A stretch of DNA of 64,000 nt from a virus. The translations under genes were made by a program, and so were the position numbers. This document shows, in pieces, positions 1-64,000 of the stretch. The notes beneath the pieces were generated by a model that had not been told where the DNA came from, did no database searches, and saw nothing but the letters and a program-made list of their open reading frames with translations. Position 1 is the stretch's first letter; the number at the start of each line of letters is the position of its first letter. The stretch lies in IMG/VR virus record IMGVR_UViG_3300024999_001421; one strand, written 5' to 3'.

Positions 1-301
1 TGTGACACATTTCAGTATTGTATTAGGTTAGACAATAAGGATATGGATATAAGGCATACATGCGGCGGTTTATGCGAAGATGGATACGGATTAATCGTGT
101 TGCCTAGACATTTAACCTTAATCACCAACAAAACAGCATGAACACACAAGAATATTCAGACTTAGCCAGAATAACCGCATCATGGGCGCATGGTATTCGC
201 AATGGACAAGCAGTATTAGTCGCAGAAACACTTGAAAGAGTGTCGGCGTATTGCTTGGAGCAGTCGAGTGCGCCTGATGAATATATGAGGGAGTCCTTCA
301 G

Positions 302-478
302 ATGTCCGTGTGTGAACGCTGTGGAAGTGAGTTGGTGGAAGTTGCTGTCCCCAGTACCAATATGGAGGTTGTTGCAGGGTTTTTGGTTGAAAGAGAAACG
401 CAAGACTACCGCCTGATTTGTCCGAATTTGGATTGTTATGATGTGATGGAGAGTGAACCGGACGTAATACCATTTTGA
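302..478 (+). CDS. small Zn-ribbon-like protein (58 aa, not in ORF track)
   Basis: MSVCERCGSELVEV...CPNLDC...PF*, GAGGGAG RBS upstream, ends just before RBS of next gene. Confidence 0.6.
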   Translation: MSVCERCGSELVEVAVPSTNMEVVAGFLVERETQDYRLICPNLDCYDVMESEPDVIPF

Positions 479-490
479 GGAGGATTAACT

Positions 491-1036
491 TTGAGAGAGA
501 AATTTGACGCACTATTCGCGGAAATTAAAAGACCGGGGAAAGATGATTTACTCACGTATTTGGAAAACAATAGCTATTTTACCTGTCCTAGTTCAAGCCA
601 ATACCACGGCGCAGAGGAAGCAGGAAACTTTAAGCATAGCATTATCGTTACCGAAACAGCATTAAAACTTAGAGATACATTAGCACCGGAGTTGCCGAGA
701 GAATCAGTTATTATTGCCGGACTGTTTCATGACTTAGGTAAAGCGCAGTTTTTAGATAAACCTAACTATATACCGAATCTATTAAAGAGTGGCAAAATGT
801 CCGACAGTAAACCCTATATGACCAATCCAGACAGGTTGCCGATACCGCACCAAACAGTATCAGCGTTGATTTTAAGTAAGTTTATCGACTTAACTGAGGA
901 TGAATATTATGCGGTGCTTTATCACAATGCACTATATACGCCAGATGGAAGGGTAATACAGGGCAGGGAAACCCCACTGTTAATGCTTACCCATTGGGCC
1001 GATATGTGGGCTAGTAGGTTTTTAGAAAATAGATAG
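491..1036 (+). CDS. HD-domain phosphohydrolase
   Basis: YHG...HS...GLFHDLGK...H...HN...WAD HD motif; AGGAGG RBS. Confidence 0.85.
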   Translation: MREKFDALFAEIKRPGKDDLLTYLENNSYFTCPSSSQYHGAEEAGNFKHSIIVTETALKLRDTLAPELPRESVIIAGLFHDLGKAQFLDKPNYIPNLLKSGKMSDSKPYMTNPDRLPIPHQTVSALILSKFIDLTEDEYYAVLYHNALYTPDGRVIQGRETPLLMLTHWADMWASRFLENR

Positions 1037-1052
1037 CGAGGTGATGTTTTAA

Positions 1053-1994
1053 ATGGCAGATAACGCCTTAGAAATGATTATCCCTAGGACAAACGAAAAC
1101 ATTCAGACAGCGCAGCAATTTCAATACAACCAAGACCAAATCAATACTATTAGGGAAACGGTTGCTAAGGGTGCAACAGACACGGAACTTAAAATGTTCC
1201 TGCACCTTTGCCAAAAATACAATCTCGATCCTTTTCTCAAGGAAATATGGTTCGTTAAACGTGCTAAAAAAACCAAGGATAAAAACGGCAATTGGGACTA
1301 TCGGAGATTACCGGACGGAAATATAGACTATACCGGCGCTGAAACTATGATAATGACCAGTCGAGACGGCTATCTAAGAGTGGCTCAGGACGATATTAAC
1401 TTCAACGGAATTAAATCCTTCACAGTTAAAGAAGGTGACGTTTTTGAGGTTGACGCACAAACAGATCAGATTGTTCATAAGTTCGGACTTAAACGTGGTC
1501 GCATATTAGGCGCATGGTCAGCGGTTTATCATAAGCAACGCAGACCAGTAATATGTTTCGCTGAGTTCTCCGAGTATAACGATGATAAGTCAACAACATG
1601 GAAAAAATACCCATCCGCTATGATTATGAAAGTAGCAGAAGTATTTGCACTAAAACGTCAATTCGGTATCAGCGGATTAACTACCCAGGAAGAATTGACG
1701 GCAGTAGCGGAGCAGGAAAATATCATTGAAATATCGCACGAAAAACCTATTGAGATTACGGGAACCGCGGAAACGCCGCAACCAGTCAATTGGCCAGCAT
1801 TTTGGGCAGGAGTCAAGTCAAAGCTTGGTTATAGCGAAGATGATGTTCATGGTATTGCCAGTGCTATGCGCAAAACACAGATTACCAGTCTTTCGGATTG
1901 GTCGCGCGAAGAAGTGTCTGAGTTAATGGAAAAACTTAAACAGGTATATGCAGAGGATCAGATAAAACTTAAAGAAATGGAAGGGGATAAATAA
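1053..1994 (+). CDS. bet: phage recombinase, RecT/Bet family single-strand annealing protein
   Basis: GATDTELKMFLHLCQKYNLDPFLKEIWFVK, SRDGY, WKKYPSAMIMKVAEVFALKRQF. Confidence 0.9.
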   Translation: MADNALEMIIPRTNENIQTAQQFQYNQDQINTIRETVAKGATDTELKMFLHLCQKYNLDPFLKEIWFVKRAKKTKDKNGNWDYRRLPDGNIDYTGAETMIMTSRDGYLRVAQDDINFNGIKSFTVKEGDVFEVDAQTDQIVHKFGLKRGRILGAWSAVYHKQRRPVICFAEFSEYNDDKSTTWKKYPSAMIMKVAEVFALKRQFGISGLTTQEELTAVAEQENIIEISHEKPIEITGTAETPQPVNWPAFWAGVKSKLGYSEDDVHGIASAMRKTQITSLSDWSREEVSELMEKLKQVYAEDQIKLKEMEGDK

Positions 1995-3392
1995 ATGCAA
2001 ATAGTAGGATTGCAAGTTGAAAATTTCAAGAGAATCAAGGCAGTCGAGATTATACCGCAGGGCAATACGGTTATTATCTCAGGAGCAAATGGTCAGGGCA
2101 AAACATCTATCTTAGACGCTATTTGGGCGGCATTAGGAGGTGCTAAAGCTGATAAAGCGCAGGGAACCATTGAACCAATTCACGGCAACGAGAAAAGAGC
2201 AGTCATATCGGTTGACCTGGGAGATATTAAAGTTACTCGCAAATGGACAAGCAATGATAAATCAACCTTGGTGGTGGAAAATCAGCAGGGCGCGAAGTTT
2301 AAAAGTCCCCAGGCAATGCTGGATAAATTGGTCGGTAGTTTATCTTTTGACCCGTTGGCGTTCTCTCAAATGGAGGACAAGCAACAGGTTGAAACATTAA
2401 CTGGATTGGTCAAGTTTTCGATTGACCCGAAGGAACTTGATAGGCAGAAGAAAGAACTGTTTGACGAGAGAACCATTATTAACCGCATGGTTAGTCAGAA
2501 CAAGGCAAAACTTGATGGTTTGCCAGTGCCGGACGAGGATACACCTACAGAGGAATTGTTTGTCAGTGAAATATTAGAGCAGATTCAGACTGCTAGTGAG
2601 ACTTTGACCGCTAACAATGTCAAAAGATCTGATTTACAAAAACTTGGTCAGCAAATGAACGGTCACAAGGCAGAGATAAAATCTTTCAATGATCAGATTG
2701 ATGGACTGAATGAGCAAATTACCAGACTCGGCAAAAGGATTGACGATGAACAGGTAAAACTTAACGAAGTCATAGAGAAGGGAAAAGCGTTGCAGGCAGA
2801 AGTTAAGGACTTGATTGACCCAGACAAAACCGGACTGCAACAGCAAATGACAGACATTGAGAAAAACAATAAGGCATACAGAAGTGCCACTGAATACCGT
2901 GAGGTAGAGCAGAAATTTAAAACCTCACAGGAAGAAAGTCAAGCGTTCACCAATAAGATACAGGCAATTGAACGGCAGAAAGAAACCATGCTTAAAGAAG
3001 CAAAATTCCCGATTGATGGTTTAGGGTTCAATGAGCAGGGTGTTACTTTTAATAGTATTCCGTTTAAACAGTGTTCCAGTGCTGAAAGACTCAAAGTTTC
3101 ACTTGCCATGGCAATGGCGTTAAATCCTGAGTTGAAAGTTATCCGCATAACCAACGGCAACCTGCTTGACAGTAGTAATATGGCCGTAGTTGAGCAAATG
3201 GCGAAAGATAATGACTATCAGATTTGGCTTGAAATGGTTGACGAAAGCGGCAAGATGGGGATTTATATTGAGGATGGGGAAGTAGTCACGATGCCGACAA
3301 TTGCCGCAGTCAAAGCAGAACCGGAGCAGGCCAATAAAGTTAAAACGGTAGACGAGGTACTTGCTTCACTAGACGAAGATGTTCTTTTTTAA
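1995..3392 (+). CDS. SMC/Rad50-like ABC-type ATPase with coiled coil
   Basis: VENFKRIK, Walker A GANGQGKTS, long coiled coil, degenerate signature CSSAE. Confidence 0.85.
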   Translation: MQIVGLQVENFKRIKAVEIIPQGNTVIISGANGQGKTSILDAIWAALGGAKADKAQGTIEPIHGNEKRAVISVDLGDIKVTRKWTSNDKSTLVVENQQGAKFKSPQAMLDKLVGSLSFDPLAFSQMEDKQQVETLTGLVKFSIDPKELDRQKKELFDERTIINRMVSQNKAKLDGLPVPDEDTPTEELFVSEILEQIQTASETLTANNVKRSDLQKLGQQMNGHKAEIKSFNDQIDGLNEQITRLGKRIDDEQVKLNEVIEKGKALQAEVKDLIDPDKTGLQQQMTDIEKNNKAYRSATEYREVEQKFKTSQEESQAFTNKIQAIERQKETMLKEAKFPIDGLGFNEQGVTFNSIPFKQCSSAERLKVSLAMAMALNPELKVIRITNGNLLDSSNMAVVEQMAKDNDYQIWLEMVDESGKMGIYIEDGEVVTMPTIAAVKAEPEQANKVKTVDEVLASLDEDVLF

Positions 3393-3596
3393 ATAAACTA
3401 CTACAAGGAGGCAGAACATGGATAATCCCTACGAAAATGGTTTTCGCGCCGGTTATTTGGGCAGACCTAAACTGCCTCCCAGCGGTAAGCACGAAAATAA
3501 AATTTACTGCACCGGATACCGTGATGGGCGTATATCGGCTAATAGAAATGCCGTGGTTGCCCGGTGGGTACAGGGTGCAGCGAGAGGGAGAGCGAT

Positions 3597-3989
3597 ATGA
3601 TGCAAGAAGGGGAGTTCTGTTTTTCGCTAACCGATTCAGAGCAAAGTTACCATTCCTCATTTAAAACCAAAGAGGAGGCGATAGTTGAGGGTAAGAACGA
3701 AGCAAAATTCTATAAAAAGGATAAATTTTATGTAGGCGAAATAAAGACAGTTGCGCTTCCGTGTGTTGACGTGGATTATATTCTTGATAATTGCACCGAA
3801 AGCATGATAGAGGAATATGGCGAGGTAGCAGAAAGTTACCTTTGTTGTTTGCCGCAAGAAGATAGAGACAGTTTACAGAATAAACTTGACGATGTTTTTC
3901 ATAAGTGGTTAATAGATAATAACCATGTTCCTGATTTTTTTGCTGTTAAGAATGTCGAGGAAGTAAAGATCGGGCAGGGGGACGATTGA
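3597..3989 (+). CDS. hypothetical phage protein
   Basis: ORF with RBS, overlaps neighbours in operon. Confidence 0.6.
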   Translation: MMQEGEFCFSLTDSEQSYHSSFKTKEEAIVEGKNEAKFYKKDKFYVGEIKTVALPCVDVDYILDNCTESMIEEYGEVAESYLCCLPQEDRDSLQNKLDDVFHKWLIDNNHVPDFFAVKNVEEVKIGQGDD

Positions 3990-4298
3990 TGCCATACGTA
4001 ACAGTAGAGGTTGAAAGCGGCAGGTTAACCCTACTTGGCGGCGACGAGGCAATGAGGGATGTTATCGAACAATACAGTCCTATCGAAAGAGCGTTTAGAT
4101 TGGTATTCGAGGACTCGTACCGCTATCCCGATGGAACTCATCTAAACGTATACGGCAACGTTCGCGGCAGAGGATTGGACGAGCATATACTTTGGTCTGA
4201 TGTGGAGGTAGCTAACTAGCTACAGAATGACAGCAAACAGCACTCATGGCGTTGTATAGACGAGTAAATGTATTTTAGGTATAAACGGAGGTTAGACA

Positions 4299-4580
4299 AT
4301 GCAAGTAGAGATTAACGACGATTACAGAATATCAACTGATCCGCATAATTATATTTTAGAAACGAAACGCATTGCCGGAAAAAAATCAGCAGAACCGGGC
4401 AGGGTTATGTGGGATGCGGTTGGGTTTTATTCTTCGCTGGGCGGGGCAATAAATGGATGCCTGTCTTGGAGTATTAAAACGGAGGATTTAAAGAGCGTAC
4501 AGGAGATTAAAAACCATTTAGATACTTTAGGTGCTGAAATCCTAAAAAGCCTTCAAAAACACTTTGAGGGGGTTAAGTAG
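4299..4580 (+). CDS. DUF5405-like phage protein
   Basis: EINDDYRISTDPHNYIL...W...GFYSSL pattern. Confidence 0.55.
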   Translation: MQVEINDDYRISTDPHNYILETKRIAGKKSAEPGRVMWDAVGFYSSLGGAINGCLSWSIKTEDLKSVQEIKNHLDTLGAEILKSLQKHFEGVK

Positions 4581-4764
4581 TGAGAGATTTAGAGCGAGCA
4601 ATTGCGGCAGAGGCAGAGGTTGAGAGGTTGCGGAAAGTCTTAGAGGGAGTCTTGGACGGCTCAGTAAATTCTATGGACATACACGAGGCACTTGATGGGT
4701 GTAAATAGTTTTACCCTAACCTACTGCATCCGGTAGGCAGAAACTTTTGACGGGAGGTAATCAA

Positions 4765-4920
4765 ATGTCCGAAGCAGAAAAACAAGAGTTGTTAACGCAG
4801 ATAGAAGCAGGGCAACAAAAGATGTATGCCGCCGTGACTGATTTTGACCTGACTGCTACTGATGTTATACAAGCTTCGCAGGAGTTGGACAAGCTTATTT
4901 TGCAGTATATGAGGGGTTGA
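4765..4920 (+). CDS. Spo0E-family aspartyl-phosphate phosphatase (51 aa, not in ORF track)
   Basis: MSEAEKQELLTQIEAGQQKMYAAVTDFDLTATDVIQASQELDKLILQYMRG: exact SQELD signature, GGGAGG RBS. Confidence 0.85.
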   Translation: MSEAEKQELLTQIEAGQQKMYAAVTDFDLTATDVIQASQELDKLILQYMRG

Positions 4921-5594
4921 GCATGGATATTTTACGACGCATTGATGTTGCTTTATTGCGAATGAAGCAGGTCGGACACGAAAACACAATACATTACAAA
5001 AATTTAGAAAATAAGCGTATATTGGCTGCTTTTGGAAAAGGTAGGGTTATTGACGTAACAGAGGAAACTATTGGGGCAGTAGGTGGATTACTTGCAAGAA
5101 TTAGCATAGCCCACAGAATGGATAAGTTTAATATTGATTTTTAGGGTGGTTGAGTATGGACATAACAAATCCCTATAAGACGATGGATATGTCAGGCATT
5201 GATTATATGATAGATTGGCCTGAACGTGTCGTTTATGTTGATGACTTACAGAAGTTAGCTGAACATTTAGGCACTAATTGGTCGCCGTTGGCCGCGGAAG
5301 TTGAATGGCGAGGGTGGACTTGGAGGAATTTGAGATGAGATTGAATTTATCGGGGGGGGGTGCTGGCAGTAACTAAGGATAAATGTCCGAAGTGCGGTTG
5401 TCGGTCGGTACAGGAAATACCGTCTAAGACTTTTGTCTATAAACTATGTCAGCATTGCAGGCATAAGTGGAGGCAGGGTTATGGGTTTTCGCTCAGAGAA
5501 GCAAATGATCGATATCATTAATGCTACTTTTGGCCTTAACCGTGTCGTTACCGGGTTGGTTATTAGCTAGTTAGCGGCAAAGGAGCAACCGCCT

Positions 5595-5771
5595 TTATTG
5601 CCGGGGTTGCTCCTGGGACTTGTGAGAGAGGGCGTATTCAATGAGGTTACGGACTGCTTCGGCGGTTGGAGGTACTTTGTCTAAGGTTTTGCGGTATTCT
5701 TCGATTTGATTAAGTAGTCTTTGGCTGATGGCAAAATTAAACCTTTTATCGTTCTTCTCTTTATGACACAA
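5595..5771 (-). CDS. ribbon-helix-helix (CopG/Arc-like) regulator (58 aa, not in ORF track)
   Basis: KRFNFAISQRLLNQIEEYRK...PPTAEAVRNLIEYAL; TTG start, no clear RBS. Confidence 0.55.
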   Translation of the reverse strand: MCHKEKNDKRFNFAISQRLLNQIEEYRKTLDKVPPTAEAVRNLIEYALSHKSQEQPRQ

Positions 5772-6036
5772 TTATAAGGGGGTATAGGTTATCACTTGGG
5801 ATCAAATAGTGTCGATTGAACCGAGATTGAAGGTGCTTGCGTCGCGTGCCAGATTTGATGCAAATAAGGATATTCGCGATAAAACTAAGTTATGGTATTC
5901 ATTTTATAAGCCGGAATTATCAAAGTTAGTTGGCTTTCAGAGTACAAACAAAGAACTCCAATTGCCGATAATTTTTGAAATAGCATCATGGAAAATTTGT
6001 GAGTTATTGCGGTACTAAAGGGGGGCGGTTGCCCTG

Positions 6037-6786
6037 TTGAGGGGGTGGTTTAAAGTGAATCGCGACATAATAAAGAGGGCCATTTTTGACGATGCGGAAT
6101 TACTGAGACTTTATATATACCTCCAAGCAGATGCCTATTATGAACCGTACGAAAAATTAATTGACGGTGAAGTAGTGCAACTGGTTCCTGGGCAGGGTAC
6201 GTTTGGCACAAGGCAATTGGCTGGAACATTAAACACTAACCATTCCACTACATACAAAAGACTTAAAAAATTAGAAAAGTTAGGGTTTATAAAAATAGAA
6301 TCTTATAGGGAAATGTCGGTGTTTACCCTGCTTGAAATGGAAATAGAAAAAGTTGAAAAAGTAAACGCTGATGAAACAGATACAGGTCAGGAAACACAAG
6401 GCTTACAGGACTTGCCGGAAGAAGAAAGTAAACAATGCGGAAATGAAAAGGAAACACAAAGTAAAACACTTAAAGAAGGTAGAAGTAATAAAGAAAATAT
6501 ATATACATCAGAATTTGAATTATGGTGGGAAGGTTATCCTAAAAAAGCAGGTAAAGCAGATGCAAGAAAGGCATGGGCGAAATTAAGGAAGTCGGGTAAG
6601 ACTGTTGAAGAAATTACTTTGTATCGAGATAGATATATTACCAAGATACAAGAAGGTAAGACGGAAAAACAATTTATTCTTAATGGCAGCACTTTTTTGA
6701 ATGGTAGATGGGAAGATCACAAAGAAGATAAACCGGAGCAGTCAGCAGTAGAAAGAATCTTAGGTGGAAGGAAATTTATTAAATGA
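6037..6786 (+). CDS. phage replication initiator (wHTH + C-terminal DnaD-like domain)
   Basis: GWFKVNR N-terminus, HTH, FELWWEGYPKKAGK...TFLNGRWED; directly upstream of primase-helicase. Confidence 0.75.
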   Translation: MRGWFKVNRDIIKRAIFDDAELLRLYIYLQADAYYEPYEKLIDGEVVQLVPGQGTFGTRQLAGTLNTNHSTTYKRLKKLEKLGFIKIESYREMSVFTLLEMEIEKVEKVNADETDTGQETQGLQDLPEEESKQCGNEKETQSKTLKEGRSNKENIYTSEFELWWEGYPKKAGKADARKAWAKLRKSGKTVEEITLYRDRYITKIQEGKTEKQFILNGSTFLNGRWEDHKEDKPEQSAVERILGGRKFIK

Positions 6787-8525
6787 CACCTACTGATTTT
6801 GCGGAAAAATATTTTAGGGATTACCGGATAAAGGGAAATGAGATAGTACCAACATATTGCCCATTTTGTCAAGGCGGAAAAAGTCACGATAAGCATACAT
6901 TTGCCATGAACGCTGAAACTGGTACATTTAACTGTAAGCGTGGTAGTTGTGCATCTAGTGGTACATTTAATCAACTACTCAAAGAATTTGGGGAAAAAAC
7001 AGTGAACCAAAAAAACTATGAGATTAAGCAAAGGCCAAGAGTAAACTACAAAATACCGGAAACTGAGATAGTACCGATTAGCCAGGCAGAGAAGTATTTA
7101 AAGAGCAGAAAAATATCTAAGGCAACATGGGAAAGTCGTGGGGTAGGGGAAGATGCCAAGGGCAATATTGTTTTCCCTTATTTTGAAGGCGGCAAATTGG
7201 TACTGGTAAAGTTTCGCCCCAGTCACAAAGTTAAACCGGACGAAAAGAAGGGTTGGCGTGAGACTGGCGGTAAACCTGTATTTTGGGGCATGGATTTGTG
7301 TAATACCGAAAAACCGCTGGTTATAGTTGAGGGTGAAATTGATGCACTTTCGCTAGATGAGGCAGGTATACCGAATGTAGTAAGCGTTCCGTCAGGATCG
7401 AACGACTTAAACTGCGTTGACCTGTGTTGGGACTGGTTGAGTCAATTTAAGAAAGTTGTAATATGGGTAGATAAAGACGAACCGGGGCAGGAGTTGCAAC
7501 GTAATCTAATTAATCGACTAGGTGCTTGGCGTTGTAGTATAGTTGACCATGTAGGGCGTAAAGATGCAAATGAGGTTTTATTTTACGAAGGACCGGAAGC
7601 GTTGAGAAGTTATTTCAGGAAAGCGGTTGAAGTTCCAATAACCGGACTTGTTAGGGTTTCGGAAATTGCAATGTTTGACTACTCCAATACTACCAGGATA
7701 CCTTCGGGGATAAGAGGTATTGACGAAGCAATAGGCGGTTTTATGACTGGAGAAGTAAGTATATGGACCGGCAAGCGTGGTGGCGGTAAATCTACCGTAT
7801 TGGGACAAGTCCTGTTAGAAGCGATAAATAATAGATTTGTTGTTTGCTCATACTCAGGAGAATTAAAGCAGGCTATTTTTCGTTATTGGATTGACTTGCA
7901 AGCTGCCGGACCCGGTAATATGGAAATGAAATTTGACAAGATAAAAAACAAAGAGGTAGCACACCCTAAAAAAGAAGTTGCAAGTAAAATAAGAGAATGG
8001 TATAAAGACTACTTCTTCCTGATTGATAGTTATGGTTCAGTTACAGATAAAAGCCTTATTGAAACTTTTGAATATGCGGCAATGAGATACGGTTGTAAGG
8101 TATTTTCGATAGATAACCTTATGACTACAGAATTTACGAGCGAGGATAGGGACTTTTACCGCAAGCAATCTGAATTCGTGAAAAAGTTAATTGTCTTTGC
8201 TCAAAAGTACGATGCACATATTCACCTTGTAGCGCATCCAAGAAAATCTGATAATTCCGTATCTGGTACAGCAGACACAGAAAACAGAGCGGATAATATT
8301 TTCATAGTTAATCGGTTAAGCGACAAGGATAAATCAGATTTGGGCGTTGATACAGTTATAAACATAGATAAGAACCGTTTTAGCGGAACTCAGGACGTTT
8401 CGGTAGGACTTAATTTTATACCAGAGTGTAAGAGATTTTGCATGTTTGGAGAAAGTCCGAAACAGTTTGGTTGGGACGAACCAACAATTGCCGAAGTAGA
8501 ACAATTATTCGCAACCGAGGCATAA
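6783..8525 (+). CDS. Twinkle/T7 gp4-like primase-helicase
   Basis: Zn finger CPFC, TOPRIM IVEGEIDALS and VDKD, Walker A TGKRGGGKST, IDNL, LVAHPRK, KNR. Confidence 0.9.
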   Translation: MTPTDFAEKYFRDYRIKGNEIVPTYCPFCQGGKSHDKHTFAMNAETGTFNCKRGSCASSGTFNQLLKEFGEKTVNQKNYEIKQRPRVNYKIPETEIVPISQAEKYLKSRKISKATWESRGVGEDAKGNIVFPYFEGGKLVLVKFRPSHKVKPDEKKGWRETGGKPVFWGMDLCNTEKPLVIVEGEIDALSLDEAGIPNVVSVPSGSNDLNCVDLCWDWLSQFKKVVIWVDKDEPGQELQRNLINRLGAWRCSIVDHVGRKDANEVLFYEGPEALRSYFRKAVEVPITGLVRVSEIAMFDYSNTTRIPSGIRGIDEAIGGFMTGEVSIWTGKRGGGKSTVLGQVLLEAINNRFVVCSYSGELKQAIFRYWIDLQAAGPGNMEMKFDKIKNKEVAHPKKEVASKIREWYKDYFFLIDSYGSVTDKSLIETFEYAAMRYGCKVFSIDNLMTTEFTSEDRDFYRKQSEFVKKLIVFAQKYDAHIHLVAHPRKSDNSVSGTADTENRADNIFIVNRLSDKDKSDLGVDTVINIDKNRFSGTQDVSVGLNFIPECKRFCMFGESPKQFGWDEPTIAEVEQLFATEA

Positions 8526-8683
8526 CCACGCCCCGACCAACCGTAAGCGGTAGGAATATTCTGAATATAGGAGGATTGCTATGTTGGAAATAGGGCCGAA
8601 TTTATTAGATTTGATAAAGTCTATAGCTGGATTTGCTGCGCTTGTAGTGATATGCTGGATTATTTTTAAGTAGGAGGATTGTT

Positions 8684-9091
8684 ATGGAACCAGTAGTTAA
8701 ATATCATTGTCCGGTATGTGATAAAGAATACAGCACACCGGAAGAGGCGAAAAATTGTTTTGTGCCGCTAGGGGAGAGATTTAAGCAGGGAGACATAATT
8801 GTAATGGGATATATTAATAACCCCAAAAGGGTTATGTATCCCATAAGACCTGATGAAATGGGTATAACGGCAGAATTAATTGCTGAACATAGCATTGCTA
8901 CATGTCAACCGGTTAAGAAAGGTATAGATGCTAGGGGTTATTACGTGGGTTCTGGAATGTCTCTTTGCGGTGCCAAGAAGTATCCTCTCGGAGAAGCTAA
9001 AAAGTTAGTTAGCGACTTACGCCGCCGGTTGAAAAATGCCGAGAAGTTTTTGGAAATGGTGAAGAAAATGTATGAGGAGGTAAATAAGTGA
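8684..9091 (+). CDS. hypothetical protein with CxxC motif
   Basis: YHCPVCDKEY; AGGAGG RBS. Confidence 0.6.
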   Translation: MEPVVKYHCPVCDKEYSTPEEAKNCFVPLGERFKQGDIIVMGYINNPKRVMYPIRPDEMGITAELIAEHSIATCQPVKKGIDARGYYVGSGMSLCGAKKYPLGEAKKLVSDLRRRLKNAEKFLEMVKKMYEEVNK

Positions 9092-9492
9092 GTGAATTTA
9101 TCTGCATTAACTGCGGTCAGTGTTGCACTGTCGTCCCAATCTCAAATACGGACTGGGATAAGATTGTAACAGCAGCAGGAAATATGAACTTTGCCAACAT
9201 TGAACATCTTATGAAACAGAAAAGGGATAGTATGACCTGCATTTTCCGCGACACTTTTTATAATAAGTGTGCGATACATGAACACAGGCCGCTAATTTGC
9301 CGCTTACAAGGCACTCAGGAAGGATTACCTTGCCCGAATATGCCGAGATACGGTAAGGGTGATGATGGTAAAGTCGCTTTGTACCGTGAGTTTGGAGAGA
9401 AGAACGAATATTTTAAGGGAATTCTGAGTGACAGTATTGGCTGGAAAGAAATTTTGGAAGTTGTTAGAAGGAAGGAGGAAAACAATGCCTAG
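9088..9492 (+). CDS. YkgJ-family Zn/Fe-chelating (CxxCxxCC) protein
   Basis: CINCGQCC...CIF...CAIHEHRPLICR. Confidence 0.85.
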   Translation: MSEFICINCGQCCTVVPISNTDWDKIVTAAGNMNFANIEHLMKQKRDSMTCIFRDTFYNKCAIHEHRPLICRLQGTQEGLPCPNMPRYGKGDDGKVALYREFGEKNEYFKGILSDSIGWKEILEVVRRKEENNA

Positions 9493-9892
9493 ACCAACAG
9501 TATATTTAGCCGGAAAAATGTCCGGACTGAGCAAAGAAGAAATGTCCGAATGGAGAGAAAAGGCAGCGGAAGACCTAATTGAAGCAGGTTTTAACATACT
9601 TAATCCGGTAAATACCGACTTCGGAACCAATGTATCCGATAGCGAAATTATCCACAGTAACGACTTTCAGATTAGTCACAGCGATATCATTCTTGCTGAG
9701 CTGGATTATGATAATATCTCTATCGGTACAATTTGCGAGATTGTGGAAGCGAGAAGGCAGGGTAAACCAGTTATTGCATGGGGTACTGCCTACAACATCA
9801 TCAATCATCCGCATATCAGGGGCAGGATTACGCGGCACTTCGAGGATTTGGAAAATGCCGTTCAGTACATTATCGAAAACTATTATTTGTAG
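9485..9892 (+). CDS. nucleoside 2-deoxyribosyltransferase-like protein
   Basis: VYLAGKM, ILNP, D...SIGTICEI, KPVI. Confidence 0.85.
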   Translation: MPRPTVYLAGKMSGLSKEEMSEWREKAAEDLIEAGFNILNPVNTDFGTNVSDSEIIHSNDFQISHSDIILAELDYDNISIGTICEIVEARRQGKPVIAWGTAYNIINHPHIRGRITRHFEDLENAVQYIIENYYL

Positions 9893-10257
9893 GAGGTTAT
9901 GTATTGCTAGAATTATTTGACAAGGCATTGCTTTATACAACCGTATGTTTAACCTGCTTGCCGTGGATTGTCTTTATTATAATAGGCATTAGGGGCGGCA
10001 AGGTAACTGTTGAGTTTGGAAGGAAGAAGAAGGAGGACACCACAAATGCCCAAACAGAAACGTCATAGACAACCTAAGCTGAAAATCATCGTTGACCTGC
10101 CCAATGACGGCAACCGGAAATGGTACGACGAGAAGTACCGGAATATGTTCCGGGATCGCAGGGGAGTTTTGCTGCACGACTATAGGGACGGAATGTCGCC
10201 GGGGTATTGCGTGGCAGCGGTGGAGGTATTTAATTGATTAATGAAAGGAGATCTCCA

Positions 10258-10584
10258 ATGCAAAACAAAACCACAAAATTACTTTTGGCTCTAGGGGTAC
10301 CACCGGAAACATCCGGTTATCTATACGCAAGAGAAGCAATTCTGCTAACTATGAATACTCCGAACTCCGCGTACCGTTGGTGCGAAACCTACGACAAAGT
10401 AGGCGAAAAATTCAGCACAACCGGCAAGAGAGTTGAAAGATGTATCCGTCATGCTATTAAGAAAACTCAGGAAAACGGAACGGTAGAATATGCCGAAATG
10501 TTTCACGGGAACATAACTAAACCGCCTATCGTAAGTAGATTTCTAGCGACAGTTGCCGAGCACTTGAAAATGCAGGATAGTTAG
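10258..10584 (+). CDS. Spo0A C-terminal (DNA-binding) domain protein lacking receiver domain
   Basis: LLLALGVP...GYLYAREAI...Y.KVGEKFSTTGKRVERCIRHAI...KP...FLATVAEHL. Confidence 0.9.
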   Translation: MQNKTTKLLLALGVPPETSGYLYAREAILLTMNTPNSAYRWCETYDKVGEKFSTTGKRVERCIRHAIKKTQENGTVEYAEMFHGNITKPPIVSRFLATVAEHLKMQDS

Positions 10585-11588
10585 TTAATTAGATTAAAAA
10601 ATAACCGCAAAATTAGCCCCGCACAGGCGACTTAATATTGCAGGAATAGTTTTGTACCTGCTGTCGTTAATGGGGCATGGGAGGGGGTTTTAAGATGCCA
10701 CCACAGGCAAGAGTTTTGCTTAAGGAAGAAATTGCATACATGAAGCAATGGGGAAGTAAAGCATCATGCTCCGATATTGGAGTAAATTTACTAATGTCCG
10801 AGCAACAACTTGGCGTATATATGAAAAAGCACGGCATATCGAGGGCCAGTAAGGGTGCTAGACACCTTGTCGCACCAGACAAATACGAAGGACCAACATC
10901 TTATGTGCAGAGAGGAAAGGACAATAGATTTGTGAATCTCTTTAGTAGGCAGAAATTAGAAGGAAATATTAGACCGCCGGATAAACCCTGGAGCATGGAA
11001 GAAAGTTTTGCTAACCCGATAGTGCAAGTTAGCGCAATAGCAGGTGTTATGGTTTGGCGTAATAGCGGTAAAGGTGAATGTCTATGATTAATATTAACGA
11101 TAAAGTAAAACCTCTCCGGGGGCGTAATAAAAACAAAGAGGGAGAGGTGAGGTCGATATACAAAAACGGTTTGTGCTATGTGTATTTCGGCATAAATAAC
11201 TACAGTTTTTACTTTCCCAAAAATTTGGAGGTGGTAAGGGGTGGGGAGAACAGGGGCGAGACTTAGAGGGCTAGAGCGTAAGAATGAAATATTACTTAGA
11301 ATTATCTGTAGGCAGATTGTTTCGAGTTCTGATTTATGCCGAACATTAGACGGTTATAGCGTTATACTTAAAGATTTAATTGGTGACATGGAAGCACTAA
11401 AGCGTAGTAACTTCGATTACCAGATTAAATTGCTGAGTAAGAACTTGGACGATGCGCAGGAAATTATCGTCGGACTAGCTGCCAAGGTTGATAAACTCGA
11501 AAACACCGCATGGAGAAGGTTTTGTCGGTGGATTGGCAGGAAATAACCTACCGTTTGCGGTATAATATTACTTAAAGTAGGAGGCACT

Positions 11589-11780
11589 ATGACACCAAAA
11601 CCAGGAGAAGTATACATCCATTTCAAAGGTGGTCTGTACGATATTGTTTCAGTCATAAATGACATCGTGAAATATCGTAGTTGGAATACTGGTGAAGTGT
11701 ACGAGAGAAGTTTAGAAGAATTTACCGATTATGTTTGCCGTGGCTTTAGACTTCGGAAAAGATTTGAGAGGTTGGAATAA
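11589..11780 (+). CDS. DUF1653-like protein
   Basis: PGEVYIHFKGGLY...VKYR...YERSLEEF. Confidence 0.75.
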   Translation: MTPKPGEVYIHFKGGLYDIVSVINDIVKYRSWNTGEVYERSLEEFTDYVCRGFRLRKRFERLE

Positions 11781-11884
11781 TGGGGCGCAAAATTAGTAGG
11801 CCAAAGCAGGATAGGCAGGCACTATATAGCGAGTTTAAGAGTGCGGCCAAAGTTAATTTGCCTAAGAAGAAGGGGGATAAGTAA

Positions 11885-12535
11885 GTGAAAGTTTTACTAA
11901 CAAGTTACATTCCTAACCCAGAACAGGTAATTATTGAAGCTGCGGCAACGTGCTGGAAATCTGTACCGAGAGAAGGAATATTGGATCATATTATTAAGGC
12001 AGGTCATTTAACTCCTACAGAGTTTGCCGTATTTAATTTCCGCATCGAAGGTGTGAGTAGGTCGTTAATGGCTCAGTTGACTCGTAAGCGGTCAGGTGTA
12101 GCGTTTGCGGTGGAGAGTCAGAGGTATGTAAACTATGAAAACGGATTCACCAGCATTGTTCCTGAAAGTATAAGGAGTAATTTTTCATTACTTAATAAAT
12201 ACGGCGATTTAATAGCTAAAATTGCCAATACCTATAATGATTTTATTGAAAATGATATACCCGAAGAAGATGCCCGTTTTATTTTACCTAACGCATGTAC
12301 TACGACAATTAGTATGTCAATTAACTATCATGCCTTAATTGACTTATGCCGTGAACGTCTATGTGGCAGGGCGCAATGGGAGATCAGGGAACTTGTTGTA
12401 GAAATCAAGAAAATGGTTTCCGAAGTTTCTCCGAAGTTGGCAAGTTATCTACAACCTAAGTGTTATTGGCTGAAGCATTGTCCAGAGGGTAAGAGATGTA
12501 ATAATTATGCCGGTATTGTGCAGGAGGTTAACTGA
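11885..12535 (+). CDS. thyX: FAD-dependent thymidylate synthase
   Basis: GH.TPTEF, GVSRSLMAQLTR, SQRYV, EDARFILP, RLCGRAQWEIR. Confidence 0.92.
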   Translation: MKVLLTSYIPNPEQVIIEAAATCWKSVPREGILDHIIKAGHLTPTEFAVFNFRIEGVSRSLMAQLTRKRSGVAFAVESQRYVNYENGFTSIVPESIRSNFSLLNKYGDLIAKIANTYNDFIENDIPEEDARFILPNACTTTISMSINYHALIDLCRERLCGRAQWEIRELVVEIKKMVSEVSPKLASYLQPKCYWLKHCPEGKRCNNYAGIVQEVN

Positions 12536-13009
12536 ATGAGTTTTATGTTTATGAAAATGGCAGATGAAGTAGCCAAAAAATCAGACTGCCTATCGCGACA
12601 GGTCGGGGCAGTTTTAGTGGGAGAAAACTTCCTTTTTGAAATGGCAAATACTTCGGTAAATAATCCTGAAAGTTGCAAGAAAGACGGTCAATGCCTACGC
12701 CGAAAAATGGGTATACCGAGCGGCGAGAGGTTAGAATTGTGCAGGATAATCCATGCTGAGGTTTCAGTAATTATTCAGGCACTAAGGTTTACTAAAACTA
12801 CTACCGGAGCAACGCTATATGTTACATGTCCACCGTGTAATATCTGCGCTCACATAATTGTAGGCACCGGAATTAAGAAGGTTGTTTATAAGGACGACTA
12901 CCCCGGCAATGGTCTTGACGTGCTTAGGCGGGGCGGCGTTGAGGTTGAGAGATACCAAGAATCGGACCCGATTATTAAGGAAAATCCCGACGAAGGAGCG
13001 ATTGAATAA
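12536..13009 (+). CDS. dCMP deaminase
   Basis: RQVGAV, HAE, PCNIC zinc-binding motifs. Confidence 0.92.
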   Translation: MSFMFMKMADEVAKKSDCLSRQVGAVLVGENFLFEMANTSVNNPESCKKDGQCLRRKMGIPSGERLELCRIIHAEVSVIIQALRFTKTTTGATLYVTCPPCNICAHIIVGTGIKKVVYKDDYPGNGLDVLRRGGVEVERYQESDPIIKENPDEGAIE

Positions 13010-13602
13010 TGGATAACTACCGAAGCAGGATAATTGCCTTGCATGAAGCGCAAACACGAAAGGGCATGGATAAATACGGAACCGTCCTAGAGCAAAACAC
13101 CGACGATATTTTTAAGCGGTTGGAGCATTTCAGGCAGGAGATGTTGGATGGACTGAACTACTCGTTTTGGTTGGAGGACGAACTTAGGAAGTTGGTAATT
13201 GGTAAATCGTGCAATAGTTGTATTAACCGTTTTGAAATAAGCGGTAAATGTATTTATTATCCTGAAAAACAAAAAATCTGCATAGAAAGTGACTACTGCT
13301 TTTGGGATCAGAGCAAGTCTTTACTTAAAGATTGCCAAAATTGCACCAATAGCACGCCGAAAGGTTGTGATTTTGGCCTTGGATGGTATACGAAAGACTA
13401 CTGTATAGAGCATGACTATTGCCACCATTCAGCCAACGAGAAACATGAGGGATGTGAGGGATGCGCTAATCAGAGAGCTAATCATCCAAACGGCTGTCAG
13501 TTTCATCCGCAAGTAAGTAGTTATTGCCGCAAATATGGATTTTGCCATTATGTATCGGAAGATGCTGTGTTAGAAATTTCTGGGCCGGAGGTAACTTGTT
13601 GA
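13009..13602 (+). CDS. hypothetical: all-alpha N-terminal domain + three Cys-rich repeats
   Basis: KGMDKYG...QEMLDGLNY then repeated CxxC...C...YC units. Confidence 0.5.
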   Translation: MDNYRSRIIALHEAQTRKGMDKYGTVLEQNTDDIFKRLEHFRQEMLDGLNYSFWLEDELRKLVIGKSCNSCINRFEISGKCIYYPEKQKICIESDYCFWDQSKSLLKDCQNCTNSTPKGCDFGLGWYTKDYCIEHDYCHHSANEKHEGCEGCANQRANHPNGCQFHPQVSSYCRKYGFCHYVSEDAVLEISGPEVTC

Positions 13603-13907
13603 TGATTAATGGCAAAACAAAAACCATAAAACTGCCGAAACTTCGAGAAGGTTTATATAAATCTCCTATATCTCAGTTTATGCAAATTTCCGAGGAAATG
13701 GGCGAGTTGTCGGAGAGATTGGGGCAATTGACCGGAGAAACAGGAAAGCGCAAAGACGTTCCTGCTGATATAAGAAATAAGGTGATTGAAGAAGCAATGG
13801 ACGTGGCGCAGGCAGCGGTAGAGTTAGTATTTAATCTTTGCATTTTCTACGATGTTGCCGAAGAAATGCATTGGCGTAAGATGATTGAGCGAGGGTATCT
13901 TGAATGA
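13602..13907 (+). CDS. MazG-like NTP pyrophosphohydrolase
   Basis: EEMGEL...EEAMDV motifs. Confidence 0.8.
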   Translation: MINGKTKTIKLPKLREGLYKSPISQFMQISEEMGELSERLGQLTGETGKRKDVPADIRNKVIEEAMDVAQAAVELVFNLCIFYDVAEEMHWRKMIERGYLE

Positions 13908-14854
13908 TCGCAAAATGGAAATGTGGGTGCGGTCAGGAAAATTGGTCAAATGTATATAGCGCAGGCACCACGACAGTTAAATGCGTGAAATGTTATGCCG
14001 ACTATGCGCTTACTACTAAGATTGTTATGGTGCAGTTAATGGGAGGTAGAACAGAAAAAGGGAGTTGATATCATGAGTAGGGCATGGAGCGACGAGGAAA
14101 AGCGAATAGCTAGTCTCCATTTGCCAATTAAGGATATATATAAAATTTACCGTGCCGCCGGATTTGTCAGAAGTAAAAACAGTATCCGCAGATGGAGAAA
14201 TGTAAACGGTATGAGAAGCTTAAAAGAATCTGACTTAAATGCTCCAGAGATAGAGATAAAAACAAAAGAACGCAAACGCTTTCCTGTCGGACTTCGGGAT
14301 TGGCTGATGTTTGGATGAAAAAGCGCAGACGAAAGAAAAAGCAACCTCATTGCGGGTGGTGTCTCTCAAAACTTCACCCCGGCAAAATGGGGTGGATGCG
14401 GGTACTAAGCAAAAACTGCCTGCACAAGAACGGCAGGTTTAAACCTTGCAGACATTTTAGGCCGAACATGGATCATCCTAAGTGGAAATATGAAGGATTT
14501 GTGGACATTGGAGGGTGTTAAATGAGCGAGTACAAAGAAGAATTATCCGCACTTGTCGAGAAGATTCGGCAGGATGGGGCGAAGGAAGAACGCAGGAGAA
14601 TTGCCGAGAAATTAGCTGATTGGGATTTTTGCGTATTAGATATAGATAAAAATGCTAATTGTATTAATGATTGTGTTGAGCATTTTGAAAGACTGCTTAA
14701 TGAGGCAAATAATGTCTAGTCAAGAAAACGGCCAAGTGCTGGACAAACTAACCATTACTGACGTTATGGACTATGTTAAGAAAAACTGCTTTCTATATAA
14801 AGAACAATGGTGGTTGGATAGAAAAACGTATGGACATTTGGAGGAAAAGAAAAA

Positions 14855-15379
14855 ATGAAAGTTTGCGGAGTAGATGCCAGTCTTACGAGTACAGGAATAG
14901 CAATATTACATTGCGACAATGAACCGATAACTACAGCGGTAAAGAATAGTTTAACCGGGATACTAAGGTTAATTTATGTGCGCGACTATGTTAAACAGGT
15001 TGTTGAGGGCGCAGACTTAGCGGTTATCGAAGGATATGCTTTCAGTAAGGGCGATTTTGCCCATGCGAAGGGTGAATTGGGCGGTGTATTGCGCTTGATG
15101 ATTGTTGATAGCGGAATAAAACTGTTGGAAGTTACGCCTAATCAGTTAAAAAAGTTTGCAACTGGGGAGCATAACGCAAGTAAGGAAAAGGTTGCTGTTG
15201 GTGTATATAAGCGTTGGGGTAAGGAATTTAAGGAAAATGACGAAACGGATGCCTATGTTCTAGCTGAAATCGGAAGGGCATATTTAGGGTTAACAGACAA
15301 ACTTACCACATATCAGCAGGAAGTAATCGACGCTCTGCATGGCAAGTCGGAGGTCAAGAAAAAGCGTAAGAAAAAATGA
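14855..15379 (+). CDS. RuvC-like Holliday junction resolvase
   Basis: GVDASLTSTG, VIEG, KKFATG...ASKE, DETDA. Confidence 0.88.
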   Translation: MKVCGVDASLTSTGIAILHCDNEPITTAVKNSLTGILRLIYVRDYVKQVVEGADLAVIEGYAFSKGDFAHAKGELGGVLRLMIVDSGIKLLEVTPNQLKKFATGEHNASKEKVAVGVYKRWGKEFKENDETDAYVLAEIGRAYLGLTDKLTTYQQEVIDALHGKSEVKKKRKKK

Positions 15380-16256
15380 GATTGACGGCAGAAATTGAAC
15401 GACAACTAACTGACGAGTTTATCACGTTTTGCGAACTTAACCGGGACAAGTTGGCCGGGATGAAGGATAATTCTACCCGGATGAATTTTATGCAGGAGAA
15501 ATTGCCACACATACCGCAGTATTTAGTTTTGAGGAAGGTTAGACCTTATCTGACTAAGGGGGTTTGATATGTGGATTATACTAAGTAAGATTATTTTATC
15601 AGTTTTTATATTCTACCTTTTGGTTAACGTGCTTGCTTTTTTAGCTACGGTTAATCAGTTTCTAAATATTGGAACATATGAACTAACATATCTACTTTTG
15701 TTTTGTGTGGTTATTTACGGGATATATAGAATCTTACCATTCTAAGGGGGTTTAGTTTATTTATACTTTATTCTGCATGACTTATTCTGAATTTTTACGA
15801 AGGACGAGTAAGAATATGTTTAAAGTTAACGTATTACCGCTTTGGCAGGTTAGAAGTTTTTCCGAGAAGGATAATTTCCGCAATATTGGCACCAATTTCT
15901 GCCGCAATCATTTACGCAGGGCCAGGGCAAATTTATGGTCGGGGCAGAGAAAAAGGCAGGGGGTTGAGGCATAATGTTTGGTTTAGGTTTAGCTATCGGT
16001 CTATTTGTTGGCTGCATGGTCGGGATGTTTATCATGTCTCTAATGTTCATTGCTAGAAAAGAAGATGCGGAGATTATGAGAAATGCCGAACAGTAGATTA
16101 AAGAAAGTAGTCGGACCCGATCCTCGCCTGATTAGCGAGCAGGTTCCGATAAACTTTAAGAACGTAGACGGGGAAATGGTCTATATTCCGAATTGGTGGG
16201 TAGATATACCGGAACCGCCGAAGTTTGTGGAAGTTAAGAAAAAGAAAAAATAAGGG

Positions 16257-17123
16257 GTGGTTGGGTTAATAAAATTTTATGTGTCAAAGACAGGAAATAA
16301 ACTTAACCGTCGCCCGTGGGTTCCCGAATTTGTAACCGATAATCTGTGTCTTAACCCGATGTATAGTCGGGTAAGACTGCAGAGGGGGGGGGTAAATATC
16401 CTCCTTGACTCTGGAGCGTTTCAGGATGTGGATAAGGATAAACGGTTGACTTTTGAGGAAGCACTTATTCGTCAGCTTAAATTTGAACAAACAGCAGGGT
16501 TTATCTCTCAAAGAATAGTCAGTTATGACAGGTTAGTTGATGAACAATTAAAGGACGGCAAGAAGGTAAAATGTCGGGTAGACGACGATAAAGGTTGGGA
16601 ATATGTCAAGGACACCGTTGGAGCTGCACAATATCTAGTTAGTCAACGAGAGAAATTAGAACCTCGTCAGTTGGTTTTGTCCAATCAGGGTACTACAACA
16701 GAGCAATACTTACAGTGTTTGCGAGAGGTGTTAAGGATAGCACAACCGCAGGACTGTATTGGGATGGGTGGATTTTGTATAATCGGGAGCAGAAAAACAC
16801 TACAACCGCAGTTTTTTGAGATACAAGAGAAGGCGTTTCCACTAATAAAATCTGCTGGCATAACTGATATACACCTGTTTGGGGTAACTACTATCCCGGT
16901 ATTAACAAAGTGGTCAGAGTTGGCAAGACCATACGACTTTAACTTGTCGGTTGATAGTTCGTCAGCAGAGCGCAGATCGGTTTTTGGTAGTGTATTCAGT
17001 CCAGATACAGGTAAATGGGAATTAAAATATACAAGACAAGACAAATACATTGCCTATCACCCCAGGGACTTAGCATTGATTAACACAATAAACTTTAAGG
17101 ATTATCTGGAGGGCATAGCGTGA
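16257..17123 (+). CDS. tRNA-guanine transglycosylase-fold protein (DpdA/TGT-like)
   Basis: LLDSGAF, IGMGG, IHLFG, SVDSSS motifs. Confidence 0.75.
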   Translation: MVGLIKFYVSKTGNKLNRRPWVPEFVTDNLCLNPMYSRVRLQRGGVNILLDSGAFQDVDKDKRLTFEEALIRQLKFEQTAGFISQRIVSYDRLVDEQLKDGKKVKCRVDDDKGWEYVKDTVGAAQYLVSQREKLEPRQLVLSNQGTTTEQYLQCLREVLRIAQPQDCIGMGGFCIIGSRKTLQPQFFEIQEKAFPLIKSAGITDIHLFGVTTIPVLTKWSELARPYDFNLSVDSSSAERRSVFGSVFSPDTGKWELKYTRQDKYIAYHPRDLALINTINFKDYLEGIA

Positions 17124-17638
17124 TAGTATTCCTTTATATGGCGGCAATTTTGACCGGAAATTGGTTAAGTAGTATGTTTGTACCGGTTGAAATTGGCCCA
17201 TTTTTAATAAGTTTAGGAACCTTTACAGTAGGGTCAACCTTTATACTTAGGGATTTGGTGCAGAATAAACATGGAAGATATAAGACGTATACATTTATAT
17301 GCTCAGCACTTCTTTTGTCGCTGATACAGTCGGCAATAATGGGACAAGGTTTGCCTGTGGTTATTGCTTCCTCTCTGGCATTTGCGGTGAGCGAGACAAC
17401 CGACACTGAAATTTATACAAGACTTAAATTGCCGGTCCATTGGCGCATCTGGTGGTCAGGTTTTGCCGGAGGTATCCTTGATAGTGCTGTGTTTATCGTA
17501 CTGGGATTATCTCCGCTTGGTATGAATTTTATGCCTTGGTCGGTGGTTCCAATGGCCATAATTGGTCAATCATTGATAAAGTTAATCATGCAGGCAATAG
17601 GGGCAGGTATAATAAAAATCATGGGAGGGCATAGATGA
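17120..17638 (+). CDS. VUT/YhhQ-family queuosine-precursor transporter
   Basis: multi-TM; F.LRDLVQ..G, ASSLAFAVSE..D..IY, DS..F motifs; overlaps TGT-like gene. Confidence 0.85.
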   Translation: MIVFLYMAAILTGNWLSSMFVPVEIGPFLISLGTFTVGSTFILRDLVQNKHGRYKTYTFICSALLLSLIQSAIMGQGLPVVIASSLAFAVSETTDTEIYTRLKLPVHWRIWWSGFAGGILDSAVFIVLGLSPLGMNFMPWSVVPMAIIGQSLIKLIMQAIGAGIIKIMGGHR

Positions 17639-18072
17639 GAAAACCTCTCGCTGACCCATTTAAGCAGGAAAAACAAATAGTCGCTAGCTATCTAGTTAAC
17701 TATTTTGAGATAAAGTTACAGTATGAGCAGGACCGGGAGAGGATACTTGAAAACTCTCCCCCGCCCGCTGACGGTATGCCTCGCGGTAGCAGTGTTGGTA
17801 ATAAAACAGCTAGTGCAGGTATCGCGTTGGCATCATTGGCGGTAACAGGAACATGGCTGCGGGTAGTTAATGAACTGGTAGCAGGTTTGAACGATGATGA
17901 TAAATTGTTGCTAAGATTGAAACGGACGTATGGGGAACATATTAAAGGAAATTCGGTTAAGGAAAGAATTGCTAGAGAATTGAGGGTGAATATAAAAACG
18001 GCGTATAACCGCTGGCAGGGTATATTGGAGAAGGGACAGGAGCTGGCGGTTAAAAGGGGATTGTTGAGGTAG
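17635..18072 (+). CDS. ArpU/RinA-like late transcription activator
   Basis: GMPRGSSVGNKT, C-terminal sigma4-like HTH; last gene of operon. Confidence 0.65.
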   Translation: MRKPLADPFKQEKQIVASYLVNYFEIKLQYEQDRERILENSPPPADGMPRGSSVGNKTASAGIALASLAVTGTWLRVVNELVAGLNDDDKLLLRLKRTYGEHIKGNSVKERIARELRVNIKTAYNRWQGILEKGQELAVKRGLLR

Positions 18073-18100
18073 GCAGGGGAAAGATCCCCTGCTTTTTTAT
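18072..18100 (+). terminator. intrinsic terminator at convergent junction
   Basis: GCAGGGGA-AAGA-TCCCCTGC followed by T6. Confidence 0.8.
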
Positions 18101-18167
18101 GCAAAAAAAATTTACTATTTCCTGGTAGGCGGCTTTTAACGGGTATACCTCCATAAACCGGTGAGAG

Positions 18168-18509
18168 TTAAGCAGTAGCGTCTGTTGATTCGGCAATCGC
18201 GTCGTCAAGCCACTGAATTTCAGCTTGACGACGCTTTTTGTCTGCCTCAACATCGGCAATATACTGTTGGATGCAGAGTAATGCTTCTTTGCGCTGTATT
18301 GGATAATAATTTCTTGCCGGGTGACTGTGGCATTGGCAGGTGCCAAGACCTAGGTCGGAACTGCTGTAACAATTGATTTCTGTAATCATCCATTCGCCGT
18401 CATGGAAATACAGGGATTTTTCGGCAATATTGTCGCCGTACTGGTTGATTCTGGTTTCCAAAACTAAATCTTGACCTGCGCGTAAATTTTCAAGCATACC
18501 TTTTAGCAT
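18168..18509 (-). CDS. hypothetical early protein
   Basis: GGGAGG RBS before MLKGML. Confidence 0.65.
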   Translation of the reverse strand: MLKGMLENLRAGQDLVLETRINQYGDNIAEKSLYFHDGEWMITEINCYSSSDLGLGTCQCHSHPARNYYPIQRKEALLCIQQYIADVEADKKRRQAEIQWLDDAIAESTDATA

Positions 18510-18589
18510 TTCAATTCCTCCCTTAGTTTTTAATCTCCTACCCAACGCCTTCTTGGACGCTTGGCAGGGGATTAAACCCCTGCTAACAA

Positions 18590-18967
18590 CTATTCGACTA
18601 TTTGCGGATGCGCCACTGATTCCCAACCGTCACCTGTCCAGCGATAAGATTCTCCCATTGTAGGGATAACCATATCGCAACCATAGACAGTTTCATGCAC
18701 AAACTTTCCGTCGTAGCGTATAATTTCTTCAAGGATAAAGTCTTTCTTGTGACTTAACTCACTGGTGTTTCCTGATGTGGAAAACCCTGTGCGCTGTAGT
18801 TTTTCCGATCCGCTTCCTGGCATTGTGTACCATTTCGCAACCGGAACCGGCATTGCATCAAATGGACCAACCCTAGATTCCGATCTTTTGCTTTTGGAAC
18901 CACTTTCAGTTGTGTATCCTTCAGCGACCGCATACCACTTTCCGCTAGTTTGAAACATATTCATCAT
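18590..18967 (-). CDS. hypothetical early protein
   Basis: AGGAGG RBS, overlaps upstream gene. Confidence 0.65.
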   Translation of the reverse strand: MMNMFQTSGKWYAVAEGYTTESGSKSKRSESRVGPFDAMPVPVAKWYTMPGSGSEKLQRTGFSTSGNTSELSHKKDFILEEIIRYDGKFVHETVYGCDMVIPTMGESYRWTGDGWESVAHPQIVE

Positions 18968-19119
18968 TTTTCCTCCTTCGCCGGTTCTCCCGGCACTAAT
19001 TTTTTAACCACAATCTCGCTAATCCCCTTCCCTTCAAATGCCGCCTGTTCGCGTAGTTTTTCAGCAAGCGACTTAGGGAAGGTTATGCTGATACGTATTT
19101 TGTCTCTCGGTATGGTCAT
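18964..19119 (-). CDS. ribbon-helix-helix regulator
   Basis: KIRISITFPKSLAEKLREQAAFEGKGISEIV. Confidence 0.75.
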   Translation of the reverse strand: MTIPRDKIRISITFPKSLAEKLREQAAFEGKGISEIVVKKLVPGEPAKEEK

Positions 19120-19340
19120 ACTTCCCATTTCCCTTCGGTCACGCATAGTATTTGACCAACGGAATCGGAACAAAGGTGTAGAGAACGGTATAATTTAGCT
19201 GTTTCCTCGCGGTTTCTGCCGAGATAGCGCGATGCTTCAACTGCATCACGGAAACTTTTAACAACATTGTCGTTGCGCTGTGGGAGTGCTTGGAATTTTC
19301 TCTCCCAATTACAGGTATCGAAAACTTGCTCTAACGTCAT
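19116..19340 (-). CDS. hypothetical protein
   Basis: AGGAGG RBS before MTLEQV. Confidence 0.6.
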   Translation of the reverse strand: MTLEQVFDTCNWERKFQALPQRNDNVVKSFRDAVEASRYLGRNREETAKLYRSLHLCSDSVGQILCVTEGKWEV

Positions 19341-19361
19341 GGTATGCGCCTCCTTTTGCTT

Positions 19362-19403
19362 AGGTGATGCACTTATTATATAGCTTAGTGCATCACCTGT
19401 CAA
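19362..19403 (-). promoter_or_regulatory. consensus sigmaA promoter with 12-bp inverted-repeat operator
   Basis: TTGACA-17-TATAAT; AGGTGATGCACT (19362-73) / AGTGCATCACCT (19387-98) flank the -10. Confidence 0.85.
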
Positions 19404-20478
19404 GCAAAAAAAATATTAAAGTTTAGCCATAATTTCCGACATTGCATATTTGATATTGTTTAACTTACTTTGCTCTATATCAATCAGGTTAACGAGTGCT
19501 AATGTATCCTCGCTGGACATATTATATTTACCGGACAATTCCCAGACTAACTTTTTAATCTCTCCAAGTCTGGATTGCTTTAGTTCATCGAAGCGTTGCG
19601 GTTGTGGTTTTGGTTGATTAGGATTAATCACTGTACCACCTCCACCCACTCTGCCGCTCTAAAATGCTCTGCCGTCCACTGACAGGCATCCAACGGCGAA
19701 GTTCCCCAGACTTCCTTCCGATCCACCCCAGCAGGGATAGTAGTTTTGCCTATGCGTAAGTCGGGGAAATGGACTGACAATCGGTATTTGCTTAACCCAG
19801 GTGTATTTGTACCTGTCGGCGTTTTGCCCCGCTGTATCGGGTTGCTAGACGTGTTTATGGTCATTGTGTTGCCTCCAATGTGCTTTCCTCTAACATCTTC
19901 CTAAGTTCCCTCGCCACGTTACCCAAAGCATCCGACTTACCACGATAATAACCTTCTAGGTACTCTTGGTTATTACGTTTCATTATTTCCATTTCGGTCT
20001 TAGCATTTATAGAACTCGTGGCGTAGTTTTGGATTAAAATCTCTATGTATTCCCGCATATAACGACCTCCCTCATAGTATTGGGGTAATCCCCTCCCGAA
20101 ACCCTCCTGCTAGAGAGTTTAGGCAAGGGACGTTAGTCCCTGCAATTATCCTGTAAGATGCAAATACCAAATTGATCTACCAGACTTATATCTTTTGTTT
20201 TCCTTGGTTACAAACTTAGTAACTTTAAACCTTACATAATTACTTCCATCCCTTCTAACACTGCCCGAAATGTTATTTCCTTTCATATACTTTTTTACTG
20301 CCTCGGTTGCATTTTTAGCTATTACTACCGCATCATCATTAAATAAACCTTTGTTTCCATCATAGATTAAATATGTATTAGTCATAAATCTAACCCCCTT
20401 TTAATTTTACCAAAATCCCCTCTTGTGACACTTTGGTAAAACTGCGGCGTTAAGGTGCCGCTTGCCTCATACTTGTTG

Positions 20479-21111
20479 CTAATCCAGTAAACGTGTTAAT
20501 TTATTTCCCTTGAATGGCTTTAGCGTTTCACTATCGTTCCACCAATGCCATTCTCCCCCGAAAAGTTTAGGAATGAAAATTTGCTGTTCTTTGTCTAGTG
20601 TGTACCTAAGATTATCCATATCAAGTGAAAATGTTTCCATGTCCTTCTGCATCTTTTCGCCTTGAATAATTCGCGCCCTCTGGATTTTAACCCTGCCGGT
20701 TTTTGTGTGACTGATAACTACTACAAGTGATTCTTGTGTCGTGTAGTACCAGTCCTTAACCGCAAAACCGTTTATTTTTAATATTTCCTGTGCCTTCTGT
20801 AAAGCTGTTTTGCCGTCCTTGTCGGTTGTCGGTTGTGCTGCGCCTATCGGTAATAGGTTGTTAATGTCTGTGGTATTACTTCCCTTTGTGCTACCGTTGC
20901 GAGCAATCTTTAAAACTCTAACTTGAGTAAATGTAGAGTAACAATAAATATGGTCAATGCGGTAAGTGCCGTTCCACTCCTTGACCTGGCACTCCTGACC
21001 AACCTTCCAACCGTCGAACTCCTGCACATATCCAGTTTTGACCTCTTGCCGTGGTGCTGTTGCTGTGATAATCGGCATTTGAGCGTTAGAGAAATTTATT
21101 ATCTTTGTCAT
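20479..21111 (-). CDS. hypothetical early protein
   Basis: 210 aa ORF, AGGAGG RBS. Confidence 0.7.
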   Translation of the reverse strand: MTKIINFSNAQMPIITATAPRQEVKTGYVQEFDGWKVGQECQVKEWNGTYRIDHIYCYSTFTQVRVLKIARNGSTKGSNTTDINNLLPIGAAQPTTDKDGKTALQKAQEILKINGFAVKDWYYTTQESLVVVISHTKTGRVKIQRARIIQGEKMQKDMETFSLDMDNLRYTLDKEQQIFIPKLFGGEWHWWNDSETLKPFKGNKLTRLLD

Positions 21112-21209
21112 GGTATGACCTCCTATGTTATAATATCGGTGGACATATATTTTCCCTGCTCCCCGGTTTTACTGCTCACAACAGCTACCGGGGAGTTTGA
21201 ATTTGTATA

Positions 21210-21836
21210 TTAACAGGCGTATTTTCCCAGTACGGTTTTAGTTGTATTTTCCTTCCAGTTTGCGCTATTTATTATCGACCAATGTTTATTATAGCCGTTA
21301 AAATGCCTCAATAAATGGAGTATTTCGCGGTTATCCTGATCTACCCATAAGGAAAAGTTAGGGTATTGCTTGCCCTCGCTTTTTTCCAAGGCGTAAAAAT
21401 AGGCTTTAATTTCCTCTGCGCGGGCGGTAAGTTCTGCGTTAAATTTGAATTCATCCCCGAAGTTATGACCCTCGCGGTCTTTAAAAACTCGATAACCGGC
21501 CAAGTCAGGAAGAATAACAACCTCGTCAAAACTGCAACCCAGAGAATTTACAATACTGAGAATTTCGGATTTGGTGTACTTAAAAGTTTTGTGTCTCATA
21601 CTGACGATGCTGTGCTTGTTACAATCGTCGTCATTATGGATATAATGGCAATGGTCAACTATCCCGGCAAAGGTAAATTGTTTAACGCTTTTGACGCTGT
21701 TTTTGGTTACTTCAAAACCAGACATTTCTAAGTAGATTGCCTCCCCTTTGTCATTGTGAAAAGCTGTTCTAATGCGGCAATTTTCAACCATTCCGCGCGG
21801 TACGCATCCGGCACCTTCAAAATATAAAGTTTTCAT
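21210..21836 (-). CDS. hypothetical early protein
   Basis: GGGAGG RBS before MKTLYFEGAGC. Confidence 0.7.
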   Translation of the reverse strand: MKTLYFEGAGCVPRGMVENCRIRTAFHNDKGEAIYLEMSGFEVTKNSVKSVKQFTFAGIVDHCHYIHNDDDCNKHSIVSMRHKTFKYTKSEILSIVNSLGCSFDEVVILPDLAGYRVFKDREGHNFGDEFKFNAELTARAEEIKAYFYALEKSEGKQYPNFSLWVDQDNREILHLLRHFNGYNKHWSIINSANWKENTTKTVLGKYAC

Positions 21837-22484
21837 AATTTTAGCCTCCCTCATAGTTTTAACTAAACCCTCTCGCAAAAGGATTTAGGTAAAACTGCGA
21901 CTTTAGGTAGTCGCGGACCTGCTACCTAGTCCAATATTTCCTTTGATTTTGCCATAAACTAAATGCCTGAGATTCGGTTGGAGCAATGTTAAGTAAGGAA
22001 TTATAATTGTAGTAATTGCCCGACCTTCCTATTTTTACTTGAAGTAGGAATTTATTACCATATGAAAATACGGTGAATATATTTTTAAAACTCTTGAACT
22101 CGTTTACTATCATAATATCCCTCCTATATTTACCTCAACAAAACCCCTCTCTAAAGGAGTTTTGGCGAAGCAGGGACCGGAGTCCCTATTCCTTGCACAT
22201 CCCAGAAACTTGTCGCTTGTGTATTTGCATTTCTATAGTAGCAAGTTCCAAGTATGCTTCTACTTTTTGATCCCAATGTGCCGGGACTTGCGGATCGTTG
22301 ACAATTTCCAGAATTTCAAGCGCATCCTTCTTTTCTTGCAGTATTTCTGAATCTTGAAGCGTCTCAAGGTGCTTCCAAATAGATTCCATGAATATTACTT
22401 TTTCCTCAAACATAATTATCATCCTCCTTAGATTTTACGTCCAACCCCTACAGGGACCAGAGGTAAAACCTAGCGAGTGCTAGG

Positions 22485-22808
22485 TTAGTGCCTGCCATAT
22501 TCTATGGTTAATTCTAAAGTGTCCTTTTCGACATCTCTCCTTAATTTTGCCGTACTCCTACAGTCTTTATTTTCCTCTTTCCAATCAATACCCATTTGGC
22601 GAAAATATAATGTTACTTCGGTCAAATCACCCTTAAGCAAGTCCTTCCATGTGTAGTCAAAGAAAATTAACAAGTCTGTACAGTAGCAGTCGCATTGCTT
22701 AACCGCTTCGCGCAGTAACGCTTCTTTTATCGACTGCGTGTTTTGTTCTTCACCGTAAGAATTGCAAACCTGAAGTTCCTTAATGTTTACTTTCGGCATA
22801 ATCATCAA
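22485..22808 (-). CDS. hypothetical early protein
   Basis: AAGGAG RBS. Confidence 0.65.
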   Translation of the reverse strand: MMIMPKVNIKELQVCNSYGEEQNTQSIKEALLREAVKQCDCYCTDLLIFFDYTWKDLLKGDLTEVTLYFRQMGIDWKEENKDCRSTAKLRRDVEKDTLELTIEYGRH

Positions 22809-23027
22809 TCTCCTTTTAGTTTAAATTCACGTCAATTCCCTTGTGGGTACTCACGCAAACCTAAACTACCATGCTTCCCCTTTTCTGCACCTCTAGCGGA
22901 TATCCCTTCGGGTCCAGTGTTCGCTTGCCTTGGCTGGCCCTTTCGGATTATGCCGACTTCGCTGGTTCGCGCTGTGGGGTTTTTGTATTCTTTTCTGCGT
23001 GTGCGGTGCGCTTTGTTGCTGTGGTTT

Positions 23028-23085
23028 CCCACTATGGCCACTTTCGGCCATTTCGACTTGTTACCGTCAAGTCTCGTCAGGTGGG
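23028..23085 (-). ncRNA. type I hammerhead ribozyme (HH2)
   Basis: CCCAC CUGACGA GACUUG-acgguaa-CAAGUC GAAA UGGCC-gaaagu-GGCCA UA GUGGG; all core nucleotides and three stems present. Confidence 0.93.
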
Positions 23086-23086
23086 T

Positions 23087-23371
23087 TTATGCTGTCCTAT
23101 AGTGTTCAATCGCTCCTGTGCTAAGTTGCATTAACAGGTTTGTCATGTGACTTAACTTCCAACTTTCTACTAGACTTGAAGTTCCGAACAATCTGTCTAT
23201 TGCTACATATCTTCCGTACCAAACCATTAGTTCGATTGGGTTTTTTCTATTTTTGGTGTAGTAGTCGAAGTTTTCATTAAACTTTCTTGCCGCCAACTCC
23301 AGTTCTTCCTGTAATAATGCGTTTTCAGCTTTGTTTAGTTTTTTTATGCTGATGCTTTCGGCTGTTTTCAT
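23087..23371 (-). CDS. hypothetical protein bracketed by two hammerheads
   Basis: 94 aa, AAGGAGG RBS. Confidence 0.75.
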   Translation of the reverse strand: MKTAESISIKKLNKAENALLQEELELAARKFNENFDYYTKNRKNPIELMVWYGRYVAIDRLFGTSSLVESWKLSHMTNLLMQLSTGAIEHYRTA

Positions 23372-23423
23372 ACTGTCTGCCTCCTTCGATATTCTGTTTT
23401 CGTGTTGTGCAGCTTACTTTCAT

Positions 23424-23474
23424 CCTGCTATGGGGTTTTATCCCCATTTCGCTGTCTACAGCTCATCAGGCAGG
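23424..23474 (-). ncRNA. type I hammerhead ribozyme (HH1)
   Basis: CCUGC CUGAUGA GCUG-uaga-CAGC GAAA UGGGG-auaaaa-CCCCA UA GCAGG. Confidence 0.93.
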
Positions 23475-23874
23475 CTAGAATTTAATGCTGTGAAATACGC
23501 AGAAGTTGCAAAAGTCGATTAACTTAGTTCTGTTTAGGTTTACCGCTTTTTCTAGTCCTACCGATTTGGTGTACTGCTTGATTTTGCGCTTTAGCTGTTT
23601 GGTCATTTTGTTTCCCCCTTATTTAATTTGTAGCTAATAAGTAACCCATGTATCCGATTCCTACCAGGAGAGCGATTCCCATTCCTACCGGGTGAAACAT
23701 TGTAGTTACTGCTAATGCTGTGGCGGTGTATTTAAGAAGTTTTTTCATGTCTGCGCCTCCCGTTCGTGTGTTGCTGTGTTCCATGTGCTTATACTATCAT
23801 CTGGATACCCATGCCGTAAAGCCTCAAATAACCTTATATTCAGCCATTTATGGGTATCCAGATTATCCTGCCTG

Positions 23875-24075
23875 CTAAATACTAGCTGTATCTGCCTTTT
23901 TCAGCGTTTTTTGAAGTTCCGCAAGTTCTTTTTTGATAGCATTTCTGGCTATTTCGGATGCTGGAACCCGCGTATCTGCTGATATTTCGGCTAGTTTTGC
24001 TTTATCCTCGGTTGACAGGCGCAGGTTAAAACTTTCCCAGCCATCTCTATATTTTTCTTTTCTTTTTGCCGACAT
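23875..24075 (-). CDS. ribbon-helix-helix regulator
   Basis: SFNLRLSTEDKAKLAEISADTRVPASEIARNAI; GGAGG RBS. Confidence 0.75.
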   Translation of the reverse strand: MSAKRKEKYRDGWESFNLRLSTEDKAKLAEISADTRVPASEIARNAIKKELAELQKTLKKADTASI

Positions 24076-24335
24076 TTTGACCACCTCCAAAGACAGTATA
24101 CTACATGGGCTTCCATATGGCAACCCAGCCATTAGACGGATCTGCATTTGCCGGAAATGCTATATATAGAAGGAAAACGGAAAGTTTTGCTTGAAAATGG
24201 GCTTTGGCCGTGGTAAAATGGTAGTGTGGGGGTTTTATACCATGTTGTTTTTACCTACTGTATTGAGTAGGGATATATCGTTTTCGAGGCACCTGAGAGG
24301 GTGCTTTTTGCTTTACATAGAAGGAAGGTGAATTT

Positions 24336-24854
24336 GTGTCTGACAAAGATATTGTTTTACAGGAGTTCGCCAAAACGGTGAATCGTTTGAAATCAAAGGG
24401 CGTTGACTTGACAAATACCTATTATGGTTTCCGCGAGGATATTTCCGAAGAGCAGGATCGCGTTCTCTGGCAGCCTGAAAAGAAATTCGTAAAAGTTTTT
24501 CCTGACGAACTGGCTAATGTTGTAACGATGCTTGACGATGAAGGAAAACGCCTCAGCGGTGCAGAGCTGGCTATTGTCATGTTGCTCATGGGACATATCA
24601 GCTACAACAGCGGAATGTTGACAAAAGGCGGCGGTAACCCGGTTAGTCAATCAGACATTGAAAAGATTACCGGGTTTAATAGGATTACCGTTGTTAAGAG
24701 CATGGACAGGTTAGTTCGTAAAAAAGTTTTCGCTCGTAACAAGGTAGGCAAAAGTTATCAATACTTCGCAAATCCGTACATCTTTTTCCGGGGCCGGTTT
24801 ATAAACGCGACTCTGGTGGATATGTTTAAAACCTACAACGCTAATGATAGTTAG
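24336..24854 (+). CDS. RepL-like winged-helix protein
   Basis: SQSDIEKITGFNRITVVKSMDRL...YFANPYIFFRG. Confidence 0.7.
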   Translation: MSDKDIVLQEFAKTVNRLKSKGVDLTNTYYGFREDISEEQDRVLWQPEKKFVKVFPDELANVVTMLDDEGKRLSGAELAIVMLLMGHISYNSGMLTKGGGNPVSQSDIEKITGFNRITVVKSMDRLVRKKVFARNKVGKSYQYFANPYIFFRGRFINATLVDMFKTYNANDS

Positions 24855-24923
24855 TTTGCGGTATCTTAGAGTTAATAGAGGCATCTAAAGCCTAAAAAGT
24901 GTCGCTCATGCCTTGTGTTTGCT

Positions 24924-24997
24924 GGACTACAACCGACTTATAACATGTAGTCTGTAGTATACCTATAGTGGCATTTCATGTAGTCTGTGGACTACAT
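24924..24997. repeat. short direct/inverted repeats (CATGTAGTCTGT x2, GGACTACA x2) downstream of RepL-like gene
   Basis: 24944 CATGTAGTCTGTAG; 24977 CATGTAGTCTGTGGACTACAT (palindromic). Confidence 0.6.
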
Positions 24998-25564
24998 ATC
25001 AAAGATACCTCTTAGGCCAATAGCGACAACGACTAGAAGGTGTTTTGAACGCAATAGACTCCTCTTATTACTCTAAGATGTTTTGGTAACTATGTTTTAA
25101 AGTGTTGGGAGTGCTGAAAAGTGACATTATTTCAAGCCAAAGTTCATTGTGTGAAATGTAATAATGCAATGGAAGTAACGCTAACAAAGAAAAGTTATGT
25201 AAAATTTGTTTCTAATATATTTCAGTGTTATTTTACGTGCAATGACTGTTTGAGAGAAGCAGGACATAAATTAGCAAAGAAAAATACGGCATTGATGGAA
25301 ATGGAAATAGAAATGCCTGATTGATTTTGTAGGTACTAAACCACTTAAAACAATTTTAAGCGGCTGTACGAGGCTGTGAGAGGTGAGAAAAGCATGGGAT
25401 TTGGTTTTCCGACAGGCAAGGACATACTTAAAGTTGTAGTTGTACTTGTTTTTGTGTCAGCATTGGCAGGTGCAGGAGTTTTGAAGCTGATACAGATTAT
25501 GTGAGAATTGACCTTTGCCGATGGTGAAGGTGAGTTTTCGTATTATAGGAAGGAAGTGAGTTGA

Positions 25565-26026
25565 ATGCCAGCAGGAAGACCGACGAAGTACAAGGAAGAA
25601 TACAACGAACAGGCGTATAAATTGTGCCTGTTGGGAGCAACGGACAAAAGTTTAGCTGATTTCTTTGAGGTTGACGAAGCTACTGTAAATAGATGGAAGC
25701 TGGAATATCCATTATTTTGCGAGTCCTTAAAGAGAGGGAAGGTAATTGCTGACACGGAAATAGCGCAAAGTCTGTATCAAAGAGCGAAAGGTTACTCACA
25801 TCCGGAGGACAAAATATTTGTCCATGATGGTCTGCCGGTTATTGTGCCAACAGAAAAGCACTATCCACCAGACACGGGCGCAGCCATGGCCTGGCTAAAA
25901 AATCGGAAACCTGATTCGTGGTCTGATACACAAAAATTGGAGTTGACAGGCGCGGACGGCGGACCTGTAGATGTTCGCATAGCTGGTATGTCGGATGCGG
26001 AGTTGGAGCAGTTGTTGGAGGACTAA
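25565..26026 (+). CDS. terS: terminase small subunit
   Basis: GRPTKY, GATDKSLADFF, AQSLYQRAKGY, PPDTGAAMAWLKNR, ELTGADGGP. Confidence 0.88.
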   Translation: MPAGRPTKYKEEYNEQAYKLCLLGATDKSLADFFEVDEATVNRWKLEYPLFCESLKRGKVIADTEIAQSLYQRAKGYSHPEDKIFVHDGLPVIVPTEKHYPPDTGAAMAWLKNRKPDSWSDTQKLELTGADGGPVDVRIAGMSDAELEQLLED

Positions 26027-26451
26027 TTACCCCGAAAGTCGTTTAGCTATGTACGCGCTGTACCTATTTACGTTCTCATAATGAGCATTATGTCAACTAG
26101 ATAAGGCCAAAAGTGCCGTATTTCCTGGGTTTTTTGGATATTCGCTTGGTTGTTGGTTCCATGTCCTGCACTGGTGGACGTTTTACCGTATCTACCCACC
26201 TTCGCAGGCGCAGGGTTGCGACACTGTATTGTACGCACAGAGCGCAGCGCATACGCGAGCAGGGACGCAAGCGCACGTATTTAGATAGGATATTCGCCAA
26301 AAAGAGGGGGTGGGGGTCAAACACCCCCGGTATGGATTGGCGGGACTCCGGCGGCGGGTAACAGTACCTTATACTATCACCATCCAGACAGTTACGTATT
26401 TTACTAAACTCCGAAATGTTATGTAATTAAGTGGAAAAAGGAGATCTGATA

Positions 26452-26772
26452 ATGGAAAGTAAAACCCTTGATATTGACTGCATCAAAACAGCAAAAGCAA
26501 ATATCTCTGACATTAAAGTGTTCGGTGATAGAGATACATTTGCCCTGCTCTGTAAGGCTTCTAGCGAGTCTCAGGGATGGATGAAATCAACTAAGGTATG
26601 TAATGTATTTGGTGGTTGTATCGTGCAGGTATCTACCCAACAGAAGAATCCTGACGGAAGTTATGCGGTTGCTGAGGCACTTACCTTTATTCCCGGTGTG
26701 CATATGGACAAGAAGTCTGAACCTAGAAGATTTGTTAGTGCTAGTTTTGTGTACTTGCCACAATATGAATAA
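26452..26772 (+). CDS. conserved hypothetical phage protein
   Basis: AAGGAG RBS; GWMKSTK...AEALTFIPGV. Confidence 0.6.
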   Translation: MESKTLDIDCIKTAKANISDIKVFGDRDTFALLCKASSESQGWMKSTKVCNVFGGCIVQVSTQQKNPDGSYAVAEALTFIPGVHMDKKSEPRRFVSASFVYLPQYE

Positions 26773-27182
26773 ATTTAACCGAGGACGGTGTAAATAATGA
26801 CAGAACAAATCAAAGAATCATCAATTGAGGAATATGTAAACGCTTTTATGAATTTAAAGCACGAGACTCTTTCCAACGCAACCGCCGCTATCGTTAAGAA
26901 AACTCAGGAACTATTGGCGGCGGGTGAAATTGACCCCATAGATAGTGACGTTTCGAAAAATCCAGTCGAAAAAAATATTCCTTTGTGTTCATATTTTACC
27001 AGAAGTGTTCCTGCATATTCTCCATTATTGAACTGTGACGGTTCTGGTGAAATTATACTCAAAGACACTCGCCCCATATGTCCTGACTGTAAAACCATTA
27101 TGGTCAAAACTCATATCGAGTTAAGTGATGGTAGTGGTTGGTTTACTGGTTGGGCATGTGATTGTAAATATGAGGAATGTTT

Positions 27183-27596
27183 ATGAACGAACCAATTTTA
27201 GGTAAAGCAGAACCGCATGGATATGATCATAAACCTATTACTTGGAGTGACTTTTTGAAACTGAGAGAATTTGCTCAGAAAGCAGCGGATGATTTTGGCT
27301 ATCCTGTTTATCTGGTTGGTTCAGTTCTATATAAAGAAATTCCAAGGGATATAGATATATCGGTAATAATGCCACTTGACAAATATGAAGAAATGTTCAA
27401 AAAACTACCTATAAAGCAGGAGTATTACGGTGCTTATTTAGGCAGAGTATTTCATAGATCATATGAAAAAGTGCATAAACACTTACAGTTTTGTATTGAC
27501 TACCATTTAGATATTAAAGTGTGTCCTGATACGTGGTGGTCGGAAAAGCCAAAAATGTTGTTGGCAGAACCAAGAAGTAAATTAGATGGTGAATGA
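27183..27596 (+). CDS. minimal nucleotidyltransferase (Pol-beta superfamily)
   Basis: VYLVGS...RDIDI...LDI motif. Confidence 0.65.
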   Translation: MNEPILGKAEPHGYDHKPITWSDFLKLREFAQKAADDFGYPVYLVGSVLYKEIPRDIDISVIMPLDKYEEMFKKLPIKQEYYGAYLGRVFHRSYEKVHKHLQFCIDYHLDIKVCPDTWWSEKPKMLLAEPRSKLDGE

Positions 27597-28200
27597 GATG
27601 AATAATATTAAGCGCATATTTCCCGGCCCCGTCAATGGACTAATCAATTGGATGGAAGAAAACTTTGACAGTATAGACGAGTTTATTGTTACCTTTCATC
27701 TTAAAGACGGCACTACAATGACTGTCTATGATGTTTATAGTTACTTTAATGCGCTAGCAATAACTGAGATAAGTAAGGATACTATCCATAAATTGTCTCA
27801 CGATAATGAATTGATACTGAAAACTAAATGAGAACATGGAGGAATTGAAATGAATTTTCCGCAGAATAATGAATTAAAAAGTTATAGTAATATATCTACA
27901 CCGATGAATGAACCTGTATGCGCTAGGGAGTTAACCCCACTAGAAAGCACATTGGAGGCAATAACCCAATCTGTGTATGAAAACAGCAATGTTATCTCTA
28001 TACTCGAAGGAGTTGTGCGGCAACCATATCCTGTATCATGCGAAAGTGGTTCAAAGAATAACGATGTTACATTGTATGAAAAACTATACACTTTGGCCGG
28101 AATTATGGTAGACAATAACAAGGCATTATGGGATCTATCCGACAGACTTAAAAAAGAAATCGGCGACATTAAACTAATCTAGTCACAATAAGGTGATCTT

Positions 28201-29799
28201 ATGACTGACCAACAGAAGGAAAAGAAAAAACTATCCGCTCAGAAGTTAAGGGAAAAAGCGGCAGCGAAAGTTGAATTAGAATATCGTAAATCCTCTAAGA
28301 GTGTAGAGTATTTCATAGATAAATACGCTTATATTGAGGATAGAGATGTTCCTGACCTAGTTGCTAAACTTAATTTATGGGACGGTCAGAAGGAAGCGTT
28401 AAGGAAGATTATTGACAGTAAGTTGTCGATTATTCTTAAAGCTAGGCAGTTAGGTTTTACTTGGCTATCTCTTATTTACGGATTGCACGGGGTTATATTT
28501 AGACCTGGATATTCTGTTGTTGCTCTATCTAAGAGGGAAGAAGATGCTAAGGAACTTATTAGGCGTATATGCTTTATTCTTAGGTACCTACCTTCATGGA
28601 TGATTCGTCACGTTAAGGGTACTCCTAAGCAATACCCTAACCCTACATGGGATTCAACAGTATTGTCGGTTACTATCTACCATAAGGGCAAGGAACCTGC
28701 TGTTTTTAACGCTATGTCTGCTGGTCCTGACAGTGGACGTTCTTTCACGGCAAACCTCGTAATACTCGACGAATGGGCGTTTCAGATGTTCGCTAGAGAT
28801 ATTTGGTCTGCTGCTTACCCGACTATTAATCGTCCTACTGGTGGGCAGGTTATTGGGTTGTCTACCGCTAAAAAAGGTACCTTATTTGAGGAAATATTTT
28901 GGAAGGCGTACAACGGTGAAAATACGTTTACGCCTATATTTATGCCTTGGAGTACCGACCCTAGACGTACCCAGGAGTGGTATGAGCAGGTTAAAAAAGA
29001 CTTACCTCATAGTTATATGGCAGAGTATCCAGCGACTCCAGAAGAGGCGTTTACTGCCGGTGAAGGGCAGTTCTTTAAAGAGTTTCGTCGTGATGTGCAT
29101 GTCGTTAAACCGTTTAAGATACCGTCCTGGTGGAAACGGTTCTGCTCTTTAGACTATGGACTTGATATGTGTTCTTGTCACTGGTGGGCAGTATCACCAG
29201 AAGGGATTATGTATGCTTATCGTGAGTTATATCAACCAAACTTAACACTTAGTCAGGCGGCGAAAAAGATTATCTCCATGACACCCAAAGACGAGAAAAT
29301 AAGTTATACGGTTGCTTCTCCTGACTTATGGAATAGACGGCAAGAGACAGGGACAAGCGGCAGGGAGATAATGAACCGTGCCGGGCTAAATAACCTGAGA
29401 AAAGCAAAGCATGAGCGTAAGGCAGGGTGGAGGGCGGTAAGAGAGTATCTGTTAGCTAGGGAAGAAAAGCAGGATATTATGACAGATGAAGGTATTAAGA
29501 CGGAGACTATTTTTACTGCTAAACTAAAAATATTTGATACCTGTAAAAATATGATACGTTGCTTGCCGTTACTTGAACATGATAAAAACGACTCTGAGGA
29601 TGCGGCAGATACTCCACACGAGGTCACGCACAGCAACGAAAGTTTACGCTATTGCGTAATGTCAAGACCTCCCATTTCTAAGGATGAAAAGTTTAACTTT
29701 CCCGATGATATGTCGTTATCTGAGCAGTCAGCAGTTTTAAATAACATTGCGTTTGAGAAAGAATACGAGAAGTTACAGGAACATATTGTAGGTTTTTAA
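28201..29799 (+). CDS. terL: terminase large subunit
   Basis: LKARQLGFT Walker A, VILDE Walker B, C-terminal RNase H-like LDYG...YREL. Confidence 0.93.
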   Translation: MTDQQKEKKKLSAQKLREKAAAKVELEYRKSSKSVEYFIDKYAYIEDRDVPDLVAKLNLWDGQKEALRKIIDSKLSIILKARQLGFTWLSLIYGLHGVIFRPGYSVVALSKREEDAKELIRRICFILRYLPSWMIRHVKGTPKQYPNPTWDSTVLSVTIYHKGKEPAVFNAMSAGPDSGRSFTANLVILDEWAFQMFARDIWSAAYPTINRPTGGQVIGLSTAKKGTLFEEIFWKAYNGENTFTPIFMPWSTDPRRTQEWYEQVKKDLPHSYMAEYPATPEEAFTAGEGQFFKEFRRDVHVVKPFKIPSWWKRFCSLDYGLDMCSCHWWAVSPEGIMYAYRELYQPNLTLSQAAKKIISMTPKDEKISYTVASPDLWNRRQETGTSGREIMNRAGLNNLRKAKHERKAGWRAVREYLLAREEKQDIMTDEGIKTETIFTAKLKIFDTCKNMIRCLPLLEHDKNDSEDAADTPHEVTHSNESLRYCVMSRPPISKDEKFNFPDDMSLSEQSAVLNNIAFEKEYEKLQEHIVGF

Positions 29800-29974
29800 G
29801 GGAGGGACATATGTGTTCAGTAAATTAATGTGGTATGCAAAACAGATTTTACCTCTTAAATACAAAACAGTATATAAAGAAAACGATGTATGGCACTTTA
29901 CCGAATGGAGAATGTTTTTCGGAAGGTGCTTTTTTATTAACGATATTAAGTTAGATTTTTAAGGGTGTGAACAA

Positions 29975-32089
29975 ATGGACTGGAAAAAACCATTTCGTGC
30001 GTTAAAAAAGAAGGTGAGAGAAATAGTAGCACCTGCTGTAGAATACGATCAAGAGACCCTTGATTTGCTGAAATACTGGCAAGATCAGTTCGAGATTGAC
30101 CGTCAAACGAAGAAAAAGTACGATCTTCTTATGGATTCGTGGGAAAATATGTATAACGGTAATCGCGAATTCGAGAACGTCAACAATAGGCAAGATAAGG
30201 AAGCGAGAACAGTTGTTAACTTCCCTCGCCTAATTATAGAAGCGTTAATTGACATGACTATTCCTGACCATGACTTTAAACCTGTTACCGCTGCCGATGA
30301 AGTGCCGGTTAATGCTTTAAAAAGTTACGTCGGTTATGTGCTGAGAAGTTCTTCACCTTCACTTGAAGAAATGAATATGTCAGACGAGCGCAGAGTAAGT
30401 AAACTTGGCGGTACATTCAAAAAGGTTCACTGGAATAACAACATTAAACGTGCTGGATATGTCGGTGAGATTGAGATTAGCAACCCTCACCCGAAGGATA
30501 TTATACCTAACAAATCATCTATTAACTTCGGCGACGACATGGAGCATTATCATCATCCGGTTAACCGTACACAAAAGTATATTCTTCGCAAATGGAAGGA
30601 TATAACGAGTGACATGCTGGAAGAAAAGGCAATTCTGTATGCCGAGTATGACGAGATATTGGGCGACCAAAGAATAACTACCGTTACCGACACTACCGGA
30701 GTTTCTAAGGATACGGGACTTGGCAAGTATACAATTATTGAGACTACCTACCGCGACGATGACGGAGATATTTGTAAGTTGTGGTGGTCCGGTGATTTAC
30801 TGATTAAGCACCTGCCGAAGTTCTTTTATCGTAGGGACGAGGAAACAGGCGAACCCTATATGACTGAAACTATTGAAGCAGGATCTATGTTGAGAAAGAG
30901 TATAGACGAGCAAGGTAATCCTATCTACTCGAAAATAGACAGCGATATTGAAGCAGAACACTACATACCTACTTGCTGGGATATAGTCTACCAACCGTTT
31001 ATTATGCGTGATAAATGTTGTTGGGGTATATCTATTATGGAAGATGTTTGGGACTTGCAGGAGAGTATTAAGAAAGCAGTGCATATGTATGAAGAATCTT
31101 TCCTTCGTGGTAGGAAGAAGATTTTAACCGATTCTCTTGAAGTGCAAAGAAAACTTATGGACCCAACATCAGAGATAATCCATGTTAATGATCCGAATTC
31201 TGTCAAGGAAGTTGATTTAAGTACCAATATTGACGGTATTCAATTGGTTGATAAATTCAAAGAATGGATGCAACTTATTACCGGCGTAACCGATGCTTCA
31301 TTAGGAGTTCATCAACCAGGAGTAACTTCCGGAGATCAAGCGCAGGCATATATCAGTCAGTCAAGTAATAAATTAGCGATTAAGTCTGCCTATAAGTCAA
31401 CCTCATACAAGACTCTTTACCGCACTATTGCCGAGTTTGCATTGGCGTTCTGTGATGATGATAGACCTTTTCGTATTACAGGAGAGAAGGGCGAGAATAA
31501 ATACGGTCAGTTTAACCGCTTGTCTATGCTTCGTGACGTTAACGGTGACTTAATTTATCCAGACTTCGATATTGAGATTAGTGCAGAAGTCGGATTCATG
31601 AAGAATAAGTCGGAAATGATGAATTCTATCGTGTCTCTTGCAGGGCAGGGACGTTTTGAACCTACTCCTGGAAATATGCTGATACTGAAAATTCTTGATA
31701 AAATCGGTGTTCCGCACCTTAAGGAAGTTATTGGGCAAATGGAGCAGGATATACAGCAGGCACAGGAGATGCAGGCAAAGCAGGAAGAGCAGGCGAAGCA
31801 GATACAGGAACAGCAACTACAGCAGAGTACCGATATGATGCTTGCTAAACAGCAGCATGAGAAAGAACTTGCTGTTACGAAACAGCAGGGAGAACTAAAC
31901 CGCCAGCAGCAATCGCACGACCTTGAAAGTAGTAAAGAGGCTATGAGCGGCGAGTTGCAACAGGGCGCAGTTATGAGTTTTGTGGACAAGTTAAATCAGA
32001 TTAAAGAGAACGATCCTGATACCTTTGTTCAAATCATGCAACTACCGGCAGAACAGCAGGTGCAGGCGGTAATGAGTATGGTAGGTTAG
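29975..32089 (+). CDS. portal protein (P22-like) with Q-rich C-terminal coiled coil
   Basis: position after TerL, 704 aa, WGISIMED...LQ, ITGV...LG...SG. Confidence 0.85.
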   Translation: MDWKKPFRALKKKVREIVAPAVEYDQETLDLLKYWQDQFEIDRQTKKKYDLLMDSWENMYNGNREFENVNNRQDKEARTVVNFPRLIIEALIDMTIPDHDFKPVTAADEVPVNALKSYVGYVLRSSSPSLEEMNMSDERRVSKLGGTFKKVHWNNNIKRAGYVGEIEISNPHPKDIIPNKSSINFGDDMEHYHHPVNRTQKYILRKWKDITSDMLEEKAILYAEYDEILGDQRITTVTDTTGVSKDTGLGKYTIIETTYRDDDGDICKLWWSGDLLIKHLPKFFYRRDEETGEPYMTETIEAGSMLRKSIDEQGNPIYSKIDSDIEAEHYIPTCWDIVYQPFIMRDKCCWGISIMEDVWDLQESIKKAVHMYEESFLRGRKKILTDSLEVQRKLMDPTSEIIHVNDPNSVKEVDLSTNIDGIQLVDKFKEWMQLITGVTDASLGVHQPGVTSGDQAQAYISQSSNKLAIKSAYKSTSYKTLYRTIAEFALAFCDDDRPFRITGEKGENKYGQFNRLSMLRDVNGDLIYPDFDIEISAEVGFMKNKSEMMNSIVSLAGQGRFEPTPGNMLILKILDKIGVPHLKEVIGQMEQDIQQAQEMQAKQEEQAKQIQEQQLQQSTDMMLAKQQHEKELAVTKQQGELNRQQQSHDLESSKEAMSGELQQGAVMSFVDKLNQIKENDPDTFVQIMQLPAEQQVQAVMSMVG

Positions 32090-33608
32090 TAACGGAGAAC
32101 CGGGGAGGATAAGCAATGTTTTTCAAGAAAAAAGACATGGATGTTGTTAAGTGCAGTAATTGTGACCAGAAAATAGGTAATGGAGGTAATGGAAAAGAGT
32201 TTATTGTCGGAGGTTATGGTAAAATATCTTCTAAATTTCCGATAAAACTTGAAATGTGCTACCGCGTTTTCTGTAAAAAATGTTGGTCACATAACATCGT
32301 GCCTGTCTATGCTATTGAGGTAAAGAACGGTTCCGAAATGACCACAATTAAAGAGGCATTGCATATTTGCGGACTTCCCTTAAATTATCAAAGTTTGAGG
32401 AATTTAAGATATTCCATAAGTCCAGCAATTGAAGTAGTTGAAATGAAACTAATTAAAGATATTACTGTTTATTTCAGCAATAAATACTACATGGAAGGGG
32501 ACGGAAATGCAGTTATCTTAAATGTTGTTATTGATGATAGCAAGGATATGTTTTTTAGTGACAGGATAGTTATACCGCAGGACAATGTTATATGCTCTTA
32601 TGTAATACCTGATTTTATAACAAATAACGGATAACCGGAGGTAAGCAATGCTAACTAACAAAGAAAAGAAAGTAATCGACAAAATGAAGTCTACTCCTTG
32701 GGGAACTATCATCGTCAAGATGAAGGGCGGTAAACCTGTTATGCTGAGTGTGACTGAGGATATTAAACTTGATTAGGAGGCGACAACTATGGCAGGTTGT
32801 AAGGTCAAGGGCAAAGGTATGAAGGGTATGCCTAAGTCCGACAAGAAAGAAATGGGCATGGGTAAGGGTTACGGTAAAAAGATGAAATAATAGCCGAGGA
32901 CGGTGAGATATATTGAATGATAATGCTAATTGGGATAATAATACTGTTGCTAAGCTAAATCCTGATAATCTAAAAAGTTTTTTAGATAGTGTGATTGATG
33001 GTTCTAGTTTTAGAAAATACGAAGAAGAAACAAGGGAAAGAATAAATAAGTCCTTTGATTTTTACAATTGGTTGAAGGATAACTGTAATGACGAAATAAT
33101 TGTCTCGATAGGAGGAAGTAGTATTGGTGTTCCAATGCTTCCTCCGTTTATGTATGACAAAATAAAACCTTGGATTGACAGGTACGAGCAGGAAAAAGTA
33201 ACTAAATAACCAATCCTTAGTAGGAAAACCACAGGGATAGTGTACGAGAGAGTGCTTAACCGCATTGTCTCATGCACTATCCCTATTTTTATTGCCTAAA
33301 TTCAGGAAAGGAGGTGTTAGACGTGGCTAAAAATCTCGACAAAGCTATGCCTTGTAGCGGTACTTTTACTTATGGAAATACTGGCAGTCGGCAAGCAGAT
33401 GTTACCCGTGTCATAAAAGGCGGCGATCTGCGTTCACGCCCCGGCAAAAACAACGGTGCTGTTAAATAGTTAAGGCAGGGTAAAACCTGCTTTTTCTATT
33501 ATCCTACATAACATTGTTCCGCTTTAGGGTGGCAGTTGGGAATAGACAACAGACACGCCGGAAAGACGGTGAATATATCGCTGACGAGCGTAAACGTGGG
33601 GTGTAAAT

Positions 33609-34439
33609 ATGGAAGATCAAGTATTAGAAACAGGAACAGAGGAAGTCGTTTCACCTCAAACAGACATTGACACTAACGATCAAACCGATACCGGGGACGT
33701 AACCGGCACTCAACAAATGAGTGATGCTGAAGTCGTTGAACAGCAGAAGCAGAAACAAACACAGGAACAAAACAGGGCATTTGCTCAAATGCGCAGAGAA
33801 GCACAAGAGGCTAAGCGCAAGGCAGATGAACTTGAACAGTGGAAACGTGACTTTGAGCAGAAGAATAACGCACAGCAACAGAGACAGTTGCAGGCAGATA
33901 TGGATGCTCAGAGGGAAAAACTTGCCGCAGAGTTAGAAGAACAGGGATTTCCTGTTAGTCAAATTAACAAATATCTGAAAATGGACCCTGCTTTTCAGCA
34001 GATGCAGGCAGAGCTAAACGCCAATAAGCAGCAGTTAGAGCAAGAAAGACACCTGAGAAATAGGCAGGAGGCAGAACAGCAGATTGTGAAGGACCATGCC
34101 TATTTAAAGGGTAAGTACGGTGACATTGTTCCCGACTTGAATAATCTTGACCAAGCAACCGTTGATATGCTGTATAGCGGTATGCCGCTTAAATCAGCAT
34201 GGTTGACTGCTAACGAGGATGCTATTGCCGAGGCGTTGCAGAAAAAAGCGGCGCATAAGGCGATTAAGCAGGTGGGCAGTAAGGCGCACTTGGGTACTGA
34301 GAAATCTAATGATAGTACGGATTTGGGTACTCAAGTTAGTTTGAGCGCGGAGCAGATGAAAACCTGGAAGTCAATGTTTCCTGGCGAAACAGAGGCACAA
34401 CTTAAAAAACGTGCCGCAAAATACGTTAAGAAGAAATAG
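33609..34439 (+). CDS. capsid scaffolding protein
   Basis: acidic N-terminus, EQNRAFAQMRRE, coiled coil, upstream of capsid genes. Confidence 0.75.
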   Translation: MEDQVLETGTEEVVSPQTDIDTNDQTDTGDVTGTQQMSDAEVVEQQKQKQTQEQNRAFAQMRREAQEAKRKADELEQWKRDFEQKNNAQQQRQLQADMDAQREKLAAELEEQGFPVSQINKYLKMDPAFQQMQAELNANKQQLEQERHLRNRQEAEQQIVKDHAYLKGKYGDIVPDLNNLDQATVDMLYSGMPLKSAWLTANEDAIAEALQKKAAHKAIKQVGSKAHLGTEKSNDSTDLGTQVSLSAEQMKTWKSMFPGETEAQLKKRAAKYVKKK

Positions 34440-34449
34440 GGGGTTTATC

Positions 34450-34875
34450 ATGGCATTAAGAATTATTGGGAGCATTTTGACTGGTGCTTCGAGGGATAAG
34501 TTTATTGATAACATCTATATGACCGATTCGGAGGCGGCAGTAGCGGGGCGTGGTTATTATCTTGCCTCAGGTAGATGGACTAAATCCGCAACAACCGCAG
34601 CAATTGAGGCAATTTGCGTTAAGGCGGCAGATGCCGGTACCGATGTATTGCCGATTATGGCGGTCGTTAAGACTGGTGACATTATTGAGGCAGATTACAC
34701 AGGAACCGCAGATGCAGCATTTTTGCCAGGTCTTACTGTAGCAATTTTGGATTCTAATGGAGACAATGTGGATGCCGCAACCGTTACTGGTGGTCATGCG
34801 GTCATCTTGGAAAAGGATACCGTTGGACTGAAAGTAAAGATGATTGTCAAAAAGAATTTCACTGAGGCCAGCTAA
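34450..34875 (+). CDS. capsid cement/decoration protein
   Basis: small beta-rich protein between scaffold and major capsid genes. Confidence 0.6.
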   Translation: MALRIIGSILTGASRDKFIDNIYMTDSEAAVAGRGYYLASGRWTKSATTAAIEAICVKAADAGTDVLPIMAVVKTGDIIEADYTGTADAAFLPGLTVAILDSNGDNVDAATVTGGHAVILEKDTVGLKVKMIVKKNFTEAS

Positions 34876-34917
34876 TTAGTTGGTCTTTTTATTTTGTAAA
34901 TTGAGAGGAGATATGAA

Positions 34918-35889
34918 ATGGCAGTTTTAATTCAAGAAAGCGGAGATTTTGAACAGTTAGTTGGGAAATATGAACATGCGCTCTTGGAATTTTGGCAGGA
35001 CGGTTTTACCGATGCTATTCAAGATAGTATGATTGACGAGTTGTATACTCCTGAGCAATCAGATAACCCCACTGAGGCAATCGGTGAGATGGTTGGGGCG
35101 ATTGACTACAGTAAGTGGAACGGTGAATTCACTTATGGCACCATGAAACAAGGCGATACGAAGATCTGGACCCCAATCGTGTGGCAGGCGGGCATGGAGT
35201 ATGACAGATTCTTACTGTCTAATGCTAAACTTATTAATTTAAAGGATGATTTTTCCGGTTTCTCTATTGGCGCAGCAAGACACCGCGAAGCGTGCGCATC
35301 CGGTTTACTTACTTATGCCGACCAGACAAGTTTTATGGTTAACGGAACTCCTGTTAACTGGACTTTGACAGCCAATGGGTTGCCGCTTGCTTCAAACGCT
35401 CAGACTTCTGCTAACTATGGAAGCACTCAGGATAACTTAGAGGCCCTAGAACTCAACGACGAGAATCTCGAAATTTTATGTCAAAAAATGTTTGATGTTA
35501 AGGACAGTTCGGGCAAGGACGCAAATCTTCAACCTGATACTTTAATTGTGCCTACAGCCCTTCGCAAGAAAGGTTTGGAATTAATCGGCGGTGAAGGTAA
35601 AGTAGATTCTTCCGACAACAACCCGAACATTTACAACGGTTCGATGAAATTGATTGTCTATAAGCAATTCCGTCGTCAAGCAGGAAAGACCGGTCAACCA
35701 TGGTGTGTTATGGACTCTAAGATGGCTAAAAAATCCATGAAGTGGATTAATCGCCTAGAATCTGGGGATAAATACGATATTATCTCTTGGAAGAATATGG
35801 AGAATCAGGTCTGGAAAGTAGGTTCCATAATGTGGTATTCTTGTGGCAGTAAGTCGTGGAGGCCTTTCCAATTCAGTATTCCTGTGTAA
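34918..35889 (+). CDS. major capsid protein (Mu gpT-like)
   Basis: NGLPLAS, LQPDTLIVPTAL, NNPN, G...WR C-terminus. Confidence 0.82.
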   Translation: MAVLIQESGDFEQLVGKYEHALLEFWQDGFTDAIQDSMIDELYTPEQSDNPTEAIGEMVGAIDYSKWNGEFTYGTMKQGDTKIWTPIVWQAGMEYDRFLLSNAKLINLKDDFSGFSIGAARHREACASGLLTYADQTSFMVNGTPVNWTLTANGLPLASNAQTSANYGSTQDNLEALELNDENLEILCQKMFDVKDSSGKDANLQPDTLIVPTALRKKGLELIGGEGKVDSSDNNPNIYNGSMKLIVYKQFRRQAGKTGQPWCVMDSKMAKKSMKWINRLESGDKYDIISWKNMENQVWKVGSIMWYSCGSKSWRPFQFSIPV

Positions 35890-35953
35890 TGTGAAATATT
35901 TATATTGAAATGTACTCCGATATGTGATATAATAAATAAAACACATATCGGAG

Positions 35954-36787
35954 GTGTATATTTTGATAGAGAAATGCCCAAGATGCGGCAAGGAATTTAA
36001 TGCAACCAGATCGCAGAAGTATTGTAGTTCTGAGTGCAGGGAAAATTCAAGGAAAGAAAGGCATTTAAGACCACCCCTAACTGAAAGAAAGTGTAAATAT
36101 TGTGGTGTAGTTTTTATGCCTTCGTCTGGTAAGCAAAAATATTGCTGCAAAGAGCATACGTTTAAGGGAATATACCTTGAAAATGCCGAAGAAAAGAAAG
36201 AGAAGTCTCGTGAATATAGACTTAAAAATATTGATGCTATTCGCCTAAAAGATAGGGAGCGTAACGCTAAAAGAATGGATTATAAAAGGGCGAGTGATGC
36301 AAAAAATCACGACAAAACAAGATTCTCAGGAAATAGGGAATTGGTTTTGGAGCGTGATGGATATAAATGTGTTGAATGTGGTGCAGTAGAAAAACTTGCT
36401 GTCCACCACAAGGACCATACCGGACAAACAGAAAACCGCAACGATGATCCTAGCAACCTAATTACCCTATGTTCATCTTGTCACGGCAAACAGCACGGCA
36501 AACCAATTAATCAAGAAATACATATAATTGCGGTATGCGGTGTTTGTGGTAAGGAGTTTAATACAACAACCTACCTCATAGAGGGTGGCAGGGGTAAGTA
36601 TTGTAGTGCGGAGTGTCAAAAGAAACGTAACTCAAAAACCAATACAGTAACTTTAAACTGCGAATATTGCGGTAAGGAATTTACAGTACCACTATCGAGA
36701 TATAAAAGGGGTAAGGTAAAATACGATAGCATGGAATGTCGCAGAGCAGCAGGTTACGCTTGGACAAATAAGCAATCAACAAACTAG
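35954..36787 (+). CDS. free-standing HNH endonuclease with multiple Zn-finger repeats
   Basis: VLERDGYKCVECG...VHHKD...NLITLCSSCH; repeated C..CGKEF...YCS..C; own TTGAAA-17-TATAAT promoter. Confidence 0.88.
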   Translation: MYILIEKCPRCGKEFNATRSQKYCSSECRENSRKERHLRPPLTERKCKYCGVVFMPSSGKQKYCCKEHTFKGIYLENAEEKKEKSREYRLKNIDAIRLKDRERNAKRMDYKRASDAKNHDKTRFSGNRELVLERDGYKCVECGAVEKLAVHHKDHTGQTENRNDDPSNLITLCSSCHGKQHGKPINQEIHIIAVCGVCGKEFNTTTYLIEGGRGKYCSAECQKKRNSKTNTVTLNCEYCGKEFTVPLSRYKRGKVKYDSMECRRAAGYAWTNKQSTN

Positions 36788-36830
36788 ACACCTAACGGTG
36801 TCTTTTAATTTTCCCACAAGGAGGTACAAA

Positions 36831-37784
36831 ATGGCAACATATTCACACAACAAAAAGGTATGCGGTATTGAAGGTTTATACGTCGGTGCCGTAGGTTCTG
36901 AGAAAGCAGTAGTTGACGCACTCGGAAGAATGTATCTTAACTTTGAACCCGGCAGCCAATTCTTCGTTGACTCTGCCACAGGCAGCGCAACCAATGATGG
37001 ATTAACATGGGCAACAGCACTGGCAAGTATCGACTCAGCAGTAGGAAAATGTACTGCCAGCAAGGGAGACGTTATTTGGGTAGCACCAGGTCATAACGAG
37101 GGCATAACTACTGCCGCCAACATCGACCTTGATGTAGCAGGAATAACCGTTATTGGCTTAGGTAGCGGTTCCCTAAAACCCACAATCGACTTCGACAATA
37201 CCGCAGCTAGTGTAGCGATAGGGGCCAACGATGTAACTATCAGCAATATTAGGTTCAGAACTTCAGCTAATGCGGTGGTTGTTGGACTTGACATTGAAGC
37301 AGGAAAAGACTATGCAAAAGTCTTAGACTGTGAGTTTGGATTTGCCGAAACAGCAACGGACGAGTTTGCAATTGCCCTGAGAAATAACGCAGGTTGTGAC
37401 GGTACAGTAATTGACGGTTGTTTCTTCGGGGCAGGGGCACAGGCAGCAGTAACAGCAATAAGCATTACTGGTGCTTCTGACGATGTAACCATTAAAAATT
37501 GTCGCTTTACCGGCGCACATTCTACCGCCTGCATTAACGGCATAACCACACTTAGCACTAATCTACTCATAAAAGATAACATTATGCAGCAAGGAGCAAC
37601 AGAACCAGGGATTGAATTGCTTACTGGTACAACTGGTATTATAGCGAATAACTATATTGCAACAAACTTAACTACTATTGCCGCATCCATTGTTGCTGAT
37701 GGTTGTTGGTTGTTTGAGAACTACTACAGTGAGGTTGCCCCTGAGACTGGTGCGCTGATTGGTACTGCTTCGGTTAACGACTAA
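36831..37784 (+). CDS. virion beta-helix (pectate-lyase-like) protein
   Basis: FFVDS...DGLTWATA...GDVIWVAPGH, parallel beta-helix repeats. Confidence 0.7.
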   Translation: MATYSHNKKVCGIEGLYVGAVGSEKAVVDALGRMYLNFEPGSQFFVDSATGSATNDGLTWATALASIDSAVGKCTASKGDVIWVAPGHNEGITTAANIDLDVAGITVIGLGSGSLKPTIDFDNTAASVAIGANDVTISNIRFRTSANAVVVGLDIEAGKDYAKVLDCEFGFAETATDEFAIALRNNAGCDGTVIDGCFFGAGAQAAVTAISITGASDDVTIKNCRFTGAHSTACINGITTLSTNLLIKDNIMQQGATEPGIELLTGTTGIIANNYIATNLTTIAASIVADGCWLFENYYSEVAPETGALIGTASVND

Positions 37785-38027
37785 AAGTAGGGGTAAATAC
37801 CCCTACTTTATTTTTGAGGTGCTTTATGCAATACACCAAAAAACCGGAAAATTTTACCGATACAGAGAGATTGCTTTTAGGCATATTGGAGGAATTGCGT
37901 AAAATATCCTCACTTTTACATACACCAAAAGCAGTTGAAACGCCCAAGAAAGATATTGTGCGTACTGTATCGGTAAAGAAACCTAAGTCAACAAAAAAGT
38001 ATTCGTGTAGAAAGTGCGGCAGGGAGT

Positions 38028-40109
38028 TTGATAATGCCCGTGTCCGCACTAACCACGAAAAGAACTGTAAGGGTGGTGTTAAAGATAGCAACTAACATTC
38101 AAGGGAAAAACCCTGTTGGCGTAACTGCGGCTAATACTAACCCCGTCACTATTGGCGGAGTTGATGGTGACAATGATATAGTCTGTCTAGTCCTAAATTC
38201 AGACGGTTCAGTAACTGCAAAATTGGGTGCAGGTACGTCGATAGTAGGTAAGTTTATTCCTGTAGATGCGGACGGTACAGAGAAGTTTACTACTACTAAT
38301 CCGGCAATAGTTGACAGTAATTTCGACGGCGGCATAGCGACTGGTGGAAGTAAAACTACCATTGCCGATACATCGAAAAACTTTGAAACTAATATGTTCG
38401 CCGGGAATGTGGCGAGAGTTACCATTAGCGGAGTTGACTATTACCGCACAGTAGCGAGTAATACAGCAACAATTTTGACAATTGCTACTCTCCCTGGTGC
38501 GGCGGCAAGTGCTATTGTTGGCACTCTCGACACAGCAGAAGTTACGGTAGTTTATGTAAATGAGGGAGTTGCAGGTAACTCGATAACTGCTGAAGTAGTG
38601 GCAGCACCAGGGGATAATGACAACCTGTCGGCATCTTTTACCGATAATGTTCTTACTGTTTATCTTGGTAAAACTGCCGGAGAATTAGACGATACCAAAA
38701 ATACTGCCACTCTCGTTGCAGTTAAGATTGATGAATTAGCAGAATTTACCGCAACCATGACTGGTTCTGATGGGGTTGTACCTGTTACCGTTACTCCCGT
38801 TGAATTTTCTGGTGGTGTTGCAGTTGTAAGCGCCTCCTCCGGTTCTGTATATCAGATTATGCGGAAGAATGTTATTGCTGATGGTGGCGGTAGTATTACT
38901 GTTGATCAGTCTATACACGACAACTTTAACGCCAACGCCAATCTGCAAGTAGGTAATGCTGACGTTGCAGCGGGAAACCCGATACCTGCTGTATTGACTG
39001 CTTTGCCTGTTGACGCTGCAACCGAAACTACTCTTGCGGAACTCGAGGATAAAGACTTCGCAACTCAAACAACTCTTGCAGCAGTCTTAGCTAAAATTAT
39101 CGCCTCCCCGGCTACCGAGTCTAAACAGGACACGCTTATAGCAAAAGACTTCGCTACACAGACAACTTTGGCCGCTATACTGGCTAAGATTATAGCGGCA
39201 CCGGCGACTGAGGCGACTTTAGCGGCTGTACAGGCCACATTAGCACAAGGCGGTATCCCGGCAACAACTCTGGAAACCACGCACCAAAACGCAGCAACGA
39301 CAGACGGCAATGGTACCGCCGCTACGGTAAGCGGGTATGGGCCGATATCTTTTCAGATTACCGGAACCCCTGATGGTGCAACAGTAACTTGGGAAGGTTC
39401 TGTTGACGGTACAAACTATACGGCTTTTAGTGCCACAAAAACAGATACGGGTGTGGAAGCGACAACGGCAACAGCGGAAGGAATTTACTCTACCAACGTA
39501 TCCGGCTATAAATCCGTGAGGGCGGTAATTTCTACAGCAGGGGCAGGTACGAGTCTAACTGTTAAATCTCTTGCCGTGGGCGTTGCTAGACCGCTTACCG
39601 CTAATGTAACTACTGTAGGTAGTTCAGCCCATGATGCCGCCGCCACGGGAAATCCCGTACAGGTTGGTGGTGTGTATCGTACAACTGATCCGGTGCTTGC
39701 AGATGGTGATGCAGGTTCTATACGTGTTAACGCTAAGGGCGAGGCACTTGTCCAAGTAACTGGTAGTTTAATGCCGATAGTTGTGGAGACTTTAGCAACT
39801 AGCCTAAATGTACCAGCATCAAGTATCGTATATGTTACCAATCTATACGATTTTATATATGATTGTAGTTATACAATCTCAGTAAGAGAGATAAACTCAC
39901 AAGCACATACGATGAAGGGAAATGTCGAATACAAAGATGTTGCCGGAAATACGATTCTTAGTCAGGAATTACTTAGTAGTGCAACTGGTTCGTTTATTAT
40001 GAATAGAGCTACATTGCGTAGTCGATATATAGCTTTTAGTATTAATAATACAGACGCGACAAATGCCCACAATTATGAGGTTATTTTAACAAAATTTTAT
40101 AATATTTAA
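38028..40109 (+). CDS. virion fibre-like structural protein (start uncertain)
   Basis: A/T/G/V-rich, internal KDFATQTTLAA repeats. Confidence 0.6.
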   Translation: MIMPVSALTTKRTVRVVLKIATNIQGKNPVGVTAANTNPVTIGGVDGDNDIVCLVLNSDGSVTAKLGAGTSIVGKFIPVDADGTEKFTTTNPAIVDSNFDGGIATGGSKTTIADTSKNFETNMFAGNVARVTISGVDYYRTVASNTATILTIATLPGAAASAIVGTLDTAEVTVVYVNEGVAGNSITAEVVAAPGDNDNLSASFTDNVLTVYLGKTAGELDDTKNTATLVAVKIDELAEFTATMTGSDGVVPVTVTPVEFSGGVAVVSASSGSVYQIMRKNVIADGGGSITVDQSIHDNFNANANLQVGNADVAAGNPIPAVLTALPVDAATETTLAELEDKDFATQTTLAAVLAKIIASPATESKQDTLIAKDFATQTTLAAILAKIIAAPATEATLAAVQATLAQGGIPATTLETTHQNAATTDGNGTAATVSGYGPISFQITGTPDGATVTWEGSVDGTNYTAFSATKTDTGVEATTATAEGIYSTNVSGYKSVRAVISTAGAGTSLTVKSLAVGVARPLTANVTTVGSSAHDAAATGNPVQVGGVYRTTDPVLADGDAGSIRVNAKGEALVQVTGSLMPIVVETLATSLNVPASSIVYVTNLYDFIYDCSYTISVREINSQAHTMKGNVEYKDVAGNTILSQELLSSATGSFIMNRATLRSRYIAFSINNTDATNAHNYEVILTKFYNI

Positions 40110-40414
40110 TATTAAGGAGAGATAATAATGCCAATAATTACCGTTAAATTTCAAAACCAAGAACCTAATATAACTCTTTCTCAGGATTACCAAATCTTAG
40201 ATTTTTACCGTGATTATAATGCAGGGATTGACGAGGTGTTAATTGTAGGTGATGATGGCAATTTTTTATGGACGGCAAAATCCAATGTATTGGTTCAGTC
40301 AATAACGAACTAACAAGGTGCGAGAGTTGGTTGGTTCCCATTAACCCTATAGTTAGTTACGATAACCGCAGGGAGGTCTAACCGCCTCCCATTTTACATA
40401 AAGAAGGTGATAAA

Positions 40415-41254
40415 ATGTCCTTCACACTAACAAGCTGCAAAACAATTGCAGATTCATTGCTAAACGAAACGATAGATGATACTAACCTGCTAATATGGGG
40501 TAAGGAATGTCTGCAAGACAATATCCCTTCTCAACTATGGCAAGAGAACTCAAAAGAGTACAAATCAGTAGTCGCAAAGAGGTCGTATAACCTTCCTAGC
40601 GACTTTTTTAGTTTAGTCAGTCTATCAACTACTATTGGATCTCCGGCAGGACTAGCAGTAACACCAACCGGAACTACCGGAGCGACTACATATAAATACC
40701 AAGTTACGGCAGTTACCGAATCGGGAGAGACTATCCCTTGTTCTGAGGTTACATCAACCTCCGGCAACGCTACATTATCCGAAACAAACTACAACGCCCT
40801 GTCTTGGGTCGAGGTTGACGATGCCACAAGTTATAACATATACCGTACTTATGGAGGCACTACAACGGGCTTAATTGGGACAACTACAGATACTACCTTG
40901 GATGATACGGGACTTGCCGGTGACTCTGAAAATGCCCCTACCGAGGATACTACTGGCAATCAATATGATTATTATTCTATCCGCAATAGAAAAATTTCCT
41001 TTACCGATGCTGATGATTACGCATTAACATATATAGCATATCCAACAGTTTCCAGTATATCTGTGAATGTACCCCTGCCAGATGCCTGCGAGTACGCAAT
41101 GGCTAAATTTATCGCTTCAAGATTCAGAAGTAATGATGATTCCGAGGATGCCGATTCTTCGAGATGGATGCTAGAGTTCCAGAACTCCATCAATAAACTG
41201 ATTAATGAAATGGAGATAGATAGTAATTCATTTCAGGTGAAAATGGCATGGTGA
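40415..41254 (+). CDS. head-tail adaptor with inserted Ig/FN3-like domain
   Basis: YNLPSDF...; TYKYQVTAV...LSW...SYNIYR insert. Confidence 0.6.
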   Translation: MSFTLTSCKTIADSLLNETIDDTNLLIWGKECLQDNIPSQLWQENSKEYKSVVAKRSYNLPSDFFSLVSLSTTIGSPAGLAVTPTGTTGATTYKYQVTAVTESGETIPCSEVTSTSGNATLSETNYNALSWVEVDDATSYNIYRTYGGTTTGLIGTTTDTTLDDTGLAGDSENAPTEDTTGNQYDYYSIRNRKISFTDADDYALTYIAYPTVSSISVNVPLPDACEYAMAKFIASRFRSNDDSEDADSSRWMLEFQNSINKLINEMEIDSNSFQVKMAW

Positions 41255-42681
41255 TGGCGAAGATACCTAAAAGGGGCGGCAGTAGCAATAAAATATCTAT
41301 CGAAATAAAAAGTTTTGGTGGAATAAATACACTACCTTCCAGGCAGATAGGACAATCTTCCGCTGGGAAGAATTTTTATACCGTTGGAGGTGTTTTTAAA
41401 ACACGTCCTGGACTGATTGCTGCTCCCGGTATAAATGCACTTACGAAAGAAATTAGATCACTTCATTTTGCAAAGACGGGAAGTTCCGATGAAAGATTTC
41501 TAGCCGAAACCGTTGATGGAATATATTACTACGACAACGGTTGGGACTTACTAGACGCTGGATATGCTAACAATTATGGGTTTTCATCTACTATATGGCG
41601 CAACGAAATCATTTTAGCAGGCGGCAATCAGATGAACCTTTTCGGCATCGAAACACCTACGCTGACAGTTGATTTTACTGCTGGCGATATAGGTGGTGGT
41701 ACTTCCGGTGAAGGCGTTGCCGTATTTAAAGATAGGGCGTTTTTGTTCGGACCGAATTATACGCACTACGAAATCCCATTCAACGGCTATAGATATGTTT
41801 GGGATGAAGAGGCAGAAGAATACACTGAGGAAATCGAGGACGTTGACATACTTGCATGGCCCGAGAAGTTTAAGTTATCTGCCAGTGATGGCGGAGATGT
41901 ATTATCCGTTATTCCTGTCGGATCTAGCGTATTTATCTTGACCGACATGGGTTATTGGCATTTATACGGTAATAATGAGGATGATTTTGAAATAATCCGC
42001 GAGGGAAATGTAGGGTGCTATAACCTAAATCATGGTCAGTTAGTTGGAGATGTAATATGCTGGCTAGGTAAAGATAAAAAAGTTTATATCTATACCGGAA
42101 GTACAGCAGAGCATATTAGCTTGCCCGTAGATAAGTTTCTATCAGCGCAAACATTCAACAGTACTGTACGTTGTTATAGTTTCGGCAATCAATTCTGGAT
42201 TATTTTTAGGGGCGCAACAACCAAGGCGTATGTTTTCGATACCCACGAAAAAGAGTGGTATATTTACGAATTTCCTGTGAATATTTCTGCTGCCTGTATG
42301 CGGAATGGAATAATTCATTTTGGCACATCTACCGGGACTATTTTACAACTTAAAGACAGTGTAAACGATGCCGGAACAGCTATAACAACTGAATCTACGA
42401 TAGGCCCGATAAATATGCAGTCAAGAAAAATCAAGGTTAAAAATTTTCATATCAACGCAAAACCAGTAAACTACTTCGATCTTGATGTGTCTTCTGTCGT
42501 GGATGATTACGAGGAATCAGACTATGAGACTTGTAGTTTTAGCGAAGGATCAGAATCAACCCAGACTGTAAAAGTAAATAGTCGGAAAGGTTTTGATGTT
42601 TCTATTAAAATATCAAGTACGGATATCATTAACGAGTTAACCGGAGGAACTATTATGGTAACTGCCGGGCAATTAAAGTAA
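41248..42681 (+). CDS. tail nozzle/stabilisation protein (P22 gp10/T7 gp12-like beta-propeller)
   Basis: SFGGINT...TRPG N-terminus; position. Confidence 0.65.
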   Translation: MVMAKIPKRGGSSNKISIEIKSFGGINTLPSRQIGQSSAGKNFYTVGGVFKTRPGLIAAPGINALTKEIRSLHFAKTGSSDERFLAETVDGIYYYDNGWDLLDAGYANNYGFSSTIWRNEIILAGGNQMNLFGIETPTLTVDFTAGDIGGGTSGEGVAVFKDRAFLFGPNYTHYEIPFNGYRYVWDEEAEEYTEEIEDVDILAWPEKFKLSASDGGDVLSVIPVGSSVFILTDMGYWHLYGNNEDDFEIIREGNVGCYNLNHGQLVGDVICWLGKDKKVYIYTGSTAEHISLPVDKFLSAQTFNSTVRCYSFGNQFWIIFRGATTKAYVFDTHEKEWYIYEFPVNISAACMRNGIIHFGTSTGTILQLKDSVNDAGTAITTESTIGPINMQSRKIKVKNFHINAKPVNYFDLDVSSVVDDYEESDYETCSFSEGSESTQTVKVNSRKGFDVSIKISSTDIINELTGGTIMVTAGQLK

Positions 42682-42697
42682 AAGGAGTTGGTTTGAG

Positions 42698-43111
42698 TTG
42701 GCAGATATTCATATTTACAAAGGAACTGTTACTGCTGGCGGCACTAATGGAACATTGGTGTCTGAGGCAGGGGCGCAGACTTCGCCTATCGAAATAGGCC
42801 AACTGAACGCCACAAATAACGAAGTATCTACAGACCAAAAACTGGCTATTCGTTGTGATACTGGTTATACTACTTCCGGGGATACGACAATTACTCCTAC
42901 CGGCACGACTGCCGCAAAATGGGCGTTAGCACCGGATAACGCAGGAGCAGCAGGTACTTATGGAGCATATGGAGCGGCACTTACCATTTCCAGCGCAATA
43001 GATGCTACAAATACGATATTTTGGGTGAAGGCTAAGGCTACAAGTGACGAGAGTCCGTCGAATGACGTATCTGTTAGCTTGCAAGTATCTGCGACTGTCG
43101 CAGCTGCGTAG
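42698..43111 (+). CDS. virion structural protein
   Basis: beta-rich, in tail cluster. Confidence 0.55.
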   Translation: MADIHIYKGTVTAGGTNGTLVSEAGAQTSPIEIGQLNATNNEVSTDQKLAIRCDTGYTTSGDTTITPTGTTAAKWALAPDNAGAAGTYGAYGAALTISSAIDATNTIFWVKAKATSDESPSNDVSVSLQVSATVAAA

Positions 43112-43126
43112 AGGCGGTGATGTGGG

Positions 43127-44359
43127 ATGGCTAATGGATTATTTGGTGGTGGTAACGGAACTGAGTTAACGCCATACTTAATTGAGGATTTACTCGACCT
43201 AGATGCGGTAAGGAATGATCTAACCACCTATTATGAACTTATTAACAATATTGATGCAAGTGATACGGTTAACTGGAATAGCGGCGCAGGATTCATTCCT
43301 ATAGGAAATTTTACGACTAAGTTTAGCGGTTCGTTTGACGGCAAGGGCTATAGAGTAACTGGGTTATATGTCAAGAGAAGTGTCGATAATAATGGCTTAT
43401 TTGGTTATGTTTCGTCTAGTGGAGTAGTGAAAAATTTAGGTATGGTTGACGGAAGAATAGAGGCAATTGGATCAACATTATTTAATCATGGGGCAATAGT
43501 TGGTAATAATTACGGAGCTATACAGAAGTGCTTTGCTGTAGGAGGCTATGTTAAAGCGTTAAATAGCGGTTATAACGCCGGAGGGATAGCTGGTAGCAAT
43601 AGCGGCACAATAACAGATTGTTTTGCTGGCGTAGCTGTAAATTGTCCCAATAAAGGTGCGGGATTAATAGGAGGACACTCAACAGGAACGATATCAAATT
43701 GCTACTCCATAGGAGTCGTTACTGGATTAGCGGCTAATTATTGCGGAGGATTGATTGGATATACGTATAGCGGTTCAGTAATTAATTGCTTTTGGGATAC
43801 GGAAACCTCCGGTCAAACTACTTCTGGTGGAGGAACCGGCAAAACTACAGCGCAAATGAAACAGCAGGCGACTTTTGCGAATTGGGATTTTAATAGCATA
43901 TGGTCTATAAATGAGGGTGTGTCTTACCCGGCATTACTTGTTTTCGCTACAGGAGTTATGCAAACCATAAATGCAGACATGTTACGCCAAACCGTTGTTA
44001 CCGAGTCAGTATTAATTGACATGTTACGCCAAACCGTTGTTACCGAGTCAGTATTTTCCGATACTCTTAGGAGGATAATCGAGGGTATTGAACAAACCGC
44101 AAACATAGATACGCTACGGCAGATCATTAGGAGTGAATTAGTCTCAGTTAGTACAAAACGCACTATCTTAGTTAACGAGACTATTCTTGCCGATACTCTA
44201 AGGAATGTTTACGACGATACTTATGACATTTCATTAATAGAGATAACGCTTGATTGCACGGTAGTTAAAGAGTTTGTTTCAATCTTAAGCGTTTCTAAGA
44301 GTATTTCTCTTGACGCTAATGTTGCAGATGAAATTTCTTTTAACATGGAAGTGGGTTGA
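43127..44359 (+). CDS. GLUG-motif tail/adhesin protein
   Basis: GGGNGT..PYLI, FSGSFDGKG, GLFG, repeated GG(I/L)xG, WDF..IW. Confidence 0.75.
   Translation: MANGLFGGGNGTELTPYLIEDLLDLDAVRNDLTTYYELINNIDASDTVNWNSGAGFIPIGNFTTKFSGSFDGKGYRVTGLYVKRSVDNNGLFGYVSSSGVVKNLGMVDGRIEAIGSTLFNHGAIVGNNYGAIQKCFAVGGYVKALNSGYNAGGIAGSNSGTITDCFAGVAVNCPNKGAGLIGGHSTGTISNCYSIGVVTGLAANYCGGLIGYTYSGSVINCFWDTETSGQTTSGGGTGKTTAQMKQQATFANWDFNSIWSINEGVSYPALLVFATGVMQTINADMLRQTVVTESVLIDMLRQTVVTESVFSDTLRRIIEGIEQTANIDTLRQIIRSELVSVSTKRTILVNETILADTLRNVYDDTYDISLIEITLDCTVVKEFVSILSVSKSISLDANVADEISFNMEVG
43976..44055 (+). repeat. in-frame tandem duplication (38 nt identical, 42-nt period)
   Basis: GACATGTTACGCCAAACCGTTGTTACCGAGTCAGTATT at 43976 and 44018. 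Confidence 0.9.
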
Positions 44360-44363
44360 TGTT

Positions 44364-44672
44364 ATGACGCAGAGAATAAAGCAGAACGACAAAGGTACAA
44401 AGTTGACTTTTAACGTAAAAGATAATCAGGATTTATCCTTAAACTTAACCAATTCTACGATAACTTGTACTATTTCAGGCGGCGACATCTATAAAAAAAT
44501 AACTAAATCTTGTACCATAAAGGATGCCGAAGAAGGTATTTGTTACTGTGTACTAACTTCTTCGGATACAGATACTCCGGGTTCCTATGCCGCGGAAGTT
44601 AAGGTTGATTTTGGTATTACCAGTTTTACTACTGTAGATGAGATAAGACTTAAATTACTAAGCGTTCTATAG
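44364..44672 (+). CDS. BppU-N-like protein
   Basis: QNDKGTKL.F...LNLTN...DAEEG...LT...PGSY.AEV. Confidence 0.7.
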   Translation: MTQRIKQNDKGTKLTFNVKDNQDLSLNLTNSTITCTISGGDIYKKITKSCTIKDAEEGICYCVLTSSDTDTPGSYAAEVKVDFGITSFTTVDEIRLKLLSVL

Positions 44673-44684
44673 TGTGGTGATATA

Positions 44685-46028
44685 GTGGCTGTATTTTTTA
44701 AGAAACCTACTACCCTTAACGTAAAAAACATCATCGATGCCTGTAATTGCTATTACAGGATACTTGAATCTGCATTTAATATCAGTCTAAAAAGAATAAG
44801 TTACTCAGATAATGAGCAGAGAATAGCAAATATTAATAACGATAATTTTCGGTTACTCGAAGCATTTTTCCTTAAGGCTGTGATTTTAGGAAATAGCGTA
44901 TCGTCGCACGAAACAACCGTCCCTGCCGGATACGTCGGGGTTTATACTGCCCAGGACTTATATAACGTCCGAAATAACCTATCAGGCAAATATATCCAAA
45001 TGGCAGATATAGACCTATCGGTTTATGCTAATTTCGCCAAGATAGGCAGTACGGCTAATAGGTTTGTTGGCGTGTATAACGGCAATAATTTTCCCATAAG
45101 CAACCTAAACATGAACGATCCTACGTTATATGTGGGACTTTTCGGCTACGTTGGTGTCGGTGGGGTAGTTAAAAAAGTTAAATTAATAGACCCGTCCGTA
45201 TACGCTGGCATCGGCCCTACAACAACTTACGAAGATCAATACAAAGGCATATACACAGGTCCAATAGCTGGTTATAATGCTGGGACAATTGAGGATTGTA
45301 CTGTTGAAGGGGGTGCTGTTGAGGGTTCTTATTATGTCGGGGGTATTGCTGGCATATCTTCTTCTAGTGGCAAGATAGTTAGATGCGGTTCAAATATAAC
45401 CACAATTGCCAATAGTTCTGCTCAAGTATGGGTGTATTACCCCACTGATTATGTATACGATCCCGTTCTCGGCGTAACCATTATCCCCGCACATTGGGAA
45501 ATGACTTCCAGATCATACGACTATGTGGGTGGTATCGCGGGTAGTTGTCATTCTGCGGAAAACTGCTATTCGCTTGGCCCTGTACGTTCTACGCTTACTC
45601 TTGGACACGGCGTTAGATGTGGTGGTGCATTCGGTTATGTTTCTAGTTCAGCGACTAAATGTTATTCTACTGGATTAGTATATGTTGCATATGGGGGCGG
45701 TAAGGCACTTGCCGGAAGTAAAGCAACAGTCGCTACAATAAGTGACTGTTATTACGACTCCCAAACCGCTGGGGTGTCGGACTCCTACGCAACAGCAAAA
45801 ACTACGGCGCAAATGAAAACTCGGTCAACTTTTACTGACTGGGATTTTAACGAGGTATGGGGTATTAACTCCGGGGAATATCCGCATTTGGGCGTAAATA
45901 CTGCCGTAGAACCGACACCTTACGGCCCGATAAGTCTTAAAAGATGTTCCCCAAATATGCGCAGTATTATTAATGTCTGCTGTGAAAATTTCAGAAACCT
46001 AGAATCATATCTCAATAGAAAGAGGTGA
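44685..46028 (+). CDS. GLUG-motif tail protein
   Basis: Y.QMADIDLS, VGLFG, VGGIAG, WDFNEVW. Confidence 0.7.
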   Translation: MAVFFKKPTTLNVKNIIDACNCYYRILESAFNISLKRISYSDNEQRIANINNDNFRLLEAFFLKAVILGNSVSSHETTVPAGYVGVYTAQDLYNVRNNLSGKYIQMADIDLSVYANFAKIGSTANRFVGVYNGNNFPISNLNMNDPTLYVGLFGYVGVGGVVKKVKLIDPSVYAGIGPTTTYEDQYKGIYTGPIAGYNAGTIEDCTVEGGAVEGSYYVGGIAGISSSSGKIVRCGSNITTIANSSAQVWVYYPTDYVYDPVLGVTIIPAHWEMTSRSYDYVGGIAGSCHSAENCYSLGPVRSTLTLGHGVRCGGAFGYVSSSATKCYSTGLVYVAYGGGKALAGSKATVATISDCYYDSQTAGVSDSYATAKTTAQMKTRSTFTDWDFNEVWGINSGEYPHLGVNTAVEPTPYGPISLKRCSPNMRSIINVCCENFRNLESYLNRKR

Positions 46029-46960
46029 TATTATTGGCATATACTAAGCCGACAGGGGATCAAGGTAATCTTGGTTTCCTTAAGGGTGCCTTAAATAATC
46101 CTAATTATAAGCCCAAGAATTACTACGATTGGCAATACATAGCTGATCAGCAGGTGGCAAATCCTAATTACGGAGATGTGTATAGAGGATTAAACCAGGC
46201 AAGAAACACGGCAGGTGACAGAGAGAGGGCATCTTACCGGGATTCAAAAGGAACGCTTACGGCTAACCGGACAGGCAGTATTAACTCAGCCGTGAAACGA
46301 TCTATTGCCGCAGGACTAGGCGGGGCAGGGGAAGGATCGGGCATAGGCGGGTATCGCTCACAGGAGATAACGGACAGCTATCAGCCTTCGTTAGACAGTT
46401 TGAAGCGTAGGCACTCAGAAAATATTGCAGATATAAACACTAACTACCGCAGTGGTGTTGCAAAGATTGATGCCAAGAAAGAAGATCGCGGATTAAAAGT
46501 TGCTGCCGAGGCGACAAGGTTAATGCAAGCTGATACTAAGGGGTTTCGTGACTGGAAGAGTTCTTTAGCTGATACCCTACAGAAATACGGTTCAGAGCAG
46601 GCCGATATGTCATACAAGCAGCAGCAGGATGCTTACAAGAGACAGCAGGACGAGTTTTCCAATAACTTAGCAATGCAGAGATTTAGCTGGGATAAGGAAA
46701 GGTCTATGTTACCTTATCAATACCCCTCTGCTAATTCGTTGTTGCAGTATAATATGGGACCGACGCCATATCAGCAAGCGCAGCTTAGTAAGAGCGGTGG
46801 CAATGACAAGTCTGCTGCATATGCCGCTGCTTATCAGGCCATATCGTCAAACCCTACCGTGATTAGCGATCCTGAGTTTATACAGTCGTTTTTAGCTGCT
46901 GGACTGACACCGAGCGATTACCAGGCGTTGCTTGAAATGACTAAAGACGAAGATAGCTAA
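46025..46960 (+). CDS. putative internal virion/DNA ejection protein
   Basis: alpha-helical, Q/A-rich, after tail genes. Confidence 0.55.
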   Translation: MILLAYTKPTGDQGNLGFLKGALNNPNYKPKNYYDWQYIADQQVANPNYGDVYRGLNQARNTAGDRERASYRDSKGTLTANRTGSINSAVKRSIAAGLGGAGEGSGIGGYRSQEITDSYQPSLDSLKRRHSENIADINTNYRSGVAKIDAKKEDRGLKVAAEATRLMQADTKGFRDWKSSLADTLQKYGSEQADMSYKQQQDAYKRQQDEFSNNLAMQRFSWDKERSMLPYQYPSANSLLQYNMGPTPYQQAQLSKSGGNDKSAAYAAAYQAISSNPTVISDPEFIQSFLAAGLTPSDYQALLEMTKDEDS

Positions 46961-46982
46961 AAAGTGACTAATATCAAGGCAG

Positions 46983-49900
46983 GTGATTTTATTGGCCTAC
47001 GATTTATACAAAGGGCCGTATAGTAACTTTAATTCATACAGTCAAAGTAGAGATACTTCCAGGGAAGATGCCATTAGAAGGTTGCTTAGTTTTTCGAGCA
47101 ACCAACAAATAACTAACGATCCTGGCATGGCAGATGTAGATTATAGCACTACAATGCCTCCTGTACCGGAAATGAAAGTACCTATGCCACCTAAAAGAAG
47201 TCTATATGAATCTCTGGATAATAAATTTGGCGGGGTGTTGCCGGGAGGTACTATATTTAAGCCAGGAGATTACGGAATAAGCGAAAAGTTTGCGGAAAAT
47301 AACCCAACTATTAGTCGGGGATTAGCGACGATTGCTAGTCCTTTCAAGGCTATCATGGATAATCCATTTATGAATCGTTCAAGTCAAACTGCTGGGGAAA
47401 TCGTTACATTAACCGACAGGCCAGAAAAGACTTCTACCGGTAATGATAACAGGGACATGATTGCCGATTTAGTTGGTGGACTTGTTGGTTTTGGTGCTAA
47501 TCCTGAGAGCGCAGGGGCAAAACTATTTGGACTTAGCGAAAAAGCTATAGCTAAAGGATTGCAGTATATCCCCAAAGCTGAAAATTTGCCTAAAATATTG
47601 CAAACAGGTGCTAAGATTGGCGGGGCGACAGTCCCGTATGAAGCAACCGTAGCGGCACTGAACGACCGTGAATTTAAACCGGGAGAAGCGGCAGAGGCAG
47701 GCTTGTCTAATGCTGCCCTGGCTATGCTATTACATGGTGCAGGGAGTGCCTTAAGCAAACGCAATACACCGCCCAAAACTACTGATTTTAAGATGCCTGA
47801 GTATAAAGAACCGGATATGTCAGATTTTACGCCGGAGGAACTGGCTAATTTCAGGAGTAAGTCAAGTCTTGGGGAGATGATAACTCCTGAGACAGTCACC
47901 ACTAAAGAGGTAGCGGCGGCGCAGAGAACGCTTAGAAATACGCTGAATGTCGAAAAGGCCAATCAGATACTAAACGAATTCCCGGAACTTGAAAGCGAGT
48001 TTCCGCACTTTAGACTACAGCAAGGCGATACAGTTATTCTGCCAAATGGAAAAGAAGCAATAGTTAAAACAGCGGACAAGATGATTATTCAAGTTGATGT
48101 TGATGGAAAGACGGTTAGTATTGGTCGTAAAGTCGTTAAGGTTCCGGAGGTTAAGACAGAAGTTCCGGAGGTTGTGAGTGAGGCAATGCCGGAAGTGCCG
48201 GAGACTACGACTCCTGAGATTAAACAGCAACCCGTTATTAGCGATGTTCCGCGACTAAATAACAGAAGTGGTGCCGAGACTTTTGCTGACGAAAATATAC
48301 CTGATGTATCAGTCAAGCAGGAACCAATTGTCGCGCAGGAAATATTGCCGCAATTAACAGGCGAACCTGTTAAATTAACAGCAGAACAGCAACAGTCGAT
48401 AGATAAGTTAGTCAAGGATTCTGGATTCAATTCCCTCGAGGATGCTCGAAAGGCAATAACATCATATAGAAATATGGTTAATGACGGACAGGTATTTTAT
48501 CGTGGGGAAATGGTTCCAGAGGGAGCAAAAGGTAAGAAAAATAATATTATCCGTCAAAAAAGCATAGAAGATGTTCTTAATTGGACTCCTGATAATCTAA
48601 TCAAGAAGCATGAAGCAAACATAGCAAGACAAGAAAATATAAAGGAAAAGGCACAGGAAATTCTTGATACTACTGATCCGCTTAAGGATTACGGTAAACG
48701 CGACAATGCTAAAATGGAAATAGAGAATTCTAACTATTGGATTGGTAATTATCAAAAGGAGATTGATAAACTTAGGAAGCAGATAAAAAATGACGAAGAA
48801 ATAAGTAAGATAGCAGAAGAAAACAATCTCCTTTACATTACAAGTCAAAAAGAAAATGCCCTGTCTTATGCTAAGCAACTCGAAGGTAAGTCTGAAATAT
48901 TATTTGGAGAGAAGCCAGAAGGCTATAACCCAACCGTGTATGAGTTAAAAGGAAAATTTGACAATACTTTTGACTTGACTAAGTATGAGAATGGTCTAAT
49001 AAGTTTAGACGAAGTAGATAACCTATTAAACGACTTAGGAATTAAGCTAGATGATAAGCAGTTTAACGAATTTATAAATAGACTTGGTATTGATGAAATG
49101 GAACAGAATAGCGGTCAAGTATTTGGTCTATTCCGTGGTGAAAACCTTCCTATCATGCTTAATGCGCTTAAAAAAGGTAAATACGATTCGGTTCATTATG
49201 CGGAAGGATTGCAAGATAACTGGATCGTCTTAGATAGAAATAAGGTTGCTATTAAGGATGATTTAGATAAGGCAAGTAAACTTGATTCTGTAACGCAAGA
49301 CAAGATACTTAGATTTAAGTCTGGGCAGGACAAACCAGCACCTCCCGAAGTATTAAAGGACTATCCTGAGTTATCCGCAGAAGTAGGAAGTAAGTCTACA
49401 TCGGAAACTAAAGTCATGGCAGAGGATATCGGACTAAAACCGGAAAAAGCGGAAACTTATGACGAAGGGACGATTGGGGCGGCAAGGTTAACCGTACCGG
49501 AAAAGCAATCAACTCTCCCCGGTACTGACGAAAAAGTCAGGTCGTTTAATGTTTCCGTTGCTAATTCTGAAATAGCTTCTCCGGACGTTAAAATAGCCAA
49601 TATTATGGAAATGTATCCAGGAGGACTAGGGGCATATAGCCCCATAAAACTACGTGAGGTAGACGTTGAAGCACAAAATTTAATTTCCCAGAACATAGAA
49701 AAGGCTACTCGCTTTGTTCTTGAAGGAGAAGAACCTTCTGCACTTAAAACAGCAACAGGTATTCGTTTAATTGAAAAATACCAAAACGCCGGTAATTACG
49801 AGAGGGCCATAGATGTTTCGCTAGCTATGGCAGAGAGACTAACGAAAGTTGGTCAAGAAATTAGTGCCGCTAGAATTATGGGGGCACTAAAACCTGATGG

Positions 49901-51959
49901 TATTTTAGTTTTTGCACAACGACAAATAAATAAACTTAACAGCGGTAAAAAATTCGGTAAGGACATTGAATTAACTCCCGAAATGGCTAAAATACTAAAG
50001 GAACTTGCCAATAGACTTAAAAATGCAACCGATGAAAATGCCAGATTGGAGGCAGGTCAAGAATTACAGGGAGCACTGAATTCTCTAAAACCTTCTGGGA
50101 TACTTAGAAAAATAGATTCGGCGCAAACCATTTCGATGTTATTAAATCCTAAAACTTTAATTAGGAACACAGTTGGCAATGAAATGTTTTATCGCCTAGA
50201 AAGGTTAAATAAAATAGTTGCTACACCTATTGACTGGACAGTTAGTAAACTGACCGGAGCAGACCGCCAGGTAACATTTAGAACGGCTGGGCAAGGTGGT
50301 TACTGGCAGGGATTTTTCAAGGGCGCAAAAGCTGGTTGGAAAGGTGTTAACCCAGAAGGTATACAGACACAATACGACTTGGGTCGATCACCGGCATTTA
50401 ATATTAATCCCGAAAGAGCTAAAAACGCAAATACGACAACTGGGAAAGTTGTTGGTGGCACATTTGATTTTGCTGAAAAAACTATGGCTTATCTTGAAAG
50501 AACTCTAGGTGCAGCCTTGAAAGGTTTTGATTTTGCGGCATATACCAGGGCAAAAAATAACACTATTGGAGAACTAGCTACCTTAAAGGCTATAAATACT
50601 ACTGGAAAAGCTGATAAGACTATAGTACAGGGGTTTATGAAAGATATTGAGGATAATGTCCTGAATATTGCTGACCAATATGGAAAATATGTTACATTTC
50701 AAGATAACAATGTTATTTCTCGTGGACTACAAGGAGTAAAGGATGCCTTAAACATAAATCAGGATTGGGGTGTAGGGAGTGTTATTCTTAAATTCCCACG
50801 CACACCGGGGGCTTTAATAGCAAGAGGATTAGAATACTCGCCTGCTGGCTTTCTAAAGTCTGCCTACGAACTAGCAAAAGTAACAGGTATATTTAAGGGC
50901 AATCCTAGTCAAAGAGAAACAACACTTGCGTTATCAAGGGCCATAACTGGCACAGCAGGATTAACTGGATTAGGTTATTTTCTTGCCGATCAAGGAATTA
51001 TAACAGGTTCAATAGAAAAAGATAAAGACCTAAGAGATTTACAGCGACAGACAGGGCAAGGACAATATCGTATAAATCTAAGCGCATTATCTAGGTGGGT
51101 GCAAAGCGGTTTTAATAAAGATACTGCGCAACCTATTGCTGGTGATAAAATAATTAACTATGATTGGGCGCAGCCAATTGCAATGGCACTAAGCATAGGC
51201 GCAAATATCAGCAAAAACCTTAATGATGGACAAGGCAAACTAGATAATATATCCTCAACTATTGCTGGTAGTCTTGAAGGTGCTTTAAATACAGTTGCCG
51301 AGCAACCTGTTTTGCAAGGTCTTACACGGGCAGTACAAGGATATGATATGGGAGAAAATGTAACCAATACAGTTAAAAATATTCCCTCTAGTTTTGCACC
51401 AACATTAGCTAATCAAGTAAGACAGTATATAGACAATACAACTCGCTCAACATATGACCCCTCATGGGTAGAGGAATCGAAAAATAAAGTTAAAGGCAAA
51501 ATACCGGGAATTGCTGGCAACTTGCCTGTCGCATATGATACTTTCGGAAAACCGAAGGAAATATATCAAGATGGAGGTAATGATGCTTTCAATGTATTCT
51601 TTAATCCAGCATTTACATCGAAATACAAAGTTCCAGAAGAAGCGAAGTTGGCCATAGAAACATTTAGAAATACCGGAGAAACAAAGCAACTACCTAGAGT
51701 TGCATCTAAGTCATTTACTATTAGTGGGCAAAAAATAGAACTAACTGCCAAAGAATATAGCGATATGCAAAGGATTGTTGGAGAAAGAACACTAAAAGAA
51801 TTTTCCAGAATACCGCAAAATGCTAGTGATGACAAAAAGATACGCAGGATGATCGATGCTTTAGGTAAAGCCGGACTAGAGGGCAGAAAATTTGTATTAC
51901 AACAAAGGGGTATTGGCTTTAGGAATAAGGGCAATGGGATAGTGCTTAGACAACAATAA
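46983..51959 (+). CDS. large internal virion/ejection polyvalent protein with ART-like domain
   Basis: 1658 aa; FYRG...LYITS...ALSYA...VYEL...FDL...KYDSV; helical C-terminal half (MLLNPKT.IRN, FPRTP). Confidence 0.7.
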   Translation: MILLAYDLYKGPYSNFNSYSQSRDTSREDAIRRLLSFSSNQQITNDPGMADVDYSTTMPPVPEMKVPMPPKRSLYESLDNKFGGVLPGGTIFKPGDYGISEKFAENNPTISRGLATIASPFKAIMDNPFMNRSSQTAGEIVTLTDRPEKTSTGNDNRDMIADLVGGLVGFGANPESAGAKLFGLSEKAIAKGLQYIPKAENLPKILQTGAKIGGATVPYEATVAALNDREFKPGEAAEAGLSNAALAMLLHGAGSALSKRNTPPKTTDFKMPEYKEPDMSDFTPEELANFRSKSSLGEMITPETVTTKEVAAAQRTLRNTLNVEKANQILNEFPELESEFPHFRLQQGDTVILPNGKEAIVKTADKMIIQVDVDGKTVSIGRKVVKVPEVKTEVPEVVSEAMPEVPETTTPEIKQQPVISDVPRLNNRSGAETFADENIPDVSVKQEPIVAQEILPQLTGEPVKLTAEQQQSIDKLVKDSGFNSLEDARKAITSYRNMVNDGQVFYRGEMVPEGAKGKKNNIIRQKSIEDVLNWTPDNLIKKHEANIARQENIKEKAQEILDTTDPLKDYGKRDNAKMEIENSNYWIGNYQKEIDKLRKQIKNDEEISKIAEENNLLYITSQKENALSYAKQLEGKSEILFGEKPEGYNPTVYELKGKFDNTFDLTKYENGLISLDEVDNLLNDLGIKLDDKQFNEFINRLGIDEMEQNSGQVFGLFRGENLPIMLNALKKGKYDSVHYAEGLQDNWIVLDRNKVAIKDDLDKASKLDSVTQDKILRFKSGQDKPAPPEVLKDYPELSAEVGSKSTSETKVMAEDIGLKPEKAETYDEGTIGAARLTVPEKQSTLPGTDEKVRSFNVSVANSEIASPDVKIANIMEMYPGGLGAYSPIKLREVDVEAQNLISQNIEKATRFVLEGEEPSALKTATGIRLIEKYQNAGNYERAIDVSLAMAERLTKVGQEISAARIMGALKPDGILVFAQRQINKLNSGKKFGKDIELTPEMAKILKELANRLKNATDENARLEAGQELQGALNSLKPSGILRKIDSAQTISMLLNPKTLIRNTVGNEMFYRLERLNKIVATPIDWTVSKLTGADRQVTFRTAGQGGYWQGFFKGAKAGWKGVNPEGIQTQYDLGRSPAFNINPERAKNANTTTGKVVGGTFDFAEKTMAYLERTLGAALKGFDFAAYTRAKNNTIGELATLKAINTTGKADKTIVQGFMKDIEDNVLNIADQYGKYVTFQDNNVISRGLQGVKDALNINQDWGVGSVILKFPRTPGALIARGLEYSPAGFLKSAYELAKVTGIFKGNPSQRETTLALSRAITGTAGLTGLGYFLADQGIITGSIEKDKDLRDLQRQTGQGQYRINLSALSRWVQSGFNKDTAQPIAGDKIINYDWAQPIAMALSIGANISKNLNDGQGKLDNISSTIAGSLEGALNTVAEQPVLQGLTRAVQGYDMGENVTNTVKNIPSSFAPTLANQVRQYIDNTTRSTYDPSWVEESKNKVKGKIPGIAGNLPVAYDTFGKPKEIYQDGGNDAFNVFFNPAFTSKYKVPEEAKLAIETFRNTGETKQLPRVASKSFTISGQKIELTAKEYSDMQRIVGERTLKEFSRIPQNASDDKKIRRMIDALGKAGLEGRKFVLQQRGIGFRNKGNGIVLRQQ

Positions 51960-51966
51960 GACCGAC

Positions 51967-52326
51967 TTAATTAAGTCGGTCTTTCTCTGTGGCGTTTACT
52001 AATGTATCTACTGCGATATAGCCAATTATTAATTTAATCCCATTATACAACATTATTATTAATGTATTTCTAATAGTATCCGCTTCTGACAGCCAGTAAC
52101 TACCCAGAAAAATAAGTAGAAAAGCTCTACTGTATCTAAAAGTGAGTGTGTTGTTGGTTAGAAAGTTTTTTAGTCTCTTAGTTAAAGCATTGTCTGGGAA
52201 CTTAGTATGCATTAGAATAGTAAGAGTAAAAAGTACGGCAAGCACCCATATAGGTATATATAGTACCAATAGAGAGTATAAGAAAGTAATTATAGTTATC
52301 ACCCCTTTTAAAACTATATTCAACAT
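51967..52326 (-). CDS. membrane protein (moron)
   Basis: hydrophobic, low GC. Confidence 0.55.
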   Translation of the reverse strand: MLNIVLKGVITIITFLYSLLVLYIPIWVLAVLFTLTILMHTKFPDNALTKRLKNFLTNNTLTFRYSRAFLLIFLGSYWLSEADTIRNTLIIMLYNGIKLIIGYIAVDTLVNATEKDRLN

Positions 52327-52346
52327 GGTGGATTAGTTTCCTTCTT

Positions 52347-52550
52347 TTATTTACCGTCGACATATTCAAATAGATCTCCCGGTTGACATCTAAGTGTAGC
52401 ACAAAGACGATCTATAACTTCCAATGAAACATATTCGTTGGTATTTAGTTTTGCCATAGTGCCTCCAGATATTTTGGCTTGTTTCATTAAATCTTGTTTT
52501 TTTATATTTTTATCAATCAACATTTTTTGGAATAGTTTATAGCTAATCAA
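52347..52550 (-). CDS. Cro/C1-type HTH (HTH_26) regulator
   Basis: ISYKLF..L....IKKQDL...VSLEVIDRLC..L.CQPGDLFEYV. Confidence 0.88.
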   Translation of the reverse strand: MISYKLFQKMLIDKNIKKQDLMKQAKISGGTMAKLNTNEYVSLEVIDRLCATLRCQPGDLFEYVDGK

Positions 52551-52719
52551 ATTAATTTACCTCCTGTTTACTATATCTTAAATATATATATTATTATATC
52601 AAAAAATATTCGACAAATCAAAGATAATTATATTGACTTATATTTATGATATGTTATAATAATATTTAAGAAGTTGTAAATAATTACATACCAATAAGGT
52701 GTCTTAGGAGGAATACGGC

Positions 52720-53352
52720 ATGGGCAAAAACATTCTAACGGCAACAATCGAAATAAAAGGAATTAGACCTCTGTTGTGGCATGTATTTGGTCCTGATTCT
52801 TTGCCACTTGAAAAACAAGAGAGGACAGGAGTTGCCGGACACGATCCGGAGGAATGGCGCAAAACATATGTAGCAACCAAGAGTGGACAGTTATATTTAC
52901 CTGGTTCTTATTTCTTCGGAACATACATTGCAGGCGCTAAGTTCATTAAGAAGGGCAAAGGCTCAATTCAAAGTTTGGTATCAGCAACATTGCAGGTACT
53001 TGATGATAAGGTATTGGTTAATCGTAATTTACCGGAAGATATTCACGAAAAACCGCATAAGTATTATAATGCTGACGAAGAATTGGTTTATATTGACGTT
53101 CGCTCAGTACGTAATCCGTCAACCAAGTCTAGAAACATTCGTTATCGCGTTGCTACTTGCCCCGGATGGGAGTGTAAATTTTCAATAATGTTCGATAAAA
53201 CGGTTGTTAGTCGCCAAGAGATGCACTCTGCTATTATTGATGCAGGTAAATTGTCCGGCATTGGCGATGGTCGTTCTGTTGGATATGGAAGATTTGATGT
53301 ATTATCTTTTGAAATACAGGAGGAAGATAATGCCGAGGAAAAGACCTCCTAA
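52720..53352 (+). CDS. solitary Cas7/Csm3-like RAMP protein
   Basis: IEIKGIRPLL (beta1), LYLPGSYF, C-terminal Gly-rich loop GIGDGRSVGYGRF. Confidence 0.8.
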   Translation: MGKNILTATIEIKGIRPLLWHVFGPDSLPLEKQERTGVAGHDPEEWRKTYVATKSGQLYLPGSYFFGTYIAGAKFIKKGKGSIQSLVSATLQVLDDKVLVNRNLPEDIHEKPHKYYNADEELVYIDVRSVRNPSTKSRNIRYRVATCPGWECKFSIMFDKTVVSRQEMHSAIIDAGKLSGIGDGRSVGYGRFDVLSFEIQEEDNAEEKTS

Positions 53353-53620
53353 AGAAATATGGCAAAAACTAAGAACAATAGTCTGGGAACGAGATAAGGG
53401 TAAATGTAAGCACTGTGGCAAACTAGTTGACTTAGATAAATGTCACATAGATCATATTCGTTCTGGTAAGTTAGGAACAAATAAGTTAAGCAATCTTAGA
53501 ACTCTATGTCGTTGCTGTCATGTTTTGCGTGAGGATGGGCGACATAGAGGGATGATTAGCAAGGCACTTAAAGATGGTATTATTCCTCCGAATTGGCGTG
53601 AGTTGGTTTGGGGTGATTAA
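53330..53620 (+). CDS. small HNH endonuclease (96 aa) overlapping RAMP stop
   Basis: W..LR..VWERDKGKCKHCG...HIDHI...GTNKLSNLRTLCRCCH; AGGAGG RBS inside RAMP gene. Confidence 0.9.
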   Translation: MPRKRPPKEIWQKLRTIVWERDKGKCKHCGKLVDLDKCHIDHIRSGKLGTNKLSNLRTLCRCCHVLREDGRHRGMISKALKDGIIPPNWRELVWGD

Positions 53621-53639
53621 TATACTGTATAATTAATCA

Positions 53640-53734
53640 GGTCGGGAACGAAGCGGAATGGTGAGTTGCGGTCCGGAGTGGTACGGAGAGCTGAGGCATG
53701 GCACGTTAAGGTGCGCAATGAAATGGTAAGGATT
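53640..53734 (+). repeat. pentameric G(G)HNN array 1 (19 units), candidate guide RNA
   Basis: G at every 5th base 19/19, GG 13/19; TATAAT at 53628-33 immediately upstream. Confidence 0.85.
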
Positions 53735-53738
53735 CGAA

Positions 53739-53796
53739 ACTACCCTTCGGGGTAGTCCTACAGGTTAGCCTCCTGTAGTTGACAAGATGGGCTAAC
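53739..53796 (+). ncRNA. structured linker: UUCG hairpin + H-type pseudoknot
   Basis: ACTACCC-TTCG-GGGTAGT; CTACAGG-ttagcct-CCTGTAG with loop complementary to GGGCTAA at 53789-95. Confidence 0.75.
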
Positions 53797-53798
53797 AT

Positions 53799-53883
53799 GG
53801 AAAGGTCTGGACTGGAACGGAACGTAGGGGCATGGAAAGTTCCGGAGTGGTTTGGTTCGGATTGGCTAGTTAAGGCAAGGGTA
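53799..53883 (+). repeat. pentameric G(G)HNN array 2 (17 units), candidate guide RNA
   Basis: G at every 5th base 17/17, GG 14/17. Confidence 0.85.
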
Positions 53884-53885
53884 AT

Positions 53886-53925
53886 AAGAGAAATAACCAC
53901 TTCATATGAAGTGGTTATTTCTCTT
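53886..53925. terminator. perfect 40-bp palindrome, likely bidirectional terminator
   Basis: AAGAGAAATAACCACTTCAT|ATGAAGTGGTTATTTCTCTT between convergent units. Confidence 0.75.
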
Positions 53926-54124
53926 CCGGCACATATTCAAATAAATCTCCTGGCTGACATTTGAGGACTTGACACAACTTGCTGATCTGCTCTATCTCTA
54001 TTCTCCTAGAAGTACCGTGCCATAACTGACTTACTGTATTTGGCCTAATTCCTGTCATAATGGATAATTGTTTCATTGTTATTTTTCTTTTACCCATCAT
54101 ATCTGATACTTTTATTATCATCAT
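53915..54124 (-). CDS. Cro/C1-type HTH (HTH_26) regulator
   Basis: QLSIMTGIRPNTVS...LC.VL.CQPGDLFEYV. Confidence 0.88.
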   Translation of the reverse strand: MMIIKVSDMMGKRKITMKQLSIMTGIRPNTVSQLWHGTSRRIEIEQISKLCQVLKCQPGDLFEYVPEEK

Positions 54125-54292
54125 TGCATTTTACACCTCCTACCGCATACAGTATAACACTAAGAGTTATCGAATTGCAATATTAAATTTCAAAATAACT
54201 CCTAAAGCTATTGACATGAAATTTATAAAGATATATAATAACCTTAGAGGTTAAAGCATATATATAGAAGTTAAATACGGGGAGGTAGAAAG

Positions 54293-54577
54293 ATGGAAAA
54301 AAGTTTCAAGGACAGTTTTGCGGAGTTATGCGCTGACCGGGCGAGTGATGCAATCGTATCGGCGCGACAGAAGGATACTGAGTATGTCGAGGTGATGGAC
54401 AAGCTAAAAATTGCAAGTAATCGGGTTAGTCAATTATTGAGTCCAGATAATCGGGGATTACTTACACAATTACTTGATGCTTATTCCTACAGGCAGATTT
54501 GCGAAACTCGTTTAGCATATGAGCAGGGCATGAGGGATGGGTTGCGCTTGAATAAGATAGTGGGAGGTATGGCATGA
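54293..54577 (+). CDS. hypothetical (DUF6809-like) protein
   Basis: AYEQGMRDG motif; GGGGAGG RBS. Confidence 0.55.
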   Translation: MEKSFKDSFAELCADRASDAIVSARQKDTEYVEVMDKLKIASNRVSQLLSPDNRGLLTQLLDAYSYRQICETRLAYEQGMRDGLRLNKIVGGMA

Positions 54578-55452
54578 ACAATCAACTTATTCCGGTAGAG
54601 CAGAAACTTGTTAACTTTAATGGTGCTGAGATTATGGCGGTTAAGGCCAGTGACGATAAAGTTTACGTGGGAGTTAGTTGGGTGTGTGATGGTTTAGGCC
54701 TTAAAGAAAACCAAACCAAAGCACAGAGAGACAAAATTAATAGCGATATTGTACTTTCTAAAGGGGGGCGTAAAATCTCCACCCTTACTGCCGGGGGAAA
54801 TCAAGATATTTTAGTTCTAGAGTTAGACTTTCTCCCGATATGGTTGGCTAAAATTAATGCCAATATCATTGAGAGCGAAGAAGTGCAGAACAGACTTGTC
54901 GAATACCAATTAAAGGCGAAGGACGTTTTAGCAGAAGCATTTTTACATAAATCGAAGTCGCTTCGCCGCCGGATGCCGACATGGGATCGTGAAGCAATGG
55001 CAGAAATAAGATTCGCTAAAGAATTTGCCAAGGCAATAGGTATTAGACCGGAACGTGCGGTTGCAGTTGCCATTGCCAGAACTGAGAAGGAAACAGGCAG
55101 ACAGCTAACCGACTACCGCAAACTTTTACCTGCTGTCAGCGAAGAAGATGCCGAGATTTTAACCGCTAGTCAAATAGGTGAGCAGTTAGACATGAAATCC
55201 AGCGCAGTTAATTTACTACTAGAGGAAATGGGTTTTCAATACGGCATAAGAGAAGCAGGTAAGAAACCTGGGACTGAAAGATTGGTAAAGCGAAACCCAT
55301 GGAAATTGACCGAAAAGGGCAAAGAATACGGAATGATGCAGGATGCCGCTAATAATAAGTGGGAAGGATTTCAGATACTTTGGAAACCAAAGGTCCTTAA
55401 TGCGATCAATGACTTTCTTAACAGTAAGTCTGGTGCCGGTCAGGAGGTTTGA
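54574..55452 (+). CDS. phage antirepressor (P22 AR N-terminal domain)
   Basis: VNFNG.EI...VCDGLGL...LPIWLAKI...YQLKAKDVLAEAF; WKLTEKGKEYG. Confidence 0.85.
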   Translation: MNNQLIPVEQKLVNFNGAEIMAVKASDDKVYVGVSWVCDGLGLKENQTKAQRDKINSDIVLSKGGRKISTLTAGGNQDILVLELDFLPIWLAKINANIIESEEVQNRLVEYQLKAKDVLAEAFLHKSKSLRRRMPTWDREAMAEIRFAKEFAKAIGIRPERAVAVAIARTEKETGRQLTDYRKLLPAVSEEDAEILTASQIGEQLDMKSSAVNLLLEEMGFQYGIREAGKKPGTERLVKRNPWKLTEKGKEYGMMQDAANNKWEGFQILWKPKVLNAINDFLNSKSGAGQEV

Positions 55453-55689
55453 TGTGAGCAAGAAGCATAACTTTATAATATGTTTAGTCGAAACATGCCT
55501 TTATAATGACGGTGAAGGTGGTTGCATATCTAGTGTTGGGAATACAATTATCTCTCCAAAAGGCGAAGAGGCGGTTTGTTGTTGCTATGAACACAAGGAA
55601 GAAAAAACTATTCGCTTGGTTGTCGATAATAAGAAATAGTTTATTTTAAGGCACCCCTCCGGGGTGATGATTTTGTAAATAATAGAGGT

Positions 55690-56064
55690 GTGTTCATGGG
55701 AGATATAAAAGATCGCATATTTAATCATCTTGACGATGTTTTGCTTGGACGCAAAACATATGCTAGTGCCTGCACTAATGATAATAAAGAAAGTGCGTTT
55801 ACATTAGACAGTCTTAATAAAGCTATTGAGATTGCAAACAGCGTTACCAAGAGAACCCCACTTGATGACGTAATAGCTGATTTTATAGCTAAAAATAACT
55901 GCTCTATTAAGGACATTACTATGTATATGCAGGGCGATCCTTGCGATGCAGTTGTTCACACATTTAGTGGTAGTTTAAAGGTTAGATACAGCAAACATAT
56001 TCCTGGTTCTTTTATTGCCCTGGATGCAAATGTTTTTTGGAATAACATTAATAAAAAAAGATAA
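55690..56064 (+). CDS. hypothetical moron flanked by direct repeats
   Basis: GCACCCCTCCGGGGTG on both sides. Confidence 0.55.
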   Translation: MFMGDIKDRIFNHLDDVLLGRKTYASACTNDNKESAFTLDSLNKAIEIANSVTKRTPLDDVIADFIAKNNCSIKDITMYMQGDPCDAVVHTFSGSLKVRYSKHIPGSFIALDANVFWNNINKKR

Positions 56065-56269
56065 GCACCCCTCCGGGGTGTTTTATTTTACCCATTACAG
56101 AAAAATTAATCTAAATATGGTATAATTAATTAACTATTTATCGACAAAAACAAAAACGTGATGCCCGCCGACCCAGGAGGTCTTACGGCGGTGGGTGGTT
56201 ACGACACCCTGCATCACGTAAACAGTATAGCATAGTCTGATTAATCTGACTACCAGGAGGTACGCTAAT

Positions 56270-56503
56270 GTGACACAGGAACAGGACGTTGTGCGATTAC
56301 AGGAGCAGGTAAAGACATTATTTGCAGCTCAGAAGGATTTATCGGTAGATTTAGAGCGACATGAGCAAGAAGATAAACAAGCATTTGCGGAGGTATTGAA
56401 GCGCATGGATGAAATGTATAAAACATTCCAGAACCGTCCTCCAGTATGGGCATCAACACTCATAGCGGCACTAATGGGCATTTGTGGGTGGTTGGCTAAA
56501 TGA
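56270..56503 (+). CDS. holin/XhlA-like protein
   Basis: coiled coil + single C-terminal TM; first gene of lysis cassette. Confidence 0.65.
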   Translation: MTQEQDVVRLQEQVKTLFAAQKDLSVDLERHEQEDKQAFAEVLKRMDEMYKTFQNRPPVWASTLIAALMGICGWLAK

Positions 56504-56787
56504 AAATACATCGTGGACAAGTATCGGTAATCTTATTATCCATTATCTTATCTACAGCAGTATTGTTTTTCGTCTGCACTATTGGGGAGAAGCAGGACAT
56601 TAACCAACTAACCGACAATCAACTAAGGTCAGAATTGGTCAGTATTAAGGGTATGGGACCAGTGCTGACTGAGAGAGTAATTGAGTATCGACAGAAACAT
56701 AAACCTATCGTATTGAAAGAGTTGGATTTGATTAGGGGCATCGGGGACAAGAGACTGGCCTTGATTAAGAAGAAGTTTAGGGAGTAG
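56500..56787 (+). CDS. ComEA-like helix-hairpin-helix membrane protein
   Basis: N-terminal TM, DIN...L.SIKGMGP....RVIEYR...EL..IRGIG.KR. Confidence 0.85.
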   Translation: MKIHRGQVSVILLSIILSTAVLFFVCTIGEKQDINQLTDNQLRSELVSIKGMGPVLTERVIEYRQKHKPIVLKELDLIRGIGDKRLALIKKKFRE

Positions 56788-56802
56788 GGAGGATAACCCG
56801 CT

Positions 56803-57480
56803 ATGGAAATAAAACAAAAACTGAGTAAGAATTTTAGCAGCAGACAGGGCAGCAAGATTATTGCCATTGTCGATCATATCACTTCGGGGGCGTTTCCCGG
56901 GTGTCGTGACTGGCTATGCAATCCTCAGTCTCAAGCAAGCGCACATTATGTTATTACCCGTGCCGGAGAAATATATCAGTTAGTTGCTGATGAAAACAAA
57001 GCATGGCACGCCGGGGCAGTAAATAAACCTAATTGGCCAGTATACGACGGTACCAATCCCAACAACTATACTATCGGTATTGAGCATGAAGGATATACTG
57101 GTGCCGGTGGTGATGGAAATTTGACCGAGGAACAATATCAAGCAACTCTCCGACTACATAAGCAGTTAATCGCTAAGCATGGTATTCCCATAGATAAGGA
57201 TCACATCATCGGACATTACCGCATTGACAGCGTTAACCGTCCCAATTGTCCGGGTCAGGCGTTTCCATGGGATAGGTTATTTACTGACTTACGGACTGTT
57301 CCTGGTCCATTCCCTGACGTTGCCGGGGATAGGTGGAGTGCTGGACATATCGCTAGAGTCAAGGAACTTGGCTTGATGGTAGGCGGCGGAGATGGATACT
57401 TTAATCCGGAGGCGGCATTAACCCGTGAGCAAATGGCCGCTATTATATGCAAAATGTTGGATAAGGGGATGATAAAATGA
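56803..57480 (+). CDS. endolysin: N-acetylmuramoyl-L-alanine amidase (Amidase_2) + SLH domain
   Basis: IVDHIT, SAHY, AWHAG, IGIEHEG, IGHY...CPG; F.DV...W...GLM.G...F.P...LTREQMA. Confidence 0.93.
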   Translation: MEIKQKLSKNFSSRQGSKIIAIVDHITSGAFPGCRDWLCNPQSQASAHYVITRAGEIYQLVADENKAWHAGAVNKPNWPVYDGTNPNNYTIGIEHEGYTGAGGDGNLTEEQYQATLRLHKQLIAKHGIPIDKDHIIGHYRIDSVNRPNCPGQAFPWDRLFTDLRTVPGPFPDVAGDRWSAGHIARVKELGLMVGGGDGYFNPEAALTREQMAAIICKMLDKGMIK

Positions 57481-57701
57481 AAGAATTTACTAAGATGGAC
57501 TGGTTTTTTGCTGGGTGCATGGCTATTTGCCTGACTACATATCTATATACGTGTCTAATCGGCAAACCACTAGACAACATAAAAGAACTAATATTCATCT
57601 TCGGTACAAGCATAGGATTAGCGACTGGCGGTAGATTCTACAGCAACTTAGTCGGTGCGGAAACGAATAAAGATACCGACAAAGCGGTTAAACTACAATA
57701 A
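57477..57701 (+). CDS. putative holin
   Basis: two TM segments, follows endolysin. Confidence 0.55.
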   Translation: MKEFTKMDWFFAGCMAICLTTYLYTCLIGKPLDNIKELIFIFGTSIGLATGGRFYSNLVGAETNKDTDKAVKLQ

Positions 57702-57821
57702 CGCGAATAATTTTCTTATTACCCGGTGAACTTGTAAGCAATTCTTACAGGTTGCCGGGTTTTTATTTTTGCGCAAAAAAATACTCTCCTTAATGTAAAC
57801 TAAAGAGAGTATCTTGTGTTT

Positions 57822-57897
57822 TGGCTGTGAAGGTAGGTCTCGAACCTACGACAAGTTGATTAACAGTCAACCACTCTACCAACTGAGTTACTCCACA
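57822..57897 (-). tRNA. tRNA-Asn (GUU)
   Basis: TGTGGAG..ACTC AGTTGGTA GAGT..GTTGA CT GTT AA TCAAC..GTAGG TTCGAGA CCTAC CTTCACA G CCA cloverleaf with encoded CCA. Confidence 0.95.
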
Positions 57898-57933
57898 ATA
57901 TGCTTATTATCCGGCAAGGGCAGGCCGGTTTAA

Positions 57934-58392
57934 TTAGTCTAGTTTCTCGGCTAAACCTTTTTCGATCATCCATTCTGTTTCTGCCTTAAGAACGCTACTA
58001 ACAGTATCAACATCTATTCCAATCTTAACTGAAACATCTGCGGCAACTTCGTCAGTATCCATGGTATGAGGTAAGCTAAGAACCTTTCTTGCTTCGTCAT
58101 AATCCCTCTTAGTCTCAGCAGCATCTTCGGGAGAAACCTCTCCGCCCATTTCTACCTCTTGTTTCCATTCCCCAAGAACATCAACAACAAGATCGGTAAC
58201 GGTATTACAAATGCCATTTAAGATACTCTCAACTAACTTCTTATTTGCCCGAAGTCGCGGATCTCCTGCATCAGCATAAATGCTCTCAAGCACGTTAAAA
58301 ATATGCGCTTTCCCCTTATTATAGATAGAACTTGTTACCTCAACTGCCAACCACTCAGCATCAATAGTTCCTTTTACTGTTTCTTTACTCAA
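57934..58392 (-). CDS. hypothetical acidic protein
   Basis: GAGG RBS, own promoter at 58440-58468. Confidence 0.65.
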   Translation of the reverse strand: MSKETVKGTIDAEWLAVEVTSSIYNKGKAHIFNVLESIYADAGDPRLRANKKLVESILNGICNTVTDLVVDVLGEWKQEVEMGGEVSPEDAAETKRDYDEARKVLSLPHTMDTDEVAADVSVKIGIDVDTVSSVLKAETEWMIEKGLAEKLD

Positions 58393-58511
58393 CTTTATTA
58401 CCTCGCTTTTCTTTGCTCTGCCCTTTACCTATGTAGATAATTATATCACCGCAAAGTATTATTTTCAACTCAATACTGTAAATTTATTCTGTACTCAGTA
58501 GGGCTTTTACG

Positions 58512-58684
58512 CAAAAAAAGGAACGCCGCAGCGTCCGTACAAAAACTTAACCTTATGGATTACACTACTAGATTCAACAACAATTACTCGCTACACGGAG
58601 GAATTCACCTACCTTTATATTATATTTGTCGGAGTGACCGCCATGTGCGCTTGTCACGCGAGACAGAGGCGTAGCGGTTCAATG
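58512..58684 (-). ncRNA. candidate ~170-nt sRNA
   Basis: TTGCAA-17-TATAAT promoter, no credible ORF, GGACGC/GCGTTCC-T7 terminator. Confidence 0.6.
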
Positions 58685-58801
58685 AGATTATTATATCACT
58701 CGGTTAGTTATGTTGCAACCGTTTACGGTAGAAGTGTGCTGTATAAAGTTTATGGGCAAATAAAAAACTCCCTCGGTTAGAGAGAGTTTTGTGTGTTTAA
58801 G

Positions 58802-59287
58802 TTAGTTAACTATTTCCCAATCATCAGCAAGAAGATCGGTTATACTTGGAATCCATGTATTGTATTTGCCGTGTACGTTATACAGCACAAGGCATTTATT
58901 GTCAATTGGAACATTATCGGCAGTATATAGATTGAGTATATTAATGTGCATATTTTTCCCATTCCAGCCGACACGGGCAATTGATAAACCTTTTTCGAGT
59001 GCCTTCCACGCCTGCCCGAAGTTAAGTCCTGTCTTTTGGGTACCGTCCCTTGTCTCAATACTTAAATCATCCAATGCCTGCAAGACAGTATTAACGGTTA
59101 CGCGGTCATAGTCCTTTATGTTTTCAGCTAAATCAGCGTAAGGAATCATGTCGGTGTGGCATTTGGTACAAGACGAACAACCGTCCCTATGATATGAAGG
59201 TGCATGAAAACCCTGTGCTGCTTTCTCCATCATCCAAGCATCATGTACTTTCTCGGATAACTTTTCAATCAAATCTTTGGTATCCAT
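58802..59287 (-). CDS. RyR-domain + DUF2829/Tad2-like fusion
   Basis: VHDAWM.EK..QG...IPYADL....KDYDR; LNFGQA...L..G..IAR.GWNGK.M...WIPS.TDLLADDW. Confidence 0.8.
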   Translation of the reverse strand: MDTKDLIEKLSEKVHDAWMMEKAAQGFHAPSYHRDGCSSCTKCHTDMIPYADLAENIKDYDRVTVNTVLQALDDLSIETRDGTQKTGLNFGQAWKALEKGLSIARVGWNGKNMHINILNLYTADNVPIDNKCLVLYNVHGKYNTWIPSITDLLADDWEIVN

Positions 59288-59554
59288 TATTTTATCCCTC
59301 CATAGTCCTCTATTAGTCATTCAATTATACCACTCGGTAAATAAAAATTCAACCGTTTACGGTATATTCATACCGTTTGCAGGAGAAACAATGTCCGACA
59401 TAGAATAATAATAGTACATTTTACCGGATTATCTTATTGGCATAAAATAATCCCAAGTATATCTATCAAAGGTCGCCTTCCACGGTCGGCCTATTTTTTT
59501 TGAGAAACTTTAAGCGGTTATCGTTTCTTAACGTCAATAACTAAGAAACACACA

Positions 59555-59809
59555 AAACAAAACTCCCCTAAATTAATAGGAGAGTTTGCCCGGCAGTCGT
59601 TCCTCACGCGCAGAAGTAACGATTATGCCTAAATTTATGCCTGGTAGTGGTCGGGTTAGCTCCCATGCCGTATGTCGCAGAGGGGTTTTGTCCCGCGGGC
59701 GGTTATTAACCACTTTTAGCCACCAGTAACTTGTTATGTCTGACCATTGTTGTCGTTTGCCGTCCCACCCTGGTACGCTTTTAGTGAAGGAAGCGTGGCG
59801 GGATCTGTT
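59555..59809 (-). ncRNA. candidate ~250-nt structured RNA
   Basis: TTGAAA-17-TATAAT promoter, multiple stems, AAACTCTCCTA/TAGGGGAGTTT terminator. Confidence 0.55.
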
Positions 59810-60273
59810 AGAACATTATACCACCCTTCAGAATACATTTCAACTATTTTCCCTAAAATTACCTGCAATATGGACAAATTCCCCCTGCATAACTTATAAC
59901 AAAGTGGGGTGGTCAGTTGTTCGATATGCTTATGGCACATTCTCATGCTAAATCCCTTGATAACAAAGCAATGTTTGATACCTTGGATTCTATCTATCCC
60001 GAAAGAGAACTTTACAGCATGTCCTTAGATTGGCGAAAGGATAAGCAGTATATCCTTAAGGCCAAGGGTGTAAAGGGAGATGTGCTTGTAGGATGGAAAG
60101 AAGTAAAATATTCAAAGGAGTGGAAGGAAGCATGGCTTTAGTGACAATCGGCACAACATTACTAACTATCAGCGTTTATAGTTTAATCGAAATACTTTAT
60201 ATGAAACGGGAGAAAATTAAGTCGGTGTGGACTGAGACAGACAATATCCCGGACAGTAAGGAGTCGTGGGGAA

Positions 60274-61509
60274 ATGAGTAACGGTTACGGTTCGGCCAAT
60301 GCGTTTGACGGATTAGGTAAAGGTATTTGGATGGGCGTGGATGCTGGGGCCCGCTGTATCACCGATGTGGTGAAATATTTTGCAGATAAGTACGGTGATA
60401 ATAAGCGAGATAAGGCCAAGGAGTTATTCAGAAATGTTGGCATGGTACGAAAAGACGGAGAAACCGGGAAAATCAATCAACCGGTAATTATGAAGCAGAT
60501 TAAGACGGATTACGGAATTCATATGATTGTTAAACCTTACCCTGGCATATGGATAGGTGACTTTTTTAAATACCATGCGCAGTTAGAGTCTGCCTTAAAT
60601 GCCGAGGTGCAGATTACGCAGGACAGTAAGGGGTATATACACCTGAGAGTGTTTACAAGGGGCATACCGAGGCGTTTTAAGTATGTAGGTAGTTTAGCTA
60701 GTAGAGCAAAGAAATACCCTTGTGCCGTGCCTGTGGGCATTGGCAGGGAGGGTTTGGTTATGCTCAATCTATCTGACGATGAATGTTTTTCCGTGTTAGT
60801 TGCTGGGATGCCCGGGGGCGGCAAATCATCGTTTATCCGGCAGGCGTTAATGTCTCTTGTCATTAACTATGCTTTAAATGAAGTTATTCTGTACCTGGTT
60901 GATATGAAGCAGGGCGGCGTTGAATTGTCGGGGTTCCAATTGGCTCCGCACGTTAAAGATTTTGCCTGCAATTTGGCCGGCGCTAAGAGAGTTCTTACCG
61001 CTGCATTTGCCGAATTGGATTATCGGGCTAAGTTGATCAGTAAGGCCAACGTGTCCTCTATTGCCGACTACAATAAGGCAAGTAAGGATAAAATGTCTCA
61101 TGCCGTTATTGTTATTGACGAATGGATGAGTCTTGACGAGGACGCTAAAAAGTTAGCATTAACACTTGTGCAGCAGGGTCGGTTTGCCGGGATCCACACT
61201 ATTATTTGCACTCAGCACCCTTCATGTAAGGTGGTATCCGGCGAAGTTAGAAGTTTAATCCCGGCAACGATAGCTTTTAAGGTGAGCTCGCGCCGGTATT
61301 CCAGGATGGTATTAGGCGAAGAACGTAACCAGGCCGCATATCTTGAATGTCCCGGTAGGTGTATATTCCAGGCCAAAGAGCGTATGCGAAAGGTTCAAGT
61401 TATGGATTTGCACCCCGGCATGGTTAAGAAGATGATTAAAGAGGTATACCCGTCCGATAAGGTTGTTACTGTTTTGGCTACCGAGGAAGATAAGGTTTTA
61501 AGTTGGTGA
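60274..61509 (+). CDS. FtsK/SpoIIIE-family ATPase
   Basis: LVAGMPGGGKS, LVDMK, IVIDE, GRFAGIH.I..TQ.P, GR. Confidence 0.9.
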   Translation: MSNGYGSANAFDGLGKGIWMGVDAGARCITDVVKYFADKYGDNKRDKAKELFRNVGMVRKDGETGKINQPVIMKQIKTDYGIHMIVKPYPGIWIGDFFKYHAQLESALNAEVQITQDSKGYIHLRVFTRGIPRRFKYVGSLASRAKKYPCAVPVGIGREGLVMLNLSDDECFSVLVAGMPGGGKSSFIRQALMSLVINYALNEVILYLVDMKQGGVELSGFQLAPHVKDFACNLAGAKRVLTAAFAELDYRAKLISKANVSSIADYNKASKDKMSHAVIVIDEWMSLDEDAKKLALTLVQQGRFAGIHTIICTQHPSCKVVSGEVRSLIPATIAFKVSSRRYSRMVLGEERNQAAYLECPGRCIFQAKERMRKVQVMDLHPGMVKKMIKEVYPSDKVVTVLATEEDKVLSW

Positions 61510-61791
61510 GGTGATTTATAATGTTTTTTGAATTTAAATTCAGTCTTGAACCAACCTTAATCGAAGGAACAAGTTATGATTCTGCTAAGCAAGACGGTTG
61601 CTCCTTATTGGCGGATGAACTTGAATATATTTCCAGGAAACTTAAAGAGGGGAATGTTAGCGGTGATTATCCTGCTTGGGAAATAAGTATCAATGAGACT
61701 ACTGAGAGGTTTTAGGCTGGTAGATATACCGATACTTTTATTAATCAGCGTATCATAAACCACTTGTTTTAAATGTGAGGTGTTAACCTTT

Positions 61792-62421
61792 ATGTCCGTT
61801 GAAAATTTGGCGTTTGTTAGTTTTCCGATTCGTTCCACTCAAAGACGTTTTGATATTATTAACTTTCTTAAAGATTTTGGTGTTCTTTCTCGTTGGCAGA
61901 TTAATCAGTTAGTGTTCGATGATTCCAATTATGGTCAGCACAAATGCAGAACGGAGCTAAAAAAACTCTTTGATGCAAAGCTGATTTACCGTGGCAGGTG
62001 TATGTCTACTAACGATTATATTTATTGGATGGGAAAGCAGCCGAAGCACGTTGAACATAGATTGGGAGTCAATCAGATATACCTTAATTTGCGGCATATT
62101 AGCACCATATTTAAGAGTGATTTTGACTTTAGTATTGGCGTAGCTGATGCGTTTATAGTGGTCGAAAATAGGCCGTATTTTGTTGAATATCAGAGGGCGA
62201 TTAATCATTCCGATATGTCGGTTAAGATTCAGCAATACGATCAATATGCTCTTAGTCGTAAATGGGATACCGAAGGTTGGCCGATGCCGGGTAAGTTTGC
62301 AAGAGTTGTTGTAGTTGTTGATAATCTCAAAGACAAAGCAAGGATTGAGAAGTTGGTTAAGGTTAGTAAAGTTGTGGTTCGTGTGTGTCTACTAAGTGAA
62401 GTAAAGGACGTGATTAAATGA
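61792..62421 (+). CDS. replication-relaxation family protein (wHTH + PD-(D/E)xK-like)
   Basis: HVEHRL..N, ADAF...YFVEYQ...KI.QY; downstream of FtsK. Confidence 0.7.
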   Translation: MSVENLAFVSFPIRSTQRRFDIINFLKDFGVLSRWQINQLVFDDSNYGQHKCRTELKKLFDAKLIYRGRCMSTNDYIYWMGKQPKHVEHRLGVNQIYLNLRHISTIFKSDFDFSIGVADAFIVVENRPYFVEYQRAINHSDMSVKIQQYDQYALSRKWDTEGWPMPGKFARVVVVVDNLKDKARIEKLVKVSKVVVRVCLLSEVKDVIK

Positions 62422-62745
62422 GTTTAGCGGGAGCAGGTCGGGGCATTGGTTATATTCTGGGAACTCTTTATCATTTGGGCCCGCCGGACAATACTCCTGA
62501 CCATGAGAAATATTACAAGAAACAGGTGCGAAAGGAAAAGATATTCAATAAGCGCATGGAGTCGTTGTACGGCGATGCCTGGGAGAAGATACGGGATAAA
62601 CGTGTTGCCGCTAATATGGATAGAATGTTAGGTCGTTAACCCGAAAGGGTTATTTTTTTCGGTAAATTTGTGCTGGATACGGTAGAAATGTATTGCATTA
62701 ATAAATAAATTAATATATAATATATGTAAGGTGAGGTGAATTATT

Positions 62746-62898
62746 TTGGCTAAAAAAGCTAATGCAACAGTTACTTTTCAGATTAGAATATCTCCTGAGT
62801 TGCACGATAAGATTATTACGGAGTCGGAAAAGAAGGGAGAAAGTAAGACTGCCGTTGCTGTGCGGATAATGAAACAATACTTTGATGCTAAAAAATAA
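62746..62898 (+). CDS. Arc-like ribbon-helix-helix protein (50 aa, not in ORF track)
   Basis: TFQIRISPELHDKI..ES.K.GES; GAGGTG RBS; TAATG overlap with next gene. Confidence 0.7.
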   Translation: MAKKANATVTFQIRISPELHDKIITESEKKGESKTAVAVRIMKQYFDAKK

Positions 62899-63221
62899 TG
62901 TCTAAATACAAAGAAGGTAACTATATTCAGTTGTCGCGCGAACTCTTTAATGATGATAGGTTTAAGGGGTTGTCACTTAACGCGAAATGGCTATATGTTG
63001 TTCTTAATGAATTAGAGCATAAGTTTACTGGAAGGAAGGAAAACTATTTTTTTCGCTCAAATGAGGACTTAGCAAATGACACAGGATTAAGTATTTCATC
63101 TATTAAGAGAGCAAAAGAAGAACTTAGACCAATCGTTCAAATGTGGCAAATGCACTGGAAGGATACTGAAACAGGTAAGTTATCTAAGAAGAAAATAACC
63201 GCTTTTCGCATTAAAGAATAG
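62898..63221 (+). CDS. HTH replication-initiator-like protein
   Basis: YIQLSRELF...LSLNAKWLY..L...FFRSNEDLA...GLS. Confidence 0.7.
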   Translation: MSKYKEGNYIQLSRELFNDDRFKGLSLNAKWLYVVLNELEHKFTGRKENYFFRSNEDLANDTGLSISSIKRAKEELRPIVQMWQMHWKDTETGKLSKKKITAFRIKE

Positions 63222-63222
63222 G

Positions 63223-63293
63223 TCAAAGGTTCTGTGAGGACTTTTGATATCAAAGGTTCTTTAGGAACCTATATCAAAGGTTCTGTGTGAACC
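63223..63293. repeat. three TCAAAGGTTCT iteron-like repeats followed by AT-rich tract
   Basis: copies at 63223, 63250, 63274, each with a partial inverted half. Confidence 0.7.
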
Positions 63294-64000
63294 ACTATTT
63301 AAGAGTTGATGTTAATCTAACAATTGACTTTATTTATTATAATTAAGATTTAGTAAATAACATAGTCGTTTTGCTTCGCAAATTCGACGGCGTGAAATGG
63401 AGTGAGATAATGAGAGTATATAAATATATGGTTATCTATAATTACAAAGACGGAATAGGAAGAATATGTGTTACTAGAAATCAAAAAATTTCTTCTTATG
63501 ATGATATAGAGGAAATAGACAAATTTATTGCTGAGAAAAAAGGTCTATATGTTGTCGTGGTAACTGACTATAAACTTCTCAGTAGTTACAAGGATGATAG
63601 GTATAGCGACAATGCACAATTAACTTTTGATATGCCTGAATGTTGCACTGATTGTATTGTTAGTTGTGTTGATAATTCGGATCACGGCAAGAAAATTCCC
63701 CTACTCTTTTGCAATGCGATAGCTGAGTATTGTCCTGAGTCTGGAAGGCATAAAGATTGTCCAATTATTGAACTAGGGGAGGAAAACTAACTCTTGGATG
63801 AATTAGTTTGTTATGTTGGGTGTATCGGAAGTCCTACTGGTTGGCTACTTGCTTCGGAGAGTAGACGCGAACATTTTTGGGATAATTTCAGGTCTATGGT
63901 TGAAGCAAAGATAAATTGGCATTGGGAGATATTAGATAAGCATGCTATTTACCATTTTTGTGATGCTTGGTTGTATTAAGAAGGAGGAAACCAATTGACT

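What the first reader, a model, noticed from the sequence alone, without database searches (positions are those of the whole stretch)
23028..23474. Two canonical hammerhead ribozymes excise a single-gene 396-nt RNA that could circularise
Seen: both minus-strand elements have the full core (CUGANGA...GAAA...UH), three intact stems with different sequences, and an AUA cleavage triplet. Each begins right after a stop codon. Predicted cuts at 23429/23428 and 23033/23032 release RBS + the 94-aa ORF. Established: hammerhead cleavage leaves 5'-OH and 2',3'-cyclic phosphate ends, which are RtcB substrates, and hammerheads are known from bacterial/phage intergenic regions. Inference: either self-processing of the early polycistron or formation of a stable circular mRNA. 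The ligated junction (GCAGG vs CCCAC) would not rebuild stem I, so a circle would not recleave.
Basis: partly seen in the sequence, partly recalled or inferred. Interest (0 to 1): 0.8.

Follow-up and report, generated by a model that had tools for sequence, protein, structure and literature searches.

The report
Two hammerhead ribozymes bracket a phage gene
Two genuine-looking self-cutting hammerhead RNA motifs sit on either side of one small orphan gene in a groundwater phage operon; this layout has been described in prophages since 2011, so it most likely chops a long transcript into single-gene pieces, and nothing here supports a circular mRNA.

Summary
On the minus strand, 23474-23424 and 23085-23028 each carry the full type I hammerhead core. 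Their stems I/II/III have 5/4/6 and 5/6/7 base pairs. The predicted cuts at 23429|23428 and 23033|23032 bracket a 396-nt RNA holding a ribosome-binding site and an orphan 94-aa ORF. These are the only two descriptor hits in 64 kb; none of 200 shuffles gave a hit this strict. Both fall below Rfam's cut-offs.

The strongest support is comparative. Related groundwater phage contigs carry other self-cleaving ribozymes at the same two junctions: Pistol (46-67 bits) and type II hammerheads (37-41 bits) that pass Rfam's cut-offs, plus type I hammerheads with the same stem I but different stems II and III. In five distinct relatives a single small gene is again bracketed by two ribozymes, whatever the ribozyme class or the gene.

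Best reading: constitutive self-cleavage sites that cut a polycistronic phage transcript at the borders of a variable gene slot. The downstream site also defines the 5' end of a conserved structured RNA that follows it.

Perreault et al. 2011 already described ribozymes flanking single prophage genes. They raised the circular-RNA idea and did not detect circles. No RtcB was found in the window or in five relatives' records, and no RNA data exist. This is a new member of a known kind. Other first readers of this scan noted this same stretch of the same genome.

The parts
23424..23474 (-). HH1, a type I hammerhead with core CUGAUGA...GAAA...UA. The predicted cut lies between 23429 and 23428.
   Evidence: Homologues with the same stem I but different stems II and III occur in L052, L079 and L085.
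23028..23085 (-). HH2, a type I hammerhead with core CUGACGA...GAAA...UA. The predicted cut lies between 23033 and 23032.
   Evidence: The same junction holds Pistol or a type II hammerhead in relatives.
23033..23428 (-). The predicted 396-nt excised RNA: a 57-nt leader with a ribosome-binding site, the 94-aa ORF, and HH2 (minus its 3' stem I strand) as the 3' end.
   Evidence: Coordinates derived; fold.
23087..23371 (-). A 94-aa orphan ORF, the variable slot gene. It is helical in the ESM Atlas's own model and matches no family.
   Evidence: It found only itself among 5.8 billion clusters. Atlas search.
23475..23606 (-). A conserved 43-aa ORF (MTKQLKRKIKQY...) whose stop codon abuts HH1.
   Evidence: 86% identical in L013 and L052, and present in L079.
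22835..23027 (-). A conserved non-coding structured RNA or leader that begins at the HH2 cut. Its core, 22979..22877, is closed by a CCCC/GGGG helix.
   Evidence: 83-92% identity in relatives while the flanking genes differ. The consensus fold has 29 pairs, 97.8% of cells paired and 8 pairs changed on both sides, and 0 of 500 shuffles reached the covariation score. An 8-nt indel argues against coding. No Rfam match.
23791..23820 (-). A likely operon-internal promoter P2 (TTTACG, 18 nt, TAGTAT) in front of the 53-aa ORF at 23623-23784.
   Evidence: Read. Relatives have TTGACA-17-TATACT or a similar site at the same place. It falls below the threshold of the scan.
24095..24123 (-). Promoter-like site P1 (TTGCCA, 17 nt, TATACT) in front of the RHH-like gene at 23875-24147, the head of the leftward operon.

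Best explanation
Both elements are functional type I hammerhead self-cleaving ribozymes lying within one leftward polycistronic transcript of a tailed phage of about 70 kb. As the RNA is made, each folds and cuts after its A17. The transcript is thereby severed at both borders of a variable single-gene slot. Three pieces result. (i) The upstream mRNA ends in the folded HH1 with a 2',3'-cyclic phosphate. (ii) A 396-nt monocistronic mRNA for the 94-aa orphan protein has a 5'-OH end and carries HH2 as a structured 3' end. (iii) The downstream RNA begins with 5'-OH exactly at the start of a conserved structured non-coding RNA or leader. The purpose is inferred: to uncouple the stability and translation of neighbouring cistrons, so that any cassette gene placed in the slot gets a defined 5' leader and a protected 3' end whatever its neighbours. 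What the sequence shows is the motifs, their folds, their position inside an operon, and the replacement by other ribozyme classes in relatives. Self-cleavage itself and its consequences for RNA stability and translation are inferred.
For: Both sites have the full core and three helices and are the only such sites in the window; none of 200 shuffles matched them. Their minimum-energy folds equal the hammerhead junction. They lie on the coding strand, in the two intergenic gaps, with no predicted promoter or terminator between P2 and 22443 on that strand. Junction B, just 5' of the conserved RNA, holds Pistol in L009, L001 and L079 (67, 61 and 62 bits against a cut-off of 34.5). The same junction holds Hammerhead_II in L052 and G005/L076 (41.4 and 37.4 bits against a cut-off of 37). 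L004 also has a type II hammerhead at junction B; L002/L017/L020 have one at the 3' end of their cassette, where no conserved RNA follows. In these type II elements stems I and III and the loop I-tail pseudoknot covary. Junction A, after the 43-aa ORF, holds Pistol in L013 (60.6 bits). It holds type I hammerheads with the same stem I but different stems II and III in L052 and L079. A single gene bracketed by two ribozymes recurs in L052, L013, L002, G005 and L079. Homologous cassette genes carry different 3' ribozymes, Pistol in L001 and type II hammerhead in L076, so the shared property is cleavage, not sequence. In a CheckV-complete relative of 69,948 bp the only ribozymes found are the pair bracketing one gene in this operon. 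Perreault et al. 2011 showed that comparable prophage triple-hammerhead transcripts cleave in vitro at all sites, and one set also in E. coli, and proposed processing into single-gene mRNAs.
Against: No cleavage assay and no RNA data exist for this phage. Neither element reaches an Rfam gathering score. HH2 has no direct homologue with compensatory changes. [quoted passage not shown] HH1 has only a possible 4-bp contact (UCUA just 5' of stem I with loop II UAGA). Several homologues of HH1 have C instead of U at core position 4, a change reported to lower activity in vitro. The benefit of cutting is conjecture, as it is for phage ribozymes in general.
Confidence: 0.72

Rival explanations
1. Circular mRNA. 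After both cuts, a host RtcB-type ligase joins the 5'-OH and 2',3'-cyclic phosphate ends of the 396-nt RNA, giving an exonuclease-resistant circle that is translated from its internal ribosome-binding site.
For: The end chemistry fits RtcB (established; describes the enzyme). RtcB circularises type I hammerhead monomers of animal retrozymes in vitro at 30-80% (PMC7229834). Bracketing of exactly one gene recurs in five relatives. The ligated junction would not rebuild an active stem I, at 3 of 5 pairs. In the predicted fold the 5' CAGG pairs with CCUG beside HH2, which puts the two ends in one multiloop, but a 4-bp match is easily chance.
Against: Perreault et al. looked for circular or spliced products from such prophage arrangements and detected none. 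The two ribozymes are different, unlike retrozymes and viroids, where the ends rebuild one ribozyme. The RNA is not unusually self-paired (z -1.74). No RtcB was found among the window's ORFs of 300 aa or more or in five relatives' records, one of them complete. L009, L001 and L004 have a promoter on the 5' side, so the same slot works without a 5' ribozyme. The host is unknown.
Confidence: 0.07
2. The 3' ribozyme (HH2) exists mainly to mature the conserved structured RNA that follows it by giving it an exact 5' end. Release of the upstream gene as a separate mRNA is a by-product, and HH1 belongs to an independent junction.
For: A ribozyme of some class lies directly 5' of the conserved RNA in all eight distinct relatives that have that RNA. 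The RNA has a covarying fold. A 5' ribozyme is missing in three relatives.
Against: L002/L017/L020 keep the Pistol-gene-hammerhead II cassette although the conserved RNA is deleted there. L079 has a hammerhead at a junction with no such RNA. The RNA runs without a terminator into the next gene's ribosome-binding site, so it may be only a leader.
Confidence: 0.12
3. The ribozymes are passengers of DNA-level mosaicism. They would be conserved junction sequences at which related phages recombine, or decaying selfish remnants, with no benefit from RNA cleavage.
For: Homology between relatives breaks at or inside the ribozymes. L001 has a Pistol remnant fused to a promoter. L013's type II stem I has two mismatches. 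L079's second hammerhead has a poor stem II and a C4 core.
Against: Three unrelated ribozyme architectures occupy the same junction, which recombination linkers cannot explain. The helices keep pairing through compensatory changes, which means selection acts on the RNA fold.
Confidence: 0.07
4. Chance matches to the hammerhead descriptor with no activity.
For: Both are below Rfam cut-offs. Perreault et al. warn that short consensus matches arise by chance in large databases.
Against: A relaxed descriptor is expected 0.085 times per window and a strict one hit 0 of 200 shuffles, yet two strict hits lie 396 nt apart on the coding strand, both in intergenic gaps. Validated ribozymes sit at the same junctions in relatives.
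Confidence: 0.02

Closest known systems
Clustered hammerhead ribozymes flanking single genes or short gene blocks in prophages (Perreault et al. 2011, PLoS Comput Biol, PMC3088659)
   Same: Several hammerheads lie on the coding strand around individual small phage genes whose identity is not constant. The same paper proposes processing of long phage transcripts into single-gene mRNAs and also mentions circular or spliced products.
   Different: Here both members are type I with short open stems I, in an uncultured groundwater phage. Close relatives show the same junctions filled by Pistol or type II hammerheads, and the 3' ribozyme abuts a conserved structured RNA.
Ribozyme-associated gene neighbourhoods used to discover Pistol, hatchet and twister-sister (Weinberg et al. 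2015, as described in PMC4604425 and PMC5737381)
   Same: Self-cleaving ribozymes of different classes sit near each other and near phage genes. Pistol and hammerhead co-occur in these phages.
   Different: The published association is statistical, within several kb. Here different classes occupy the same junction in otherwise collinear relatives. I could not read the 2015 paper, so whether it reports such swaps is unknown to me.
Retrozymes and viroid-like circular RNAs with hammerheads (for example the animal type I hammerhead retrozymes, PMC7229834)
   Same: Two type I hammerhead cuts release an RNA of a few hundred nt with 5'-OH and 2',3'-cyclic phosphate ends. RtcB can circularise such monomers in vitro.
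   Different: Those are tandem or repeated identical ribozymes, non-coding, highly self-paired, and the ends rebuild a ribozyme. Here there are two different ribozymes, a protein-coding insert, no repeat, no rod-like fold, and no evidence of circles.
glmS ribozyme / RNase J1 pathway in Bacillota (Collins et al. 2007, from my own knowledge, not read here)
   Same: Ribozyme cleavage inside an mRNA leaves a 5'-OH end that determines the fate of the downstream RNA.
   Different: glmS is ligand-activated and destabilises its gene. The elements here have no known ligand, and both 3' products can begin with a hairpin (GUGG-GAAA-CCAC; GCAG...CUGC) that might protect them instead.

Membership tests
Hammerhead ribozyme (type I topology) | Conserved core C3-U4-G5-A6-N7-G8-A9, G12-A13-A14, the A15.1-U16.1 pair, and H17 (not G) at the cleavage site | tested here: met
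   Both elements match at every position (CUGAUGA / CUGACGA, GAA, A-U closing stem III, A17).
Hammerhead ribozyme (type I topology) | Three helices around the core, with stems II and III closed by loops and stem I open | tested here: met
   Stems are 5/4/6 and 5/6/7 bp. The minimum-energy and centroid folds equal this junction, z -3.5 and -4.2.
Hammerhead ribozyme (type I topology) | Helices maintained by compensatory change in homologues | tested here: inconclusive
   The HH1 lineage meets it: L052, L079 (1015-1068) and L085 share stem I (CCUGC/GCAGG) but have entirely different, still paired, stems II and III. No sequence homologue of HH2 was found. Its support is positional only, from other ribozyme classes at the same junction.
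Hammerhead ribozyme (type I topology) | Score at or above Rfam's curated gathering threshold for a hammerhead model | tested here: not met
   No hit at gathering. HH1 scores 16.8 bits against Hammerhead_HH9 (cut-off 52). HH2 scores 18.5 bits against RAGATH-1-hammerhead (cut-off 56.3). The type I homologues in L052, L079 and L085 also fail, while type II and Pistol neighbours pass. This suggests the models do not cover this short phage type I form.
Hammerhead ribozyme (type I topology) | Tertiary contact that aligns stems I and II (loop-loop contact or pseudoknot) for fast cleavage | tested here: inconclusive
   In HH1, loop II UAGA can pair with UCUA just 5' of stem I, and the same pairing is possible in both L079 hammerheads. 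L052 has none. For HH2 only a 3-bp match was found.
Hammerhead ribozyme (type I topology) | Mg2+-dependent self-cleavage at H17 | not testable with these tools
   No RNA runs hold this sequence. A bench assay is needed.
Prophage ribozyme-flanked gene arrangement (Perreault 2011) | Two or more self-cleaving ribozymes on the coding strand flanking a single gene or short block in phage DNA | tested here: met
   The window is phage: terminase, P22-like portal, primase-helicase, RecT, Mu gpT-like head protein. HH1 and HH2 flank one ORF. The same layout occurs in five relatives.
Retrozyme / viroid-like hammerhead circular RNA | Repeated identical ribozymes, so that the monomer's ends rebuild one ribozyme | tested here: not met
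   HH1 and HH2 differ in all three stems. The 5' end GCAGG against HH2's CCCAC gives 3 of 5 pairs.
Retrozyme / viroid-like hammerhead circular RNA | Highly self-paired, non-coding monomer | tested here: not met
   The monomer is an mRNA with a ribosome-binding site and a 94-aa ORF. Its fold has z -1.74, and 8 of 100 shuffles fold as well.
Retrozyme / viroid-like hammerhead circular RNA | Circular junction detectable in RNA | not testable with these tools
   Only DNA runs from groundwater metagenomes hold the sequence.
RAGATH-1 hammerhead variant (RF03152) | An extra 5' hairpin plus a hammerhead with a very short stem II, scoring above 56.3 bits | tested here: not met
   18.5 bits. The 5' hairpin columns are gapped in the alignment, and stem II here is a normal 6-bp hairpin.

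The most novel reading that the evidence does not exclude
The ribozyme pair is a device for making a circular, translatable single-gene mRNA in a bacteriophage. Both cuts release the cassette RNA, and a host RtcB-type ligase closes it, giving a long-lived message for a variable accessory protein. Bracketing of exactly one gene recurs in relatives, whatever the ribozyme class, which would fit a need for two compatible ends.
Probability: 0.06. Interest if true: 0.85.

Novelty: new member of a known kind. Interest (0 to 1): 0.42.

Why it matters
What the many self-cleaving ribozymes in phage DNA are for has been open since 2011. This phage group offers a natural swap experiment. In otherwise collinear genomes the same two junctions carry a type I hammerhead, a type II hammerhead or Pistol. 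The same cassette gene occurs with different 3' ribozymes. The 3' ribozyme always abuts one conserved structured RNA where that RNA is present. This argues that cleavage itself, at the borders of a variable gene slot, is the selected property. It also yields compact constructs (a few hundred nt) for testing processing against circularisation. The two hammerheads on their own are ordinary members of a described arrangement.

Tried and rejected
- Rfam at gathering threshold on the window found only a tRNA. Permissive Rfam scans gave only sub-threshold hits. The weak 'drum' hit at 23598-23691 (19.9 bits, cut-off 43) lies inside a coding region, and I treat it as noise.
- blastn of 22400-24200 against 50,697 GenBank phage records found no match.
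- The 94-aa ORF had no relative in IMG/VR, found only itself among 5.8 billion protein clusters, and had no Pfam or PHROG hit. The Atlas look-alikes are unnamed helical proteins.
- The single metagenome scan, with the 43-aa ORF, gave three loci, two of them duplicates of IMG/VR contigs.
- The 16-mer scan of IMG/VR gave mostly chance hits. I filtered it by blastn down to eight distinct relatives.
- The genome-contig scan for the HH1-type pattern gave four hits (Chitinophagia, Sphaerisporangium, Obscuribacterales) without convincing stems. I take them as chance, so there is no host lead.
- Sequencing runs: no RNA holder is listed, only groundwater and sediment DNA runs.
- No whole genome is held for the window.
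- RtcB (PF01139) had no hit in five relatives' records or in the window's ORFs of 300 aa or more that were scanned with Pfam; the 1658-aa ORF at 46983-51959 was scanned with PHROGs only.
- A relaxed type II descriptor hit at 24376-24512 (+), with stems 3/4/3 inside an ORF, was rejected as chance.
- The MAFFT alignment of the five type I hammerheads was not structure-aware, so I built no covariance model. Covariation in the hammerheads was judged from the descriptor output instead.
- Weinberg 2015 and Roth 2014 could not be read.

Full report
**1. The observation**

I read the minus strand of 22850-23650. Two complete type I hammerheads are present.

- HH1 (23474-23424): stem I is CCUGC/GCAGG and the core is CUGAUGA. 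Stem II is GCUG-UAGA-CAGC, followed by GAA. Stem III is AUGGGG-AUAAAA-CCCCAU, followed by A17.
- HH2 (23085-23028): stem I is CCCAC/GUGGG and the core is CUGACGA. Stem II has 6 bp with loop ACGGUAA, followed by GAA. Stem III is AUGGCC-GAAAGU-GGCCAU, followed by A17.

The cuts fall at 23429|23428 and 23033|23032. The RNA between them is 396 nt. It holds a 57-nt leader with GAAGGAGG, the 94-aa ORF 23087-23371, and HH2 as its 3' end. HH1 begins right after the TAG of a 43-aa ORF (23475-23606). HH2 begins 1 nt after the TAA of the 94-aa ORF.

**2. More than chance**

- A descriptor scan of both strands of the 64 kb found exactly these two type I sites.
- It found no credible type II or III site. 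One weak type II match inside an ORF at 24376-24512 is taken as chance.
- In 200 dinucleotide-preserving shuffles the relaxed descriptor hit 0.085 times per window. A descriptor as strict as the real sites never hit.
- Folded alone, each element's minimum-energy and centroid structure is the hammerhead three-way junction, z -3.5 and -4.2.
- The sequence is identical in two other assemblies.

Rfam does not call either element. Nothing reaches gathering. The best weak hits are HH9 at 16.8 bits for HH1 and RAGATH-1-hammerhead at 18.5 bits for HH2. The type I homologues in relatives also fail Rfam, while their Pistol and type II neighbours pass. I therefore read the miss as a gap in model coverage and not as evidence against the elements.

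**3. Context**

The window is a tailed phage. It encodes large terminase, a P22-like portal, primase-helicase, RecT, an SMC-like ATPase, ThyX and a Mu gpT-like head protein. A CheckV-complete relative is 69,948 bp.

The hammerheads lie in a leftward block (about 18100-24150) of small orphan genes. The block starts at a promoter-like site at 24123-24095 in front of an RHH-like gene. A second likely promoter lies at about 23820-23791. On that strand no promoter or terminator is predicted between P2 and 22443, so both ribozymes are internal to a polycistronic transcript. Whether the operon is 'early' is not shown. The DNA comes from groundwater metagenomes.

**4. Relatives**

Terminase-based retrieval and pattern scans gave eight distinct related contigs. 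blastn shows a mosaic. Genes differ, short intergenic pieces are conserved, and homology to the window stops at the edges of the hammerhead-bounded cassette.

Junction A lies after the conserved 43-aa ORF.

| Contig | Element at junction A |
|---|---|
| Window | HH1 |
| L052, L079 | Type I hammerheads with the same stem I but different, still paired, stems II and III; core CCGAUGA |
| L013 | Pistol, 60.6 bits |

L079 also has a canonical type I hammerhead in front of the 43-aa ORF.

Junction B lies directly 5' of a conserved non-coding RNA.

| Contig | Element at junction B |
|---|---|
| Window | HH2 |
| L009, L001, L079 | Pistol, 67, 61 and 62 bits |
| L052, G005/L076 | Hammerhead_II passing Rfam, 41.4 and 37.4 bits |
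| L004 | Type II hammerhead by descriptor |
| L013 | Type II-like hammerhead, read by eye; stem I has two mismatches and the descriptor scan did not list it |

L002/L017/L020 have a type II hammerhead (by descriptor) at the 3' end of a Pistol-gene cassette, but the conserved RNA is deleted there.

In the type II elements stem I covaries (UGCCGG/CCGGCA against AGCAGG/CCUGCU). Stem III also covaries (CCGC/GCGG against CCGGG/CCCGG). So does the loop I-to-3'-tail pseudoknot (GACU/AGUC, GGCU/AGCC, GUCU/AGAC). This matches the type II consensus of Perreault et al..

A single small gene bracketed by two ribozymes recurs in these relatives:

- L052 has type I / type II.
- L013, L002 and G005 have Pistol / type II.
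- L079 has two consecutive genes, each bracketed.

L009, L001 and L004 have a promoter on the 5' side and only the 3' ribozyme. The cassette genes of L001 and L076 are homologous but are followed by Pistol and a type II hammerhead respectively. In the complete genome G005 the only ribozymes found are this one pair.

**5. Mechanism**

Three unrelated ribozyme architectures fill the same junctions, and their helices are kept by compensatory change. The selected property is therefore site-specific self-cleavage of the transcript.

All three architectures leave a folded hairpin structure and a 2',3'-cyclic phosphate on the upstream fragment and a 5'-OH on the downstream fragment. In the window both downstream fragments can start with a hairpin that reuses the stem I strand (GUGG-GAAA-CCAC at 23032-23021; GCAG...CUGC at 23428-23409). 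This would also disfavour re-ligation.

My best reading (0.72) is constitutive processing that severs the polycistronic RNA at both borders of a variable gene slot. It uncouples the fate of neighbouring cistrons and fixes the 5' end of the conserved structured RNA. Cleavage itself and its benefit are inferred.

**6. The circle**

The chemistry is right for RtcB, and RtcB circularises animal type I hammerhead monomers in vitro. Nothing here points to circles, however.

- The ribozymes are different, so the ends do not rebuild a ribozyme.
- The RNA is an ordinary mRNA in fold.
- No RtcB was found in the window's large ORFs or in five relatives' records.
- The slot works without a 5' ribozyme in three relatives.
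- Perreault et al. state they could not detect circular or spliced products from such arrangements.
- No RNA runs exist to test it.

I give the circle 0.06-0.07.

**7. Known or new**

Perreault et al. [quoted passage not shown] They noted that the genes are not constant. They suggested that long phage transcripts may be processed into single-gene mRNAs and that circular products are another possibility. A 2019 review repeats the processing idea and calls the function unresolved. Pistol was discovered through its association with hammerhead and twister neighbourhoods in phage DNA. The finding is thus a new member of a known kind.

- the same junctions carry different ribozyme classes in collinear relatives;
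- the single-gene bracket recurs;
- the 3' ribozyme is tied to a covarying structured RNA of about 100 nt that is not in Rfam.

Other first-stage readers of this scan noted this same stretch of the same genome, the structured RNA, and the hairpins at the downstream junctions.

Noticed in passing
window 22835-23027 (-), core 22877-22979: A conserved non-coding RNA begins at the HH2 cut. Its multibranch fold is closed by CCCC/GGGG and has many invariant unpaired bases. Two helices show compensatory changes (8 pairs; 0 of 500 shuffles reach the covariation score). An 8-nt loop indel excludes coding. It has no Rfam match and runs without a terminator into the next gene's ribosome-binding site. It was found only in this phage group and is deleted in L002.
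   Followed up: partly
window 22412-22484, 22112-22186, 21833-21925, 20383-20446, 19357-19415 (-): Short intergenic segments of the same operon are far better conserved among relatives (82-97%) than the genes between them. Each shows a small hairpin, then GUUUUACC-like sequence, then a longer imperfect hairpin before the ribosome-binding site. They may be processing sites, attenuators or recombination linkers.
   Followed up: partly
window 23014-23023, 23769-23778 and about 23394-23409 (-): A CA-rich motif (CACAGCAACA or a close variant) follows each predicted RNA 5' end: after P2, after the HH1 cut and after the HH2 cut. It also follows promoters in L013, L052, L009 and L004. It is part of a leader shared between cassettes.
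   Followed up: partly
L052:2823-2881, L079:1230-1283, L082:6265-6326, L083:7444-7512: Hammerheads of the HH1 lineage (same stem I, preceded by UAG) carry CCGAUGA, that is C instead of U at core position 4, in four separate contigs. U4C is reported to lower activity in vitro yet to suffice in a viroid (PMC3088659). L079's copy also has a poor stem II.
   Followed up: partly
L001 about 1600-1650 (-): A 5' half of a Pistol ribozyme, matching L002's Pistol up to GCGUUCCCC, is fused directly to the -10 region of the P2-type promoter. This is a ribozyme remnant left by recombination.
   Followed up: no
window 23021-23032 and 23409-23428 (-): Both 3' cleavage products can begin with a hairpin that reuses the stem I strand: GUGG-GAAA-CCAC after HH2 and GCAG(12 nt)CUGC after HH1. 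These might block re-ligation or 5' exonucleases. They are not conserved in relatives.
   Followed up: no
L005:11078-11141 (+); L094:10464-10555 (-): Relatives carry other curated RNA motifs of unknown function: RAGATH-18 (62 bits) downstream of the terminase region, and DUF3800-VII RNA (68.7 bits) in the complete relative. Neither was detected in the window.
   Followed up: no
window 57825-57897 (-): A tRNA gene (65 bits) whose anticodon loop reads GUU (Asn) is the only Rfam gathering hit in the window.
   Followed up: no
window 22485-22808 (-) versus L092 about 17360-17680 (-): The 107-aa gene that follows the structured RNA in the window lies upstream of the Pistol-bracketed cassette in the complete relative. 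Whole cassettes therefore change order within the operon.
   Followed up: no
whole record: The longest contig carrying the 94-aa ORF is 142,368 bp. A relative that CheckV rates complete is 69,948 bp, about half that. The long contig may be a concatemer or a larger relative.
   Followed up: no

What the first reader, a model, noticed from the sequence alone, without database searches (positions are those of the whole stretch)
52720..53925. Candidate non-CRISPR RNA-guided system: solitary Cas7-like RAMP + HNH nuclease + pentameric G(G)HNN guide arrays
Seen: a 210-aa gene with RAMP hallmarks (IKGIRPLL, LYLPGS, GIGDGRSVGYGRF). It overlaps a 96-aa HNH gene, which is followed by two non-coding tracts with a G at every fifth base (36/36 units, 27 of them GG) and two freely variable bases per unit. 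A perfect palindrome closes the unit and a divergent HTH gene precedes it. No cas1/2/5/6/8/10 or CRISPR repeat-spacer array is in the window. Established: Cas7-family RAMPs polymerise along an RNA with fixed nucleotide periodicity. Inference: each subunit grips one conserved GGH triplet and displays the NN, so the concatenated NN dinucleotides form a discontinuous guide and the HNH is the effector, for example against competing phages. From memory this resembles recently reported viral RAMP systems with GGY-NN repeat RNAs (VIPR-type), which I cannot verify here. The coupled HNH, frequent GGA units and pseudoknot linker would be distinctive.
Basis: partly seen in the sequence, partly recalled or inferred. 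Interest (0 to 1): 0.97.

Follow-up and report, generated by a model that had tools for sequence, protein, structure and literature searches.

The report
Phage VIPR guide-RNA system with HNH
This phage carries a VIPR system, a CRISPR-like RNA-guided DNA-targeting device first described in 2026 preprints, and one of its two guide RNAs is aimed at a gene of closely related rival phages; it is real and well supported but belongs to an already published class.

Summary
There are 36 pentamer units with G at every fifth base, 27 of them GG, and they occur nowhere else in the 64 kb. A 210-aa RAMP gene overlaps a 96-aa HNH gene, and a perfect hairpin closes the unit.

The RAMP is a Vipr. A profile of its family matches the solved SUSP1 Vipr protein (E 2e-9). 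Four of that protein's RNA-contact residues (two shown essential there) are kept. Its AlphaFold model matches Csm3/Cas7.

In 40 of 42 related viral contigs the HNH gene sits next to vipr. Across the clade's arrays (60 arrays, 994 units) the consensus is GGY-NN with near-uniform NN.

The "pseudoknot linker" has the anatomy of a type II hammerhead ribozyme, with a variant U3:A8 core.

Under the published 1-nt-skip rule, guide 2 matches 26/26 bases, in frame, in the LPD38 polyvalent-protein gene of a sibling phage (L082). That phage is syntenic with this one but lacks VIPR. This phage has swapped out the targeted module, and no self-target exists.

HNH cleavage of the target is inferred, not shown. 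No target was found for guide 1.

Verdict: a new member of a known kind. This scan has already met VIPR loci on other DNA, one of them with an HNH.

The parts
52633..52660 (+). Candidate sigma-70 promoter of the vipr-vap operon (TTGACT-16-TATAAT with a TG extension, 11/12)
   Evidence: Consensus scan. Pattern match only; not evidence of function.
52720..53352 (+). vipr: 210-aa minimal RAMP (single RRM, thumb, C-terminal G-loop GIGDGRSVGYGRF)
   Evidence: At least 1293 homologues. AF2 model with alignment has pLDDT 86. Foldseek top hits are Csm3/Cas7, E 1e-9. Family profile matches SUSP1 Vipr (PDB 36pp_D) at E 2.1e-9 over residues 9-192.
53330..53620 (+). vap: 96-aa HNH nuclease, overlapping vipr by 23 nt. 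It has a Zn-Cys/DH...N...H core and a conserved C-terminal tail (RGMI..AL.DGIIPPNWRELVW).
   Evidence: PF01844 E 1.8e-6. A homologue is adjacent to vipr in 40/42 related viral loci. D41, H42, N51, C60 and H64 are invariant in 35 sequences. The tail is the predicted Vipr-docking surface.
53626..53633 (+). Extended -10-like TGTATAAT, 6 nt upstream of unit 1; possible separate start for the vrRNA transcript
   Evidence: Read from the sequence. The consensus scan did not call it because no -35 is present. Untested.
53640..53734 (+). vrRNA1 repeat tract: 19 GG(H)NN units
   Evidence: The orthologous tract in a phage whose Vipr is 96% identical (L004/L025) has an entirely different NN string. No target was found.
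53735..53795 (+). Type II hammerhead-like linker. C GAAA 53735-53739; stem III 53739-53756 (UUCG loop); predicted cleavage after GUC, i.e. after C53757; stem I 53758-53778; core UUGACAA 53779-53785 (U3:A8 in place of C3:G8); pseudoknot between loop I 53765-53771 and 53789-53795.
   Evidence: It aligns with the linkers of L001 and L004. Those linkers score 36.3 and 35.8 bits against Rfam RF02276, whose gathering score is 37. Anatomy scan; pseudoknot at the same offset in all 5 copies. Rfam does not detect the window's own copy.
53799..53883 (+). vrRNA2 repeat tract: 17 units. Units 1-13 (53799-53863) are the guide and decode to KLLTTGINPVFSL.
   Evidence: 26/26 guide bases (29/34 overall) match the LPD38 gene of L082 at 12497, and 28/34 match in L083, in frame with the skipped base at the wobble position.
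53886..53925 (+). Perfect 18-bp hairpin: 3' tail of vrRNA2 and a likely two-way terminator shared with the convergent HTH_26 gene
   Evidence: Similar hairpins lie at the same place in L001 and L004. There is no T-run, so terminator function is inferred.
52347..52550 (-). Divergent Cro/C1-type HTH_26 gene (context; not a conserved VIPR component)
   Evidence: PF13443 E 1e-20. Found next to vipr only in the closest relatives.
53915..54124 (-). Convergent HTH_26 gene (phage regulatory region; context)
   Evidence: PF13443 E 2e-21. 65-69% identical to the HTH_26 gene at the same place in L085, which lacks VIPR.
46983..51959 (+). 1658-aa large virion-module protein (context). Its first ~380 aa are homologous to the LPD38 protein of sibling phage L082; the rest is replaced by unrelated sequence, so the vrRNA2 target is absent.
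   Evidence: tblastx gives 86% identity for 47106-48125 against L082 10226-11245, and nothing beyond. No Pfam hit. Best in-window match of vrRNA2 is 21/34.

Best explanation
The locus is a phage-borne VIPR (Viral Interference Programmable Repeat) system. The promoter at 52633 drives vipr and the translationally coupled HNH vap. The downstream region gives a transcript with two vrRNAs. Vipr protomers are expected to polymerise one per pentamer. Each would hold the GG(H) bases and present the NN pair, as solved for SUSP1 Vipr. The presented dinucleotides read double-stranded DNA with one skipped base per two read. The two vrRNAs are probably separated by self-cleavage of a type II hammerhead after C53757, which leaves stem III as the 3' tail of vrRNA1. 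The terminal hairpin is the tail of vrRNA2. Guide 2 is aimed at the LPD38 large polyvalent-protein gene of sibling phages. Those phages have the same genome layout but lack VIPR. This phage has replaced that gene module and so is not a target itself. The HNH protein most likely docks on Vipr through its conserved C-terminal tail and cuts the bound DNA, so that rival genomes are destroyed rather than only silenced. Shown here: homology, fold, array conservation, the target match and the absence of a self-target. Inferred: transcription, filament assembly, ribozyme activity and HNH cleavage.
For: Homology and fold:
- The family profile hits SUSP1 Vipr (36pp_D) at E 2.1e-9.
- SUSP1 H17, R138, D177 and R179 align with window H21, R143, D183 and R185. 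The roles of these residues come from bioRxiv 10.64898/2026.04.26.720927.
- The fold is Csm3/Cas7-like.

Locus conservation:
- HNH is adjacent to vipr in 40/42 viral loci, and arrays are present in most.
- Clade-wide unit composition is G1 96%, G2 83%, Y3 83%, with N4 and N5 near uniform.
- Phages with 96%-identical Vipr carry unrelated NN strings.

Targeting rule in an unbiased set (window plus L005-L047):
- Only the 1-nt skip gives significant hits: 24/26 in a portal gene, and 18/20 in another phage's vipr.
- Skips 0, 2 and 3 and shuffled guides give none.

Target of guide 2:
- Window vrRNA2 matches L082 at 26/26 over units 1-13, in frame.
- Sister phage L025's vrRNA2 hits the same gene at another site (30/38 in L083).
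- The guide has the sense of the coding strand, so it cannot pair with the mRNA. This points to DNA as the target.
- L082 is 70-93% identical to the window in its structural, Ant and FtsK genes, but it has no arrays.
- The window holds no self-target.

HNH:
- The catalytic and zinc-binding residues are invariant.
- The Vipr-HNH complex model scores ipSAE 0.66 against a best control of 0.00. That mark was reached by 58 of 80 solved complexes and 2 of 110 mismatched pairs. Runs agree in at least 97% of contacts and the partner's pLDDT is at least 86. My own alignments were used, so the calibration counts hold only roughly.
Against: - There are no expression, binding or cleavage data.
- No target was found for vrRNA1.
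- The vrRNA2 match stops at unit 13 of 17.
- The target contigs were reached through a 9-unit seed and then by protein homology, so the path is not a blind search.
- The target contigs come from other metagenomes, so a shared host is not shown.
- Position 3 is A in 16/36 units. The SUSP1 structure excludes purines there, and SUSP1 W178 is Gly here, so RNA recognition may differ in detail.
- The window's hammerhead has three core changes and only a 2-bp stem II, and Rfam does not detect it.
- The published work shows silencing, not cleavage.
Confidence: 0.85

Rival explanations
1. It is a VIPR system that works only by binding and transcriptional silencing, as shown for SUSP1. The HNH gene would then be an independent phage HNH (a homing or packaging-type endonuclease) that merely sits there.
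For: All published functional data on VIPR are for repression. Small HNH genes are common in phage genomes, as shown by the many PHROG HNH families hit.
Against: The HNH gene is adjacent to vipr in 40/42 loci at 44-96% Vipr identity, and it stays there even when the gene order changes (L003/L013: vipr, arrays, HNH). The two genes overlap by 23 nt. The conserved non-catalytic C-terminal tail is the predicted docking surface. The paper itself lists HNH-domain Vaps.
Confidence: 0.1
2. The linker between the arrays is a decayed, no longer self-cleaving hammerhead, or simply a structured spacer. The two vrRNAs would then be separated by host RNases or stay joined.
For: Rfam does not detect the window's copy. 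The core reads UUGACAA instead of CUGAUGA and stem II has only 2 bp. The MFE fold of the linker is not unusual (z -1.45).
Against: The C3U and G8A changes fall on the two core positions that covary in natural hammerheads, where U3-A8 replaces C3-G8 (PMC4209133). From general knowledge, position 7 is variable. Stems I and III, the GUC site and the loop I pseudoknot are all intact and lie at the same offsets as in the four canonical relatives.
Confidence: 0.35
3. The period-5 tracts are not guides but some other G-rich repeat, such as protein-binding or structural DNA, and the match to LPD38 is chance.
For: The seed search of 9 units returns about as many hits as chance predicts (2 in IMG/VR and 16 in the metagenomes).
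Against: The match extends to 26/26 in homologues that were not selected by nucleotide sequence. An independent guide from the sister phage hits the same gene in frame. Only the 1-nt skip rule gives significant hits in the unbiased set. The protein is homologous to a Vipr solved in complex with such an RNA.
Confidence: 0.02

Closest known systems
VIPR systems, reference member Escherichia phage SUSP1 (type II): bioRxiv 10.64898/2026.04.26.720920, 10.64898/2026.04.26.720927, 10.64898/2026.10.15.759431
   Same: Small single-RRM RAMP homologous to SUSP1 Vipr (E 2e-9) with H17, R138, D177 and R179 equivalents. GGY-NN pentamer arrays with hypervariable NN and a structured 3' tail. One adjacent accessory gene. 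Phage-borne. One-nt-skip matches to coding sequences of rival mobile elements with the skip at the wobble base. No self-target.
   Different: The accessory protein is an HNH nuclease, not the DNA-binding Vap1. Arrays have 17-19 units against 9-16. Position 3 is often A in this sub-clade (16/36). SUSP1 W178 is Gly here. The tail is a hammerhead or terminator hairpin, not the SUSP1 pseudoknot. The target is a sibling phage rather than a satellite.
Nuclease-encoding VIPR types (III-V) and ribozyme-interspersed arrays (types I and V) of the same preprint
   Same: HNH-domain Vap (legend of fig. S21). Hammerhead ribozymes between vrRNAs (legend of fig. S19). Guides matching viral sequences.
   Different: The preprint describes types III and V as enriched in host defence islands. 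This copy sits inside a complete-looking phage genome between the virion module and the early regulators. The exact type could not be assigned because the figures and tables are not held. Type III is my guess, from the HNH and from the many single-array relatives.
CRISPR-Cas type III backbone subunit Csm3 (Cas7 family)
   Same: Best structural matches (Foldseek E 1e-9, TM about 0.5): RRM core, thumb and G-rich loop. Polymerises along a guide RNA with fixed periodicity (established for Csm3).
   Different: No CRISPR array. No Cas10, Cas5, Cas6 or Cas1-2 seen in the window. Five-nt rather than six-nt periodicity. Sequence identity is only 12-18%.
Type II hammerhead ribozyme (Rfam RF02276)
   Same: GAAA, stem III, GUC site, stem I, a CUGAUGA-type core, an open stem II, and a pseudoknot between loop I and the 3' extension. 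The relatives' linkers score 36 bits.
   Different: All copies fall just below the gathering score of 37. The window's copy has a U3:A8 core pair, C7 and a 2-bp stem II, and Rfam does not detect it.

Membership tests
VIPR | Vipr protein homologous to characterised Vipr | tested here: met
   A profile of 65 family members against PDB sequences hits SUSP1 Vipr 36pp_D at E 2.1e-9, residues 9-192 against 6-190.
VIPR | Minimal RAMP fold (single RRM, thumb, G-loop) | tested here: met
   AF2 model has pLDDT 86.4. Foldseek top hits are all Csm3/Cas7 at E 1e-9 to 1e-8.
VIPR | Residues that hold G1, G2 and Y3 in SUSP1 (H17, R138, D177, W178, R179) | tested here: inconclusive
   The H, R, D and R equivalents are conserved or invariant (window H21, R143, D183, R185). 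W178 aligns with Gly184. The Y3-pocket residues are not alignable with confidence.
VIPR | vrRNA gene: tandem GGY-NN pentamers with hypervariable NN | tested here: met
   Window has 36/36 G1 and 27/36 GG. Across the clade's 994 units: G 96%, G 83%, Y 83%, NN near uniform. NN strings are unrelated between phages with 96%-identical Vipr. The window deviates: A at position 3 in 16/36 units.
VIPR | Structured invariant 3' tail after the repeat tract | tested here: met
   vrRNA1 is followed by the hammerhead stem III hairpin. vrRNA2 is followed by an 18-bp hairpin. Both are positionally conserved in L001 and L004.
VIPR | Adjacent vap accessory gene with a predicted DNA-interacting function | tested here: met
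   HNH (PF01844) overlaps vipr. It is conserved next to vipr in 40/42 loci.
VIPR | Guides match mobile-element DNA by the 1-nt skip rule, with the skip at the wobble base and no self-target | tested here: met
   vrRNA2 matches 26/26 (29/34, 85%) in L082 LPD38, in frame. Only skip 1 is significant in the unbiased set. Best self match is 22/36 and 21/34. vrRNA1 has no target found.
VIPR | vrRNAs expressed and bound by Vipr; DNA binding is programmable | not testable with these tools
   Needs small-RNA sequencing, pull-down and reporter assays.
VIPR | Assignment to one of the seven published types | not testable with these tools
   The types are defined in Fig. 5A, fig. S16 and data S4, which are not held. 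The legends link HNH Vaps and ribozyme arrays to types III and I/V.
CRISPR-Cas (class 1) | CRISPR repeat-spacer array and further cas genes | tested here: not met
   No repeat-spacer array in the 64 kb. The neighbours are phage genes. A full cas HMM scan of every ORF was not run.
Hammerhead ribozyme type II | Catalytic core, stems I and III, UH cleavage site, loop I pseudoknot; Rfam gathering score | tested here: inconclusive
   The relatives score 36.3 and 35.8 bits against a gathering score of 37. The window's copy has the full anatomy with a U3:A8 core but gets no Rfam hit. Self-cleavage is untested.

The most novel reading that the evidence does not exclude
This clade is a phage-borne, nuclease-armed VIPR, and at least 1293 homologues are on record. 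The Vipr filament recruits one HNH per protomer, or a few, through the HNH's conserved C-terminal tail. It then cuts rival-phage DNA that it recognises by the gapped xNN code. That would be RNA-guided DNA cleavage by a 210-aa plus 96-aa pair, with relaxed GG(H) repeat recognition. The natural guide-target pair found here (vrRNA2 against the LPD38 module, which this phage has swapped out) would also be a worked example of how sibling phages tell self from rival.
Probability: 0.5. Interest if true: 0.6.

Novelty: new member of a known kind. Interest (0 to 1): 0.45.

Why it matters
VIPR is a very recent discovery, and only its silencing type II has been studied at the bench. This locus offers a compact nuclease-type example with three useful pieces. 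It has a concrete natural target, a 39-nt site in the LPD38 gene of a sibling phage. It has a predicted Vipr-HNH docking surface. It has a self-processing two-guide transcript. Together these make the open question of whether nuclease VIPRs cut DNA under the gapped code directly testable with a small construct. The locus also shows an ecological logic: a phage aims at a gene module that its closest relatives keep and that it has itself replaced. As a class, however, it is already described.

Tried and rejected
- Single-sequence AF2 gave an unusable model (pLDDT 39).
- tblastn of Vipr against the INPHARED phages gave no match.
- No whole genome is held for this window.
- Exact seed scans for vrRNA1 (units 1-9 and 8-16) in IMG/VR gave 2 and 11 hits. 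None extends beyond the seed (21-26/38).
- The seed for vrRNA2 units 8-16 gave 3 hits with no extension.
- The pattern for vrRNA2 units 2-12 gave nothing in IMG/VR or the JGI metagenomes.
- The 9-unit vrRNA2 seed in the metagenomes gave 16 hits, mostly unrelated genes with chance-level extension. Because of this I first discounted the LPD38 lead. I reinstated it only after the sister phage's guide and the family homologues converged on the same gene.
- I first thought the window's 1658-aa protein was an LPD38 homologue along its whole length. BLASTP and tblastx show that only the N-terminal ~380 aa are shared.
- A MAFFT alignment of four hammerheads (A3) was too poor structurally to build a covariance model, so none was built.
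- The two HTH_26 genes are not conserved VIPR partners.

Full report
OBSERVATION

The 210-aa ORF at 52720-53352 is followed by a 96-aa HNH ORF at 53330-53620, and the two overlap by 23 nt.

Two non-coding tracts follow, at 53640-53734 and 53799-53883. They have 19 and 17 pentamer units. All 36 units begin with G and 27 begin with GG. These are the only places in the 64 kb with twelve successive period-5 G, and no such run exists for C.

A perfect 18-bp hairpin at 53886-53925 closes the unit. HTH_26 genes lie on the minus strand on either side. Tandem Repeats Finder finds no CRISPR-like array in the window.

The window is a phage genome. It encodes a large terminase, a portal, a major head protein, the anti-repressor Ant, an endolysin and an FtsK-like protein.

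THE PROTEIN

Pfam gives nothing significant. PHROGs gives only an unnamed family. The family is large: at least 1293 proteins match at E <= 0.001, most 55-65% identical and almost all unannotated.

With a 65-sequence alignment, AlphaFold2 gives a confident model (pLDDT 86.4). Its best matches among solved structures are all Csm3/Cas7 backbone subunits of type III and type VII CRISPR complexes (E about 1e-9).

A profile of the family, searched against PDB sequences, has one significant hit: 'SUSP1 Vipr protein' (36pp_D), at E 2.1e-9 over almost its full length. In that alignment four SUSP1 residues are matched by conserved residues here: H17, R138, D177 and R179 align with window H21, R143, D183 and R185. 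The cryo-EM preprint shows that these four residues hold the two guanines and the pyrimidine. W178, which stacks on G2 in SUSP1, is Gly here.

THE LITERATURE

VIPR systems were described in 2026 preprints. A VIPR system comprises:
- a small Vipr RAMP;
- one accessory gene (vap);
- vrRNAs made of 9-16 GGY-NN repeats plus a structured 3' tail.

One Vipr protomer binds each repeat. The NN pairs read double-stranded DNA with one base skipped per two read. Natural targets are rival mobile elements, usually in frame with the skip at the wobble base.

Seven types are listed. Types III-V carry nucleases or helicases. HNH-domain Vaps and hammerhead-interspersed arrays are mentioned in the figure legends. 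The figures and tables that define the types are not held, so I cannot assign a type. Type III is my guess.

RELATIVES

In 42 IMG/VR loci encoding a relative (44-96% identity), a homologue of the HNH protein lies next to vipr in 40. The other two loci are short or truncated. Most loci carry one to several GGNNN tracts on the same strand.

The gene order can change: in L003/L013 it is vipr, three arrays, then HNH. The partnership is therefore functional and not positional.

Over 60 non-redundant arrays (994 units), position 1 is G in 96% and position 2 is G in 83%. Position 3 is C or T in 83% and A in 13%. Positions 4 and 5 are close to uniform. This is the published vrRNA consensus.

The window and its nearest relatives are unusual in having A at position 3, in 16 of 36 units here. 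The phage whose Vipr is 96% identical (L004/L025) has entirely different NN strings, as expected of guides.

The HNH alignment keeps the zinc cysteines and the DH...N...H core invariant. It also keeps a non-catalytic C-terminal tail.

A complex prediction places that tail (residues 73-90) against Vipr residues 76-83 and 164-177. The ipSAE is 0.66 against a best control of 0.00. That mark was reached by 58 of 80 solved complexes and 2 of 110 mismatched pairs. Runs agree in at least 97% of contacts and the partner's pLDDT is at least 86. My own alignments were used, so these counts hold only roughly. This supports binding but does not show it.

THE LINKER

The 64 nt between the arrays align with the linkers of L001 and L004. 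Those linkers score 36.3 and 35.8 bits against Rfam's type II hammerhead, just under the gathering score of 37.

The window's copy has every architectural element:
- GAAA;
- a 7-8 bp stem III with a UUCG loop;
- a GUC site, with predicted cleavage after C53757;
- a 7-bp stem I;
- a core heptamer;
- a 7-bp pseudoknot between loop I (53765-53771) and 53789-53795.

The same pseudoknot, with different sequences, lies at the same offset in all five copies examined.

The core reads UUGACAA instead of CUGAUGA. The C3U and G8A changes are the two partners of a known covarying core pair, because natural U3-A8 hammerheads exist (PMC4209133). From general knowledge, position 7 is variable.

Stem II has only 2 bp, and Rfam does not detect this copy. 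Activity is therefore plausible but unproven.

TARGETS

Neither guide matches the window itself. The best self matches are 22/36 and 21/34, which is background level.

In an unbiased set (the window plus L005-L047), only the 1-nt skip rule gives significant matches. One is 24/26 (28/30 when extended) in a portal gene of another VIPR phage. The other is 18/20 in the G-loop codons of another phage's vipr. Skips of 0, 2 or 3 and shuffled guides give none.

For the window's vrRNA2, the route to the target was as follows.
1. A 9-unit seed found two IMG/VR contigs. Both hits lie in a ~1050-aa LPD38 polyvalent-protein gene, in frame.
2. On its own this was not above chance, as the metagenome control showed.
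3. The sister phage's vrRNA2 independently matches the same gene at another conserved site.
4. Family members collected by protein homology include some that encode exactly the peptide the guide spells.
5. At the DNA level, units 1-13 match 26/26 in L082 (29/34 overall, above the preprint's 80% threshold) and in L083 (28/34).

The last four units resemble the conserved array end seen in relatives and are probably not guide. The guide has the sense of the coding strand, so it cannot pair with the mRNA. This fits DNA targeting.

THE RIVAL PHAGE

L082 is a sibling of this phage. Its structural genes, Ant, FtsK and others are 70-93% identical and in the same order. It has no vipr, no HNH and no arrays.

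Its LPD38 protein and the window's 1658-aa protein share their first ~380 residues (86% identity). After that they are unrelated. This phage therefore lacks the module that its guide attacks.

No target was found for vrRNA1.

VERDICT

The locus is a member of the published VIPR class, with an HNH accessory nuclease and a ribozyme-type two-guide transcript. It is aimed at least in part at sibling phages. Target cleavage by HNH is the most likely mode of action but is inferred. The finding is real and well supported but not new in kind. This scan has already met VIPR loci on other DNA, including one with an HNH.

Noticed in passing
window 46983-51959 vs L082 10001-14065: The large virion-module protein is a mosaic. 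Its first ~380 aa are 86% identical to the LPD38 polyvalent protein of sibling phage L082. The remaining ~1270 aa have no detectable similarity and no Pfam domain. The swap removes both sites targeted by this phage's guide and by its sister phage's guide.
   Followed up: partly
L023 3112-3161 vs L009 3014-3049: A vrRNA of one VIPR phage matches 18/20 guide bases, in frame, in the G-loop codons (AGLGDGRAIGFG) of another phage's vipr gene. This looks like an anti-VIPR guide of the kind the preprints report for type II.
   Followed up: partly
L019 3116-3190 vs L029 1073-1138: A vrRNA matches 28/30 guide bases, in frame, in the Phage_portal gene (Pfam E 6e-84) of another VIPR-carrying phage.
   Followed up: partly
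L003/L013 (L003 3680-3735 and 3830-3875): In this more distant relative the arrays are separated by a different conserved structured spacer (TTCTATTCGCTAGCC...GAATAGAA), which is not a hammerhead by Rfam. The HNH gene follows the arrays instead of preceding them.
   Followed up: no
window 58600-59420; L082 16888-17094 and 19393-19884: The sibling phage carries genes with Acb2/Tad1-hairpin and Tad2-like Pfam hits (anti-defence sponges), and the window has tblastx-similar sequence at 58616-58892. Both phages also encode a 411-aa FtsK/SpoIIIE-like protein; in L082 the gene after it has a faint Replic_Relax Pfam hit.
   Followed up: no
window 57822-57897 (-): A phage-encoded tRNA-Asn (GTT).
   Followed up: no
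window 43976-44055: A perfect 42-bp tandem duplication (1.9 copies) inside the 410-aa ORF at 43127-44359.
   Followed up: no

What the first reader, a model, noticed from the sequence alone, without database searches (positions are those of the whole stretch)
53640..53734. Array 1 decodes to a 19-dinucleotide string that reads as stop-free codon prefixes
Seen: GGT CG|GGA AC|GAA GC|GGA AT|GGT GA|GTT GC|GGT CC|GGA GT|GGT AC|GGA GA|GCT GA|GGC AT|GGC AC|GTT AA|GGT GC|GCA AT|GAA AT|GGT AA|GGA TT. The third base is never G. A TATAAT at 53628-33 would put a transcription start almost exactly at unit 1. NN string: CG AC GC AT GA GC CC GT AC GA GA AT AC AA GC AT AT AA TT. Inference: if one target base is skipped per unit (NNx), it reads like codons with the wobble position ignored (R T A I/M D/E A P V T D/E D/E I T K/N A I I K/N, or the reverse complement), which would resist synonymous escape. 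I found no match in this window by eye.
Basis: partly seen in the sequence, partly recalled or inferred. Interest (0 to 1): 0.85.

Follow-up and report, generated by a model that had tools for sequence, protein, structure and literature searches.

The report
Phage VIPR guide-RNA array with target
The five-base repeat is a guide RNA of a phage-borne VIPR system, a CRISPR-like RNA-guided DNA-recognition system first described in 2026.

Summary
There is a G at every fifth base for 19 units (53640-53734) and again for 17 units (53799-53883); nothing comparable occurs elsewhere in the 64 kb.

The locus is a VIPR system. The 210-aa gene upstream is a Vipr protein (profile match to the solved SUSP1 Vipr, E 1e-26, with a Cas7/Csm3-like fold). 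It overlaps a 96-aa HNH gene. The two arrays are vrRNAs separated by a type II hammerhead-like element.

- With a 1-nt skip, units 2-15 of array 1 match 28 of 28 bases in five metagenomic phage contigs (three alleles).
- The site lies in frame on codons RTAIDAPVTDDMTKA of a 2029-aa gene, with the skipped base at the wobble position.
- Skips of 0, 2 and 3 nt, and other seeds, gave only chance hits.
- The target gene is the rival's version of the window phage's own 1658-aa gene, and the site starts exactly where the two diverge.
- The nearest relative's first guide hits the next 14 codons of the same gene.

All of this follows the VIPR preprints of 2026 (GGY/NN repeats, 1-nt skip rule, wobble alignment, HNH accessory genes, hammerhead-spaced arrays). 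This scan has also met VIPR arrays before on other DNA. It is a new member of a known kind, with minor variations.

The parts
52720..53352 (+). vipr gene (210 aa, P0001): the RAMP-fold protein that polymerises on the repeats
   Evidence: phmmer against PDB 36pp_D 'SUSP1 Vipr protein', E 4.7e-6. The profile of 44 homologues gives E 1.2e-26 over the full length. The AF2 model has pLDDT 94.6. The top Foldseek hits are Csm3/Cas7 RAMPs, E 1e-9. Also matches phrog_4652.
53330..53620 (+). HNH accessory (vap-like) gene, 96 aa, overlapping the vipr 3' end by 23 nt
   Evidence: PF01844, E 1.8e-6. D41-H42, N55 and H64 are invariant in 11 homologues. The gene lies next to vipr and arrays in all loci fetched through HNH and through Vipr.
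53628..53633 (+). TATAAT, a possible -10 element for vrRNA1
   Evidence: Present in the sequence. No -35 partner was found by the consensus scan. A/T-rich TATA-like boxes sit at the same place in L001, L002 and L004.
53640..53714 (+). vrRNA1 guide part, units 1-15 (GGH-NN)
   Evidence: Units 2-15 match 28/28 bases in L017, L019 and L034-L038 with a 1-nt skip. Unit 1 faces a synonymous Arg codon.
53715..53734 (+). vrRNA1 units 16-19, a semi-conserved 3' constant part that is not target-matched
   Evidence: No match to the target. Similar terminal units are found in arrays of other loci, with lower NN entropy.
53735..53798 (+). type II hammerhead-like linker. GAA 53736-38; stem III 53739-45/53750-56; GUC with predicted cut after C53757; stem I 53758-64/53772-78; core 53779-85 (UUGACAA); loop I TTAGCC 53765-70 pairs with GGCTAA 53790-95
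   Evidence: Rfam RF02276 Hammerhead_II hits the orthologous position in L002 (36.3 bits, gathering score 37, E 8.5e-4) and L001 (35.8 bits). The window copy has the same architecture, with perfect stems of different sequence. The window copy itself has no Rfam hit.
53799..53863 (+). vrRNA2 guide part, units 1-13
   Evidence: The best natural match is 25/26 bases, in L028, on the motif K-M-LTTGINPVFSL of an LPD38 large polyvalent protein gene.
53864..53883 (+). vrRNA2 units 14-17, the constant 3' part (GGCTA GTTAA GGCAA GGGTA)
53886..53925 (.). 18-bp perfect palindrome closing the vrRNA unit. It overlaps the stop of the convergent HTH gene
   Evidence: Terminator hairpins with T-runs sit at the same position in L001, L002 and L004.
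49518..49634 (+). the phage's own, non-targeted allele of the target segment, inside its 1658-aa gene (46983-51959)
   Evidence: The own protein reads VRSF|NVSVANSEIASPDVKIAN where the target reads VRSF|QRTAIDAPVTDDMTKAGLLV. The best self-match of the guide is 22/38, which is chance level.

Best explanation
Window 52720-53925 is a phage-borne VIPR locus consisting of vipr, an HNH accessory gene and two vrRNAs. Array 1 is the first vrRNA. By analogy with the solved SUSP1 complex (inferred, not shown here), one Vipr protomer binds each pentamer, holds G1, G2 and base 3 away, and presents N4-N5. The dinucleotides of units 1-15 pair with the template strand of a double-stranded DNA target in which every third base is skipped. 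The natural target, found here, is a 15-codon, allele-specific stretch of the large (about 2000 aa) gene of closely related competing phages. This gene lies at the end of the structural module and may encode a virion protein. The guide has the same sense as the mRNA, so it reads DNA and not the transcript. The phage's own copy of the gene differs exactly in this stretch and is spared. Units 16-19 form a constant 3' end. A hammerhead-like element after them probably cuts vrRNA1 from vrRNA2 (inferred). The consequence for the rival is either transcriptional block or cleavage by the co-encoded HNH nuclease. I favour cleavage, but that step is inferred only from conserved gene linkage and an intact catalytic motif.
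For: Periodicity and conservation of the arrays.
Vipr identity. The residues that read G1 and G2 in SUSP1 are largely kept: H17 corresponds to H21, D177 to D183, R138 to R143 and R179 to R185, from the alignments and the text of 10.64898/2026.04.26.720927.
Target: units 2-15 match 28/28 bases in two IMG/VR contigs and five metagenome contigs, of which two are probably the same contigs by length. The chance of the 10 flanking bases matching is about 1e-6 per seed hit.
Frame: NN falls on codon positions 1-2 of RTAIDAPVTDDMTKA.
Controls: other gap sizes gave 0, 1 and 0 hits without extension. The other two seeds gave 2 and 4 chance hits. Shuffles in the target contigs reached at most 27/38, against 31 observed. 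No self-target was found.
Independent replicate: array 1 of the nearest relative (L001) matches 26/28 bases on the next 14 codons (GLLVDIYAEGPGAY) of the same gene in L019, a contig from the same sample as L001; the expected number of chance hits is about 4e-8.
The target phages are mosaic relatives of the window phage, with 87-94% nucleotide identity in the head module.
Base 3 of the guide does not match the skipped base (3-4 of 14), so only NN carries information.
Published rule and biology: 10.64898/2026.04.26.720920 and 10.64898/2026.10.15.759431.
Against: The TATAAT has no -35 partner. Unit 1 and units 16-19 do not pair with the known targets. The invariance of NN among target alleles is also what purifying selection on the protein would give, so it does not by itself show selection by the guide. 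The window's hammerhead core deviates from consensus (UUGACAA; no Rfam hit). The target contigs are metagenomic fragments with unknown host. The match for array 2 is imperfect (25/26 over units 1-13) and lies on a conserved protein motif, which inflates the number of seed hits. The role of the HNH protein is untested.
Confidence: 0.9

Rival explanations
1. It is a VIPR vrRNA, but the system only blocks transcription (CRISPRi-like, as shown for type II VIPR). On this reading the adjacent HNH protein is an unrelated phage HNH, for example a packaging or homing nuclease, and not an effector.
For: The characterised SUSP1 and P. fulva systems act by repression. Small HNH genes are common in phages, and two more exist in this window according to first-stage note e1-5704052. 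The target lies about 770 codons into a 2029-codon gene, where a roadblock would still truncate the transcript.
Against: The HNH gene overlaps vipr by 23 nt. It is found beside vipr and the arrays in every locus, whether fetched through HNH (10/10) or through Vipr (4/4), with the arrays on either side of it. Its catalytic D-H...N...H residues are invariant. The discovery paper lists HNH among the vap proteins and ties nuclease-bearing types to target destruction.
Confidence: 0.25
2. The repeats are a protein-sponge or attenuator RNA. On this reading it resembles TRAP-binding (G/U)AG repeats or CsrB-type GGA decoys, titrates a host RNA-binding protein, and the NN bases carry no information.
For: The spacing is regular and the G-rich motifs (GGA/GGU) recur about 36 times. 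This was my first guess before any search (text of my reading).
Against: The adjacent gene is a Vipr homologue. The NN bases have near-maximal entropy yet give a 28/28 in-frame match to a rival phage gene at one gap size only. A second phage's guide hits the adjoining codons.
Confidence: 0.02
3. The target matches are coincidental or historical. On this reading the guides are decayed or are directed at something not present in the databases searched.
For: Only units 2-15 match and no 19/19 target was found. No hit was found in 185,579 species' genomes.
Against: The probability of the extension is about 1e-6 per seed hit, and about 1e-16 per site for 29/30. The matching part ends exactly where the conserved constant units begin. 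There are five contigs with three alleles, and the replicate in L001.
Confidence: 0.04

Closest known systems
VIPR type II systems of Escherichia phage SUSP1 and a Pseudomonas fulva prophage (bioRxiv 10.64898/2026.04.26.720920; structures 10.64898/2026.04.26.720927, PDB 36pp)
   Same: A single small RAMP protein, homologous over its full length (E 1e-26 by profile). Tandem pentamers with fixed GG and hypervariable NN. 1-nt skip code with the skip on the wobble base. Targets in competing mobile elements. No self-targeting. Carried on a phage.
   Different: Only about 20-25% identity. The accessory gene is an HNH nuclease instead of the DNA-binding vap1. Arrays have 19 and 17 units against the published 9-16. 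Base 3 is H (A in 34% of units of this clade) instead of Y. G2 is relaxed (G in 103 of 116 units), and the G2-stacking Trp178 of SUSP1 is Gly here (G-loop GIGDGR). The spacer between vrRNAs is hammerhead-like instead of a pseudoknot tail alone.
Nuclease-associated VIPR types III and V and hammerhead-interspersed vrRNA arrays (same paper, figs S19-S22)
   Same: HNH-domain vap proteins and hammerhead ribozymes between vrRNAs are both reported. Their guides find targets in IMG/VR at 80% or more NN match.
   Different: Those types are described as enriched in host defence islands. This locus sits in a phage genome with terminase, portal and head genes, between the large gene that ends the structural module and the Cro-like regulator. 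I could not assign the type number because the paper's trees and tables are not held.
Class 1 CRISPR Cas7 backbone filaments (Csm3/Cmr4, type III; type VII Cas7)
   Same: The best structural matches of the model (Foldseek E 1e-9, TM about 0.5). One protomer binds per repeat of the guide, with periodic base flipping.
   Different: The period is 5 nt on the RNA and 3 nt on the target, rather than 6 and 6. The guide is made of repeats with only 2 informative bases per unit. There is no CRISPR array, cas1/cas2 or other cas genes.
Type II hammerhead ribozyme (Rfam RF02276)
   Same: In L001 and L002 the linker matches the full model just under the gathering score. The window copy has identical helix lengths, GAAAC, GUC and a loop-I pseudoknot.
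   Different: The window core is UUGACAA instead of CUGAUGA. C3U plus G8A would keep the C3-G8 pair as U-A. From my own knowledge of hammerhead mutagenesis, such swaps can retain activity, but this was not tested here.
TRAP-binding trp leader RNA and CsrB-type decoys
   Same: Regularly or densely repeated short G-containing motifs in a non-coding RNA.
   Different: No informative variable positions are expected in those RNAs. Here the variable positions encode a target and the partner protein is a RAMP.

Membership tests
VIPR system | A Vipr protein: a minimal RAMP (RRM core, G-loop, thumb) homologous to the described Vipr proteins | tested here: met
   PDB 36pp_D 'SUSP1 Vipr protein': E 4.7e-6 for the single sequence and E 1.2e-26 for the profile, residues 4-190 against 2-190. 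AF2 pLDDT 94.6. Best folds are Csm3/Cas7. G-loop GIGDGR...GYGRF, with G180, G190 and R143 invariant.
VIPR system | vrRNA: tandem pentanucleotide repeats with conserved GG(Y) and hypervariable NN, next to vipr | tested here: met
   19 and 17 units. In the near clade, G1 is G in 115/116 units, G2 in 103/116, base 3 is never G, and N4/N5 have entropy of 1.86/1.91 bits. The deviation is that base 3 is H, not Y. The paper allows 'related consensus' repeats (NNNGG, YNNNG, NNNNG).
VIPR system | Non-contiguous recognition: NN pairs with a target that has one skipped base per unit | tested here: met
   Computational test only. 28/28 bases with skip 1. Skips 0, 2 and 3 gave 0, 1 and 0 hits with no extension. 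Shuffles. Replicate with the L001 guide.
VIPR system | Targets lie in competing mobile elements, with no self-target | tested here: met
   The targets are mosaic relatives of the window phage. The best self-match is 22/38, at chance level.
VIPR system | An accessory vap gene with a DNA-directed function in the operon | tested here: met
   An HNH gene (PF01844) overlaps vipr and is conserved in 14/14 related loci. Its functional link to Vipr is not shown.
VIPR system | A structured 3' element or processing signal bounding each vrRNA | tested here: met
   A hammerhead-like linker follows array 1 and a palindrome/terminator follows array 2.
VIPR system | vrRNA is expressed, co-purifies with Vipr, and the complex binds dsDNA | not testable with these tools
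No wet-lab data.
Type II hammerhead ribozyme (RF02276) | Conserved core CUGAUGA...GAAA...UH with three helices, open at stem II | tested here: inconclusive
   The orthologous elements in L001 and L002 score 35.8 and 36.3 bits, just under the gathering score of 37. The window copy keeps the helices, GAAAC and GUC, but has U3 and A8 and only 2 clear stem II pairs, with no Rfam hit.
CRISPR-Cas (class 1) | CRISPR repeat-spacer array, adaptation genes, multi-subunit effector | tested here: not met
   No direct-repeat/spacer array. Only one RAMP gene plus HNH in the locus.

The most novel reading that the evidence does not exclude
This is a nuclease-armed VIPR carried by a phage itself rather than by a host defence island. 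Its guides are written against the allele-specific 29-codon segment of a large structural-module gene shared with its closest competitors. Two sister phages carry guides that abut exactly: codons 1-15 in the window phage and the next 14 codons in L001. Such tiling would point to an as yet unknown process that converts a contiguous stretch of a rival's coding sequence into new GGH-NN guides, a primitive form of 'adaptation'. It would also suggest that relaxed G2/H3 recognition (Trp178 replaced by Gly) marks a distinct decoding variant.
Probability: 0.15. Interest if true: 0.65.

Novelty: new member of a known kind. Interest (0 to 1): 0.35.

Why it matters
This locus gives an independent, purely computational confirmation of the VIPR 1-nt-skip code in a clade only about 20-25% identical to the characterised SUSP1 protein. 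The natural target is clear and the self versus non-self logic is visible. The guide reads the one segment in which the rival's gene differs from the carrier's own copy, and the skipped base falls on the wobble position, so synonymous changes cannot help the rival. The locus also combines several features in a phage genome: an HNH accessory nuclease, a hammerhead-like spacer, 17-19-unit arrays and a GGH repeat. That combination is useful for mapping how far the repeat-recognition rules can drift, and for choosing nuclease-type VIPRs to test. It does not open a new category: the mechanism, the wobble logic, HNH accessories and ribozyme-spaced arrays are all in the 2026 preprints.

Tried and rejected
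- Rfam on the window, at gathering and E<=10 thresholds: nothing for the arrays or the linker.
- blastn of 53200-54200 against the GenBank phage collection: no match.
- No whole genome is held for the window.
- The seeds of units 1-9 and 11-19 of array 1 gave only chance hits, 21-26 of 38. In hindsight this is because unit 1 and units 16-19 do not pair.
- Genome-contig scans for the array 1 and array 2 targets: 0 hits each, so no host or prophage assignment.
- The 3-nt-gap pattern did not recover the window's own contig from IMG/VR, so the window is not in that collection.
- Array 2 has no target in the two array-1 target contigs.
- The target contigs have no vipr in their assembled parts, but they are 46% and 66% complete.
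- Complex prediction of Vipr with HNH gave no verdict, which is not evidence either way.
- The supplementary tables of the discovery paper are not held, so the VIPR type number could not be assigned.
- G-quadruplex, TRAP-like and CsrA-sponge readings were considered and dropped once the Vipr homology and the target match were found.
- The idea that base 3 pairs with the skipped base was rejected (3-4 of 14).

Full report
**Observation.**
- G is at position 1 in 19/19 units and at position 2 in 13/19.
- Position 3 is T/A/C and never G. Positions 4 and 5 are variable.
- A second array of 17 units lies at 53799-53883.
- The only other G run of 8 or more at period 5 in the 64 kb is a weak 9-unit run at 54310-54350, inside an ORF.
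- TATAAT is at 53628-33, but a sigma-70 scan finds no -35 partner for it.

**Surroundings.** The window is a tailed-phage genome.
- It encodes a large terminase at 28201, a portal at 29975, a head protein at 34918 and a primase/helicase at 6783.
- After a 1658-aa gene (46983-51959) come a 210-aa ORF (52720-53352; no Pfam hit, phrog_4652) and a 96-aa HNH gene (53330-53620, PF01844) that overlaps it by 23 nt.
- The two arrays follow, then an 18-bp palindrome (53886-53925), then a convergent Cro/C1-type HTH gene and an Ant-like gene.

**Conservation.** The HNH protein retrieved 10 IMG/VR loci at 62-91% identity.
- Every one has G-period-5 arrays beside the HNH gene. The arrays lie after it in the near relatives, and between the 210-aa gene's homologue and HNH in the distant ones.
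- Loci fetched through homologues of the 210-aa protein also carry HNH and arrays.
- Over 116 units of the near clade, G1 is G in 115 and G2 in 103. Base 3 is A39/C23/T54/G0, and N4 and N5 have 1.86 and 1.91 bits of entropy.
- In the distant clade G2 is the invariant base and base 3 is mostly Y.
- The last three or four units of each array are similar between phages (GGTAA, GGCAA, GGGAT/GGGTA/GGATT) and have lower entropy.

**What it is.** A literature search and earlier notes of this scan both pointed to VIPR systems. The sources are:
- bioRxiv 10.64898/2026.04.26.720920: discovery, GGY/NN vrRNAs, 1-nt skip rule, skip base on the wobble position, seven types, vap genes including HNH domains, and hammerhead-spaced arrays;
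- 10.64898/2026.04.26.720927: cryo-EM, one protomer per repeat, G1 read by H17/D177, G2 by R138/W178, and Y3 in a pocket;
- 10.64898/2026.10.15.759431: codon periodicity prevents escape.

I tested membership directly.
- The 210-aa protein matches the PDB chain 36pp_D 'SUSP1 Vipr protein' at E 4.7e-6 as a single sequence. A profile of 44 homologues matches it at E 1.2e-26 over the whole length.
- The AlphaFold model has pLDDT 94.6, and its best structural neighbours are Csm3/Cas7 RAMPs at E 1e-9.
- From those alignments, SUSP1 H17, R138, D177 and R179 correspond to H21, R143, D183 and R185 here.
- The G2-stacking W178 is Gly184 (G-loop GIGDGR). This fits the relaxed G2 of this clade, but it is a correlation and not a test.

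**Testing the decoding.**
- *Self-targets.* No self-target exists in the window or in the related loci at skips 0-2; the best is 22-23 of 38, equal to shuffles.
- *IMG/VR seeds with a 1-nt skip.* I scanned with nine-unit seeds (18 specified bases). Units 1-9 gave 2 hits and units 11-19 gave 4, and none extended, reaching 21-26 of 38. Units 6-14 gave 3 hits. Two of them (L017, L019) extend to a perfect match of units 2-15, 28/28 bases. The chance of the ten flanking bases matching is about 1e-6.
- *Other gap sizes.* The same nine units with gaps of 0, 2 and 3 nt gave 0 hits, 1 hit (25/38, no extension) and 0 hits.
- *Shuffles in the target contigs.* In the two complete target contigs only skip 1 stands out, at 31/38 against a shuffled maximum of 26-27.
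- *Metagenome scan.* Units 3-13 found five contigs, of which two are probably the same as the IMG/VR ones by length. They represent three alleles. All 28 NN bases are identical while at least 7 of the 14 intervening bases differ.

**The target.**
- In L019 the site lies in a 2029-aa ORF, on the coding strand and in frame. NN falls on codon positions 1-2 and the skipped base on position 3.
Unit 1 (CG) faces AGA, another Arg codon.
- The guide has the sense of the mRNA, so it can pair only with the template DNA strand. This agrees with DNA recognition.
- The 2029-aa protein is a homologue (44-54% identity in blocks) of the window's own 1658-aa protein.
- The two proteins are nearly identical up to ...EKVRSF and again from ...GAY. 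The guide covers the start of the divergent segment between these points.
- The target phages are mosaic relatives of the window phage, with 87-94% nucleotide identity in the head module of G001.
- In G002 the slot that holds VIPR in the window carries other cargo genes.

**Replicates.**
- Array 1 of L001, the nearest relative, matches 26/28 bases on GLLVDIYAEGPGAY. These are the 14 codons that follow the window's site in the same gene. L019 comes from the same sample as L001, and the expected number of chance hits in the searched space is about 4e-8.
- Array 2 of the window (seed units 3-11) gave 7 hits, 6 of them on the motif K-x-LTTGINPVF-x-L of LPD38 'large polyvalent protein' genes. The best, L028, matches 25/26 bases over units 1-13, and the mismatching units are again the constant 3' ones. 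This match is weaker evidence, because a conserved protein motif inflates seed hits.
- Base 3 of the guide agrees with the skipped target base only 3-4 times in 14, so the code uses NN only.

**The linker.**
- The element between the arrays, which a first-stage note described as a hairpin plus pseudoknot, is a type II hammerhead in the near relatives. Rfam RF02276 matches the full model at the orthologous place in L002 (36.3 bits, E 8.5e-4) and L001 (35.8 bits), just under the gathering score of 37.
- The window copy has the same layout. It has GAAAC, a 7-bp stem III, GUC with a predicted cut after C53757, a 7-bp stem I, and a loop I that pairs with GGCTAA at 53790-95. The stems are perfect but differ in sequence.
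- Its core reads UUGACAA instead of CUGAUGA, and it has no Rfam hit. C3U with G8A would preserve the C3-G8 pair as U-A. Whether it still cleaves is open.
- Hammerhead-spaced vrRNA arrays are reported in the discovery paper.

**Mechanism, shown and inferred.**
- *Shown here:* the repeat anatomy, the Vipr homology and fold, the conserved linkage with HNH, the 1-nt-skip in-frame match to rival phage genes, the absence of self-targets, and the hammerhead homology in relatives.
- *Taken from the papers:* filament assembly, sequestration of GG(Y), and dsDNA binding through a gapped R-loop.
- *Inferred:* transcription from near 53634-53640, ribozyme processing, and cleavage of the rival's DNA by the HNH protein.
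  - The HNH catalytic D-H...N...H residues are invariant in 11 homologues.
  - Repression alone remains a live alternative.

**Verdict.** It is remarkably so, since it predicted the target peptide. The element is a VIPR guide RNA, a kind published in April-October 2026 and already met several times by this scan on other DNA. It is a new member of a known kind. Its modest variations are an HNH accessory gene on a phage, a GGH rather than GGY repeat, a relaxed G2 with Gly in place of Trp178, 17-19 units per array, constant 3' units, and a variant hammerhead. Its natural target is well defined.

Noticed in passing
window 53735-53798; L001 3399-3464; L002 3383-3448: The spacer between the two arrays is a type II hammerhead in the relatives (Rfam RF02276, 35.8-36.3 bits). 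The window copy keeps all helices and GUC, but its core is UUGACAA (C3U and G8A, a possible compensatory pair).
   Followed up: partly
window 54310-54350: A third run of G at period 5 (9 units, only 2 of them GG) lies inside the DUF6809-like ORF 54293-54577. L001 has an 8-unit run at a similar place (3975-4010). It is probably chance, but it could be a decayed array or a decoy.
   Followed up: no
window 46983-51959; L019 3612-9701; L026 3244-7362; L028 3-3149: Both guides of the window aim at very large phage genes: a 1658/2029-aa family without Pfam hits, and 1049-1373-aa LPD38/PBECR3 'polyvalent' proteins. What the first family does is unknown.
   Followed up: partly
L021 (G002) 4750-6100 versus window 51960-53885: The slot between the large gene and the Cro-like HTH gene is a variable cargo site. 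It holds VIPR in the window phage and in L001, and unrelated 180-aa and 126-aa ORFs in the target phage.
   Followed up: partly
L039 725-1600: In one metagenomic contig the Vipr ORF is called at 251 aa and runs into HNH-coding sequence. This is either a Vipr-HNH fusion or a frameshift.
   Followed up: no
L005 2628-2975; L008 2074-2996 and 3299-3368; L040 2990-3205 and 3500-3560: Distant relatives carry three or four arrays placed before and after the HNH gene. Their spacers are short and not hammerheads, so the array architecture varies within this one Vipr-HNH family.
   Followed up: no
window 53886-53925: A perfect 18-bp palindrome closes vrRNA2 and contains the stop codon of the convergent HTH gene (53915-54124, minus strand). 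It may act as a bidirectional terminator or as an operator.
   Followed up: no

What the first reader, a model, noticed from the sequence alone, without database searches (positions are those of the whole stretch)
53735..53798. Structured linker between the two arrays: C(UUCG)G hairpin plus H-type pseudoknot
Seen: a 7-bp stem with a UUCG loop (53739-56), then a 7-bp stem (53758-78) whose loop TTAGCCT is complementary to GGGCTAA (53789-95) just before array 2. Inference: a processing signal, 3'/5' cap or polymerisation boundary that separates the guide units, functionally like a CRISPR repeat handle.
Basis: partly seen in the sequence, partly recalled or inferred. Interest (0 to 1): 0.7.

Follow-up and report, generated by a model that had tools for sequence, protein, structure and literature searches.

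The report
Hammerhead ribozyme between two VIPR guides
The "linker" is a small self-cleaving RNA, a type II hammerhead ribozyme with a rare but known core variant. It most likely cuts one phage transcript into two guide RNAs of a VIPR system, a CRISPR-like system first described in 2026, so it is a real but already explained kind of element.

Summary
There is a 7-bp UUCG hairpin (53739-56) and a 7-bp hairpin (53758-78). The loop of the second hairpin pairs with 53789-95.

These are not separate signals. They are stem III, stem I and the loop-I/3'-tail pseudoknot of one type II hammerhead ribozyme (53733-53795). GAA, A15.1-U16.1, a GUC cleavage triplet and a short open stem II are all in place.

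The core reads UUGACAA instead of CUGAUGA. The C3-G8 pair is replaced by U3-A8, a natural covariation reported to be active. Rfam therefore misses the window's copy.

Rfam does hit the equivalent linkers of close relatives (36.3 and 35.8 bits, cut-off 37). A model built only from 18 hammerheads of related loci finds the window's linker as its single hit in 64 kb (58 bits, E about 2e-14). Twenty copies show covariation in all stems and in the pseudoknot.

The host locus is a phage VIPR system: a Vipr RAMP protein homologous to SUSP1 Vipr (PDB 36pp), an HNH accessory gene and two arrays of 19 GG-pentamers. The VIPR preprint already describes hammerhead-interspersed arrays. This scan has also met such arrays on other DNA.

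Predicted cleavage is between 53757 and 53758. Activity is not tested.

The parts
52633..52660 (+). Promoter-like site upstream of the vipr gene (TTGACT-16-TATAAT with TG). It could drive one transcript covering vipr, HNH and both guides.
   Evidence: 11 of 12 consensus matches; function not shown
52720..53352 (+). vipr gene: 210-aa minimal RAMP (Cas7-like) protein
   Evidence: Family profile A1 matches PDB 36pp_D 'SUSP1 Vipr protein' at E 7e-9 over residues 9-192. The AF2 model (pLDDT 77) matches Csm3/Cas7 chains at E about 1e-8. Weak Cas6/Csm4 HMM hits. phrog_4652. 1293 homologues without names.
53330..53620 (+). 96-aa HNH nuclease gene overlapping the end of vipr; a vap-type accessory gene
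   Evidence: Pfam HNH PF01844, E 1.8e-6, above its cut-off
53628..53633 (+). TATAAT box preceded by TG; a possible internal promoter for the guide transcript, with a weak -35
   Evidence: Sequence. Not listed by the promoter scan. A TATAAA/TATAAT-like box occurs at the same place in L004, L005, L007 and L008.
53640..53734 (+). vrRNA array 1: 19 GG-pentamer units
   Evidence: 95.7% identical to the single array of L005
53733..53735 (+). Hammerhead stem II, 3' strand (U11.3 U11.2 C11.1). It lies inside the last pentamer of array 1 and pairs with 53786-53788: G-C, A-U, then a U.U mismatch.
   Evidence: Sequence. Covariation of this helix in 20 copies, 91% paired. The mismatch sits at the mosaic junction.
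53736..53738 (+). Hammerhead core G12 A13 A14
   Evidence: Invariant in all 20 aligned copies
53739..53756 (+). Hammerhead stem III: A15.1-U16.1 plus 6 bp, closed by a UUCG tetraloop. It would become the 3' hairpin of guide 1 after cleavage.
   Evidence: 5 of 7 pairs change on both sides, 96.9% paired
53757..53757 (+). C17 of a GUC triplet. Predicted self-cleavage is 3' of this base, between 53757 and 53758.
   Evidence: Position relative to stems III and I in the alignments to the Rfam and own models; cleavage itself is inferred
53758..53778 (+). Hammerhead stem I hairpin (7 bp, 7-nt loop)
   Evidence: 7 of 7 pairs change on both sides, 98.6% paired
53779..53785 (+). Hammerhead core strand UUGACAA (consensus CUGANGA): U3 and A8 replace the C3-G8 pair
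   Evidence: L008 shares it (UUGAUAA). U3-A8 covariation is natural and reported active (PMC3088659; PMC4209133).
53786..53788 (+). Hammerhead stem II, 5' strand (G10.1 A10.2 U10.3)
53789..53795 (+). 3' strand of the pseudoknot. It pairs with loop I (53765-53771).
   Evidence: The pseudoknot was not part of the covariance model, yet 5 of 6 pairs change on both sides and 82.8% of cells are paired. This is the defining tertiary contact of type II hammerheads.
53799..53883 (+). vrRNA array 2 (about 17-19 GG-pentamer units; the in-phase run starts at 53789)
   Evidence: 98.9% identical to array 2 of L008
53884..53925 (+). Perfect long hairpin followed by a U-rich stretch: transcription terminator and 3' hairpin of guide 2
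   Evidence: similar terminators in L004 and L007; not listed by the simple terminator scan

Best explanation
Bases 53733-53795 are a type II hammerhead self-cleaving ribozyme. It sits between the two guide RNAs (vrRNAs) of a phage-encoded VIPR system: a Vipr RAMP protein, an HNH accessory nuclease and pentamer-repeat guides.

The UUCG hairpin is stem III and the second hairpin is stem I. Stem II is the short open helix formed by the last bases of array 1 and the GAU after the core. The 'H-type pseudoknot' is the usual loop-I/3'-tail tertiary contact that holds stems I and II parallel.

The ribozyme should cut co-transcriptionally after C53757. This would release guide 1 (array 1, GAAA and the UUCG hairpin, ending in a 2',3'-cyclic phosphate). 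It would also release guide 2 (a 5'-OH, the stem I/pseudoknot leader, array 2 and the terminator hairpin). Vipr protomers then coat each array.

Shown here: the fold, its homology to canonical hammerheads in related VIPR loci, covariation, and the VIPR identity of the locus. Inferred: actual cleavage, given the U3-A8 core variant, and the ends of the mature guides.
For: 1. Every hammerhead element is in the right order and spacing: C11.1, G12 A13 A14, A15.1-U16.1, GUC17, stem I, U4 G5 A6 and A9.

2. Rfam Hammerhead_II hits the equivalent linker in L001/L002 (36.3 bits, E 6e-4) and L004 (35.8 bits). Their Vipr proteins are 85% and 96% identical to the window's.

3. Model R2 was built from 18 hammerheads of 9 related loci, without the window or L008. 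It finds 53726-53803 full length at 58.1 bits, E about 2e-14, as the only hit in the window.

4. Covariation in 20 copies: 20 of 24 pairs change on both sides. This includes the pseudoknot, which the model did not contain. The slid controls fall to 32-43% paired.

5. PMC3088659 reports that most type II hammerheads have a pseudoknot of 4 or more bp between loop I and the bases just 3' of stem II. It also reports that stem II can be as short as two pairs, and that C3-G8 covaries to U3-A8 in natural ribozymes shown active in vitro.

6. The U3-A8 core is shared by L008, which differs at N7, at one pseudoknot base and in stem II. The variant has therefore persisted with all helices intact.

7. Locus identity: the Vipr profile hits PDB 36pp 'SUSP1 Vipr protein', there are GG-pentamer arrays, and the context is phage. 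The VIPR preprint describes hammerhead-interspersed arrays and reports confirming them by sRNA-seq.
Against: Rfam's Hammerhead_II model does not report the window's copy even at E <= 10 on a 101-nt stretch.

Two of the seven nominally invariant CUGANGA positions differ. Stem II has only two standard pairs plus a U.U mismatch. The activity of this particular variant is unknown.

The U3-A8 state is seen in one lineage only (window and L008), so its persistence is weak evidence of selection. No RNA-end data exist for this locus. The nested MFE fold prefers the pseudoknot helix over stem I, though stems plus pseudoknot add up to a lower rough energy.
Confidence: 0.75

Rival explanations
1. A decayed hammerhead. 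The element descends from a ribozyme but the U3/A8 core and weakened stem II have killed catalysis. It now serves only as a folded spacer. The two arrays stay on one RNA or are separated by host RNases.
For: There is no Rfam hit. The core deviates at two conserved positions. A U.U mismatch in stem II was created at a recombination junction. Other core-deviant copies exist in this family: L076 has C at A9 and L012 has C at U4.
Against: The two core changes are exactly the pair-preserving C3-G8 to U3-A8 exchange reported as natural and active. Two random hits would rarely do this. All three helices and the 7-bp pseudoknot are perfect. L008 keeps the same core with an intact 3-bp stem II.
Confidence: 0.15
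2. A protein-recognised handle. The hairpins and pseudoknot are bound by Vipr or a host factor as a 3' cap of guide 1, like the 3' pseudoknot tail of SUSP1 vrRNAs. Catalysis is irrelevant.
For: SUSP1 vrRNAs end in a pseudoknot that caps the filament. Array linkers in this Vipr clade are very diverse, including plain hairpins. Some boundary structure may therefore be all that is needed.
Against: The conserved single-stranded bases are the hammerhead catalytic core and not an arbitrary motif. The pseudoknot lies 3' of the scissile bond and next to array 2. The geometry matches type II hammerheads in every detail.
Confidence: 0.07
3. Chance structure, or a transcription terminator or attenuator between the arrays.
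For: The folding z-score is only -1.99. Two adjacent 7-bp hairpins occur in about 0.5% of shuffles.
Against: Neither hairpin is followed by a U-run. Homologues show strong covariation and a significant leave-out model hit.
Confidence: 0.02

Closest known systems
Type II hammerhead ribozyme with loop-I/3'-tail pseudoknot (Rfam RF02276; Perreault et al. 2011, PMC3088659)
   Same: [quoted passage not shown] GAA, U4 G5 A6 and A9 are present, as are A15.1-U16.1 and the GUC cleavage triplet. A 7-bp pseudoknot links loop I to the bases just 3' of stem II. The setting is a prophage or phage.
   Different: The core has U3-A8 instead of C3-G8. This is a known natural covariation, but it is enough to drop the copy below Rfam detection. 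The third stem II pair is a U.U mismatch. Activity is not tested.
Hammerhead-interspersed vrRNA arrays of VIPR systems (bioRxiv 10.64898/2026.04.26.720920, fig. S19/S20)
   Same: A Vipr RAMP protein, an accessory (vap) gene, guides made of GG-pentamer repeats, and a hammerhead between adjacent guides. The system is phage-encoded.
   Different: There is only one ribozyme and two guides, and the second guide ends in a terminator hairpin. [quoted passage not shown] The third base of the unit is mostly A/U and not a pyrimidine. The VIPR type could not be assigned because the paper's tables are not held.
3' pseudoknot tail of SUSP1-clade vrRNAs (bioRxiv 10.64898/2026.04.26.720920 and 10.64898/2026.04.26.720927)
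   Same: A conserved structured element that contains a pseudoknot and directly follows a pentamer array.
   Different: Here the pseudoknot belongs to a ribozyme and lies after the cut, so it would sit at the 5' end of the next guide. Only the UUCG hairpin would remain as the 3' tail of guide 1.
CRISPR repeat / crRNA handle
   Same: Role only: it punctuates a multi-guide transcript and leaves structured ends on the guides.
   Different: It is not a direct repeat (one copy). No Cas6-type protein cleavage is implied, because processing is RNA-catalysed. No CRISPR array or adaptation genes were seen among the genes examined around the locus.

Membership tests
Hammerhead ribozyme, type II (RF02276) | Three-way junction with stems I and III closed by loops and stem II open | tested here: met
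   helices covary in 20 copies
Hammerhead ribozyme, type II (RF02276) | Conserved core: C3 U4 G5 A6 N7 G8 A9 and G12 A13 A14 | tested here: inconclusive
   G12 A13 A14, U4, G5, A6 and A9 are present. C3 and G8 are replaced by U3 and A8. This pair-preserving covariation is reported as natural and active (PMC3088659), but the literal consensus is not met.
Hammerhead ribozyme, type II (RF02276) | A15.1-U16.1 pair and a non-G base at the cleavage position 17 | tested here: met
   A53739-U53756, C53757; GUC triplet
Hammerhead ribozyme, type II (RF02276) | [quoted passage not shown] | tested here: met
   53765-71 pairs with 53789-95; covariation in 5 of 6 pairs, independent of the model; PMC3088659
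Hammerhead ribozyme, type II (RF02276) | Score at or above Rfam's gathering cut-off (37 bits) | tested here: not met
   No hit in the window at E <= 10. Relatives score 36.3 and 35.8 bits. The own leave-out model gives 58.1 bits.
Hammerhead ribozyme, type II (RF02276) | Site-specific self-cleavage giving 2',3'-cyclic phosphate and 5'-OH ends | not testable with these tools
   Needs a transcription/cleavage assay or RNA-end mapping
VIPR system | Vipr protein: a minimal single-RRM RAMP homologous to characterised Vipr | tested here: met
   Profile A1 against PDB 36pp_D 'SUSP1 Vipr protein', E 7.2e-9, near full length; AF2 model resembles Csm3/Cas7
VIPR system | vrRNAs made of tandem pentamers with conserved GG and variable bases | tested here: met
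   Two arrays of 19 units. The same periodicity is next to vipr in 116 of 148 sequences scanned (147 loci plus the window).
VIPR system | Adjacent accessory (vap) gene with a DNA-related function | tested here: met
   96-aa HNH gene overlapping vipr; also present in L001, L003, L004, L005, L007 and L008
VIPR system | Vipr-vrRNA complex that binds DNA by the gapped NN code | not testable with these tools
   Needs biochemistry; target search not attempted here
CRISPR repeat | The same sequence repeated directly between all spacers and processed by a Cas protein | tested here: not met
   The window has a single copy of the linker. No tandem or direct repeat of it was found.

The most novel reading that the evidence does not exclude
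The unit [hammerhead + following guide] is a portable cassette by which related phages swap or add VIPR guides. This would be a recombinational substitute for CRISPR adaptation.

In the window, array 1 matches the single-guide locus L005. The hammerhead plus array 2 matches L008, and the terminator matches L004/L007. The junction falls exactly at the 5' edge of the ribozyme.

Stem II's 3' strand lies inside the last Vipr-binding pentamer. Vipr loading and ribozyme folding would therefore exclude each other. This could couple cleavage, or product release, to filament assembly. The slower U3-A8 core might tune that timing.
Probability: 0.15. Interest if true: 0.55.

Novelty: new member of a known kind. 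Interest (0 to 1): 0.3.

Why it matters
The finding settles what the linker is and predicts the exact ends of both guide RNAs. Anyone who wants to decode or reprogram this VIPR locus needs those ends.

It also shows that standard Rfam annotation misses VIPR hammerheads. The relatives fall just under the cut-off and the U3-A8 copy is invisible, so surveys of ribozyme-processed guide arrays will undercount them.

The mosaic of guide modules among near-identical phages hints at how VIPR guide sets are renewed. The kind of element, a hammerhead between VIPR guides, is already published, so it is not a discovery in itself.

Tried and rejected
- Rfam on the window, at 1.4 kb and at 101 nt, E <= 10, gave no hammerhead. 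There were only weak hits to the terminator hairpin and meaningless miRNA hits.
- blastn and tblastn of the locus and of Vipr against GenBank phages and PLSDB plasmids gave no match.
None folds as a hammerhead, so they are chance matches and the test is inconclusive.
- A near-exact pattern of the window's stem I, core and pseudoknot in IMG/VR gave 0 hits.
- No whole genome is held for this window, so other copies in the genome could not be sought.
- I considered whether the pseudoknot 3' strand (GGCUA) doubles as the first Vipr-binding pentamer of array 2. By eye, in the window, L008 and L125, its GGC is one base out of phase with the array, and L001 has no GG there. I dropped the idea.
- The linker of L003 (two copies of a different element of about 45 nt) occurs on that one contig only and has no Rfam match. 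It says nothing about the window's linker.
- The preprint's supplementary tables are not held, so the VIPR type (I-VII) could not be assigned.

Full report
**What is there**

The stretch after the 96-aa HNH gene (53330-53620) is non-coding and ends in a long perfect hairpin (53884-53925). It holds two tracts of strict 5-nt periodicity. In 53636-53738, G occupies one phase in 19 of about 20 units and the next phase in 14. In 53786-53885 the counts are 18 and 15. The neighbouring coding sequence shows no such bias. An independent detector units at 53640-53734 and 19 at 53789-53883.

- a 7-bp stem with a UUCG loop at 53739-53756;
- a 7-bp stem at 53758-53778 with the loop UUAGCCU;
- GGGCUAA at 53789-53795, which pairs with that loop by six Watson-Crick pairs and one G.U.

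**What the locus is**

The 210-aa ORF at 52720-53352 has no Pfam family and only weak Cas6/Csm4 hits. It belongs to a large unnamed family, with 1293 homologues at E <= 1e-3.

A literature search for RAMP, HNH and pentanucleotide found the 2026 preprint that describes VIPR systems. These consist of a minimal RAMP protein (Vipr), an accessory gene (vap) and guide RNAs (vrRNAs). The guides are built of GG-containing pentamers whose variable bases read DNA in a gapped code.

Membership was tested directly:
- A profile of 28 family members matches PDB chain 36pp_D, 'SUSP1 Vipr protein', at E 7.2e-9 over nearly the full length.
- An AlphaFold model (pLDDT 77) resembles Csm3/Cas7 subunits at Foldseek E about 1e-8.
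- The window is a phage or prophage. It has terminase, portal, head protein and Ant genes, as expected for VIPR.

**What the linker is**

In L001, whose Vipr is 85% identical, the same place holds two hairpins and a pseudoknot. Every helix has a different sequence, and the unpaired bases read GAAAC...GUC...CUGAUGAG.

Rfam's type II hammerhead model hits that linker (L001/L002: 36.3 bits, E 6e-4). It also hits the linker of L004, whose Vipr is 96% identical (35.8 bits). The gathering cut-off is 37.

Mapping the window onto hammerhead numbering gives:
- C11.1 = 53735
- G12 A13 A14 = 53736-38
- stem III = 53739-56 (A15.1-U16.1 plus six pairs, UUCG loop)
- C17 = 53757, in a GUC triplet
- stem I = 53758-78
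- core strand = 53779-85
- G10.1 A10.2 U10.3 = 53786-88
- pseudoknot = loop I (53765-71) with 53789-95

The predicted scissile bond lies between 53757 and 53758.

Perreault et al. 2011 describe exactly this architecture. Stems I and III are capped and stem II is open, often with as few as two pairs. A pseudoknot of four or more pairs links loop I to the bases immediately 3' of stem II, and it is needed for fast cleavage (PMC3088659).

**The deviation**

The window's core strand is UUGACAA and not CUGAUGA. Position 7 is free. Positions 3 and 8 are both changed, from C and G to U and A.

[quoted passage not shown] PMC3088659 states that they covary to U3-A8 in several natural hammerheads, and that such variants had been shown active in vitro. 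The same variant is abundant in Penelope-like elements (PMC4209133).

This change is enough to hide the copy from Rfam. There is no hammerhead hit at E <= 10, even on a 101-nt stretch.

Stem II has two standard pairs followed by a U.U mismatch.

**Evidence from relatives**

147 loci encoding Vipr relatives were fetched from viral, metagenomic and genome collections.
- A strict descriptor and then a covariance model found hammerheads between arrays on about a dozen distinct contigs (L004/L006/L104 and L001/L002/L009/L085/L086 are repeat fetches of the same contigs). There are seven in a row in L125 (Marinithermofilum abyssi), and two each in L095, L025 and L140.
- In an alignment of 20 copies, 90.3% of cells pair, against 68.8% in shuffles and 32-43% when partners are slid.
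- 20 of 24 pairs show changes on both sides.
- The pseudoknot was not part of the model, so the alignment was not fitted to it. Its six-pair helix is 82.8% paired, and five of those six pairs change on both sides.
- Model R2, built without the window and L008, finds 53726-53803 end to end at 58.1 bits, E about 2e-14. This is the only hit in the 64-kb window.

The U3-A8 core occurs only in the window and in L008, which reads UUGAUAA. It is therefore one lineage, and its persistence is only weak evidence of selection.

**How it most likely works**

One transcript carries both arrays. It starts either at the strong promoter-like site before vipr (52633-52660) or at the TG-TATAAT box at 53626-33. 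The ribozyme folds and cuts after C53757.

Guide 1 keeps GAAA and the UUCG hairpin as its 3' end. Guide 2 starts with the stem I hairpin, the core strand and the pseudoknot strand, and ends in the terminator hairpin. Vipr protomers then coat the arrays, as shown for SUSP1.

The fold and its ancestry are shown here. Cleavage and the RNA ends are inferred. Rough energies allow the ribozyme fold: stems I and III give -20.6 kcal/mol and the pseudoknot duplex -8.1 kcal/mol, against -23.6 for the best nested fold.

**Rivals**

A dead ribozyme kept as a spacer is possible (about 0.15). The pair-preserving nature of the two core changes and the intact helices argue against it.

A purely protein-bound handle is unlikely, because the conserved unpaired bases are the catalytic core.

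A terminator or a chance structure is excluded by the covariation and by the lack of a U-run.

**Context and novelty**

Linkers between arrays in this Vipr clade are very diverse. They include hammerheads, plain hairpins and very short spacers. This agrees with the preprint's remark on variable array architectures, which explicitly includes hammerhead-interspersed arrays reported as confirmed by sRNA-seq.

This scan had already met hammerhead-cut VIPR arrays in other genomes. I reached the same reading independently, before that look-up.

The finding is thus a correct observation of a known kind of element. It has two minor twists: the U3-A8 core, and the mosaic origin of the guide region. For the mosaic:
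- array 1 is 95.7% identical to the single array of L005;
- the hammerhead and array 2 are 96.9% and 98.9% identical to L008;
- the terminator is like that of L004 and L007;
- the junction lies at the 5' edge of the ribozyme.

Noticed in passing
window 53636-53930, compared with L005:1998-2091, L008:1199-1350 and L004:5164-5212: The guide region is a mosaic among phages whose Vipr proteins are 94-96% identical. Array 1 equals the only array of L005. The hammerhead plus array 2 equals L008. The terminator resembles L004/L007. L005 and L007 have one guide and no ribozyme. The junction falls at 53731-53734, where the stem II U.U mismatch arises.
   Followed up: partly
L125:3360-4229 (Marinithermofilum abyssi, NZ_BMHQ01000020.1): Seven type II hammerheads in a row, about 125-145 nt apart, each between pentamer arrays. 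This is the largest ribozyme-punctuated VIPR array in the set and lies in a cultured Firmicute genome.
   Followed up: partly
L003:4610-5010 (IMGVR_UViG_3300031227_000001): Here three pentamer arrays lie between vipr and the HNH gene and not after it. They are separated by two copies of a different structured linker of about 45 nt (an 8-bp outer stem around GCUAGCC...GGUGCAACUCC). The linker has no Rfam match and no relatives in the other loci. How it is processed is unknown.
   Followed up: partly
L076:3482-3562 and L012:945-1019: These hammerhead copies have other core deviations (C in place of A9; C in place of U4) but intact helices. They may be decayed or unusual variants.
   Followed up: no
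window 53868-53886; L004, L005, L007, L008 array ends: Arrays in this clade usually end with a conserved motif, AAGG-N-AAGGGUAAU, just before the terminator or the ribozyme. The window's array 1 lacks its last part (it ends GGUAAGGAUUC), as does array 1 of L001. This may be a 3' boundary signal for the Vipr filament.
   Followed up: no
L001:4987-5052, L004:5009-5074: Canonical VIPR hammerheads score 36.3 and 35.8 bits against Rfam Hammerhead_II, just under the 37-bit gathering cut-off. Default Rfam annotation would therefore miss them all.
   Followed up: yes
window 52347-52550 (-) and 53915-54124 (-): Two small Cro/C1-type HTH genes (PF13443, E about 1e-20) bracket the vipr-HNH-guide cassette. 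One is divergent from vipr and one is convergent on the terminator. They may be regulators or the edges of the phage's immunity region.
   Followed up: no
window 52720-53352: The Vipr protein matches PHROG family phrog_4652, listed as 'unknown function' (E 2e-13). That family can now be read as Vipr.
   Followed up: no
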